Part shown: positions 1 through 64,000 of the stretch, in pieces
How the letters are laid out: the number at the start of each line of letters is the position of its first letter
Position numbering within the stretch: position 1 is the first letter of the stretch
NCBI RefSeq assembly: GCF_009914755.1
Contig: NC_060930.1
Length of the DNA: 64,000 nucleotides
Origin: the human T2T-CHM13v2.0 reference genome, Homo sapiens
Reading direction: 5' to 3' (one strand)
Notes under the pieces: generated by a model
Told to the model about the DNA's origin: nothing
What the model saw: only the letters and a program-made list of their open reading frames with translations
Database searches by the model: none
Program-made: the position numbers and the translations under genes

Positions 1-284
1 ATGAAAGTTTTTAAAAAATGGAATATTCAATCCTTTATAGCCAATGAGGGCCTGAGCCTTGAACCAGTGAACAGTACTGAGTAGCAGTTAGGAGGGCGGG
101 GAGTCAGACTGCCTGGGCTTAACGTCGTGGCTCTGTCACTCATTTCGTACTCTTAATCATCATGCTATAGAAACTCCCACAATGTGTGTGTGTGCATGTG
201 TTATTAAATCCTTCAGATACTTCTCAGACTCTTGCCTGTGTAGATAAACAACGTGTGTTTTCTATCACCTTGGCTTGTCTCTAG

Positions 285-555
285 TACCTGGTTTTTTAAC
301 CAAACATTACTCTGGGTGTTGTGGTGAAGGTATGTTGTAGATGGGGTTAAAATCTACAATCAGTGGGATTGCCCTTGATAATCTTAACGGGCCTCATCCA
401 TTTAGTTGAAAGGCCTTAACAGGTTTCTCAGAGGAAGAAATTCTGTTTCAAGATTACAACATCAGCTCCTGCTCCGTTCCCAACCTTCTGGCCCGCCCTG
501 TAGGATTCAGACTTGGGGGCCTCCATGGCTATGTAAGTCAATTCTTTGAAATAAA
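285..555 (+). mobile_element. MLT2-family (ERVL) LTR fragment, old (MLT2C/D-like)
   Basis: ctgggtgt..gtgaagg..ggcctcatcca..gttgaaaggccttaa..gaggaagaaattctg..gtaagtcaattctttgaaataa. Confidence 0.65.
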
Positions 556-587
556 GAGAACTCCAACTAATGCACAACGGTCGGTCC

Positions 588-672
588 ATCCCTCCCTCCC
601 TCCCTCCCTCCCTTCCTTCCTCCCTTCCTTCCTTTCCTCCTCCCCTCCCCTCCCCTCCCCTTCCCCTCTCCC
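588..672. repeat. (CCCT/CCTT)n polypyrimidine low-complexity tract
   Basis: Directly visible; it produces the spurious Pro/Ser-rich ORF 570-779. Confidence 0.9.
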
Positions 673-1649
673 CAAATTCAAAAAAAGTTAACTTTATGAT
701 TACCCTTTCTGGGAATACTAGTTGTTACTATACACATTATTCACATAGAAAAATCAGTAATGTACCAGTTGGTAGTTGAATTCTTCAGAGGGAAAGATTA
801 GTATCTTATTTTTTATTTAATGAGATGAGGAACTAAAAGAGCATTACTATTCTTTACTACAATATATAACAGAAGTGTTTTCTTGGTGTCTGCAATGCAA
901 ATTCTGATGTCAGTAAATACATTGAGAGACTAATTTGTCAAGCAAGCACAGACCACACATGGTTTCTTTTTATTTCTTTCTTTCTGAGATGGAAGGAAAC
1001 CTAAAAGTAACAATGTACACAACTCGCTAGGGTTGCCAGCAGCATTTTGGCGATGTCCCCTTGGGTCACAGAACGGCAGCATGGGTTCTATAGGTCGGGG
1101 TGGCATTAGCACTGACGGCACATAGCCTGTGTCTTTTGAGCTCACTTTCCATGTTATCCTAGGTCCTGTGAAAGAAAGACCTCAGGCTCACGTTATTAGA
1201 TCCTTGGGTAATTCTCCATACTCTGAAGTTCTTGAAGAAGGCACTGGCTGGGGTTAGGGTGGCTTTGGGAAACCCTTGACTGCTTGAGGAATCCTTTCCA
1301 ATTCCTTCCTTAACCAGGCAGGAGGAACAGCAGTTCATTCGTGGTCTTGAGTCCAGGTTCCAGGTTCTAAGCTTGGTCTATGCTTTTGGTGTGCTCTCTA
1401 ACTCAATGATAATGATAGTCATGGAAGTTTCTTAATATCTGGGGTTTTGAAACTGTTAGTTCTTGGAGCAAGCCCAAGTTTATTTTGGGGGAACTTTGCG
1501 CCAGCATTGTAGTTATACTGAAATTTAGAATATGTGGGTTGAAAAGCACCAAAGCCAGTGTGAGAAATCCAGCCCACCATTAGGGCTACTGAAGTCCCAT
1601 TAGGTTGACTACTTTCTGGAGGCCAATTGCACTTAACTTGGATTCCTGA

Positions 1650-2288
<639 letters not shown>

Positions 2289-2456
2289 TTGCTATTTACA
2301 TCAGCCTACTAAATGCTACCCAGTGAGTAGAAAAATTTCAAATGAAAGCATCCTAATCATTCCTTTTTTTATAGAGGCCTATCAGTGTAGGCTATTCTAG
2401 TGGAGGAAATCACATCCGGTCCCTGGTGCCATGAAGTTACAGAAATATTAGGTGCA

Positions 2457-2793
<337 letters not shown>

Positions 2794-2944
2794 TCATATC
2801 AACATATTATAGAGAAACAAATATTGAAAAGAATTTCAAGGCTGGCCATGTGTGTTTATAGTTTCTTCCAGTTCAAAATCACTATGAAAAAATGTTTTCC
2901 TAAGGAGAACGTTGGCCTCTAGGGGAAGCAAAGGGCTCCTGTGT

Positions 2945-3493
2945 TGTGATGGTTAATATTGAGTGTCAACTTGATTGGATTGAAGGACGCAAAGTATTGT
3001 TCCTGGGTGTGTCTGTGAGGGTGTTGCCAAAGGAGATTAACATTTGAGTCAGTGGGACTGGGAGAGGCAGACCCACCCTCAGTCAGGATGGGCGAAATTG
3101 AATCGGCTGCCAGTGCAGCTAAGATAAAAGCAGGCAGAAGGGTGTGGAAGGCCTAGACTGGCTGAGTCTTCCGGCTTTCAAATTTCTCTCGCATTGAAAG
3201 CTTCCTGCCCTGGAACATCAGACTCCAAGTTCTTCAGCTTTTGGACTCTTGGACCTACACCAGTGGTTTGCCAGGGGCTCTCAGGCCTTTGGCCACAGAC
3301 TGAAGGCTGCACTGTCGGCTTCCCTACTTTTGAGGTTTTGGGAGTCAGACCGGCTTCCTTGCTCCTCAGCTTGCAGACAGTCTATTGTGGGACTTCTCCT
3401 TGTGATCGTGTGAGTCAATTCTCCTTAATAAATGCCCCTTCATATATTCATCTATCCAATTAGTTCTGTCCCTCTAGAGAACCCTGACTAATA
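2945..3493 (+). mobile_element. MLT2A (HERV-L) solo LTR, MLT2A1-like
   Basis: Starts tgtgatggttaatattgagtgtcaacttgattggattgaagg and ends tagttctgtccctctagagaaccctgactaata; internal AATAAA. Confidence 0.88.
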
Positions 3494-6400
3494 ATCTCCC
3501 ACATCACCAGCTTGAATCCTGCCCAAGAATAAAGAGGATCAAGGACAGGGCACTGAACTGTACCAAAAGAAAGCTGCTCTTTGGGTTTGCGAATGCTGAC
3601 CTGGGTCTGCTTTGTATGGGTGGTCAGAGGGTGAAAGGGTCTGGGGTACATGCACATGACCCTTCCTCTTCCTCTTCCACCCACATGCCCAGAGAGCTCA
3701 GGGCTTCCTCAGGAGAAGAGATGGTCTCATTGCTCAGGGAACCTTTTCTCCTAGGCAAACAGAGGTAGTGTGGCAGCTGGAAGAGGCCTGGAGTGGTACT
3801 TGGACTTTGAAGCCAAACACTTGCCCTCTCAGAGCCTTTGCCTCCACTGTGGTCCTACCAGAGAGCTGAGTTCAGGACCTGGGTTTGGGCGTGGAAGGGC
3901 GGTGTGAGAGCAAGGCTGAATAGTCCAACTTCCTCCTTTAACAAATATCCACTGAGCGTCTTCGCTACGCAAGGCTCTCTTCCAGACCGCTTGGTTCTTT
4001 GGAGTCCAGGAGTTCTCCACTCGGTACACCCAGTTTTACCAAAGTTAAACCCATGAGATTTTGTAATAAAGCCAAGGCTAATAATAATGCATTCCATTAC
4101 TTTTCCTACACATGTGTCTCTGTTAAGCACTTTGCAAGGAGGATGGGCAGCTGGGCCAATGCAGGATCCAACTATTCAAGATTCCTCCACTTACACAATA
4201 TATTGACACTAACTCTGAATGCATCCCTACTGAATAGAGAACTCTAGTAATTTCTACTGAAAACATCAAATAAAAAAGCTACTACTTTAATAGAAATTAC
4301 CTCTTCTAATTGCCCTACAATGATACAACTGTATTCTGAAAGGATACATGGATGTCATATAAATAACTCAAAATTCATGTTTATATTTATGTACAGTGCC
4401 TAGAACAATGATAAGACATGACTGCTGAATGTGTGGATAGATGGATGGGAGGATGAATGGATGCATGAATGAATTAATGAATGCTCTGTGATCTGAGGGC
4501 TGAAGATACATTACTGAAAACTCCAAGAAGGTCAGAAAGCAAAATCAAGGAATATGAAAATCTACTGTTAGGTACAAACGTGTCTCTAGAGAAGAGACTG
4601 GTTCTGAAAATAGGGAGAATGGGAACCACCAACTTCCTGTGTGTGTGTTACCACACTCTTAATATGAAAACATGTGTGATAAGAAGTCCAACATTTTGTA
4701 GATGACCGCACATGTAAGTTAAAGAAATAGTGGCCTTCTTTTGTCTTTCCTTTGTAGTTTTTTGGGAAAAGGACGCCAATAATCAAAAGACCTGCAGAAA
4801 AGGTGATTTGGTGTTTCAAGGGTTGTGGGCTTTTATGGGACACAAGCTGAACTGTCATGCAGACAATGACCGCCTTCTGATTTACTTGGGCTGCTCAAAA
4901 CTCTGGAAAGAAAAATAGAATATCCTAGCTGTTATGGGAATACTTATAAGAAGAAAAAGAGAAATACAGCTCTTTGTACATTCAGATTCCTTTAGCTTGA
5001 AAGAAAAAGGGTAGCCTCCTTTAAGAAAACCTTTGGGTTTGACAGAACATAAATAAATCTTAGTGCAGCTGCTTATCGAGCTAAAGAAGGCCTGGTGTCT
5101 CTGCTGCCACTTACAGATTTCAGAAACGTGTTGTCATTCTTTAATCATGATCATTATTGGAGAATATGATTGAAATTTTAATTATTAAGTAGGGGGAATT
5201 GTGAAGCACTTTCATCCAGCATCTCGGGTGCCTGGTGTGATCGACCATAAGTGCAGCTGATGCAAACCTGGAAGCCGTTATCACAGCTCCCTGGCCCTCG
5301 CCGCGGTGGAGGCAGCCGTCTGTCTACCTCCTGCCGGCTGCCTGTCTCCTAAAATGTCTGCATGCTGTTTACTGCAGAGCCAGTGTTTGAACCAAATGCT
5401 CAGTAATGTGAAAACATCAATTATTTCCTTCCTACATTTAAATGAACTATGATTACCCTTGATTTAATAGCAAAGGAGCATTTCCAAGGTACAAAAACAT
5501 TTCAGCCATTAAGCTCAAAGTTTGTGTTTAAAATATATGTTTGTTTTCTTCTACAGAGCAATGGGCACTAAATTTATTAGCTTCGTGCTCACCATGACAG
5601 TAACTCCATGTCTGTGGAATTCTGTAGTCTGCATGTGTTAGGCTGTGGGTAGGCAAGCTTGTCAATGGAGAAATACTGACTTTGCCAGAAATTCGTAAAT
5701 TTTTAGGAAAGTGAAGAGCATATGGTCACTATGACTTGCTAGTATCCTTGGTCTAAACCTTATAATTACCAGAAGCCATTTTCATGTTTTTTTTTTTCTT
5801 TTTAAAGTGCATATCTTTATTTGGACAGCCTCAAATCCCTTCATCTTATCTGGAGGGAAGACAGGAATGAAAACCATGATAGTATCCAGGAGGGATTTTA
5901 AGGCAAGGCTGAGCTTTCTAAAGCTACAAGCACTTCCTTCCTCAGAGAGTGTCTGCTGACAGCCAGGGCCTTGTTAGTGGCCCAGTAGCCAAAAGAAGCT
6001 ACTTTCAGAAGTGGTACTTAGCACCTGCCCTCAGTGATCACCATTTTTCAGGTAAGACTTGTTCTCCAGGTTAATTACAGTGGAAACCTGATCGAACTTG
6101 ACAGTCAGTGTGTTTGTGGGCTTCTCTTCCTGCCAGTCTGCAACCTAAAGGAAATGCTGTGGTCTCTCTCTTAAGAATGAGAACATTCTCAGAAATGCCC
6201 TTGAAGTGACTATTAATTCCAGAATATGGTGTGAATTAAGTAATTCATTTGGTTTTAGTTTACTTTTGAGAAAGTCCAAGCTGTGCACATGTTGAAATAA
6301 ATCAGAGGCCTGTTTACAAATGGAGCCACCATTTCTTAGTGTGGAGTGCAGGGACCTGGTTCTGAGCAAAGTAGTGGGAAGGATGGAATTCCCTGAATCC

Positions 6401-7497
6401 CTGGATCTGTTCACAGGAATGCCTAGAGCTTCTGGCACACAGGGTAGCAGGCCTTCCTGATGCCCCAGCTTCTCTGAGATCCATCCTGCTGTCAGCCCTA
6501 GAACTCCCTCACAAGCAAGCTATTTTCCCGTTTTTCTCATCGCTGTTTAGAGGTTTCCACTTATATGTAGATTTGTCCAGGGTCCTAGGAAACTAGCTAA
6601 CTGGTGCCACCATAACATTTGCTATAATTATAACAGTTCAGTTATTTGGTTTTCTCTTTGTCTCCTTCTTCATAATTTAGAGGCTTTCAATGACTTACCC
6701 CTAATGGGAGATTTCTGGCCCAGAAATGGGTCAGCAGAAACTATTATATTGAAAGTTGGTTTCTTGGTGCTGCTTACATTATTTTATTTAGATAAGAAAA
6801 TGGCTGTTGATATTTTGTAAAAAAAAAAATCTATTTATCCATCAAATCACATATGCTTCTTTCCTTTAATTCAACTATCCATCCATCAGTCCATCCATCC
6901 ATCCATTCATCCAACCATTCAACTTTTAATGTGTCCCCACAGGGTGAAGCAGGCATGGTGCAGGAATAGTACGAACAAATATAAACAGCAATTGATCCTA
7001 CCCTCAATAAGTCATCTGCTTAGAGGACAGATTTTGGTGGTAATACAACCAAAGTTTATAATAGGAATATAATCCGTGTTATTTTAGGATGTCACAGAGG
7101 TTGCAACAAAAGATTATTTTATTTAATTCTTGTTGATGGGCACCGTGTGTTTACAGAGGAGAGTGCCTTTGACCAAGATCTTGAAAAGTGGGTTAGATAT
7201 TGCTTGGGAATAATGGGCAAAGGAGGTGCCATACTCCCTCTGGATAGTCTCAGGCCCAAATATCCATTTAGGATCTCTGGAATATAATGGGCTATACTTG
7301 GCATTGGAGTCATTTAGAAGGACACAGGACAAGAAGCAGCATATCAGCAGGAAGGGCCAGGGGACACTTCTCTGAACCCCCGTGATCACTTGGGTTTGGG
7401 GAAGGAGACATGCTGGTAGGTAAGGAGCAATGCTGGGGTAGAAGCCCCAGGTGCCACATGTGCTGGCAGGAGTTCCGGGGGCACAAGGCCAAGCTGA

Positions 7498-7929
<432 letters not shown>

Positions 7930-7989
7930 CAAGAGTCATCTTTATCATAAGTACTTACTGTCTATTAACCCCATAAACATTCCACCTGC

Positions 7990-8990
7990 ATCAGTTTTTC
8001 AGAAAACAGAACTGAACGTCAAGTTTGTCCTCAGGGACAGAGAAAGAGTTTTGCTAGCCAGTGGCTCAGAGGAAGCAGCGGCCTGTGCAAAGGTCTGGAG
8101 GTCTGAAAAGTACTCAGTGAGTTCCGGACCCGGAAATGGTTCAACATGAGTTAAGTATAAGGTGTCGCTGGAGATGAGGGGGATGGTGGAGAGGGAGGGT
8201 AGGTGGAAGATGAGGCCAGAGGGTCCAGAAAACAAAGTAGATGGTCTTAAGGAGCTGAGGTTTTTAAGCTCTAGGGAATCACTTTATGGGGGGTGTTATG
8301 AGCATATTTTATGGTATGGGGATAAAGGATGGATTACTAGGGGGAATACACTCAAGGCAGGAAGAGTGTAGGTTGTTCCAGTAGTTGAGGTAAAGAGTGG
8401 GGACCCTGAGTTAATAGGAAAGAGGAGGTGGATGCAGGAATCACTGGCCTTCTGGAATCAATCAGTTATCAGTCAGCCACTGGAGATAAAAGGGTCTGGA
8501 ATACATGCACGGAGGATTCTAAGTGCCACTCATTGCAAGGACCGAGGTAAGAAGAGACAGGACAGGGTTGCATGTGGGTGAGGGAAGAGGTGGAAAAATG
8601 AGCTCAAATATTGACATTTTACATTTGAAATGCTTATGAAAATTCCAAATGGAGGTATCCAGTAGGCAATGTGAAGTATAATCCAGGAGCTCTAGAGAAT
8701 GGTCTAGTTAGAGACACAGACTTGGGGCCTATCAACTATAGGCAGTCAGAACTGCAGAAATACACGAGAAGGTCTGAGGGAGGGCTTGGCTTGAAGAGAG
8801 GACCAAGGATGGTCACCTTGAAAATAACAGCGGTTAAAGGGCAGGTGGAAGACTAGCTTGTAATGTGGGCTGTGAAGGATGGCAATGGTGGGGGAAGATG
8901 GCTGGAAAGGTGGGTGAGAAGGGCACCCACAAGCTAGCAGGGGAGGGAACAGTCAACAGTGCCAAATGCCGCCACCTGCAATGAGCGGGG
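7990..8990 (-). mobile_element. L2 fragments
   Basis: Purine-rich L2-type text: gcctgtgcaaaggtctggagg; tttgaaatgcttatga..ggaggtatccagtaggca; gtcaacagtgccaaatgc. Confidence 0.6.
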
Positions 8991-10818
8991 ACTCACTACG
9001 GTAGGGACCTACACATGCTTTGTCTCATCCTTTTCATCTTTGCACAATATTAGCCTCTACTGTCTTCCAATATGACCAAAGTCTAGTCCATCTAGAGAGA
9101 TCAGATCAAAAGTGAGCCTGAATCATTTACATCTAACAATGTTATCTAGACAGCATGCTTTTATTCTGAATCACCTGAACTTCCAGCTATCTGTGGTTTA
9201 TAAGCTGGCATAAGCTGGCATTTTTCAGTCGAAATACCACAGGGAGAGGTATTTTAGGAGCTGATTTGGTATTCAGTTAATACTGTAGAACGTGCTCTTC
9301 CATTACCTTGAAGCTAATGACTAGCTAAATTAGTTATATGGCCCAAAGCAAAGATAAGATGGTTAGTATGTTTGACCAGTCATTAAAATGTGTGTCTTTC
9401 TGGAAAAATATTCTCTGAAGTGAAATGACACCATGATGTCTGATCAGCAATATAGCTCACCCTTATTTTAAAAGGTCTACTTTGAATGTCTCCCCAGGGT
9501 GATCATATTAAAAAAATCAAAATTTAATATGTCATTAACAGAGGTTAACTTGCTGAAAAATAAGCTGAATTCGTTGGGAATTGCTGCTAAAACATTCTGT
9601 AGCTGGAAAATATCACCCTGTTTCTCTGGAGAACGGTAGCAATAAAAACACACAGAATACACTTTCATCCCAAAATTGGCATACTTTAAATAATCCATGA
9701 TTTTTTTGTTCTAAACTGGCTTAATAGGTCTGAGGCCAATAATATTTTCTATTTCCTCAGGATTTCTTCACTCAGTTTTTTTGTTTGGTAGAGCACTTAG
9801 TATTAACAAGGCACTACAGTAGGCTATAGGGGCATGAAGATGTCAGAAGTTCTATGTATAGTAGACTGCAATGTACTGGAAGCAACAGGAAAGTCAGAGA
9901 GATAAATACTTACATAAATACTAAATAGAGAAAAAACTACCTAATGAGAATTATGGGTGACTGAGCACCAAGGGGTTCCAAGGTCAGTGTGAGCCCTTCT
10001 GGCTGGAGTGGTCAGTGATATATTATTGAAGAAGGTGGCATGGGGCACCAGTAGAATTCCTGAGGCATCCAGATTCAGCACGGCCTCTGGAAGGTGACTG
10101 CCAGGTCAGCTTCACTGTCAGCTGGTGCCTCTCCTGACCCCTCCTCCCTTGTTACCAAGGATGCCAAAACTTTCCCAGCTTTCAGAATGACGACTGTTTG
10201 GTTCTACCTGGCTTATCCTTACTGATCCTGCCTAACTGGCTCTTGAATCATGTTTTCCAGAGGTCAACTGAGTCTAAGAAGACATTAAAAATCCTGAAAT
10301 TGGCCATATCATCCTGCCCCTCCTTGATTTTGGACAGGATGCATTTGGGATCTGGCAGCACTTTTCTGAGGGCATCAACTACCAAGGTTGGAGGGATCTT
10401 TACATCAACCTACACTATACCTACCAGATGCTTTCTTTGACCATCTTGATATCCAGATATGGAGTATTCCCATTTCTTGGTTCCCATGGACTGAAACTTT
10501 ACAGGTAAAGGCCAAAGTTTTGATTCAGCATGAATGAGAAATTCAATGTACTATAAGCTGGAAAGACTTGGCTGAAACTCAGCCCCAGCTAAAGCAACAT
10601 CAGAACTGCATACACAGTGGTAAAGATCAAGTGTCCACTTTGGAAGTATAATCTTTATCTAGTGATCACTTTTCCAACATTTCCATCCAAATTTTGGAAG
10701 CACCTAAATCCAAGCCCTGCAACTATCCCACAATATTATAGTATTATTCACTTATATTTAAGATACTGTACTCCATAGAGCTAGGATGGTAGACATCAAC
10801 ATACAGAGACCTTTAGGG

Positions 10819-11186
<368 letters not shown>

Positions 11187-11299
11187 GGTACTTTCTCAAG
11201 CCAGGGATTGGATTGGGAAAACTGATGGAGTTGGCCAATTCCTATGGAAGTCACATTTCATTCCTGGAAACTTTGAATCTCAGATTTTCTTTTTTAAAG

Positions 11300-11520
11300 A
11301 AACTTCATCTATATATCATTTATATAATATGAAATATGTCAGTTTTAATTGTATACTTTGATGAGTTTTGGCAATATATGCACCACTACAATCAGGATGT
11401 ATTTTATAACCTTTCCATGTTCTGAAAAAGGTTTTCTCACGCCCATCTGCAGTCAACACCATCCTATGCCCACCTAGCCTAAGGAAATCATTGAACTTCT
11501 TTGTGTAACTACAGTCTTGG
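11300..11520 (-). mobile_element. Old L1M 3' fragment
   Basis: ttttaattgtatactttgatgagttttggcaa..caccactacaatcagg..tgcagtcaac is typical antisense L1M 3' text. Confidence 0.65.
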
Positions 11521-11774
11521 TATTGGTAATTTCTCAGAAAGTGTAAACTCATGTTCATTAGCAGACAAATAGAAAAATGAATTACCAAATAATTAAATAA
11601 TGCCTTGAAGGGCTCCAAAGTAAGTCACACCTCAAATTCTGACATACAGGCCCCTAAGGTCTCTTATGAATCCCCAGTGAAACGAATTAGTCAAATGTCA
11701 GGTAAAACCATCAGGCAATACACAAGTTCCTCCACCTTGGCTTCCCCACCTGTTGCTTGCTGGGTCACTTGCTC

Positions 11775-12180
11775 CCCTTTGCTTAGCCAGTTCGACCCAC
11801 AAAATATCTCCTTGGAAGCCTTAGCTCTTCAAGGAGGTGACAACTGCTTCTGCAGAGCTCAGGTCCTTGTGGTCAACAAAAGCGATAGGCTGCGATCCTC
11901 TCCAGGTGAGCTGCAGAGGTTAGAAAGCCCTTCAATCACTGACTCTTGCAGCTTGGAGTATGCAAAAAGTCGCAGCGACAGAGACAGCAGTCTAGACGGT
12001 GAGTCTTCTTTCATACCGTCGAGACTGGCCCATGCAGGACCTGCTTTAGGCCTTTCTGCCTCAGTGTTTGCTTACTGCTCTAGTTCTTTTTGAAAGGCGA
12101 CATGCTTTCTGGCTTGCTTCTTTTGGTAATAATGATGACTTCTTAACATTGGGATTTTAAAAAATCATCTTGGAGCTGAC
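11775..12180 (-). pseudogene. MTHFSD-like: MTHFSD-like linker and RRM core (best-conserved part of the relic)
   Basis: PLQLTWRGSQPIAFVDHKDLSSAEAVVTSLKS*GFQGDILWVELAKQ aligns without gaps to recalled MTHFSD PLRLTWQGPRRRAFLHYPDSAAAQQAVSCLQGLRLGTDTLRVALARQ (18/47 identical by hand count). Upstream KIPMLRS matches KIPILRS, and ARVSD matches ARVSD. Confidence 0.85.
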
Positions 12181-13302
12181 CTACATTTTTATACGTTCTG
12201 ATGTTCCTCATTCCTTCGTACAGATCTGGGCTTCACTTCATATCCTTTCAACCTGCAGACGTGATTTTAGTATTTCATGCAGTACAAGTCTGATGGATTC
12301 TGTCAGCTTTTGTCATCTGAAAATGTTATTTTTGGGGGCCTTTCTTTTGGGGATTTTTTTTTTTTTACTAGACATGGAATTTTAGTATACTTTTTTCTTT
12401 CCATATCATTCCATTGTTTTCTGGCTTCCATTGTTTTTGATGGAGAAGTCAGCCCTCACTCTTATCACCGTGCTCTCCATACAATGAGGTTCCCTCTGGC
12501 AGCTCTTAACATTATCTCCTTATCTTGTGTTTTCAGCATTTTGACTGCAATTTGTTTTAACACATTGTTTTCTTTGTACCGCTACTGCTTAAGATTCACT
12601 GTGCTTTTTGGGTATTTAATTTGATGTTTTCCATCAGTTTTGGAAAAGTTTTCACCATTATCTTTTCAAATATTTCTTCTGGCCCATTCTCTTTCTTTTT
12701 CTTCTTGGATTCCAATTACACAGTGTTTGATATTCACCAGATCTTGGATACTCTGGTCTATGTTTATTACTTTTTTTCACTTTGTGTTTCCTTTCTCTCC
12801 AGCTTTATTAGGTATAATTGATAAATAATAATCATATATTCAACACATACAAAATAATGACTTGATATCTGTATACACTATGTAATAATTACAATCAAAT
12901 TAATCAACACTTCTATCACCACACATAGTTATCTTTGTGTGTGTGTGTGTGTGTGTCTGTGTGGGGAGGACACTTAAGACCTAGTCTTAGCACATTTCAA
13001 GTACACAATACAACATTATTAACTCTAGTCACCATGCTGTACATTAGATCCCCCTGTGTTTCTATTTGAACAGTTTATATTGACCGCTCTTCAAGATCAT
13101 TGATACTTACCTCTTCTGCTCAGTCTTCTGTTAACCTGTTGAATGATTTAGTCAATTCTGATAACATTCTCTTCCAGGAAAGTCTTATTACTTTTAGTAA
13201 TTTTCTTCACTTAGGTTTTTTTTGATCTCAGCTCTCTGATGGGTTAAAAAATCTCTGAAACTATGTAAGCTGTTTGGCTTGTTCTTTTTGTTACGGTAGA
13301 AA
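12181..13302 (-). mobile_element. Old L1M fragment with a nested L1MA-type 3' end (~12790-13055)
   Basis: tcagcttttgtcatctgaaaatg; ttccattgttttctggcttccattgttt; nested agctttattaggtataattga..caccatgctgtacattagatc. Confidence 0.75.
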
Positions 13303-14114
13303 TCTAGAAAATAGTTTTATCATTTCTCCTCCAGTCAACTAGTTTCTATTTTTGCACTCATCTGCTCTGATCTGTTTAGGCAGAAGCTTAAACAATTCTG
13401 CTTGCTCAACTAACTCAGACACTGTGGATGTTAGGATGAAGGTACAGTTTGCATATTAAAAGATAAGCCAGTACATCTCTGAGATTTGCCATCCTCTCTG
13501 GTAAGGACTGCACTCAAAGTAACAGGAGGGCCTAACCTTAAATAAATATGCAGCCATACTGCTAGGGCAAACATCCACACACAGACACACAGACATACAA
13601 ACAACCCAAGGACAGGCTTTCTGACAAGTGATTGATAGATTTATTTCAAAGCTGTCAAGTAGAGCCCAAAAAGAGTGGAATCTCAGGGTTCTCTTGGCAA
13701 GACTATGGTTCTCAGATGGGCATACAAGCTTTTTCCTTTCTGGGACAGTCACACGAAGTTAGTTAATGAGGGATTTTTATTCTTTTGTTTCTGGTGGCAG
13801 AAATAAAATATTCTTTTCAGGGCAAAGGAATGAAATCTCATCAAGAGGTTCCTGTCTAGATTCGCGTCCTTATATACAAGCCAACTTCTCTCTGCAGAAT
13901 GTTCTACATCCCAGAAACCAGGATTGTTTGCCACTGATTTCATTTTCTTCTCACTGTTGCCTCTGGATTAAAAAGCCTCTCTCATTACTGCTCATCAGTG
14001 TCCTGCTGCTGGGGGAGCCATTTGTGCTGACGAATAGTTGTTTTTTTCAATGTACTGGGAAAGTGGCATTTTGAGAGAGACTTCTTCCATCTACACCCTT
14101 CTGTCTTAAGTATA

Positions 14115-14540
14115 ATTCACTCATTCATTCATTCATTCACCCATTCATCAGTAAATATTATTGAGAGTGGACTGTGTGCCTGGCACTGTGCGGTGAATTT
14201 GATATAGACACATATAATACGAACACGATTCTAGCCCTATGGAGTATATACGTTATTAACTGATAAGTTCAGTCCAGCACACACTTACCAAGTTCTTGTA
14301 TGTGCTGGGCATTTAAGAGTGTAATGACGAGTAAGATGGGCATTTCTCTGTAAGCATATGGTCCAATGGGGAAGACCTAGATACAATTTTAATACAATGC
14401 TTTACTGTTGTATAACAGAGAAACATGCAGATTGCTATGGGAATGCAGGTTGAGAGGTGCTGAGCCTAAAAGGAGGATACAGGGAAGGCTTCCTGGAGAT
14501 GATGACGCTTGAGAGGAGTCTCAAAGGATGTGCAGGAGCG
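14115..14540 (-). mobile_element. L2 3' fragments
   Basis: (TCAT)n followed by taaatattattgag..ctgtgtgcctggcactgtg; cagggaaggcttcctggag. Confidence 0.65.
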
Positions 14541-14806
14541 ACAGAGGCTGCAAATGCCTGCCCAATATTCATGTTCCTCTTCTTCCTCAGTAACAGAACA
14601 CCAACTATGTGCCCAGCAAAATTCTACTTTTCCAGCCTTGCTTGCATTAGGGCTGATCAGTGAGCTGTGAGTAGAGGGTTTCCTGGGGATTCCAGGGAGC
14701 TACATTCTCAGGAGGAATGGCCATGGCTCCCTTGTGACCATGGAGGTCCCACACTGTCCGTCAGTTGCATACTTCCAGCTTTTTTTTTTCATGTGAGAAA
14801 GAGTAA

Positions 14807-15145
<339 letters not shown>

Positions 15146-15879
15146 TCTTACCCTATACTTTAAAACAAAAACAAAAAAAAAACAGCCAAACCTAATCTTC
15201 AATCTGAAATAGTGTACTACGCCAGGTGTAGACAGGAAGAGAGAAGAGGCAGTGGGTCTGGGAAAATACTCAGCCTTGAAAAGTCAACCATAATAAATGT
15301 CAAATCCTACAGAGTATCCTTTAAATGGCAAGGGGGTACTTCAGCCTGACTCCATTTTTGCCTCACTCCCCATTTATTGACATGTGCTTATTAACATGTT
15401 TAGAAACTTAAAAATGCATTCATCCTTTACTGAAATCTGCCCAATGTCGTCTGCTATTATTTCAAATACTCATATTTCAGGAAGGCTCAGATTTAAGTGA
15501 AGGTGTCACCACAGTCTAAGTTACCATCTCCTGTCCTTGCATCCATGGCCGGGGAATTACTCTGCTATTTACCACTAATGCAGCTGCCGGGAGGATCCAG
15601 CCTCAGAGGACTTGGGTATGTTCTTCTCAAGGACAGGAAAGTCATGCACAGTGTATGTTCATTCATTTGTGAAGTTGTCCTTGTGGCCACAGTTGAAGGC
15701 CCTCATGCTCACTGTCAGCCTATACACCTGTCAGTCCTTCCCATAAGACATACTCAACACCAACCTGGTTAACTGATAATGCTGACTACAACCAAGGCAA
15801 CTTCCTCCTACTTTAAAACCCAGCAGTACACAAATGGGCGCTCCCTACAGGCCAAGTAAAATTCCTTCATGCATCTCCT

Positions 15880-16409
15880 AATGACTCCCCACCAAAATGC
15901 TGCCAAAGAGTCAATACTGCCACCTCCCCCATGTCTGTGTACTCATCCCTGGAACTTATGAATATGGTAGCATTCATGGTTTGGTTCTGTGTCCCCATCC
16001 AAATGTCACCTTGAATTGTAATAATCCACCATGTCAAGGATGGGACCAGGTGGAGATAAATGAATCATGGGGGTGGTATCCCCCAGGCTGTTCTTGTGAT
16101 AGTGAGTGAGTTCTCAGAAGATCTGACTTTTTTTATAAGAGGCTTCCCCCTTCACTGGGCACCCATTCTCTCTCCTGCCACCCTGTGAAGAGGTGCCTTC
16201 CGCCATGATGTAAGTTTCCTGAGGCCTCCCTAGCCATACAGAACTGTGAGTCAATTAAACCTCTTTTCTTTATAAATTACTCAGTTTCAGGTATTTCTTC
16301 ATAGCAGTGTGAGAACAGACTAATACATCGCAACGGGAGTTTGCAGAAATGAGTAGGTTAAGGGTCTTGAGGTGGGGAGATAATTCTGGACTATCCAGGT
16401 GGGTCCAGT

Positions 16410-16461
<52 letters not shown>

Positions 16462-16728
16462 GAAAGAGAGAGAGATTGAAACCTGAAGGTTACTTTGCTG
16501 GTTTTGAAGATGGAGGAAGGGACCTCAAGCCAAGGAATCCAGGCAGCCTCAAGAAGCCAGAAAAGGGAGAAAAGAGGATTCTCCCCCACAGCCTCCAGAA
16601 GGAATGCAGCCCTGCGACACCTTAACTTTAGGACTTCCGACCTACAGAGCTGTAAGAAAATAAATCTGTGTTGTTTTCAGCCATGACATTTGTGATAATT
16701 TTTTACAGCAACCACTGGAAACTAATAC
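15880..16728 (+). mobile_element. MLT1 (MLT1D-like) LTR split by a THE1 LTR; contains (GA)n
   Basis: catccctggaacttatgaatatg | THE1 | ttaagggtcttgaggtggggagataatt..gaaactaataca. Confidence 0.8.
15972..16327 (+). mobile_element. THE1 (THE1D-like) solo LTR
   Basis: atggtttggttctgtgtccccatccaaat..gtgagtcaattaaacctcttttc..gactaataca. Confidence 0.85.
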
Positions 16729-17429
16729 ACATATTACTGAACTGTGAGAGGTAGAGGACCACTAGCCTGCATTTTCTCATAGAAGCTATAGCATAGCATT
16801 AATAATAGTGGTAATAATAATTGTTCCGCTTAAAAATTAGCTAATGCTTGCAAAGTGCTTACTATGAACCGGGCATTGCTAGGCTGAACATCCAACATAC
16901 ATAGTTTCCTTCAATTCACCAAGGTAGGCACTCTTAAAAAACACCCATTTAATAGAAGAGGAAAGTGAGCCACAGAGAAGTTAATTTGCTCAAAATTGCA
17001 TAGCTAGGAAGTGAACTCTGGCTAGGGTCTAAACCTAGACAGTCTGAGCCTTGTAACCTACACTAAAATAATGGTGTACAGTCTATGCCACATAATTTTT
17101 GTGTTTGATTATATGCTTTAGTTATATTACTACCTTTGCTGTCATAGGCCCATTAGGGTATTATTTAATGTAGTCACTCATCTAAATCTTCATTCCCCTC
17201 TTCAACGGCTCTACCCAGTGCTCATCACCCTTCTGCTGGAGCTGGGAGTGGTGGAAGACCTGAGGTTTTCCTCTAGGTAGAAGGAACTCCCATTATGAAC
17301 ACTCAAGAGTAATTCTCAACGGATCAGAACTTCCTGAGAGCAGGACACTCTGGATTACCTGAGAAGCACTCCCAGTCTAACCCTTTGACCCACTCAAGAG
17401 ATGTCCTATGTCTTAGAGGGTTCTGCCCT

Positions 17430-18023
17430 GGCCCTCCTCTGGCCACACCCCTCTTCCTGGAGCAAAGAGTCTGTGGAGCTAAAAAGCTGCACCCACAACA
17501 GCACATGCTTGCCCTTCAGACTATGCCCCAGGCACCTGAGCCCCAGAATTCCCTGCCCAAATGGCCTGGGCTTGATTCAGGGCTTGTGTAGGCAGCTTCC
17601 TCCCATCTGTCCTTCTGAGAGTGGACTGTTCCAGTGATGTGCCTACCCTGAGCCCGAAGGCTGCCTGAAGGGCTGCCACATGTAGGGGATGTGGATGAAT
17701 CTGAGATTTGTGGGCTGGGTGTCTGCCTATGTGTGTGCAGAGAACCTTCTAGGCAGGGCAGAGCTAGACAAGAGAAGGGGTCTGGGCTGACTCTCCCAGT
17801 TCCACTAAGTTCTGGTAAAGAATTCTGAGGGGTCAGAGAATTCTAAGTTAGAATCTGGCCTCTAAGGTCCTTATGAAGGTGTACTCCTTAAGGTAAGAGG
17901 ATAGCATGTATTTTATTTAACAGCTTGCTAGTGTGATTTAGAATTTTTAAACATTGAGATGAGGGCCATGTGAACCCACACTTGTCTTCTTATCCCAGGT
18001 CCTGCAAATGTTAGGACTGGACT
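17430..18023 (+). mobile_element. hAT-Tip100 DNA transposon relic (MER115-like)
   Basis: 3' end aaggtaagaggatagcatgtattttatttaacagc..cccaggtcctgcaaatgttagg; 5' boundary uncertain. Confidence 0.5.
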
Positions 18024-18399
18024 AACCACTCCCTCTCAATAGAGGGAGAGACAGAGAAAGGCCAGGTAATGAATAGAGTGAAAAATGTACATTAGAAAAA
18101 TGCTCTTTCAAAAAGCCTAGAAAGAAATATAGCCAAACATTAGCAGAGTCTGCAATGTCTGAGTTTTGGGGTTATGGGGATGTTGTTTTATTTCACTTAC
18201 AGATATACACCTACGTAAGCAGCTTTATAATAAGAAAATATTTGTTTATGAATTCAAACTTATGAATATTCAATAAGTTCCCAGTATAATGTCAGCATTA
18301 GACTAGGATGAAAAACCAAACTAAACCAAACCAAATCAAAACAACAAATCTTCAAGACATGAAAAAGAAAGAAATGGAGAAATATGGATTGGGTAATGA

Positions 18400-19170
18400 A
18401 GAATGTATCCTCTTAGGCACTTTCATTAACAACTTGAAAATAGACCTTGACAGAATGATGACCTAATTTCTATATGCTCTTGAATTGGATGGTCTATCGG
18501 AAACAGAATCAGGATTCAAAAACATCCCCCCACCGTCTGACATCACTGGGTAATCTAACAAGATTACAGAACCGACTTTTAGAGAAGAGTTTAAATCCCA
18601 GTACTAGAATATATGTAACAGCTATATTGGCTGTGGGAGTTATAGCTTAACAGAACATGTGTCATAAAGATAATTAACATACAATAAATGCATCTATGAA
18701 AGATTAAATTAATCTAAGGTAACACTAATAGAAAAATACAGCATAAACTGAAGGTGTGGATAGTTTTCTTTTGCTATGTGGTGGCAAGACCTCACCTGGA
18801 ATCTGTTTAATTTCAATACCAACTTTGGGAGACATTAAAAAAAAATACTGAAGCCTATGAAGAAGAAGTTCTCTCTCATTTGAAAAATTTTTGAAAAACC
18901 TAATCTAGTATTTTGACCATGTTAAGAAGGAAGGACACATGCATGTTTGGACCAGGGTGTTTTGTAGAGTTGGTAATCTTCTTCATGGCCTGCTTTAATG
19001 ACTGAAGGATAAGCCCTTCACAGAAGGACTAAGGCTTCCAAGTACCCCAGGACAACAGAGGGAGGTTGATTTTAGCTAGATATAAAGAAAAACGTTGTAA
19101 AAATCAGAACTGTTTGAAAATAGAATGGATGCCTTTAGAAGAGAGCAAGTCTTACTTGCAGAACGTGTTG
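18400..19170 (+). mobile_element. L3/CR1 LINE fragments
   Basis: cagaatcaggattcaaaa; agacctcacctggaatctg; ggaggttgattttagctagatataaagaaaaac. Confidence 0.55.
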
Positions 19171-19228
19171 GGAGTTTAAGGAAACCCAATCCATGACACC
19201 TACTATCCCTGTCTCAGCTTGAAAAGAA

Positions 19229-20735
19229 AAATGGGTCAACTAATTTTTGACAAAGGCACCAAGAAGACACAATGGTATCTGGATAGGATAATATCTTCAA
19301 TAAATGGTATTGGGAAAACTGGATATCCACATGTAAAATAATGAATTGAACCCTTAGCTTGTATCATACACAAAAATCAACTCAACATAGATGAAAGAAC
19401 TTAACATAGGACCTGAAATCATAACATTCCTAGTAGAAAACACAGGGAAACCCCATCGCCTTGGCAATAACTTTTTGGATACCACACCAAAGCTCAGGCA
19501 ACAAAAGTGAAAATAAACAACTGGACTACACCAAACTAAAAAGCTTCTGCACAGCAAAGGAAGCAACGAACAGAATCAAAAGGCAGCTTACAGATTGGAA
19601 GAAAATATTTGAAAACCATGTATTTGATAAGTGGTTAATATCCAAAATGTAAAATAAATGCCTACAACTCAATAGCAAAAAACCCCAAATAACCTGATTA
19701 AAAAACGGACAAAGAGCCTGAATAGACATTTCTCCAAAAAAGATATAAAAATGGCCAACAGGCATACGAAAAGGTAATCAACATCTCTGACCATCAGGGA
19801 CAGGCAAATGAAAACCATGAGATAGCAACTTATACCTGTTAGGATGGCCATTATCAAAAAGACATAACAAGCGGTAGCACGGGTTGGAGAAAAGGGAACC
19901 CTGACATGCTGTTGGTGGGAATGTAAATTGTTGCAGCCTTTATGGAAAACAGTACGAAGGTTCCTTAAAAAATAAAAAAATAGAACTATAGCACCATATG
20001 ATCCAGCAATCTCTCTGCTGAGTATATACTCAAAAGAAGTAAAATTAGCACCTCACAGAGCTGCCTTCTTATGTTCACTGTGGCATTATTTACAATAGCA
20101 AGATATGCAAACAACCTAAGTAAGCATCAAAGGATGAATGGATAAAGAAATTGTGGAATATATTATATACATATATATTAGGGAGAGGGGAGCATTATAT
20201 ATATAGATACCTATATATCCATAAATTTATTTATATACATATATATATATAAAATGGAATATTATCAAGCCTTAAAAAGGAGATTCTACTATTTTTGGCA
20301 ACATGTATTAACCTGGAGGACATTATGCTAAGTGAACTGAGCCAGACACAGGAAAAAGTACTGCATGATCTTACTTACATGTGGAATCTTAAAAAAAAAA
20401 TGTCAAATATATAGAGACAGAATAAAATGGTGGTTACCGGAAGTGGTGGGGGGAATTGTGGCAGAAAATGGGGAGATATGGGTCAAAGCATACAAAGTTA
20501 CAGGTAGGACAAATATTCTAGAAATGTACTAGAGGACTATAATTATAATATTGTATAATGAAAATTTGCAAAAAAGTAGATTTTAGGTGCTATTACTGTA
20601 TACGTATGAAAAAAGTAACCATGAAGATGATAAGTATGTTAATTTGCTTGAGTATAGTAACCACTTCACTATGTATAAATATATCAAAATATGTTGTACA
20701 CCTTAACTATATATAATAGAAAAATAAGTAAATAA
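19229..20735 (+). mobile_element. L1MA-type LINE-1, 3' 1.5 kb (ORF2 end and 3' UTR), degenerate
   Basis: ggtcaactaatttttgacaaagg..aaaagcttctgcacagcaaagg..gtaaccacttcactatgtat..A-rich tail. Confidence 0.9.
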
Positions 20736-21426
20736 GAAAGGAGAGCAGGTGGAGTGGCATTTTTATATACAAGATCGCTAGGATGGAGGGCATGACTTGT
20801 GTATGTAGACTAGCGGGTTTTCTAATATCAAATTTTATGCTTGTGGAAATCTATCCACCCAAGCTTAGGCAGAGCCAGACTTCCTCGAAAAACAGAGCAG
20901 AATATAAGTTCTCTGCAGAGCATCTGCTACCAAGAAAAAAATGGGCGTGGAGCATGATCAGTTTACTCTTTCCAAACTTACCAGTAAGTCACTCCACCTC
21001 TCCTGTGGTGGCATGGATTTGTATTATGGCGCCACTGTTTACTAGTACCATGTACAAGTAAATGGTGCAGTCATGTGAGGAATGAATTGGCTACTCCACG
21101 GAAGTGCCCAGCACAGGGCCTGGTGTGTAATGGCTCTTCATAACTCTTACCTTGTTGGCTACCCCATAGTTATTCTCCTTCATCTTGTCTTTCCTGCTCC
21201 AACCATAGACCAAGCCTCTTGTTTCCTATAAGATTGAGACTGGTAACAGGAGTCCGTGGAGCTTGTGAACTTGGATGGGAATTAATTATATATTTAATAT
21301 CACTAATCCCTACCTGAAGTTTGGTGTTTCCTTCAGTTATAAACATAGGTATGAATATCAGTAGTGTTAGTGGTATCTGTGACTTAGTCATAGATGAGAA
21401 TCACAGATATCTTCGTATGATTTTAG

Positions 21427-21774
<348 letters not shown>

Positions 21775-21783
21775 CACTATTAC

Positions 21784-22061
<278 letters not shown>

Positions 22062-22376
22062 CACTATTACCTATACTTATAGTAGATTGCATGTGATCGC
22101 TGCTGTCCTATCAACTGGTGTGATGGAGCTGCCAACTTGGGGGAATGCAGTCACCTCTTCCCACACTGGTGACCCAGACATTCACGTTGCTTTCCAGTAT
22201 TCCCATTTGCGATTTGTTTTTGGTCATCACGAGGAAGGAGGGTACTCATTCTCATGCATGGTTTATTGTTCCCAGGTAAACTCAGCAAAAATGTTCTTTG
22301 CACTGGTATTTCTTTAAACAATAAAGTTTTACTTTAACTTGCTATATTTTAAATGCACGGTATTGACTTGTTATTT

Positions 22377-22647
22377 TTATTTACATATATTTTTGAGACG
22401 AGGTCTCGCTCTGTGGCCCAGGCTGGAGTGCCGCGGTGCAATACAACTTGCCGCAGTCTTGACCTCCTGGGCTCAAGTGATCCTCCCACCTCAGCCTTTT
22501 GGGTAGCTGAGGCATTTTTGTATTTTTTGTAGAGACAGGGTTTTGCCATGTTGCCGAGGCTGGTCTTGAACTCCTGAGCTCAAGGAATCTGCTCGCCTCG
22601 GTCTCCCAAAGTGCTGGGATTACAGGCAAGGGCCACTGTTCCTGGCC
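22377..22647 (-). mobile_element. AluJ
   Basis: gctcaagtgatcctcccacc; TSD tgacttgttattt. Confidence 0.92.
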
Positions 22648-22777
22648 TGACTTGTTATTTAATTCATTCATAAAGAAACACATATTAAAAACCATGAATT
22701 TCTTTTTATTACTCTGATAACTGCATTTTCCTTTCAATCTTATATATTTTATATATTTAAAAATATTATTCAAGATA

Positions 22778-23137
<360 letters not shown>

Positions 23138-24108
23138 CTAAAACTCTTTCCCAGGAGTGTGAGAATGTATATCAGGAAAATAATTACATCCTAAAAAAAG
23201 CTGCTGCTTCTGATGTGTGGGGAAATCAACATTTAGGGAATTCAACTGTTTTTAGTAACTTCCCCCCGAAGCTTTTGTTTGTGGGATTACTATTTACAAC
23301 TGTAATTGGGATACATTTTCAAAGAAAACTTGGCTCAAATTTAGAACTCAGACACTTAAGACACTTTTCCTTGAGAAAATCTAAATATTTATGCGTCTCC
23401 AACTCACTTTCAAAAACATTTTAAAGCTTAAGATGTTATTGAGAGTTCCCCACTGTTGATGATGGTGATTAAAAAGGCCATTAAAAATGGCTCCCAGGAA
23501 AAGAACAGTTGTCAGGAAGTCAGGGCAGCTGGGAGGCAGAAGACCCACCGATTTGTTTCTTTGACACTGGCGGTTTAGTCACACAGTGATCGATTTCTGA
23601 GAACACTGGAGATGTGCTGGAATTAGTGTGGAATTTCTACACTCTTTGGCTCTGACTGGGACATTCCGTCATTACAACGAAATGAGACTGTGCTTTGCTG
23701 TCTCGCATCCTCTGTGAAGACGTTATCCAGCATGAAAAGGAAGGCAATGGAAACCGAGAGCCAGCATACAGGAGCTGCTAACAGAAAAACTGGTGGGCGA
23801 GCTGAGGTGAAATGGCTTGGACACAAACCAGTGCATGCAGTTCTAATGAGGCAGTAAGGCAGGCACGGAAGTGCGCATGATGTCAGCTAATTAACTTGGA
23901 TGATGTTGGAGAGTGAGGTATCCTGAGGAAAAGCCAACAGCACTTAACTCACCAGTGTGGTTAATTATCAGAGAATGCTGTTCCTGTGTAGTTTCCTACC
24001 CAGCATTTTGAAAAGATATTTGGCTTTAAAAGTATTAAAAACATGAAGTGACTCTTCTTGCAGGCGATCAGCAGCTTGTATTGGTGATGGAAAAAAATAA
24101 TGGGACTT

Positions 24109-24404
24109 GGCCAGGCGCGGTGGCTCACGCCTGTAATCCCAGCACTTTGGGAGGCCCAGGCGGGCGGATCACCTGAGGTCGGGAGTTTGAGACCAGCCTG
24201 ACCAACACGGAGAAACCCCGTCTCTACTAAAAATACAAAATTAGCCAGGCGTGGTGGCGCATGCCTGTAATCCCAGCTACTCGGAGGCTGAGGCAGGAGA
24301 ATCGCTTGAACTCAGGAGGCAGAGGTTGTGGTGAGCCGAGATCACACCATTGCACTCCAGCAACAAGAGTGAAACTCCATCTCAAAAAAAAAAAAAAAAA
24401 AAAA
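24109..24404 (+). mobile_element. AluSp-like
   Basis: acggagaaacc diagnostic; TSD aaata(a/c)tgg(g/t)actt. Confidence 0.95.
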
Positions 24405-25416
24405 TACTGGTACTTTTCCTTAGGATAAGGTTAATGAATCAAGGTGATGAAGATGGCCTTTCTTAATTCAGTTGCAGCATAGAAGAAAATTAACTTTGTT
24501 TGGTGGATAATCATTGGAAGTGTGAAAGGATAAGTTGTTTTCAGAATACTTTTTAGAAATAATTTTTAGTTTTCTGTATCACAAATGGGAAATTAGGAAA
24601 ATTAAATAGATACATCATGTTATTAGAATGCATAAGCATTACAAATGTAACTATCCTGATAATGGTAGCAAATATATTGAAGACGGCTCATGCAGGCCTT
24701 CCTTGCTTCCCAGTATTATCTGGAGGGGAAGATAATCAGCCTGGCAGGATGGAATAGAGAGGGACAAGATGGCGACCAGTCTCCGAAGCAGGAAAGAGCG
24801 GCATGAAAAGTGGCTTTAAATCAACAGATTTGTGTAAAGTGCAAATGAACGGTTGTACCTGAGCTGTATCACAGTGAACTAATTTAACAAGGAGCAGTTG
24901 CAATGTGTTCCATTTTAGCTATTCTGAGGACAATAAAATGACAATATACACAGGCAGATTAAGGATGTCTCTTTCAAGATTTGGGGCCTGGTTGATTTAC
25001 TCATAAATCAAATGACAATATGATTTATTGTTCATCTGAACAAATTTGAGAGTGAAAGGGAACATAGTAGCAGCTACTCCTGAACAACGGGCATAAAGCA
25101 GCTTGCCTCGGGCAAACTGAGTAGTGTGGCTCCCACCACTTCTCATGCTATAGTTCCACAATTATGTGTCTCTTTTTCACATGTATTATGCCTCTCTTTA
25201 CAGTATGATTTCCACGGGAATGTGAGATTTACACATTGTAGATGCAGAATTATATTATTGCACTTATTAATAAAATAACACAAGTAGATAGGACATACAG
25301 TAAAATAATTACTGTTTACCATCAGTATAGTTACACATGTGATAATTGATCTACAAAATACTTTCCAAAGGATTATTTCATTTAACTCTCAAAATAGCTG
25401 TTATGTGGCTTCTTCA

Positions 25417-25738
<322 letters not shown>

Positions 25739-26729
25739 TGATGTATCAAATAAACAAGTAAATAAGTTTTATGTGGATATACTAATGCAATGATGCAGCT
25801 ATAGTCATCATATAAATATGTAATTCATTAAACAAATAATGATATTTCATAAAATGAAATACTATAGAACAATGAAAACAATTTATACATAGAGTGTAAC
25901 AATTTGGATGAAAGAAAAAAGATATATTTGCTTATAGATGTGCAGAAAATTTCTGGAATAACAACGCTAAGTGGCTGCCTCTAGAACCTGTAACTGAGGC
26001 CTGAGGACAGGGAACTAAATCGTTCTGTATGCCGTATGATTGCTGTGTGGTAGGTGATTACTTCGCACAATGATGACATTTGAAAAATAGCATCATTATC
26101 ACTATATTTAGTACGTACATGCCCATAATAGAGCAGTTCATAAAACACTATCTACGCATTCACATGTATAATAATACTAATAGTTTAAAAAGTTTCAAGT
26201 GTGGGTATGTATCCTAAAATGCCTAGAAAGATAAGTAATAATAAGTAGTGAGATTCCTGATCTTACTGGTTTTTGCTTTTTATGTTAACTTTCTACTTTT
26301 TCATTTTGCTTGAATGTGTTATAATAATACATTTATATTGTATAATCAGAACGCAAGCAGCAATGCCATTTCCATCTTGAGGAAGTGTAATGAGGGAACC
26401 AGCAATGCTGGTTTCAGTGTCTCAGTTTGGCTGGAAAGGATTTAATCCTGACGCTGCAACATTAACTTTCTGAGCATATGCTCTGTCCCCGGGGAAGACG
26501 ACAGTCAAGGGAATCTTGAACTTCTTGGAAAATAAGAAAATTAAGGGCTTCTTTTAAAAGGTAAGTGATTTTACTTTTGAGCAATTTGGCTTGGCTTTGT
26601 TTTAGGAGAAAACTGGAATCTTACAATGTAGCCCTCTGAAGGGTGGCTTGCACAAAGCCGGGGTCACTGGGGCACCCCCTCCCTGTATTGTGACAGTGTG
26701 GGGCTGGTCTCCAACTTCCCTAGCCTCTG

Positions 26730-27060
26730 CTTTCCAGGTGCAAGGTGGAAATGCACTTCCCATCTCCTTTGAAGTTAGACCAGGCCACACGATTTGCTCT
26801 AGACAAAGAGTTGTGAGCACCAGTGACAAGTGTCATCCAGGTGAGAGCTTTAAGGGCCAGCACACAATTCCTTGCTCCCTTCCCTCTGGTGCGGGATCAT
26901 GGAAGCCCAGGTGAAGGTGAGCCTCTGTCAGCCTCGGCCTTGATGAGGAGGGCAGCCTTCAGCCGTGTGCAGGCCATAGCATGAGCGAGAAATGAACTTT
27001 TGTTGGGTGAAGCCACTGAGATTTTGGAGTATTTATTATCACTGCAGCGTTTCCTATCTG
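26730..27060 (+). mobile_element. Old MLT1 LTR fragment
   Basis: cacttcccatctcctttgaagttag..tagcatgagcgagaaatgaacttttgttgggtgaagccactgagattttggag. Confidence 0.6.
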
Positions 27061-27064
27061 ATCA

Positions 27065-27262
27065 TGACTATATAATTTGTGAAGCCCAGTGCAAAACAAA
27101 GACACAGAGCCCCTTCTTCAAAAATGATTTAGCATTTCAAGATATTAGCAGTAGAGCCTCAAACTCTGGGGGGCCCTGTGAGTATGGGGCCCTGTGAGTA
27201 TGGGGCCCTGTGAGTATGGGGCCCTGTGTGACTGTACAGGTCGCACACTCCAAGCTGGCCCT
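27065..27262. mobile_element. MER91-like hAT MITE containing a 16-bp tandem repeat (ggggccctgtgagtat x~3.7, 27170-27228)
   Basis: ataatttgtgaagcccagtgcaaaa..ggggccctgtgtgactgtacaggtcgcacac..aagctggccct. Confidence 0.6.
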
Positions 27263-28198
27263 ATTTTCCTATTCCACCATCACAACAATCCTGGAAAAGA
27301 ATCTTAATTCTCTTATTTCACATATGAGAAAATTGAGAGCTTAAACAGCTTGCTTAAAATAGCAGACTCACAAAATGCCAGAAGCGAGAGTTTGATTCCA
27401 TTGGTATTAATAACACTGCGATGATGGGTCTTTTGTGCATTCCTGGTTCTGGGCTTTGGGGCACAAGGAGCCAAGTACACTATTACAGGAAGCAGACAAG
27501 ACTCAGGAAATATCGTCTCCTTTGTAGGAAATCACCTAACTGGAACCTTCAATGGAAGGTAAGAAAGAGTTAACGTCTAACCCATTACATGCTAAGTGAA
27601 TGTTTTCTCTTGCCAGAAAGTATAATTAGTAATTTCAGGCCTTATCTGAAATACCTGCCTCAGCACATGCTGAAAGTATCAATAAAGAAAAGCAGGCACC
27701 GCTTTTAATTTCATTGCTATAACTAATTAGCATTAGAGAAACCATTTTCATAAGCAGTGTGCTAACAACCCATTGGTAACTGGAAAGGAAAGCTGATGGT
27801 GCAGCTTTCTCCATGGTAACCGGGCAAGGAGAAAAGCGCTTCACAGCCACGAAGAGGGGGTTCCTGAGGGAAGCACGAGACGCGGGCTCCAGGCAGCAGC
27901 ACGTGGAAGTGGGCAGGCACTGCCCCTGACTTCAGATGCCACAAAGAACATTGGCATATTCCAGTCAAGGGCAGTGTTTTGAACTGAAAATATTACACGC
28001 CACCATAGAACTGTTTTCTACATATTCCTTAAAAGCTATTCAAACCGTATCAAGATTTTTTTAGAAAGGGCTCTACCAATTAAAATCACATTGGTTTTTC
28101 CTAAAGAATTCCTATCAACTCTCCCACCCAACATATCCTACCTCTGTACCCAGTACAGGGGGCAGAAGGCATCAGGAAAAGTAATAAAAAGAACCTTT

Positions 28199-28530
<332 letters not shown>

Positions 28531-30613
28531 AAAAAGAACCTTTGCCGCACAAAGAGGGTAGGTAGTGAATCTGGTAATTTTAAAAGGCAGCTGTCATTAA
28601 ATCCTGAGTTTCAAGATGAAATCCTATCACTCTGTTTGAGCACTTTATTATTGTTCTTACTGATTGTGCCCTAGAACACATTAGTGAATTGGCACAATTC
28701 CTCTGTCATTTTCTTCTCTTCATATAAACTTAGTTTGGGCAATTTTTCAAAGAAGGAAGGAAGAAAGGAAGTAAAGAAGGAAGGAAGGGAGGGAGGGGGG
28801 AAGCCAAAAGAAACAAGGATTGAGTTTGTTGGAGTCACTTTAGAACATTAGTGCCACACTGGTCCATAAATATGTTCATTTTGCGGGGGGTGGGGGAGAC
28901 TGCAACAACATCATACTGTATCAATGATGAATTCAGCAGTCACTTAAAATGAAAAATGTAGGTGGCTTTCAAAGAAACAATCTCAAGTAAAATTGTTAAC
29001 AAAATTTATCAATTTTTGAAAACTGTATATTCAAATAGATAACATAAAAACAAGAATAATTTAAAGCATGTTACTCAACTAGATTTCACAACAAATGATA
29101 CATTTAAAGTTTTATGGCTCCAATATTAATGCTTTAGGAACTGTGTGGCAAACATTTACTAACCAGGTTCTCATGACCTATTGACTGTGTGAAGAATATT
29201 TGTCAGCATGCCAGCGTGCAGTGTTAGGTTCTGTTAGGATCAAAACAATCTCCCTCAGGAAGCTTATATAAAAAGTTGTCCTTGTCCCTACTCTTAGGTC
29301 AAGAAAACATTGTCATCAATATGAATATGAAGAGATGCATGAAATAATATGACTAAGTTCTTTAAGGGAGAAAGCCGCCATAGATTAGCTAGTTAGTTTG
29401 AGAACTGGCTTTTAAATACATACTTTCTCTACATAATTTGGAATGTTTTAGAAAACAAAATGGGAACAAAGTACAATGCACATTAGCTGGGCAGGGAAGC
29501 ATGAAGAATGCTTTCTATGTTACGGCTAATTCCCTGCAAGCTAGCCTGACTTTCAGAGCATTCAACTGAGTACGTGGCTGTTCTCCACCATGAGGCCAGC
29601 ACGTGGTTAATGACCCCAATTCTGGCATTGTTTCTGGGTCTTGTTTTTTTCTGCACAAAGGTTAATTGAATTTTTACAAGGGTTTCCTAGAGGACTTGCA
29701 CAACTTTTTGGTATTAAAACAAAAGGCCATCTTATAATAGACTTACAATATGACTTTCATAAGCACTTTAAGTATTTTAGCTTAGACTTTAGTAACTGTG
29801 GCATATTTAATGTTTCATAGCTTTTTGAGAATTTCCACAGACATTCTCAGCATCTTCACTAAATTTAATCACGAAGTCTGGCAGTACAGAATTCTTCCTT
29901 CTCCCTCGGCTTCTTTTTAAGTTTGAGAGTGAATTTGGTTTTGTAAAAGTATGCTAGGGAGAAGATGCAAGGGACTTCTCAGCAATTTCTCTCTATGTGT
30001 TCTGCAGATAAATGTTCTTTCCGGCTCGTGACAACTAACAATTGTGTTTCAAAAAAAAAAAAAAACATGCATTGTTAATGAGACTTCGCCAGAGATGCTT
30101 AGAGTTAGGTGAAATAGAGATAACTATTTTCATAGCTATGCATTAATTGACTGAATTGGCTTTGTATTTCAGGCCAACTCCAAAGCACTGGTTAATAGTT
30201 ATAAAAATGTTTCACAGTGCTCCATGTCGGCTTCCCCCTGAAAATCCATGATAAAGATTGAGCGTGGTTGAAAGGCTTGTCATGCGTAAGTGCTAATTAG
30301 CCCCAGGATGCTTGCCTTCATGAACTTTCAGGCCTCATCTATAAGGTCAGGAAAGGGGTCATAGCTCATAGAATATGGACTTGCATTAATTCCCAGCGTA
30401 TAAACTCATGGATCCTCCACAGAATTCACTAAACTTCAATAAGCTACAATTCTATCCTTACCTCACATGTCACATCCCTAAAGGTGACATCTACATTAAT
30501 GCCCCTCATCCCCAATAGAGAGCACATTGGTAGCTCAAATAGGCTATTACTCACTGTGACCTCTTCTACTTATTTCTTAAGGCATGGGAGTGGCATAGTG
30601 AGATCCTGGCAGG

Positions 30614-31080
30614 AGCACTGTTCACAATAGCAAAGACTTGGAATCAACCCAGATGCCCATCATTGATAGACTGGATAAAGAAAATGTGGTCCATATATAT
30701 CATGGAATACTATGCAACCATAAAAAGGAACAAGACCATATCCTTTGCAGGGACATGGATGAAGCTGGAAACCGTTATCCTCAGCAAACTAATGCAGGAA
30801 CAGAAAACCAAACACTGCCTGTTCTCACTTATAAGTGGGAGCTGAATGATGAGCACACATGGACACATGGGGGAACAACACACACTGGGGCCTGCTGGGG
30901 GGTTGTGGGGAGGGAGAGCATCAGGAAGAATACCTAATGGATGCTGGGCTTAATACCTAGGTGATGGGTTGATCTGTGCAGCAAAACACCATGGCACACG
31001 TTTACCTATATAACAAACCTGCACATCCTGCACATGTACCCCTGAACTTAAAATGAAAAGTTGAAGAAAATTTTTAAAAA
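30614..31080 (+). mobile_element. L1PA (older primate) 3' end
   Basis: ORF2 C-terminus [16 protein letters not shown] plus 3' UTR; TSD-like cctggcagg on both sides. Confidence 0.9.
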
Positions 31081-31502
31081 AGACCCTGCCTGGCAGGGTT
31101 TCAGCTTAAAGAAAATTTCTGGGTTTTGCACATGGCCATTTTCTGAACTCCTATAACTGGCTTTTGAACCAAAGTCCTCTTGGAATGCTGAGACGCACTG
31201 GAAACCTCTAGATGGGCCATCCAGCCTGAAGAAAGCCTTTCTTGTTGCTGCTATTTGTATCATTATTTCCTTTACTAACAATAACTAAGATGCACTGGGT
31301 ACGTTACGTGTTAGGGAGCGTCCCAAGTGCTTAGTAAGCATCGATTAGTTTCATTTTTACAACCATCTTTGCCCTGTGAAATAGGACATGGGATTCACTC
31401 TTTTTAAAGATGAGACAGTTGACACTTGGGAAGCTTAGGAAGGTTTCCCAAAGCAAGCTGTGGGTACGGACGGCATCAGAACTAAACGCAGGGAGTCTGA
31501 CT

Positions 31503-31706
31503 CAGGGTGTTCAATCTCAGCACTACTGAAGTTTGAGACCAGGCCATTCTCACGGGCCCGTTGTGGGCACTGCATGGTGTTTGGCACCATCCCTGCCTCT
31601 ACCCGCTAGATGCTAGAAGCATCCCCCTGTTGTGATGACCAAAACTATCTCCAGACATGACCAAATATCCCCTGGGGACAAAATCGCTGGCAACTGAGCA
31701 CCACTG
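31503..31706 (+). mobile_element. MER20 DNA transposon inserted in a MIR
   Basis: cagggtgttcaatctcagcactactga..gaccaaaactatctccagacat..tgagcaccactg; 8-bp TSD (g/c)tctgact. Confidence 0.8.
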
Positions 31707-31712
31707 CTCTGA

Positions 31713-31805
31713 CTCAAAGGTGTCTGCTCCTAACCACCTGCCTCTCAAAGGTGTCTGCTCCTAACCACCTGCCCCTCAAAGGTGTCTGCTCCTAACCACC
31801 TGCCT
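31713..31805. repeat. 31-bp tandem repeat x3
   Basis: ctcaaaggtgtctgctcctaaccacctgcc(t/c) in three near-identical copies. Confidence 0.92.
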
Positions 31806-34789
31806 TTGCTGCCGCCGGCTTCCCCCTGCTTCTTTGAGGCAAAAATCAGGTCGGACTAGCATCAGTGGCAAAGGAACCAGTCAGATCAGCTCATGTGACA
31901 GCTTTGACAGACCAAGCATTTTGGTCACATATTAGCTTTTGAGAATCAGTATGCATAGGCTGGAATGACACTTTCAGTAAATCAACATTCAGGCTATAAC
32001 AAACCTATTAATATTCTGGGGAATTCATTGTGTACCGAGCCAGTCATTCAGATGACTATATGCCTTAGGTCTTTTTATGAAATAAATTAGATTTAATTTG
32101 GTAGGCTAGGCAGAGTAGGCACAGAGTGCCTTGCATTTCCTGGTTATACTAGTGTGTGGTGTGATAAAAAACTGAATAGGCATCTCCATCAAATGATTCC
32201 TGTAATGTCCCCATTGGCTCTTTTGAAATAAAACCTGTGTCCTGTTTCCCTCTTCCTAATTCACCTTGCTCTTGCCTGTGTTCTATAATGGACAATGTGA
32301 ACACTCAGACAGGGCTGATTTTCTAATCAATGGTAACAACTGGAGTTAGAAATGAAAATATTACCATAGTAAACTATATTTATTTTAAAGTCCATAGGCT
32401 AGTTTTCATCCCCTCCCAAACCACTCTAATTTATATAGGAGGGGGTCAAAGTTTAGAGGAATACGAAGATGTTTCTAAAATTTAGATGCAATATGTATAA
32501 GAGAGAAGCTTCTACTTGTGATGAATTAGTTAGAAATCAAAATTTTTTTGGACAGATTCACTTGAGAGAATGAAGAAAATTCAAGTAGAGAGAGGTATCC
32601 TGAGAAAAACAGAATATTTTAGACTGAACTGGGATAATCTGGAGACTTAGAACAATAATATATAAGGCTTTATATATTATATATATATTGCTTTATATTG
32701 AAATTTCATGGAATTATTTTAGCTCTTAAAGTATAGGAAAATCAGTTAAAGATGGAAACACTGATGAATCTAATGAGAATTTTAAACATATAAGTTTATT
32801 TATCTTAAACTGTAAGATTCTATTAGGCTTTAAGACTATAATTTTATGGACTGTGAAAGTTCTAAGGTCCCTTAAGATTATGTAGAAGAGATGTTTACTT
32901 TTTAGCAAAGAAAATATTGTCCAGAAACCCATTTTTTAGAAATAGATAAACTATTTATTTTTAATAAATTAAGCTTATTTTTGGTGAACACAAACTTTTG
33001 AAATTTAGTTTTTTGAAAGACACATGTAATCATGTATTATTTCGTTCTTTCTATATTTCATTACGTTGCCTAGATCAAGCAAACACTGATATACCCAGAT
33101 AAGTGTGGCAAACAGTTATGTGTTTTTTTTTAAACACCTCATTTTACAATTTTGTAATTCACTTTATTAAACAGAAACTTTAGCTCAAGGCTGCACAAAA
33201 TAATGAATTTTCAGTTTCTGCTAAGAGTATGTATATGTTGTTTTTGTTTCTAAATAGTCTATGATATATTTAAAAATGAAATTTGAAGTCAGATTTCATG
33301 CATAGAACCATAAGGATTTTAGGAACGTGTTCTGACAAGCAGTGGTGTGAATACAGCTTCTCACATAAGAGGTGAGTTAACAGAGGCTCGGAGCAGATAA
33401 GTCACTGGTGCTGAGTCACAGGCTGGCAGAGCAAGGATCAGAATGCAGGTCCTCTGCCTTTTAAGCCTGCGTTCTTTTTGGTTCACACTGCCTCTATTAT
33501 TAAATTACTTAATTTATCAGAGCAAAAAGCAAAACCTTAGGGATGCTATTAGCAATTTACTATTTCCAGTTCTTTTGGGAATCTGTTAATTGCCCTTTCA
33601 TAAATGCTGCTCATTATGATTAAGACTTTGATTAAATGTGAAAGTCTAGGATTTATATGTTACAGACATATTTAATATTAATTTAAAGCACCAGAGCAGA
33701 ATGAATTGTGCATTCCAATTTTTTAGCTCTATCAAACACTCTTTAATCAAGGATTTTTCAAGAACTTGCTTTGTGCTAGCAGGACCTGATTTTTCCCCTC
33801 AGGAAGCTCACAGTTTAATTAAGGAGAGCTCATATTAGTAACAATGCACATCAGTGTCTGAGTAAGAGTTTAGGGGAGGTGTAGCTCGTCTTCATGGAGG
33901 TTAGGGGCAAGTGAGTTTAGTGAATAGGTGCCACGGAGTGAGACGGGGAAAGATGGGTGTCCTGGTTGAGGGGCGATGAGGTAAGAATGACTAATGCTTA
34001 TGAACCATTGCCTGATAAACACTGTGCCCAGGACTGTATATGGATCATGTTTAATCCAAAAGCAATTCTGAGTGAAGTCCTATCCCTCAACCCTTTTTAC
34101 AGGAGAAGACATTGAGGCATAGACCCATGAAGTGGGCTTGCTCAGTAACAACTGCTCAGTGAAGGGGCTGGGACTCCCAGCACTTGCCTGGTTCAGATCA
34201 CACTACTGTCTCCTTCCTATACTGCCCCTTCGCCCATCTGTGTGAGCCAAGGCAAGGAAGACAGTCTGGGGTCTGTGGGATGGCAAAGGAATTTTCTAGA
34301 ACTAAGAGTGTGTGTTGGGAAGGTAATGAGATGGGTTTGGAAAGGTTAGTTTGGGTAAAGCTTGAAAAGCCAGAAAAAGGATTTTAGCTCATGTTCTAAG
34401 CCTTCACCATTTTGTAGACCATCTTATTCACATTTTGATGGTCGCTTAGGTAAACTAAGATCTATTTTAGACTTGCAAACAACTACAAGGAGAAATTAGT
34501 TGAATAATATTAAATATTGACTACTGATATGATAATATGTGTATTCATGTAGGAGGTAGGGGTTGTGCCTTCTTTTCCATTCATTCAGAAAAAGCGCCTA
34601 TGGAGGCTCGCGAATAGAGAGGCACCATGCTCATTGCTTTGGGCATACCCTGCCTCCAGCATGAAGTCTGGCACTAGGAATTTCCCATTAATGTTCAGTG
34701 AATGAATGAATGGAATTTCCTGCCCTGCTCCTTGCCTCCCTCCCTTCCCACCTCCCCCTACCTTCCTTCCTCTTTTTCTTCCCTCCCGT

Positions 34790-35260
34790 CATTAAACACA
34801 TATTTACTGAATACCTACAAAACTTCTATGACTAAAACCAATGAGATTCTCCCATGAAATGGGGTGGAGAGAGGGGAAAGGCAGAAAATAAGCAAGGCAA
34901 TTGAATAATGTAATTCCAGTTAGTGGTAAGTGATGAAGAAAGCAGGGCTGGCTTACAGGGTGAGATCGTGCAGTGGTTGGGGAAGGCATGGTCTAAGCAG
35001 GCCTCTCCTGGGAGGGGACACCTGTTTAGAGGGCTAAATGAATGGAGGCAGCCATGCAAAAAGCTGAAGGAAGGTCCTCCAGGAAGGGAGAGTCACGGCC
35101 CTAGGAAGAGGACAAGTCTGCTTCATTTAGAGAACACCATGAAGGGCCAGGGTACTGGAGCATTGTCAACAAGGGGAAAGTGATCGGGCCGAGGACAGAA
35201 GGCCAGGTCACATAGGTCTTTGTAGTGTGAGAAGAACTCCAAATTTTATTCTCCGGAGTG
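34790..35260 (-). mobile_element. L2 fragment
   Basis: aaacacatatttactgaatacctac..ggaggcagccatgc..ccaggtcacataggtctttgtag. Confidence 0.6.
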
Positions 35261-35359
35261 GAGCTGCTTAAACTGTTAGTATAAATTATAATGGAATTTA
35301 AGTAATGTTCACAGAGGAGCAGAGAAGATAACAGAGACCGAGAAGGACATCTGAATTTA

Positions 35360-35658
35360 TTATATTTTAATTAATTTTTTTAGAGATAGGGTCTTCCTCT
35401 GCCACGTAGGCTGAAGTGTGGTGGTGCCATCATAGCTCACTGCATGAATTCCTGGGCTCAAGTGATCTTCCTGCCTCAGCCTCCTGAGTAGGTGGGACTA
35501 AAGGCATGCACCACCACACCTGGCTAATTTTTAAAATTTTTTGTAGAGGTGGGGTCTCACTATGTTGCCCAGGCTGGTCTTGAACTCGGCCTCAAGTGAT
35601 CCTCCCACCTTGGCCTCCTGAAGTGTTGGGATTACAGGCGTAAGCCACCACACCTGGC
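35360..35658 (-). mobile_element. AluJ
   Basis: catcatagctcactgc and gctcaagtgatc. Confidence 0.92.
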
Positions 35659-36087
35659 ATAACAAGGAATTTTTGACAGTGAATCTTGACTACTAAGAGA
35701 CTAGGGGACCATGAAAGAAAACAGTACATTAACCAGGAAAAGGATGGCTGACACATTGAATGATGAAGAGGAATTAAGGCAATGGAAAATAGAACACAGA
35801 CCCTTGGAGATGAAGAGGTCACGATTTACCATTGGCTGATAACCTACTGTGATGACATTTCTCAGGAACGAGGCGACTAGAAGAAAAACATGAAAGAAAA
35901 GGGGGCTAAGAGTTTTCAGAATTCTCACAATACTTTTTAAAAAGAGTCTCAAAAATCAAAACCAGTTTTGGCATACTGATTTCTAAGACATAATTCACTC
36001 TCCTTCTTCCTATCCCTCCCTTCCTTCCTTTTCTTAATAGAAATTGTTTTATTTATACATTTTGTATTTTAGTTGCCTTGTCAGTTA

Positions 36088-36468
<381 letters not shown>

Positions 36469-37042
36469 AAATTTCTATATTTAAAAATGATGTATGTAAT
36501 AATTTTTTTTTGCTATACTTGGAACTTTTTTTTTTAACCTACTAGGGATCTAATACATGAATTATTTATGCAGGAATTCCTAGATTGTCATTACTACAAC
36601 ACTTATGGTATATTTTTTCCTTGAATTGTTGAGACCTGATTTATTAGGTGAAGGATGACATTGTTTTCAAGGGAAAGGAATGCTGTTAAAAACCAAGCTG
36701 TTACACAAAGGCTTTCCTCCAGGCTCTGCAGGAACTCCCCAGTTCTTGGCTTGTTGCTGATTATGCTAACACCAACTTCTGGATTCATTTGAGTTCCGAT
36801 GGCTCCTGCCATACTGCTCCCAATTACTTTAAGCTGGGCATCCAATTTCCACAGTAACTCCTGGGTTCTCCTTGCCCATCTGTTCCTGCAGTGGCATCAA
36901 GCCCCATAAAGAAGGTAGCTGTTAGGATATTCCAACTTAATGTCTTACCAGGAGGACCTAGACCAGCAATTACAATACAATGACGTAAGCATTTTCCTCC
37001 TCTAGTGAAGTTGAAGAAGAAAAGAGGAGCTGACAAACATAA

Positions 37043-37984
<942 letters not shown>

Positions 37985-38498
37985 GATACCATTGCCTGTG
38001 TTCAGATTTCTTTAGAGTCGAGCACTTTCAGTTATATATCAGATGACTTCAAGATCTTTTGAAATGATTTGGTTCTCTTAGAAAACTTCGTATGGACAGT
38101 TGGGTAGGTGGCTGGGCTGATGGGCAGGGTGATGCCTGAAGGAAGAAGGATCGTACTCATTCATTTCCCCAAGGCTTTCTCGATTGCTCTGTGAACCACA
38201 CAGGGAGCGTGAGAGGGCGTTGATGGGGTTTGTTTCAGGATGCTCTACTGCACCTGGCTGAACATCGTTTGTTGGGTTGTTCTTGTTAGTCCAAAGGGAG
38301 AGGGAGTCTAAGAGTATAATGTGAGTTGGAATCTTGGAGAAACAACTTACAAAGCTTGTGATTTGGGCAAATCCACTCTCTGCACCTTTCAGTGCTGGGG
38401 TATTAGGTAAAGACACACATTTCAGAGTGGCATGTAGAGAAGTTCAAATCCCAGCCATTTCATTTGCTCCTGGAACTTTGTACGGGAAAGTGACTTAA

Positions 38499-38803
<305 letters not shown>

Positions 38804-41800
38804 TAACTTCTTTAACCTTGTTTTTTATCCTTTCTAAACAAGGGTCAAAACATTACCTTCCTCATAGGATTGTTGGGAGAATTAAGTAAGGTAAAACTCA
38901 TAAGACATATAAGAACTGCCATCAAGTAAATGCTCAGTACATGTTAGCTGTCATCCATCTCGTTGTTGAGAACCAAATTAAATATCACTCTATAAGTGAA
39001 AGCACTTTAAGACCTAAATCAATGTTAATTATTATAATGATGAGGTTGAGTATTGCTTCATCCTTGATGCTACTCTCCTCAGTAACTTTGCCAATGATTT
39101 AAAGATGTAGAAGCTATTCTTGTCAGATGGATGGCACAGGCCCGGGGTGGGACTCCTGGTAGGACAAGACCAAGATTATGGCCTATGGTCTTGGACAAGA
39201 CCAAGATTATGGTGACAGTTGAAATTGATAAGGGGTAAAAGTAAAAGTTTCTTTTATGTTCAAAAAGGAGGTGCATTAAGAACTCCTGGGAGGAGACCCA
39301 GCTTGGAAGCAGTCAACGTGAAAAGTTCCTGGGGGTTTTAGTTGATGGTCAGCTAATGCTGTTTTGGGCTGAAGACCAGAACTGCTAAATTCCATCTCTA
39401 ATCATAAGATAGTTGAAATTTTGTACTTTGTTCTAGACACCACATATTAGGAGGGCCTTATTATATTAGGTAGAAAGAACCTTGGCAAGTCACTGTTTTG
39501 AAAATACGGTGGGTGAAGGACCTTTAAATGTTTGAAGTTGCCATCTAAAACAAGGATTATACATGCTTCTTGCTAGCATGGAAAGTGAAACTGTGACAGA
39601 GAAGTGGGTACTGGTGAGAGAAAGAATATAATTTCACAAAAGAAAAAACTCAGTAGTAATCTCTGCAGCCAAAATGGCATGCATTGATGAACGTGCTGTT
39701 CCCAGTGGATCTGAGTAGAGGCTGGTGATTGTGGGAAGATTCTCACACTGGGTGTCATGTTAGACCAGCTGACCTCTAAGGGCCCTATCATGTTTTATGA
39801 TTTTATAATATAGCAGGCTGTACAGACCATTTTTAATATAGTCTTAATTTTTATAAAAATGTATTCATGCATATATACATAGTTATAAAACATAACCGTT
39901 AAATTCTAGTTAAATGCCACCAAAGATAAAAATAATAAAGTAGCTTCAAATTGTACTTATTGCAAGGTGACCTATCTGAAATGTCTTCTTGGTCATATTA
40001 TAAGAGGACTTAAGATGCCAAAGGGGAGGATCATAGCCTATTCATATTTCCATCTCCCACAAAGTGTCTGGCACACATGTAATAATTAAAGTAGACAATC
40101 TTTATTGAATGTTCTCTTGTTTAAAGAAGTATTTTAAGCCCATTATATTTAATAATTCACTTAACCATCAAAACTGCTCAATAATTTTGACACTATCATT
40201 ATTCCATTTGACCCATGAGGACACTGGCACTCACTGGGGTTTAAATGACTTGGCCAACATCACACATCTAATAAGTGCCAGGGCTGAGATTTGAACTCAG
40301 AAAGTCTGGTTCCAGAGCTTGTGTTCTTTACCATCACACTCTACTGCCTCTGCTAATGGAAGGTACTCGGTCAGTGTTTATCCAGTTGATGAACTGATGG
40401 ATAGATGGACGAACGGAAGGACTAACGGGGGTTGCAGCACAGAGTCGCCTGAATATGTGGCAATGAACAAAGAAGGGCACAGATTACATGAAGAGCAGAT
40501 GCAGAAAGGGCCGATGAGGGAGGGACGCTGGCAACACCTCAGTCACTGCTCTTCTTTGAGTTGATTCCGCATAGAGCATCTTAGGGTGAAACAGAACGAC
40601 GTGCATTAGCACAGAGAAGCAAAAGCTTCTTCTCTTGGGTTCCTCCTCTTCCTTTGCAGAGGAGATGTTTTCTGTCAGAATGATTAGTTAGAAGTGAACA
40701 GTGAAGTCCCTCAATTAGCATTCCTTCAAAATGCCATCTGTAAGTGACTAAAGAAGTGACAGCCAGAAGGCAGAACACAGGGCTATCTCCGCACAGACAA
40801 GACAAGAGCCGGGAAGGCAGGGACGCTCGATCAGCCGTTTCCAGCAATGTTAACGGGTCCACCCACTAAACTAAACAAATGCTTTCTTCCTACCATGGAG
40901 ACAGAAACTGAAAAATAATTTTTGACAGCACTGTATGATTTAGTGGGTGCTTGCAGACACAGCCTATACTTAGTTTTATACCATATTTAATAGAACATTT
41001 CAAACTTTCATAATTATTTGGCAGCTTTTAAAAAATAAAAAATAAATAAATAAATAGCAAATGCCCACTGGGTTACTCAGTGCAATGAAAATACCGTATC
41101 ATCAGGACTTTGTGATGTCTTGGCAACTCTTACCCCAACTCTATCCAACACCTGCTCTCCAGGTAGGTCAAGGTCAATATACTTGACTACTTCAAAGCCT
41201 CAACAAAAATGTTCTCCATCACCATGTTATCAGGTGTCCACGTCAGCTGAGAAGCCTGACTGGTCCTTTTCATGCCTGTGGAACAAGGGACTGAATCTTA
41301 AGGAGAGTGGAGACCTTGTGTTACTTACATTCTGCATTCAAGAAACTATTTCTATGAAGTTTAATGATCAATGATGCTTTTTCCTTCAAAACTATCCAAA
41401 GATTTCAAATCTGTTTGTGCAAGGAGGCACTGGATTGAACTGAATTTCTAGTTTCTTCATCGACTGGTTCCTTCATTCAGTAACAAAACTGAACATTTTA
41501 ATGTGCTGATACTGTGTGAGAGCTTTACACACATTAACTGATTTAATCAGTATGAAAACGGTCTGCAATAAGCACATGTATTCCCATCTTACGGGCAAAG
41601 AAATGGGCTGGAGAGGTTTCAGGAACATGCTCCAGCTGGCTGAGGTGCATCTGATGAACTCTGTGCTTCCAGTGAACTTGTAAGATCCAAGTCTCCAGGC
41701 GAACATCAAGTTCTTCTAGGATTCGTCCCCAGCCTTTCCCCAGTCTTCTAGGACTCCTCTCCCTTGCTCCGCCTTGAACTCTGTTGTTGACATCTTTCTT

Positions 41801-41825
41801 GCCCTCTACACCGTTAAACGATTCT

Positions 41826-42140
41826 AGAGTGGTGCTATACATTGGAAATAAAATGCGAGCCACACATATAAATTGTATTTTAATATCCACTTTAGGAAAG
41901 CAAAAAGAAGCAGGTGAAAGTGATTTTGATAATATATTTTATTTACCACAATATATCAAAAAATTTATTTCATCCTGTAATCAGCATAAAAATTACTAAT
42001 AAGATATCTTATATTCTTCTATGGTATTAAGTCTTTGAAATCTGGTTTGTATTTTACATTTGCAACACACCTCCCTTCGGACTACCCACATTTTGAGTGC
42101 TCCAAGGACGCTGGCTAGTGGCCACTGCATTGCCCGGCAT
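41826..42140. mobile_element. MER33-like hAT-Charlie MITE
   Basis: aatgcgagccacacat..ataatatattttatttaccacaatatatcaaaa..gtctttgaaatctggtttgtattttaca..ggctagtggccac. Confidence 0.7.
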
Positions 42141-43106
42141 ATCCTAGGGGAGGGAAGGAATCCTTAGTTGTTAACGTGTCAGACAACATGCTATGGCTCA
42201 TAGTTGTCCTCCTGATGTGTATCTTCTCCTCCCGATGTGTATCTTCTCCTCCCGTCTGCAGTATAAGAAGCCTTCACTGGGCACGTGTCTGCCAGGTACA
42301 GACTACATTCCCTGGCCTCTCCTGCACTCAGGGTCCCATGTGACTGGATCTGGCACCTGAGATGTAAACGAAAGTGAAGCGTGCCATTTCTGGGTTACGC
42401 CCTTAAAGAAGGCATGTTCCCAGCCCTTCTCCTTCTCTCTTTGTGCAAGCTGGAAGGCAGGTATGGTGCCAGTCACCTTCAACCACCTGAGCACGCTCAA
42501 GGGACAGCAGAGCCACAGACGGGAGCTTCTGTTTCCTTACCACAGAGCCAGCCATGGGGACCATGTCCTGAGAGAAAGAGGTTCCTGTTTTGTTCACACA
42601 ACTATTGTTCATCTATGACAAGCACGGTCATCTTCATTTACTTTCATCATTTCTAGAATCTAATTCCGTGCTCTCTTGGTGGGGTTAGACCCAACTCTTC
42701 CTTCAGGTCTCAGTGAAGCTTTATTTCAGCAGGGAGGCCTTTCTAATGTTCTGAAGACTAGGTTACAGCCCTCACTCCATACTACCATGGCACCCTGAGC
42801 TTCCCCTTTCTCAGCATCCGTGCACAGGGTTATTTAATGTTGGTGTTCGTTCTAGACCTCTGTGTCATGGGGGCATGCTGTGACCATCTTCTGGGCACTT
42901 GGCACAGTGCTTAGCACATAGAAGTGCCAAACATTTGTTCAAAGAATAAATGTAATTAAGAGGCTTAACATGTAAGTGATGTGCTCTTGCCCTTCCCGGT
43001 TTGATGGGAATACAGAATCTCTTTAGATTTTCCTGGTTCCTGTTAGAGAGCATCAGAATGACAGTGCACACAGGCAAGGCTAGCTGGGAGGATCGAGTGG
43101 CCTGAG

Positions 43107-43905
43107 TGTCATGGGTTGAGTTGTATCCCTTACAAAGATATGCTGATGTCCTAACACCCAGTACCTTGGAATGAGATCTTCTTTGGAAATAGTGTCATTG
43201 TGGATGTAATTAGTCAAGGTAAGGTGTATTAGTCTGGTCTCATGCTGCTAATAAAGACATACTCGACACTGGGTAATTTATAAAGGAAAGAGATTTAACT
43301 GACTCACAGTTCCACATGGCTGGGGAGGCCTCACAATCATGGCGGAAGGCCAATGAGGAGCAAAGGCACGTCTTACGTGGTGGCAGGCAAGAGAGCATGT
43401 GCAGGGGACCTCCCCTTTATAAAACCATCAGATCTTGTGAGACTTATTCACTACCACAAGGACAGTATGGGGAAAGCCACCCCCATGATTCAATTATCTC
43501 CACCTGGCCCAGCCCTTGATCTGTGGGGATTATTACAATTTAAGGGATATTTGGGTGGGGACACAGCCAAACCATATCATAAGGTCATACCAAAGTAGGT
43601 TGGCTCTAACTGAAACATGGCTGGCATCCTCAGAAGAAGAGGAGGGAGACACAGCAAGAAGGTGGCCATGAGATGATGGGAGCAGAGACTGGAGTGACAC
43701 AGCCACAAGCCAAGGATTGCTGGCAAACACCAGAAGCCAGAAGATGCAAGGAGGGATTCTTCCCCATGGGTTTCAGAGGAACATGACCTTGGAGGCACCT
43801 TGATTTCAGACTTCTGGCCTCCAGAACCGTGAGACAACACATTTCTGCTGTTCTACGCCACCCGGCTTGTGGCACTTTATAATGGCAGCCCTAGGAGCAA
43901 ATACA
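43107..43905 (+). mobile_element. MLT1 (MLT1B/C-like) LTR split by a THE1 LTR
   Basis: tgtcatgggttgagttgtatccc..tttggaaatag | THE1 | gacttctggcctccagaaccgtgagacaa..ctaggagcaaataca. Confidence 0.85.
43225..43579 (-). mobile_element. THE1 (THE1B/C-like) solo LTR
   Basis: tgtattagtc..ccaaaccatatca with a perfect 5-bp TSD taagg. Confidence 0.92.
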
Positions 43906-44415
43906 TCAAGGCAGAAAACCCGTCACAAACCTGCTGGCATGCCCGTTCCTCCTGGCTACGACTCCACAGCCTGTTCCCAGGGGTCAGCCCACAGGCCAGG
44001 GCCAGGCGGCATTGCTGGCTAGTGGCCTGCAGGAGGGGCACTTATCAGTACTTCCTCACTCCCAACATGAAAAGTCAGGTAAAGAAGTACAGGAAGCTCT
44101 GCCAAGGAGTGGAAGGGATTTGTACCTCCTTAGGACAACTTCCCAGGTAAGGGCGAGTGGAGGACAGGGTGTCCCCACTACAGGAAGAAAGAGAGACATC
44201 ATCATTCAGCTCTCACAGACATTCCTCCTTCAAAACAGACCCTCTGGCAAAGGTTATCCTTTAAAGAAAAAAAAGTTCTTGCTCCTCTGTCTTGAACTGG
44301 GAATAAATTAGGAGAGATAAGAGACAGATATTACTCCTTTTTAAAACTCTGTATTCCCATTGAAAAGAGTCAAGGGTACAATTCTCAAGTCTGTGTGTGT
44401 GCACAGTGCTTACAT

Positions 44416-44416
44416 G

Positions 44417-44460
<44 letters not shown>
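44416..44460. repeat. (TC)n(AC)n compound microsatellite
   Basis: Directly visible. Confidence 0.95.
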
Positions 44461-45269
44461 CATATCCCACTTACAGACTGAATACTTTGCACCACAAAGT
44501 ATTTTCAGCTGCTCTTCTCGCTCCTTTCCCTTTCAATTCAGAAGGCTAACTCTAGCTCAATTATCTCTTCCTTTTGACAGAATTCACATCAAATGCAAAC
44601 AAGATGAGACCAGGATTCTGCCTGGTTCTGTTGCCAAGGTGGGTGGGAAGTCGGCAGCAGGGATCAGTAGCTGTAGCTGCTTCAGCCTTTGTTGAGGCTA
44701 ACTCTCCTCCCAAGGTGTCTCAAATAGAAAGGCTTGTTCCTGATGCTTTCCAATTATTTTCACTTCAAAGAAATACTTTAATATATTTAGTTCAAATTGC
44801 ATGATGGTAATTATGCTTCTAAATCTGATCAAATGACGGGAGAGAGGAAACCTTTGCTTCCATGAGGGGATATTTGTTCTTCAATAGATGGGTCTAATTT
44901 TCCACAGTGGGAGGACTCACAAGCACTGAGACTGGCTTTTTTCATTAGTTATTTATAAAGCTCTTATTAGATTGGTTAAATTCACATGTGGGAAAAAAGA
45001 CAAATTATTGTTAATCAATTTCTAACCTATACTATTCATAATTTAGCTGATAGAAACCTCTGCTCACCAAGGGGATTTTTATTCAGGCTGCAAATCAGTA
45101 TCATGTTATAGAGTGTATTAATTAATAAATGGAATATTTAGCTTTTTATAATTAGTGTTTGTATTTATTACATTTGTTATGTTACTCCTCTCCTCAACGA
45201 TCCCATTATAATTCCTATTCCTCAGTAAATAAAAGCTCACTCTCTGGTTTGGAATTCAAGCCTCCTCCC

Positions 45270-45672
45270 AACACACCACATGACCCCGCCGTGCCAGCCA
45301 TTCACACTGCTCACAGGGTCTTCAGCTCCCTTCTCCCTGAGAGCTTGTGGGAAGGGTGTGCTGTCCTAACCCAGTTAGATGTCGTCAAATGCCTTGTTTG
45401 GCCAATGAAATGTGGGTGGCAATGACATGTGTAACTTGAGGCCAGAGCCTTTAATTTCTGGCACTCAACTCTCCATCCCTCCCACCATCCTGCTTCCTGA
45501 AGGAAGGGCTCCACCTGCCGACCCTGATGGAGAACGAGGTCACATCAGTCTCCCTGCCAACCCTATTGGACAGGCCTTACGCGTGAGAAACAAACCTTTG
45601 TTGTTTCAAACCACTGAAATGTTGAAGTTGTTTGTTACTGCAACAGACTTTAGTCTGTGCTGACTAATACAT
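45270..45672 (+). mobile_element. Old MLT1 LTR fragment
   Basis: ttggccaatgaaatgtg..gtgagaaacaaacctttgttgtttcaaaccactga..tgactaataca. Confidence 0.65.
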
Positions 45673-46419
45673 CCAGGATATTCTTTGGGAATTCTAGCGG
45701 CTACATTCTATTTTTCAAGTGAAATATGCTTTGGAACACCTATACATAATAAAAGCAGAGATGGTCATGTTGAAGAGTGAGATGGGGTGAGTGTGTGTGT
45801 ATGGGGATGGGGGAGGATTGAGATTCTTCTTTATCTTCTACTGAAGCCCCCGATGCTTTGCAACCTCCGCACATTTCTCAGAACTCAGGCTGAAACCCTG
45901 TGATCTAGTCCAAACCAACCTTCCCAGCTAGGGTTTCGTTCAAAGGTCACAACTGGTGGCTTGTGAGCAGGGTGTGGACACACACACACACACACATTTT
46001 TTTTTTTTTTTTTGGCTCACAGAGTGCTTGAAAAGAATCTAAGACAACATTTACAGATTGGGAGATCAACGTAAAAGATGCATCCTAAACTTCCCTTGCT
46101 AAAGTGAAGAATGAGGACACCCTGGGCCTCCACTCCTTCCCTTCAGTTGCTATTTGTCATTACACATAAATGTCTGTTGCATATAGGGAAATATTTCTGT
46201 CCCATGTCTCTATCAAAAGTGGGAAAGGGCTGTGTTTTTCTAAAAGTAAGAGAAAGAGTGTATTTCTTTGTGGAGTGCATAATTCTCCTAAGTATGAAAG
46301 TGAAAAGCTAAGATCAGTGTTTCCCACCCCTCATTTCTCTCGTTCATGTCACCTGTTGCTTCTTATTGGCTTTGGAATGTGGGACCTCTCTTCTAGCCTC
46401 TTGCATCTACCTCTATGGT

Positions 46420-46605
46420 TTGACTTCTGAAAATGTGGTCCCTGGTCCACCTGGATCCAAGTTAGCTGAGTTGCTCGTGAAAAATGCAGATTGCAGGTTT
46501 CATTTCAGACCTACTGGATTCGAGGTGGTGGTGGTTTCTGCATTTTCCATAAGTAACCCTTTCCCTTGACAATTCTTAGGCACAATTAATCTTGAGAATT
46601 ACTGC
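46420..46605. mobile_element. MER5-like MITE
   Basis: tgtggtccctgg..aaaatgcagattgcagg..cagacctactg..tctgcatttt..ttgagaattactg. Confidence 0.65.
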
Positions 46606-47004
46606 TCTGTGGCTGAGGTCATCATATATTCAGAACCAAGTTCTACGAATGGGTAAAGAATTTTTATTCTCTTCTAGCTTTGAAAGACCCTTCAGAAGGT
46701 AGAATTTGGATGCCAAAATGCTATGATTTCTGAAATGGTGTCCAGGAATAATACAATGAATTATTTGAAACCGCAGCTGTTCCCAAGATTACAGATAAAC
46801 TGAACACCAAGTTGTCTTCTGAATGCTGCCCTCACTCTCCTCCTTCCCCACTTTTGTTCATGCAGTGTCTTTGCCAAAAGTCCTTCGGCCATGTTTCCTT
46901 ACAAAATCTCACGCATCTTTAAGGTGCAGTTGAAATGTTAATGAAAATCAATGCATCCTTACTATTATCTAAAGTCAGTTGTGTCAAAACTTTTAGAATT
47001 TTTC

Positions 47005-48430
<1,426 letters not shown>

Positions 48431-49659
48431 GAATGCTTTTTTTTTAATGGTTGGTCTGTTTCCAGGAATCAGAAATCAGGCTTCACACCCAGCCCAGATG
48501 TTCAAGTGGTTGTTTGACTTGTCTGCCATCTGCAACTGTCTCTCTTCTGCTTTGTACTCCACGCCTCTCAGATGCTGGAGAAACTGGTCATTTGTTCTCT
48601 ATAGCATCTCACATTGTGAATTTGTACAAGGCTCAGTGGCTTCTTGAGCCATGGGTTGTGTGGGTCTATAAACCAAACAGACAGGCCTTGGACAGACAGG
48701 GGTTTCCTTCAGGCAGCACAGCCTCAGCCACAGCAGCATCCTGAGGCTGAGGATGTAACACCAAGATATGAAGATATAACCCTACGTTTCTAAGATGCGG
48801 CTGTTCTGGGGGAAGATATAACACTACGTTTCTAAGATGCGCTGTCAGTGAGTGACATGAGAGAGAAAGTCTGCATGTCTTAGTTATCAGCCATGTGAGA
48901 AGGAATACCTGGATCACTGAATCATCTGGGCATAAAAGCTTTTTTATGAGTTGTGTTAAAAACTGCTTTTTGTGGATCACATGAAGCGACTCTGAAATGC
49001 ATTATCCTGATCATCATTGTTGCTAATCATGTCCATTTTGGGCCATGCACTGCACATGCTTATCATTAGTCAATTGATTAAGTTTGCACTCTTTGGGAGA
49101 GGCACTACTCCTATCCCTATGTTATAGCTGAGGACGCTGAGACATAAAGAGATTAAGACGCTGTCAACCAAGCCAATAACAATATTTTCTCTAAGCTCAT
49201 GAACAATGTTTGGCTGTGCAGAAAACCAATGACATCAAAAGGAGAGCTTCTAGAAGTAAACATGACTGATGGTAAAGGACCCCTTCTAACCAACCCTGGG
49301 AAATTAGCAAGGTTTCCCAGCACCCCAAGCTACTTGCCTTCCCACCCCTTCTCTTCTGAAGCAACATCCCAACTCTGGAATCCATTCCCACATTTAAAAA
49401 ATGGGATAATGTGAGCTGTCATTTATGTGCATTGACTGGTAGGGATGAGGATAGTAAGAGTATCCTGAAGGAGGGGACCAGTAACAAGCAGGGAAGAGAG
49501 AAATGGGGGATTTGGGAGTAGCAACCTCTGGAGTACCAGTGCATTTATGGAAAGATAATAGTTAGAACACAGTGTTATCGGCTAGGACTAATGATGGTGG
49601 AGCAGTGTCGGTGAGGGTATGAGGTGGCTCTGATCCATGCTCTACGGTGAATGTGTGGG

Positions 49660-49910
49660 AAGGACAGGTGTGGAATGGTTATAAGTACATGCTCTGGAGT
49701 AGAAGGCTCTGGATTAAAAACCTGACTCCACAGCTTAGTAGGTGCGTAACCCTGGGGATGTCGCTTAATTGCTTTAACCTTCACTTTCTTCATTTTAATT
49801 GTAGGAGGAGAACAGCACTTACTTCATGCATTTGTGGCAAGGATTGAGTTAGATGATACATATCCAATGTTAAGCACCATGTCTGATAGAAACTTCTTAA
49901 TATGTTGGAA
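49660..49910 (+). mobile_element. MIR
   Basis: ggtgtggaatggttataag..gctctggagtaga..gtaaccctgggg..cactttcttcattttaa. Confidence 0.6.
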
Positions 49911-51392
49911 ATCTTACTATTTTATGGTTGATGAACGAATGGTTCTAGTGACTTTCAGGGTATGTCTTCTGGCCCAAGGCTAACAGCAGGTGTGTATTAT
50001 AAAGGCAAACTGATCTCCCATGTAGAGGGAGGAGATGGGATCTGGAAGGCCTGGGTGCTACTTGTAATACTAGATTGACTAAAAGGAGGGTAGAACGGGA
50101 GGGGGCTGCTGCTGTACCGTAGAGTCTTGATGAATTTATGGCTGTCATTCTGAAGATTTTAATCTTGTCTGAACAAGTCATAAAAAAGTCTTTTATACAA
50201 TAGCCAAGACTCATGAACTTCTGTTTGCTGCACACTGTGCTCTTTCTGTGGGTTATTCAGGTCATTCTCACCACAAATATATGGGATAAGTACCATTTTC
50301 ATCCTAAATAACCTCTGCCACTAAATAACCTTTGCCCCCACTGCACTAAGACTTTTACATGTTTTAACTCACTTAATGGCTGCAACGGCCCCAGGAGGTA
50401 GATACTTATTAATTACCCTCATTTAACAGAGGTTTATGGAGGTGAGGGACTGGACTGAGGGGGCTATGGGGGCGACCTAGTCTAGCTGGGTTCTAAGGCA
50501 GTTGCTCTGCCCCCAGAGCCCTGCTTCGAGAGCCTCTATGCTTCTATGAAGGTCACAACCAGAAGCAGTCCGGCCTGCAGTTGCTGTTTTAAAAAAGAGG
50601 TTGTAAACATCACTCACTGCACCACAGGGTGGCCGTGACACAAAGTCAGATGTGAGCATTCTTTTAGAATCCACTGTGAGGAAAAGCCTGCTTCCCCCAG
50701 GAATCCACAGGCTTCTATTCTGATAATGATGATTATATCACCACCAGAGTCCCCTTCAGCCTTGATCATTGAGACACCCTAGACAGGAGGAAAGCATTGA
50801 AGAACCTCTGTGGTCAACCTAATTCTTTGCTATATCCATGATCTGGATTTTCAGCCTTGACTTCTAGTTTATTATGATAGTGTTAGGTCTGTCCTTGTTA
50901 CATGAGGAAAGGTATTAATATATTTAAAAAGCTATACCGATGACATGGGTAAAGAGACAGAAGATGTGACTTCTTACAGTTAGATGTCAAAAAGCCATAA
51001 GATATTCAATAACTTAGAGGCTTGAAGAAAGATCCCAAAGGGTCTCCAAGGCTGGAAGGATGGGCTGAACCGAACCACAAGAAATCTAATGAGGGTGACT
51101 TAAAGGCATGAACACAGCGTTATCTGCACCTCAGAGCTGGGCAAGGTCTGACTCCCTGAGGAAGAGCCGGTGGGGATTGCCATGGGGACCACTCCCTGCC
51201 AGGCATAGCCTTTTCCCAACCCTGAGCGTCCGAGCAGGGTTTCAGGCAGGGCGGGTCGGAAACCTCAGGTGTGCGGGGATGGGAAAAGGGGGTGAACCCT
51301 GTGTTCCCCAGACCTGTACTGACTGAGTCATGTTACAAGTCAGGAGTTGTTGCAGGGATAAATGGGAACAGACCAAACACTGTGAAACTTTC

Positions 51393-53410
<2,018 letters not shown>

Positions 53411-55594
53411 CTATTTAATGAATTCATCAACAAATGCTGATTGAATGACTGCTCTGGGCTGGTCAAAAAGGGTCACAGGCGAGTGAGACAAGTGCAGAAA
53501 GGAGGACGATGCAGGTGGGTGGGGCCCAGGAGTGGCAGGCGGCTGTGGGGACCTAACCGGGCTTATTGAGAGGCACACAGCCAGTGCTCAATAATGCTAA
53601 CAGTAAAAGAGTAATATTGATTTATTACACATTTAATTCTTTACAGATAAGTGTGATATGGCTGCCCCAAAAAGCTTGCTCAGTTGTAAACTGGGCCATT
53701 GGTCTGCAGTACCAAAAAGACAATTTGGGGAACCACCTTCTGTGAGACATTAACAAACTGTAACCCATTTGGGCAAGGCTGCCACGGAGCCAGGAGCAGC
53801 CTCACAGGAGGCTGAGGAGGGGCATTAAGCCTCCAGAGAAGAGACCCACAAGAGGATGTCACAGGCCGCCTGTTCAGCTACACTAAGCAGCTCCCAGGAG
53901 TGGGTCTCAAGCCATGAGTGCATGTTTCAGGGAGGCAGTTTTAAGCCTCACGTAAGGAAGAACTTTTTAAAAATTCCTCTCTTCCTAAACAACCTTCCTG
54001 AAAGATCTGAACTTTTTGCCACTTAAGTTGGACACCTGCCAAGGAAGGAAGGTGTGCGGAACCCATTCCAGTAGTGGGAAAGAGGTTTGGTGACTAGGCT
54101 TTAAGTTCCTTTTCAGCCTAAGATTCTGTGGGGCTAAGAAGACGAGTGACTTTTTGTCAAAGTATCTTTTCAGTGTGGCATTTGTAACACTGCTCATCTC
54201 TATGAAATGGAATGATCCATTTCCTATCAAGTGAATTTGGGGCATCAGTTCTCAGTTTTGACACAATGACTTGGGCAGATTATTAAATCACATTATGTAC
54301 TGGTCTGCCTGTACATGGCCCAATTTAACCCTCGAAGGTGGCTATGGGGTGGGGAACCGCCAATTATAATCTACAATCTCTTTTGCTAACTAGCATTCCA
54401 CTGGTCAGGGAAGTTCCAGACAGCTGCTGGGGACAGCCAAGCTTTCCTCTCGGCCCAGCACGCAGCTGTTCAGGAAGGGATGCTCTCTTCCTTTGAGCCC
54501 TTCCCCCTACCCTCCATTCTCTGCCTCCTCTATATCTTGACTCTTCTCTCTGCTCCTGATGGTACCATGCACAGTTGATATTTTCTGTCAATTTAATCCC
54601 ATTTTCGGTGGTATTTCATATTTTCCTACCCTCACTGCAACCTCCTTAAACATTCAGTAAACTATATTTTCATAACGGGTTTTCACGTCCAGCCTGAATC
54701 ACTCCCCGACCACCCAAGTAAGCTCGTTGACTTACTTTTCCATCTTTGTATGCTCAGTGCAAAACATAGGTCCAGGTTTATAATAGGTGCTCAATACATA
54801 ATAGTAGATGAAATAAATGACCTACCTTTTCTGACACATGGGAATGCCTTTCTATATTCTTATTTTTGGTAGTGAAGTTTCTGATAAAACGTATCCAGGG
54901 AAACACGTTGCTAATAGAAGTATCGCACACGTTAGGCATAAAAGCTGTACCCTTTTTTAAGTGCCACAGAGGACTAATAACTGTTAGTTTGCAATCACAG
55001 ACTACAAAAGAAATGATTGCATGAATAGCTGAGATTCCAGGTGTTAATTCAATAGCAAAAAAATGTGTGTGTCCTTGTACTTTAGTTTCTGATGGTTAGG
55101 AGCTGATGTGTACTTGCTTTTGAATTCACTAAAATCAGATTCAAGACCTTCTATAAATCTGTAGACTCAAAGGAATGGAAAATGCCCCCAAAGGTCACCT
55201 GGCACAAACCCTGCCTTTAGGCAGAACAAGATATAAAACTCCTTGTCGACTGTCTATCCTTTAAAAACCTGTCTCAAGGAGAATATTTTTAAGTATTTTC
55301 TTTTTCTTTAACCTCGGAAACGCTTTTCCTGAGGGTCAGTCCTTATGGCTCCATTACACATGATGAAAAATTCTCCCCTGCCATATTGTAAGATCATTTC
55401 CATTTGCTCTGTCCTCAGCAGAGCAGGAAAACATTGGTCAGCTTCCTCCGTATCATGTCCCTTAATACACTGAATAAATCCGCCCTGAGCTCCCTTTTCC
55501 TCAGACTTCATAAATCCAATTCCTCAAGCCGATCCTCACAGATCAGTTTTGCAACCCTTTAATCATTTTAATAATTTTTGTCACTCTCAGTTGA

Positions 55595-56025
<431 letters not shown>

Positions 56026-56461
56026 TGACAACATCACAGAAACATTTTGGTATCTAAAGACTTTTCTTTTTTTTTTTTAAATTAGAAGAGCACCAGAAAA
56101 CTTTTTCACCTCCTGTTCTTGGGCAACACTACCTTCCAGATCTTTCTCAGCAGTGCTTGAGAAAAAGCACTTAGTCCTAGTGTTAGCTGTTTATTCATCC
56201 TCGCAGAGAGAAAATGATCCATTCTGAGATCAAAAAGAATGGCAAAGCCTCAAAAAAGAGAGGTAAGAAACTCAAGGCTTTTAGAGCCAGGGAGGAGCCT
56301 GGAGAATAGGGGGCAGCCAGGTGGGCATGGTGGCAGATTGGAAGCACCTGTGCTGTTTAAAGGAGGGGATGGCCTTTCATGTTAAGCTGATTTTTTTCTT
56401 CACATGAGAATGCCCATCTAGTGCACCAGGAGCTTCCTTTGGGGGGAAAAAAAGAAAAAAA

Positions 56462-56785
<324 letters not shown>

Positions 56786-57160
56786 TTAAATTTAAATATA
56801 AAATGGCTTAATTAATCCATTGTGCAGCTCAACCCTGTGTGGGCTCAAAAAGGTGCAAGCAAGGTTTTGCCCATGGGCTCCTGCATTCATGCCCTTGCCA
56901 GGAGGCTAATCCTCTACCGTCCTTATGATTTCTATAAGAAATTTCTGAAGACATATGCATCGTTGAGAGGCATGTTCTTTACACATGAACACTTTTATAA
57001 AATTGTGTTTTAAGAGGAGATTTTAAAGGGCAGGAACCTAGGCTCTTTACTCTCTAATGATGAAATTCCAGATGCAGTGGCTACTAAAAATGACACAAAT
57101 TTGTGGAGATGAACCTTCTTGATGCTTTGTAATAACTCAACCATCACAGGATGTGCGGTA

Positions 57161-57305
57161 TCATGAAGCGTGATTGTCCCTGAGATCGCCAGTGAGGCAT
57201 CGTGAAGTGTGACTGTCCCTGAGGTCGCCAGTGAGGCATCGTGAAGTGTGACTGTCCCTGAGGTCGCCAGTGAGGCATCGTGAAGTGTGACTGTCCCTGA
57301 GATCC
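57161..57305. repeat. 39-bp minisatellite, ~3.7 copies
   Basis: Unit cgtgaagtgtgactgtccctgaggtcgccagtgaggcat. Confidence 0.93.
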
Positions 57306-59965
57306 CCACATCAAGTTGTTGTTTCCAGTTAATCTGAGACCAACGCGAAGCCCATTGAAGAAATGCACCCACTTGTGCTTAGTATTCTAATTTTCAAACC
57401 CAGCAGGTTCAATTCCCTTACAAAGGTTGGTCTAGGATAGAGTTCTGGGTATAGAAAGGCAATTTAACCAAAATGCTTTACCCTAATTACACAGCAAAGC
57501 TATTTGCATAAGTAACCAGTCTGGGTATTAAGAGACCCAAGAGAGTCAATGTTACTCCAGCAGAAGTTATGTTTTTGCTAACCTTCAAGAAAATAATAGC
57601 AAGTCAAGACTTCCAATGTTCTATTTGTAAAAGCAAATGATAGAGGATATAATCCTTTATCATTTGAATGAAATATGTTGGAAAGAGATTGGTCTCCATT
57701 GGAAGTGGGCTGAAAATGGCCCTCCTTTCCCCTGTGGCCATTTTTGCAGGAGAGGGTGTTGACCGTATTGAGCGTGGATAAGGGAAATAGTTTTTGTTAT
57801 ATCAAAAGAAGCCAGTCCAGACATGATTTTCTTCTTCCAATATGGAAAATGCTATTTTTAAAGAGGCCACTGATCTTTTGTTTGCTATAGAAAATGAAGT
57901 AATCTCTTAGGGTAATGGACTCAAACTATAACAAAGGACAGGTTATCTTAAAATTTGATAAGACATTTCTAACAGGTAAACAATGACATCGTTTACTAGG
58001 AAGAAAAATAAATGTTCTTTGTGGAGATTTTTAAAAATAGACAAAACAATCACCTGAAGAGATTGGCCTATGAGGCTTAAATCACGGCACTGCAGGAGCA
58101 GTTCAATTTGTCAGATTGGAAATATGATGTAAGTTTAAAAAATAGAGGAAAATAAACACAATCTAGATTGCTGCTACATATATAGTTCAGATGATTTAAA
58201 CTTTTGCAACAAAATGATGCTTGGTATTTATCAGTTTTCCCTTCCAATAGAATATAAACCGCACGAGGCCTAAGACTGTGATGTCAACTGGAAACAAATC
58301 CCTTCATTTCTAGACTCCTGGGGAATTGGCAATAAGGATAAAGAAAATAAGTATTATGAAGGATGAGCAAAATAATAATGCATCTTTCATGGACTCCACA
58401 GCCATATCTGACACCGTTATTTCTGTGAAAGGTTTTAGCCCATGACAATTGACTGGACACGTTAGGAATTATGGTCATACTGTCACCATCTATTCAAGAA
58501 CACCCAGCCCTCATGACATGAGCAAATAACAGCACTGACCTGCCTAAGTGACCAGACAATCCTTTAAAGGAGTATCACTAAATTGCAGCATTCCAAGGCC
58601 AGGGGTCAAGATGAAAAAGAACGATCCAGACTGCAAGTTGCCAGGTTACTGCAGAATGAAAGTGGCAGATGGGTTGATCTTAGGAAAAAAAAAAAAATCT
58701 GCTAACTGGTGCAGAAAACATTAGTCTGGGAGAAGAATATCTCACTTTAGCGGAGACAGCTCCCGCAGTTCCATTCATTACGATCCGCGGGAAGGCTAGA
58801 CTTGCTGTGAGGGTTCAGCCAAGGCTCAGGCCCACGTTTCCCCCTAACACAGACACACATGTGCACACACACCTACATCGTTGTCACTGTATGCAGAATC
58901 TCCTGCCAAGAGCCAAAGTGACAAAAATTATACAGTAGCTTGATGGGAATAAGAACACAAGTGTACCTAATCTATTCAATGTAAGTCTGAAAATGGAAAG
59001 AGGTCTACAAAGAACAGTATTACTAAAACAGTAACAGAGGTGGTTTCATTTTTATTAGTAAAAAATGCTCTAAAGCCTCTGACTGCTGCAAATATGATAA
59101 AACAGCACATCCCAAGCTCAGAAAAATGGTTTAAAACAACTCTAAGGAAATGACCCCCCCTGAAAATCAAATGGAAGTGGAAACACACTTGGCCAAAAAG
59201 GGAGGCTCTGGTGCATAACAGACAATATAATAAAATTATAGGGAAACAATATGATAGAAATGAATCTGATGAAGTGTATTGCTATTGTAAGTAAATTCAT
59301 GCGGAGAAGTATTGAACAAACCACAAGAAGGGACACCTCGTTGGTAGGGATGACACCTTTGACGTGCTAACAACTGCTCATTTCTCACGGTCAACAGAGC
59401 GGGCTTCCTTTCAGGTCACCATATTGAACACACCTGGCTTGGACTGAAATTCCTGGTGAATTGGTATACAAGGTTTGTCATTAACTCTGCACCCAAAATA
59501 ACCACACAACCAAGAGGAAGCTCTTTCTACCTTTTAATGTTGTGAGATGATTGTTCTACACGAGGAGAAAACAATCACGTGTGACTATGTAGAGCAAACG
59601 CGGAGAGGCAAGTGCCCCTGACTCTTACTTGCCGTCCTCCTGGCCTCCCTGGTGCACACAGCTATGGGGGCTGGAAGTTAGCATAATTACTTCCAATTAA
59701 ATTAAGGTGGCACAGCTTTTTCCCCTTTCTCTTTGAATAGCTGTAGGCTTAAGAAACAATATCCGTGCTGATGATATTCCATAACAATATGGTTTCATCA
59801 ATACTGCTAGGTGTAAGAACTTTGGGAGTCATACATTAACCTGCCTTCCTCTTGCCTCTCAGAGAAATGCCCATCTGGCCTCCACAGAACCACTCTTGCC
59901 ACGGTTTCGATTTCTCAGGTCAGGACCAGGACAAGTTCCACTCACTTAGGAAAGCAGATGTTTAG

Positions 59966-60379
<414 letters not shown>

Positions 60380-62990
60380 CACATTTTTTTTTTTTTTTTG
60401 AAAGAGCCCTTTCTGCTTTTTTTCATTTGTTTACAAGATAAATTTTTGAAGGTAAATGTGGGCAAGGAGGTAAACAAACTGAGCCACTACATGAAGGAAC
60501 CCGAAGTTGGACTCCTTCTAGGAGGTGATTTTCTACCTGAGCATGCTGTACGGGCCTTGCTGCTGCTGTTGTTTTTAACTTAAGAATGACTTTCCCCTGT
60601 AAGACATCTCATGAGAAGGCGGGGAAAGCACTACTTTACAACGAGCATGGGAGGTGGGCTTATCTCCCAGATCCATCACTGAAAGCTGGGCTATCTTGGG
60701 GAAATTATTTAACTTTCCTGACCTTTTGTTCCCTCCTCTATAAAATGGTGACAAATAGAATACCTTCCTGACAGGGTTGTAGAGAGGACTAATTGAGACA
60801 ACCAACGTGCCAGCATTTTGGGAATCATTAAGGTCTATGAAAAGTTGGTGGTTGTGTAACTGTAACAGCTGTATTTTAGGACCCCAGGAATTACGATCTT
60901 CTCAAAGCAGAAATGTATTTCTTTGTAACCTTATTATCTAGTATATTTCCTGGTGCAACTAGGATCTCAGGAACTGTAAATAAACAATAGATGTAAAGAA
61001 CAAATGACTGAATGAATGAGAGAACCAAAGAAAAAGGAGTAGAGAGAGTGGAAAAAAACAAAACAAAACCCCAGAGTCCTTGCTTTCTCAAGATTTCTGC
61101 AAATGAAAGATATTTATTTATCCAACTGGGCAAGGACTCTTTAGGCAGGTTGCACAGACAGGAGTTGGATGGTGAATGTGGTCATGATCTTGAGAAACAA
61201 ACCGGGTCTGAGCTGCAGGACAGGGTCAGACCATATAAGGCTGGGACTGGGACTCTGAACAGTTTTTTGGGGGTAAAGTTTTATTTTGAGGAGTGATAGG
61301 GGTTATGGGGAAAAAGGGTGAAGAAGGCAAGGTTTTAAAACAGAATAAAACCAAGGCCAGCTATTTTGAGGATGAGCTTGAACAGATCTGAACGCGAGGG
61401 ACAAGGTGACAAAAAGCGAGAGAGGGTTAAGGATCTGCGTCTGTGACTCACGCTGGCTTAGGAGGGAGGTGATGGGTGGGGAGGAAACTGGAGTTGGGGG
61501 ATGGCCGTTTGTCCTGATGATTAGAGGCTGGTATCTGGGACCTCATTGTAAAGAGACTAGGTCCAGGGAAAGGGGACCCAGTGACTAGGGGCTGAAAGAA
61601 AACTTTGTTGCTGTGGGAACCAGGAGACCAGAAGGGCTCTGGTTCCAGGAGGACTGCGGGGAGGCCAGGAACCCACCCCTTGAAAACTGCACTAGGAAGT
61701 CCAGAGCGGCAAGCTCCTTAGTGCTGCCGTCATGGTGCCTACTACGGAGTCCTCCGGGTTCCTCTCCCCTGAAGCCAAGGGTGTCCCCTGGTCTCAAGCA
61801 GCACTGAACTTTGAGGTGGCAGTTGAGAGGCCCAATTGTTAGTTAAAGATGGGCCAGGGGGAATATCTTCATCACAAGATGCATAAAAGCGACTCTATAC
61901 ATGTCTTATTTCCTTTAAAAAGCATGAGGCCAACGTGCAGTGTCTTCCAGGCTGTTTTCTAAATTGTGCCATGAAAGGGCACATTCACACTACTGACATG
62001 TCCTGCTTTTATTGTTACACCTTCCTCCAACTGCATCTACTGAACATCTATTATATGCATGGTACCAACGAGAAATCAGCATCCAACTGTTTTCCCCCTT
62101 CCTCTTATCTGAAAACACAGAACAGCGTTAGATAATTTAAAATGAAAACAGCAAAAGTGACCAATAATAACACCGTATTAACCTGGTTAAGTTTTCTGGA
62201 TTCTGGATTTCTTGTGAGTTTTTCTCCATGTACATATATTTTTGTAATATTGTACTCATAGTAAATGTAATTTTGTGGAGCTTATTCTTATATGACTACA
62301 CTGCCTTTAGAGATGAATCTTAATTTTCAGGCATTTGGTTGTGGGATGCTTAGGCTATGAGAAGCTGGATCTCAACATTTAAAGCAGGATCATTTAAAAT
62401 GAGGAGTCAATTGTGTTACTTCACATGTGTTTCATTTGAAACAGTATATCATTATGCTACTATGATAACTACAGCAAATCCTCCTTAGGACTGATTTAAG
62501 CATTGAATAAATGAAGTTAAAATTGAGTACACTGCCATTTTCAGTGCTTCTTGACTTCTACACACTTATCAACTACTACAAATCTGATGGCATCCACTTT
62601 CCAGTGGGTTAGCTTTCACCTCGACAGGTCTCAAGGTTCTTCTGATGGGATTTTAGTCCATGGCAATCACCACCATTTGAGCACAGTCACCTAGTATAGC
62701 TGGATATTTAAAGAAAAGAAAAAAAAGAGAAGCTAATGGCTTTTCACACATGCACTGAAAAAAATTAATAACCTGATAATTTCTGGCAAAGGAGAAAATT
62801 TTTTTTCCTTATAAGACTGCAAAGTTCAACATTATGTGATTTATCTCAGTGACCTGTAAGTAGTGCCTATAATTGTTAAAAATAACCATCAAGCTGGCTT
62901 TTAAGAAGCTTCATTATGGTACTGCTAATACAATGCCCAACTCCATTACTTTTTTCTACATAACCTTAAAACAGAGCCAGTTCATTCCTA

Positions 62991-63396
<406 letters not shown>

Positions 63397-63400
63397 AGTG

Positions 63401-63720
<320 letters not shown>

Positions 63721-64000
63721 AAAGTACAGGAACATGACTCTTAAATAAGCCACCATTTCAGTGGATGCATTTATTGAATTGATGCTTTCAGTAAGTTGTT
63801 TCTCATTGTATGCATCATGTTAAAAGTTGTATTTAATCCACAGGTTTAATGATTAATTTCTTCCAGTTAGGGTAAAAATATAGTATTATAGAGTTTATAG
63901 TAATAGTGTTGATTTCAACTTACGATGGAGTAAACAGGTTTTGTAATTGCCTTGGGAAAGCCAGAACAGAAAAAGTAATTCTATCAGCAACATGGAAGCA

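What the first reader, a model, noticed from the sequence alone, without database searches (positions are those of the whole stretch)
11775..12180. Fossil MTHFSD-type linker and RRM on the minus strand, invisible in the ORF track
Seen: the minus strand reads VSSKMIF/KIPMLRSHHYYQKKQARKHVAFQ ... ARVSD*RAF*PLQLTWRGSQPIAFVDHKDLSSAEAVVTSLKS*GFQGDILWVELAKQ, with stops and frameshifts. Recalled: human MTHFSD has ISLEMMEKIPILRSLRAREQQAGKDVTLQ ... ARVSDLKRAL..PLRLTWQG..AF..LRVALARQ. The RRM block aligns without gaps at about 38% identity. Inference: this is too divergent for a recent processed copy and points to a dead, independently evolved MTHFSD paralogue. I know of no annotated MTHFSD pseudogene, but cannot check this.
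Basis: partly seen in the sequence, partly recalled or inferred. Interest (0 to 1): 0.9.

Follow-up and report, generated by a model that had tools for sequence, protein, structure and literature searches.

The report
Ancient L1-fused MTHFSD last-exon pseudogene
A decayed copy of only the last coding exon of the MTHFSD gene lies in a PRKN intron, joined at its first base to an old L1 fragment; it looks like an ancient dead retro-inserted gene fragment, not a lost working gene.

Summary
The minus strand of window 12180-11776 is a stop- and frameshift-ridden homologue of the last coding exon of MTHFSD (linker plus RRM). Human MTHFSD alone gives only borderline support: genome-wide E is 0.85 and about 8-17. 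Bird and reptile MTHFSD make the match significant: 24 of 48 identical, tblastn E 5.5e-10 in the window, and E 1.5e-4 against the whole genome.

The copy is old. It lies outside crown placentals (98/100) and has decayed by about 0.33 substitutions per site. I found no sign of a paralogue with introns or a working past:
- No other MTHFSD exon turned up in the window or elsewhere on chr6.
- Conserved residues were not spared.
- Homology starts at the first base of the exon (12180), where it abuts L1 ORF1-derived sequence (12181 to about 12815) in the same orientation. Related L1 copies carry GT at that point.

My best reading is an ancient L1-mediated insertion of a chimeric L1-to-MTHFSD RNA, probably spliced, that was dead on arrival. 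It is absent from the RefSeq annotation supplied. Interest is modest.

The parts
12181..12815 (-). Old L1 fragment covering the 3' part of ORF1, 5'-truncated, same orientation as the MTHFSD piece. It ends at base 12181 (...ATGTAG).
   Evidence: 24 other genomic loci match window 12150-12600 at E <= 3e-5. BLAST HSPs to L1 copies cover 12727-12197 at 66-92% identity. The alignment with L032, L018 and L028 runs to the junction. The 60 nt upstream of the junction align to 31 L1 copies (mean score 10.9), while the 60 nt downstream do not (4.35; controls 3.9 and 3.4). The 5' limit near 12815 is read from the translation plus my recollection of L1 ORF1, so it is approximate. Pfam did not recognise the short pieces.
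12179..12182 (-). L1/MTHFSD junction. Base 12180 corresponds to the first base of the MTHFSD last coding exon. The two bases GT (12180-12179) could belong to either partner.
   Evidence: The human last exon starts ...TTTTCAG|ATCAGC and the penultimate exon ends ...TTCAAG|GTGGGT. The window reads ...ATGTAG|GTCAGC. At this point 36 genomic L1 copies read ...ATGTGG|GTAAA (exact 18-mer, reversed control 0). L018 has the GT and L028 does not.
12084..12180 (-). MTHFSD linker, N-terminal conserved block (VSSKMI, one extra base, then KIPMLRS...FQKE).
   Evidence: tblastn of the piece against the human gene gives 12/25, collinear with the RRM hit. Against bat and panda MTHFSD it gives 13/25 and 15/37. 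Frameshift-aware alignments with 4 orthologues start at 12180 or 12158.
11992..12083 (-). Degenerate variable linker, shorter than in any orthologue, with one in-frame stop and at least one frameshift.
   Evidence: It aligns only with many gaps at protein level and nucleotide level. This part is also poorly conserved among orthologues.
11776..11991 (-). RRM fossil. The RNP2-like start (TAVSV...) and ARVSD are followed by a 1-base and a roughly 17-base deletion. Then comes the 48-residue block PLQLTW...VELAKQR with an internal stop.
   Evidence: 18/48 to human and 24/48 to emu MTHFSD at E 5.5e-10. Genome-wide E is 1.5e-4 with ostrich. The deletions are visible in the nucleotide alignment. The parent domain is the solved RRM 2e5j.
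11735..11775 (-). Continuation past the human stop codon. It reads ...GASD..., matching the longer C-terminal tail (QQRASD...) of non-primate placentals.
   Evidence: The rhino alignment extends to 11738-11743. Nucleotide identity to human continues across the human stop, with a 9-base exact run. The tails are compared.
11560..11734 (-). Unassigned spacer. It may be decayed MTHFSD 3'UTR.
   Evidence: No match to the human MTHFSD gene (best E 0.16), no other genomic match, and no match to 6 L1 3' ends.
11284..11559 (-). L1 3' end (end of ORF2 and 3'UTR) with a short A-rich run at 11294-11284, in the same orientation. Its relation to the chimera is unresolved.
   Evidence: Local alignments to 6 L1 3' ends (L065-L070) span window 11559/11519 to 11311-11239. 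The 21-mer taken from L065 has 39 exact genome hits, control 0. Calling it an L1 3' end rests on L065's upstream translation plus my recollection of L1 ORF2.
10817..11196 (-). Alu just downstream. It is a younger insertion and not part of the chimera.
   Evidence: Many 70-88% matches to Alu copies inside unrelated loci. It is masked in RefSeq at 10810-11191. The label Alu is my recognition.

Best explanation
This is an ancient, non-functional, RNA-mediated copy of the last coding exon of MTHFSD and nothing more. It carries the linker, the RRM and a little 3' sequence. It sits in sense orientation directly behind a 5'-truncated piece of L1 ORF1.

The two parts meet at the exon's first base, that is, at its splice-acceptor boundary. 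Related L1 copies have a GT (GTAAA) at the matching point. The simplest single event is therefore this: an L1 transcript used a donor-like site near the end of ORF1 and was spliced, in cis or in trans, to the MTHFSD terminal exon. The chimeric RNA was then reverse-transcribed and inserted by the L1 machinery, with the usual 5' truncation, into what is now a PRKN intron.

The L1 ORF1 frame and the MTHFSD frame are offset by one base at the junction as the sequence stands, and no upstream MTHFSD exons came along. So the copy was dead on arrival and has decayed neutrally since.

The event happened on the lineage leading to placentals, after its split from reptiles and birds and before the placental radiation.

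Shown: homology, extent, the junction position, L1 identity of the flank, position outside crown placentals, and neutral decay.
Inferred: splicing as the joining mechanism, a single event, and the date.
For: Homology and extent.

Only one exon is present. No PF01812 hit lies on chr6. Alignments with four orthologues that include the penultimate exon never extend 5' of 12180.

The junction sits at the exon's first base. L1 homology runs up to it and stops there.

A GT follows the junction point in the L1 family: 36 exact 18-mer copies against 0 for the control.

Age and placement:
- Placentals form a 98/100 clade that excludes the fossil.
- Fossil plus placentals as one clade is not rejected (AU p 0.39).
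- The fossil shares diagnostic residues with both groups: 3 placental, 3 sauropsid and 2 neither of 8 columns at the 80% threshold; 5, 8 and 7 of 20 at 60%.
- It shares the ...ASD tail with non-primate placentals.

Neutral decay: 19 of 37 scorable conserved columns are kept, which gives about 0.33 substitutions per site. About 3 stops are expected and 3-4 are seen.

The flanking L1 is similarly old: 66-76% identity to other copies over HSPs of 100 nt or more.

Precedent: 17 human mRNA/L1 chimeric insertions are described, 6 with gene exons ending precisely at splice donors, and trans-splicing is proposed (Law & Burns, bioRxiv 10.1101/2025.02.02.635956, sections 24 and 32 read). Retrotransposition of spliced L1 RNAs (SpIREs) is documented (PMC5860796, abstract and passages).
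Against: - No target-site duplication could be found by eye. No A-tail directly follows the MTHFSD part.
- About 175 nt (11734-11560) are unassigned, and then an L1 3' end follows. The spliced-RNA model does not explain that 3' end without a second step, such as a template switch, an L1 fragment in the ancestral 3'UTR, or a separate insertion.
- The GT on the L1 side is seen in relatives, not in the source element. L028 lacks it. The 31 copies were selected by a motif that contains it.
- The donor matches the consensus at only about 6 of 9 positions by my count.
- Two junction bases are ambiguous.
- The published chimeras have the opposite layout, with gene 5' exons in front of a near full-length L1.
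- I could not test whether the L1 and MTHFSD parts arrived together, because no other mammalian genomes were available.
- The AU test against a placement with primates is only p 0.09.
- Over all 103 columns the fossil is as close to rhino (45/103) as to ostrich (46/103). The extra similarity to birds and reptiles applies to the RRM block, not to the whole exon.
Confidence: 0.5

Rival explanations
1. Template-switch chimera without splicing. L1 reverse transcriptase started on an L1 RNA (giving the 3' end at 11559-11284), jumped to MTHFSD mRNA, then jumped again to L1 RNA within ORF1. The result is a tripartite L1-MTHFSD-L1 insertion.
For: L1 pieces flank the MTHFSD piece on both sides, in the same orientation and in L1 order: ORF1, then the ORF2 end and 3'UTR. 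The GT microhomology at the junction suits a jump. Double template jumps giving tripartite chimeras are reported for a fungal LINE (PMC2104539, title and start of abstract seen in the listing only). Template switching is the standard model for U6/L1 chimeras (my knowledge).
Against: A jump at a random point would fall within 2 nt of this exon boundary only about 1% of the time (my estimate). I know of no MTHFSD RNA species whose 5' end is the first base of the last exon. No L1 homology is detected in 11734-11560.
Confidence: 0.2
2. An ordinary 5'-truncated processed pseudogene of MTHFSD that happens to lie next to, or inside, an unrelated older L1. Later deletions brought the parts together, and the exon-boundary junction is a coincidence.
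For: 5' truncation is the rule for L1-mediated copies (my knowledge). L1 fragments are everywhere, and the locus has been hit repeatedly (Alu at 10817-11196). No hallmarks of a single event such as a target-site duplication survive.
Against: It needs a truncation point at the exon's first base and also an L1 break at a GT-bearing position. An L1 inserted upstream in the same orientation should present its 3' end to the exon, not the interior of ORF1. No A-tail follows the MTHFSD part.
Confidence: 0.2
3. One reading: the last exon of a once-functional, intron-containing MTHFSD paralogue nested in PRKN that later died.
For: Divergence is high. The fossil lies outside crown placentals. An AG precedes the exon start. 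A weak hit to the penultimate exon lies 19.5 kb upstream on the same strand (E 0.06).
Against: That upstream hit lies in a dispersed repeat: 304 candidates, and 39 other copies scored at E <= 3.8e-13. No other exon was found on chr6. The AG belongs to sequence that aligns with L1 copies. Conserved residues were not spared. The fossil shares placental-type states including the ...ASD tail, so it is not an outgroup to amniote MTHFSD. None of the 152 proteins listed, of 1094 scored across, was named as a second MTHFSD-like gene. Those lists are partial.
Confidence: 0.04
4. Chance resemblance, or a generic RRM from some other gene.
For: Human MTHFSD alone gives a genome-wide E of 0.85. Generic RRM loci score similarly there.
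Against: Genome-wide E is 1.5e-4 with ostrich MTHFSD. A collinear linker match specific to MTHFSD is present. The nucleotide alignment has z = 9.6. Pfam RRM_1 does not see the pieces, so the signal is family-specific rather than generic.
Confidence: 0.01

Closest known systems
mRNA/LINE-1 chimeric insertions with junctions at splice sites (Law & Burns 2025, bioRxiv 10.1101/2025.02.02.635956)
   Same: A host-gene exon and L1 are fused in the same orientation, with the break exactly at the exon's annotated splice boundary and a splice-like site on the L1 side. The product is inserted by L1 machinery (sections 24 and 32 read).
   Different: The layout is mirrored. In that paper, first exons ending at a donor sit 5' of a mostly near full-length L1. 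Here a truncated L1 ORF1 piece sits 5' of a last exon that begins at its acceptor. This copy is far older, lacks recognisable target-site duplications, and is followed by a second L1 piece. I could not see the paper's supplementary table 4, so I cannot say whether this locus or this layout is listed there.
Processed pseudogenes (retrocopies) of cellular mRNAs
   Same: RNA-derived, promoterless, 5'-truncated, dead on arrival and decaying neutrally.
   Different: No exon-exon junction is preserved because only one exon is present. There is no clear poly(A) or target-site duplication. The 5' end is fused to L1 sequence rather than to target DNA.
SpIREs, spliced integrated retrotransposed L1 elements (Larson et al. 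2018, PMC5860796)
   Same: They show that L1 RNAs using internal donor sites are retrotransposed and fixed in the genome (abstract and passages read).
   Different: SpIRE splicing is within L1 (5'UTR, or 5'UTR to ORF1). Here the acceptor would be a host-gene exon and the donor lies near the end of ORF1 of a much older L1 family.
Template-switch chimeric retrogenes (U6/L1 type, tripartite forms)
   Same: Two or three RNAs are joined head-to-tail in one orientation with an L1 3' end at the 3' side (PMC2104539 and PMC4476161, listings only).
   Different: Those junctions usually fall at the ends of the small RNA, not at an internal exon boundary of an mRNA.
MTHFSD, the parent gene (chr16; RRM solved as PDB 2e5j)
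   Same: The linker and RRM are collinear over the whole last coding exon.
   Different: There is no 5-formyltetrahydrofolate cyclo-ligase-like domain. The copy has at least 3 stops and at least 3 frameshifts, a roughly 17-nt deletion in the RRM and a shortened linker.

Membership tests
MTHFSD-derived sequence (last coding exon) | Sequence similarity to MTHFSD proteins that is significant on a genome-wide scale | tested here: met
   Ostrich MTHFSD against the whole T2T genome gives E 1.5e-4, the only locus off chr16 below E 0.1. Frameshift-aware scores are 112-129 against a null maximum of 45-51. With the human protein alone the test is not met (E 0.85).
MTHFSD-derived sequence (last coding exon) | Collinear match of both the MTHFSD-specific linker and the RRM | tested here: met
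   at protein level; at nucleotide level (280/414, z 9.6).
MTHFSD-derived sequence (last coding exon) | RRM_1 (PF00076) profile match | tested here: not met
   0 families for 3 of 3 fossil pieces. The human exon scores E 3.2e-8. The pieces are short (30-40 aa) and decayed, so this says little.
Full MTHFSD gene copy or paralogue | 5-FTHF cyclo-ligase-like domain exons (PF01812) at the locus | tested here: not met
   PF01812 gives 3 genomic hits, all on chr15 or chr16. There are no N-terminal exon hits in the window from 32 orthologues at E <= 1, apart from one inside a repeat.
Full MTHFSD gene copy or paralogue | Intron sequence and acceptor site 5' of the exon | tested here: not met
   The 60 nt 5' of the exon start align to L1 copies, as part of a roughly 600-nt L1 ORF1 fragment.
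Full MTHFSD gene copy or paralogue | Signature of past purifying selection | tested here: not met
   19 of 37 scorable residues are kept in the 39 >=95%-conserved columns, against 24 of 64 scorable in the 66 variable ones. The stop count is as expected under neutrality. The test has low power.
Classical processed pseudogene | Exon-exon junctions without introns | tested here: not met
   Alignments never continue into the penultimate exon. Only one exon is present, so the feature cannot show itself.
Classical processed pseudogene | 3' poly(A) and target-site duplications | tested here: inconclusive
   The only A-rich run (11294-11284) follows the L1 3' piece, not the MTHFSD part. No duplication was seen by eye. 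At this age both are expected to be eroded.
Spliced L1/mRNA chimeric retro-insertion | Junction exactly at the gene exon's annotated splice boundary, same orientation | tested here: met
   Base 12180 corresponds to the first base of the last exon. Both parts are on the minus strand.
Spliced L1/mRNA chimeric retro-insertion | Complementary splice site on the L1 side | tested here: inconclusive
   GT follows the junction point in L018 and in 36 exact-motif copies but not in L028. The source element is unknown.
Spliced L1/mRNA chimeric retro-insertion | Both parts arrive at the same time in the species tree | not testable with these tools

The most novel reading that the evidence does not exclude
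The locus preserves a Mesozoic retro-insertion of an RNA in which an L1 ORF1-end donor was spliced to the terminal exon of a host gene. This would be the mirror image of the exon-to-L1 chimeras catalogued in 2025 and far older than those. It would also be a frozen sample of the stem-mammal MTHFSD C-terminus, showing that the placental RRM and tail changed substantially before the placental radiation.
Probability: 0.4. Interest if true: 0.4.

Novelty: new member of a known kind. Interest (0 to 1): 0.3.

Why it matters
It adds one very old gene-fragment pseudogene, absent from the RefSeq annotation supplied, to the human genome, inside a PRKN intron. It has no evident bearing on PRKN function.

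Its value is as a specimen:
- The exact coincidence of an L1 break with a host exon's acceptor boundary is the signature expected if L1 transcripts occasionally splice into host terminal exons and the product is retrotransposed. That route is the reverse of the exon-to-L1 chimeras described recently.
- As a neutral snapshot taken before the placental radiation, it helps to order changes in the fast-evolving MTHFSD linker and RRM.

It also carries a practical lesson. The human parent protein alone does not detect the copy significantly, while slowly evolving bird and reptile orthologues do.

Tried and rejected
- A DNA search of the genome with the fossil found only itself.
- A chained-block scoring scheme entered the linear regime and did not discriminate.
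- My first impression that homology continued into the penultimate exon at 12190-12295 was wrong. That stretch is L1 ORF1-derived, read in another frame.
- The hit to the penultimate exon at 31657-31713 (E 0.06) is in a dispersed repeat.
- Pfam did not recognise the short L1 or RRM pieces.
- The Atlas search with the 32-aa piece returned only unnamed short clusters and was uninformative.
- My attempt to date the L1 fragment from gapped global identities failed its own control: shuffled sequences gave 68.5% against 67.5% observed. I use only BLAST HSP identities.
- No similarity was found between window 11200-11800 and the human MTHFSD gene or 3'UTR.
- No target-site duplication was seen.
- The three protein searches gave no marsupial, monotreme, amphibian or fish MTHFSD. 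One search gave 1 hit and one search gave 32. One search found 1061, but the 120 listed are all reptiles or birds. The tree therefore has no outgroup, and the date within the mammalian stem is open.
- The paper search for 'MTHFSD' plus 'pseudogene' found 8 papers, none with either term in title or abstract (listing only). This is weak evidence that the copy is undescribed. GENCODE and retrogene tracks could not be consulted, and supplementary tables of the chimera paper were closed.

Full report
OBSERVATION

The minus strand of window 12180-11776 reads as the first-stage reader wrote, across two frames and with stops.

I took the human parent from the same genome. MTHFSD lies at chr16:92,598,486-92,623,551, minus strand. 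Its last coding exon is L002:2314-2781:-, 156 codons. It encodes the whole linker and the RRM in one exon. The penultimate exon ends ...TTCAAG|GT and the last exon begins ...TTTTCAG|ATCAGC. The RRM is the solved domain 2e5j.

IS IT MORE THAN CHANCE?

With the human protein alone it is only borderline:
- blastn to the 26-kb gene gives 60% over 160 nt, E 1.8e-4.
- tblastn of 27 stop-free pieces gives 12/31 at E 1.4e-5 for the RRM piece and a collinear 12/25 at E 0.1 for the linker.
- Against the whole genome the locus ranks 4th of 10 at E 0.85.
- A frameshift-aware score of 78 extrapolates to 8-17 chance hits per genome.
- Pfam RRM_1 sees none of three pieces.

Orthologues settle the question. 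Two word-index searches returned 32 MTHFSD proteins from placentals, birds and tuatara.
- In tblastn against the window, 17 of 32 hit the RRM block at E <= 7.5e-5: 16 sauropsids and one monkey. The best is 24/48 at E 5.5e-10.
- Ostrich MTHFSD against the whole genome finds seven stretches of the chr16 MTHFSD gene, then this locus at E 1.5e-4, then a generic RRM locus at E 0.18.
- Frameshift-aware scores with ostrich, chicken and tuatara are 112-129 against null maxima of 45-51 in 126 one-kb bins. The rough Gumbel extrapolation is about 1e-6 per genome. Rhino gives 93 and about 0.02.
- The nucleotide alignment to the human exon has 280/414 identical aligned bases, z = 9.6 against shuffles.

EXTENT AND STATE

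Alignments with four orthologues run from 12180 (or 12158) to 11776, and with rhino on to about 11740. That is the whole last coding exon plus the longer C-terminal tail (...ASD...) that non-primate placentals have.

The damage includes:
- one extra base after VSSKMI;
- a shortened, gappy middle linker with a stop;
- a 1-base and a roughly 17-base deletion inside the RRM;
- an internal stop in the 48-residue block.

WHAT LIES AROUND IT

No other MTHFSD exon is present. PF01812 hits only chr15 and chr16. The orthologue searches find nothing else credible. The one candidate, 31657-31713 at E 0.06, sits in a dispersed repeat with 304 genomic candidates.

I first thought the homology crossed into the penultimate exon at 12190-12295. 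It does not. That stretch belongs to an old L1 fragment:
- Window 12150-12600 matches 24 other loci.
- HSPs to L1 copies cover 12727-12197 at 66-92% identity.
- Three copies (L032, L018, L028) align up to the junction.
- In 31 L1 copies anchored on a shared 18-mer (36 exact genomic hits, reversed control 0), the window's 60 nt upstream of 12181 align (mean score 10.9). The 60 nt downstream align no better than controls (4.35 against 3.9 and 3.4).

So L1 ORF1-derived sequence ends, and MTHFSD begins, at the first base of the exon. Two bases (GT) could belong to either side. In L018 and the 36 motif copies the L1 sequence continues GTAAA at that point, which is a donor-like site. L028 lacks the GT.

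Downstream, the order is:
- about 175 unassigned bases;
- an L1 3' end at about 11559-11284 in the same orientation, with a short A-rich run;
- an Alu.

AGE AND PLACEMENT

The third protein search returned 1061 hits, but the 120 listed are all reptiles or birds. I therefore have no marsupial, monotreme or non-amniote sequence and no outgroup.

On 103 columns (11 placentals, 11 sauropsids, and the fossil read with X at breaks):
- Placentals form a clade excluding the fossil at 98/100, on a stem of 0.37 changes per column. The fossil has a 1.48 end branch and joins near the unresolved sauropsid base.
- Holding the fossil with placentals costs 0.69 lnL (AU p 0.39). Holding it with the two primates costs 8.6 lnL (p 0.09).
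- Diagnostic columns split 3 placental, 3 sauropsid and 2 neither at the 80% threshold, and 5, 8 and 7 at 60%.
- Overall identity is 46/103 to ostrich, 45/103 to rhino and 39/101 to human.

The fossil is thus intermediate. That is what a copy taken from the stem lineage of placentals should look like. The extra similarity to birds holds for the RRM block, not for the whole exon.

In the 39 columns that are >=95% conserved in all 22 orthologues, the fossil keeps 19 of the 37 that can be scored. In a neutral simulation on the human exon this corresponds to about 0.33 substitutions per site (binomial range about 0.19-0.55). The simulation predicts about 3 stops, close to what is seen.

From my own knowledge of repeat divergence levels, that is older than eutherian-specific repeats and in the range of MIR and L2. 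I therefore place the event well before the placental radiation but cannot narrow it further.

MECHANISM

Only the terminal exon is present. It is fused in sense to the interior of L1 ORF1 exactly at the exon's acceptor boundary, with a GT on the L1 side in relatives.

The most economical account is a retro-insertion of a chimeric RNA in which an L1 transcript was spliced to the MTHFSD last exon, 5'-truncated as usual. As the sequence stands the two frames are offset by one base, so no fusion protein is expected.

There is precedent for splice-site junctions between host exons and L1 in fixed human insertions, in the opposite layout. Law & Burns 2025 describe 17 chimeras, 6 ending precisely at donors, and propose trans-splicing (sections 24 and 32 read). 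Retrotransposition of spliced L1 RNA is also documented (PMC5860796, abstract and passages).

The 3' L1 piece is not explained by splicing alone. It would need a template switch from an L1 RNA, an L1 fragment in the ancestral 3'UTR, or an independent insertion.

The rivals are a double template switch, a coincidental juxtaposition with a plain truncated retrocopy, a dead paralogue, and chance. They are weighed in their own sections.

COMPARISON AND NOVELTY

This is a new member of known kinds: processed pseudogenes and L1/mRNA chimeras. It has an unusual mirrored layout and great age. It is absent from the RefSeq annotation supplied. A paper search for 'MTHFSD' with 'pseudogene' listed 8 papers, none about such a copy (listing only). 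GENCODE, retrogene tracks and the preprint's supplementary table could not be checked.

VERDICT

- The 'independently evolved paralogue' reading is not supported.
- An ancient L1-fused, dead-on-arrival copy of the MTHFSD last exon is the best explanation. That it is MTHFSD-derived is near certain. The chimeric spliced-RNA mechanism has confidence about 0.5.
- Interest is 0.3.

Noticed in passing
L002:2250-2320 (human MTHFSD, chr16) compared with P0002-P0015: Human, titi monkey and colugo MTHFSD end ...QQRDK*. Bats, carnivores and ungulates continue ...QQRASDL... for about 20-25 more residues. In human the shifted frame just past the stop still reads a similar tail. This suggests a frameshift that shortened the protein before primates and colugos split.
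   Followed up: partly
P0001 (Plecturocebus cupreus, 189 aa): The first 33 residues of this database protein resemble the translation of the human last intron just upstream of the last exon. It is probably a gene-model artefact that starts inside the intron.
   Followed up: partly
window 31720-31815, minus strand: Three tandem copies of a unit of about 33 nt (...caggtggttaggagcagacacctttgag...) sit directly 5' of a dispersed repeat at 31554-31719 that has 304 genomic candidates.
   Followed up: no
window 10860-10960, minus strand: The Alu downstream of the locus appears to carry a tandem duplication of about 50 nt of its 3' part (gcaccattgcac...gggcaacaagagc.aaactc occurs twice), followed by an (AAAAC)n-like tail.
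   Followed up: no
window 12930-12965: A (CA)n microsatellite lies about 100 nt upstream (minus-strand sense) of the 5' end of the L1 ORF1 fragment.
   Followed up: no
The monkey protein P0001 has RA. I could not tell whether this is a recall slip or a real difference between references.
   Followed up: no
G000 chr2:106714412-106714645 and chr2:108382562-108382789: Two chr2 loci with the same pattern of stops (1 TGA, 1 TAG) give weak RRM matches to the human MTHFSD exon (E 0.07 and 5.7). They look like duplicated copies of some other RRM pseudogene.
   Followed up: no
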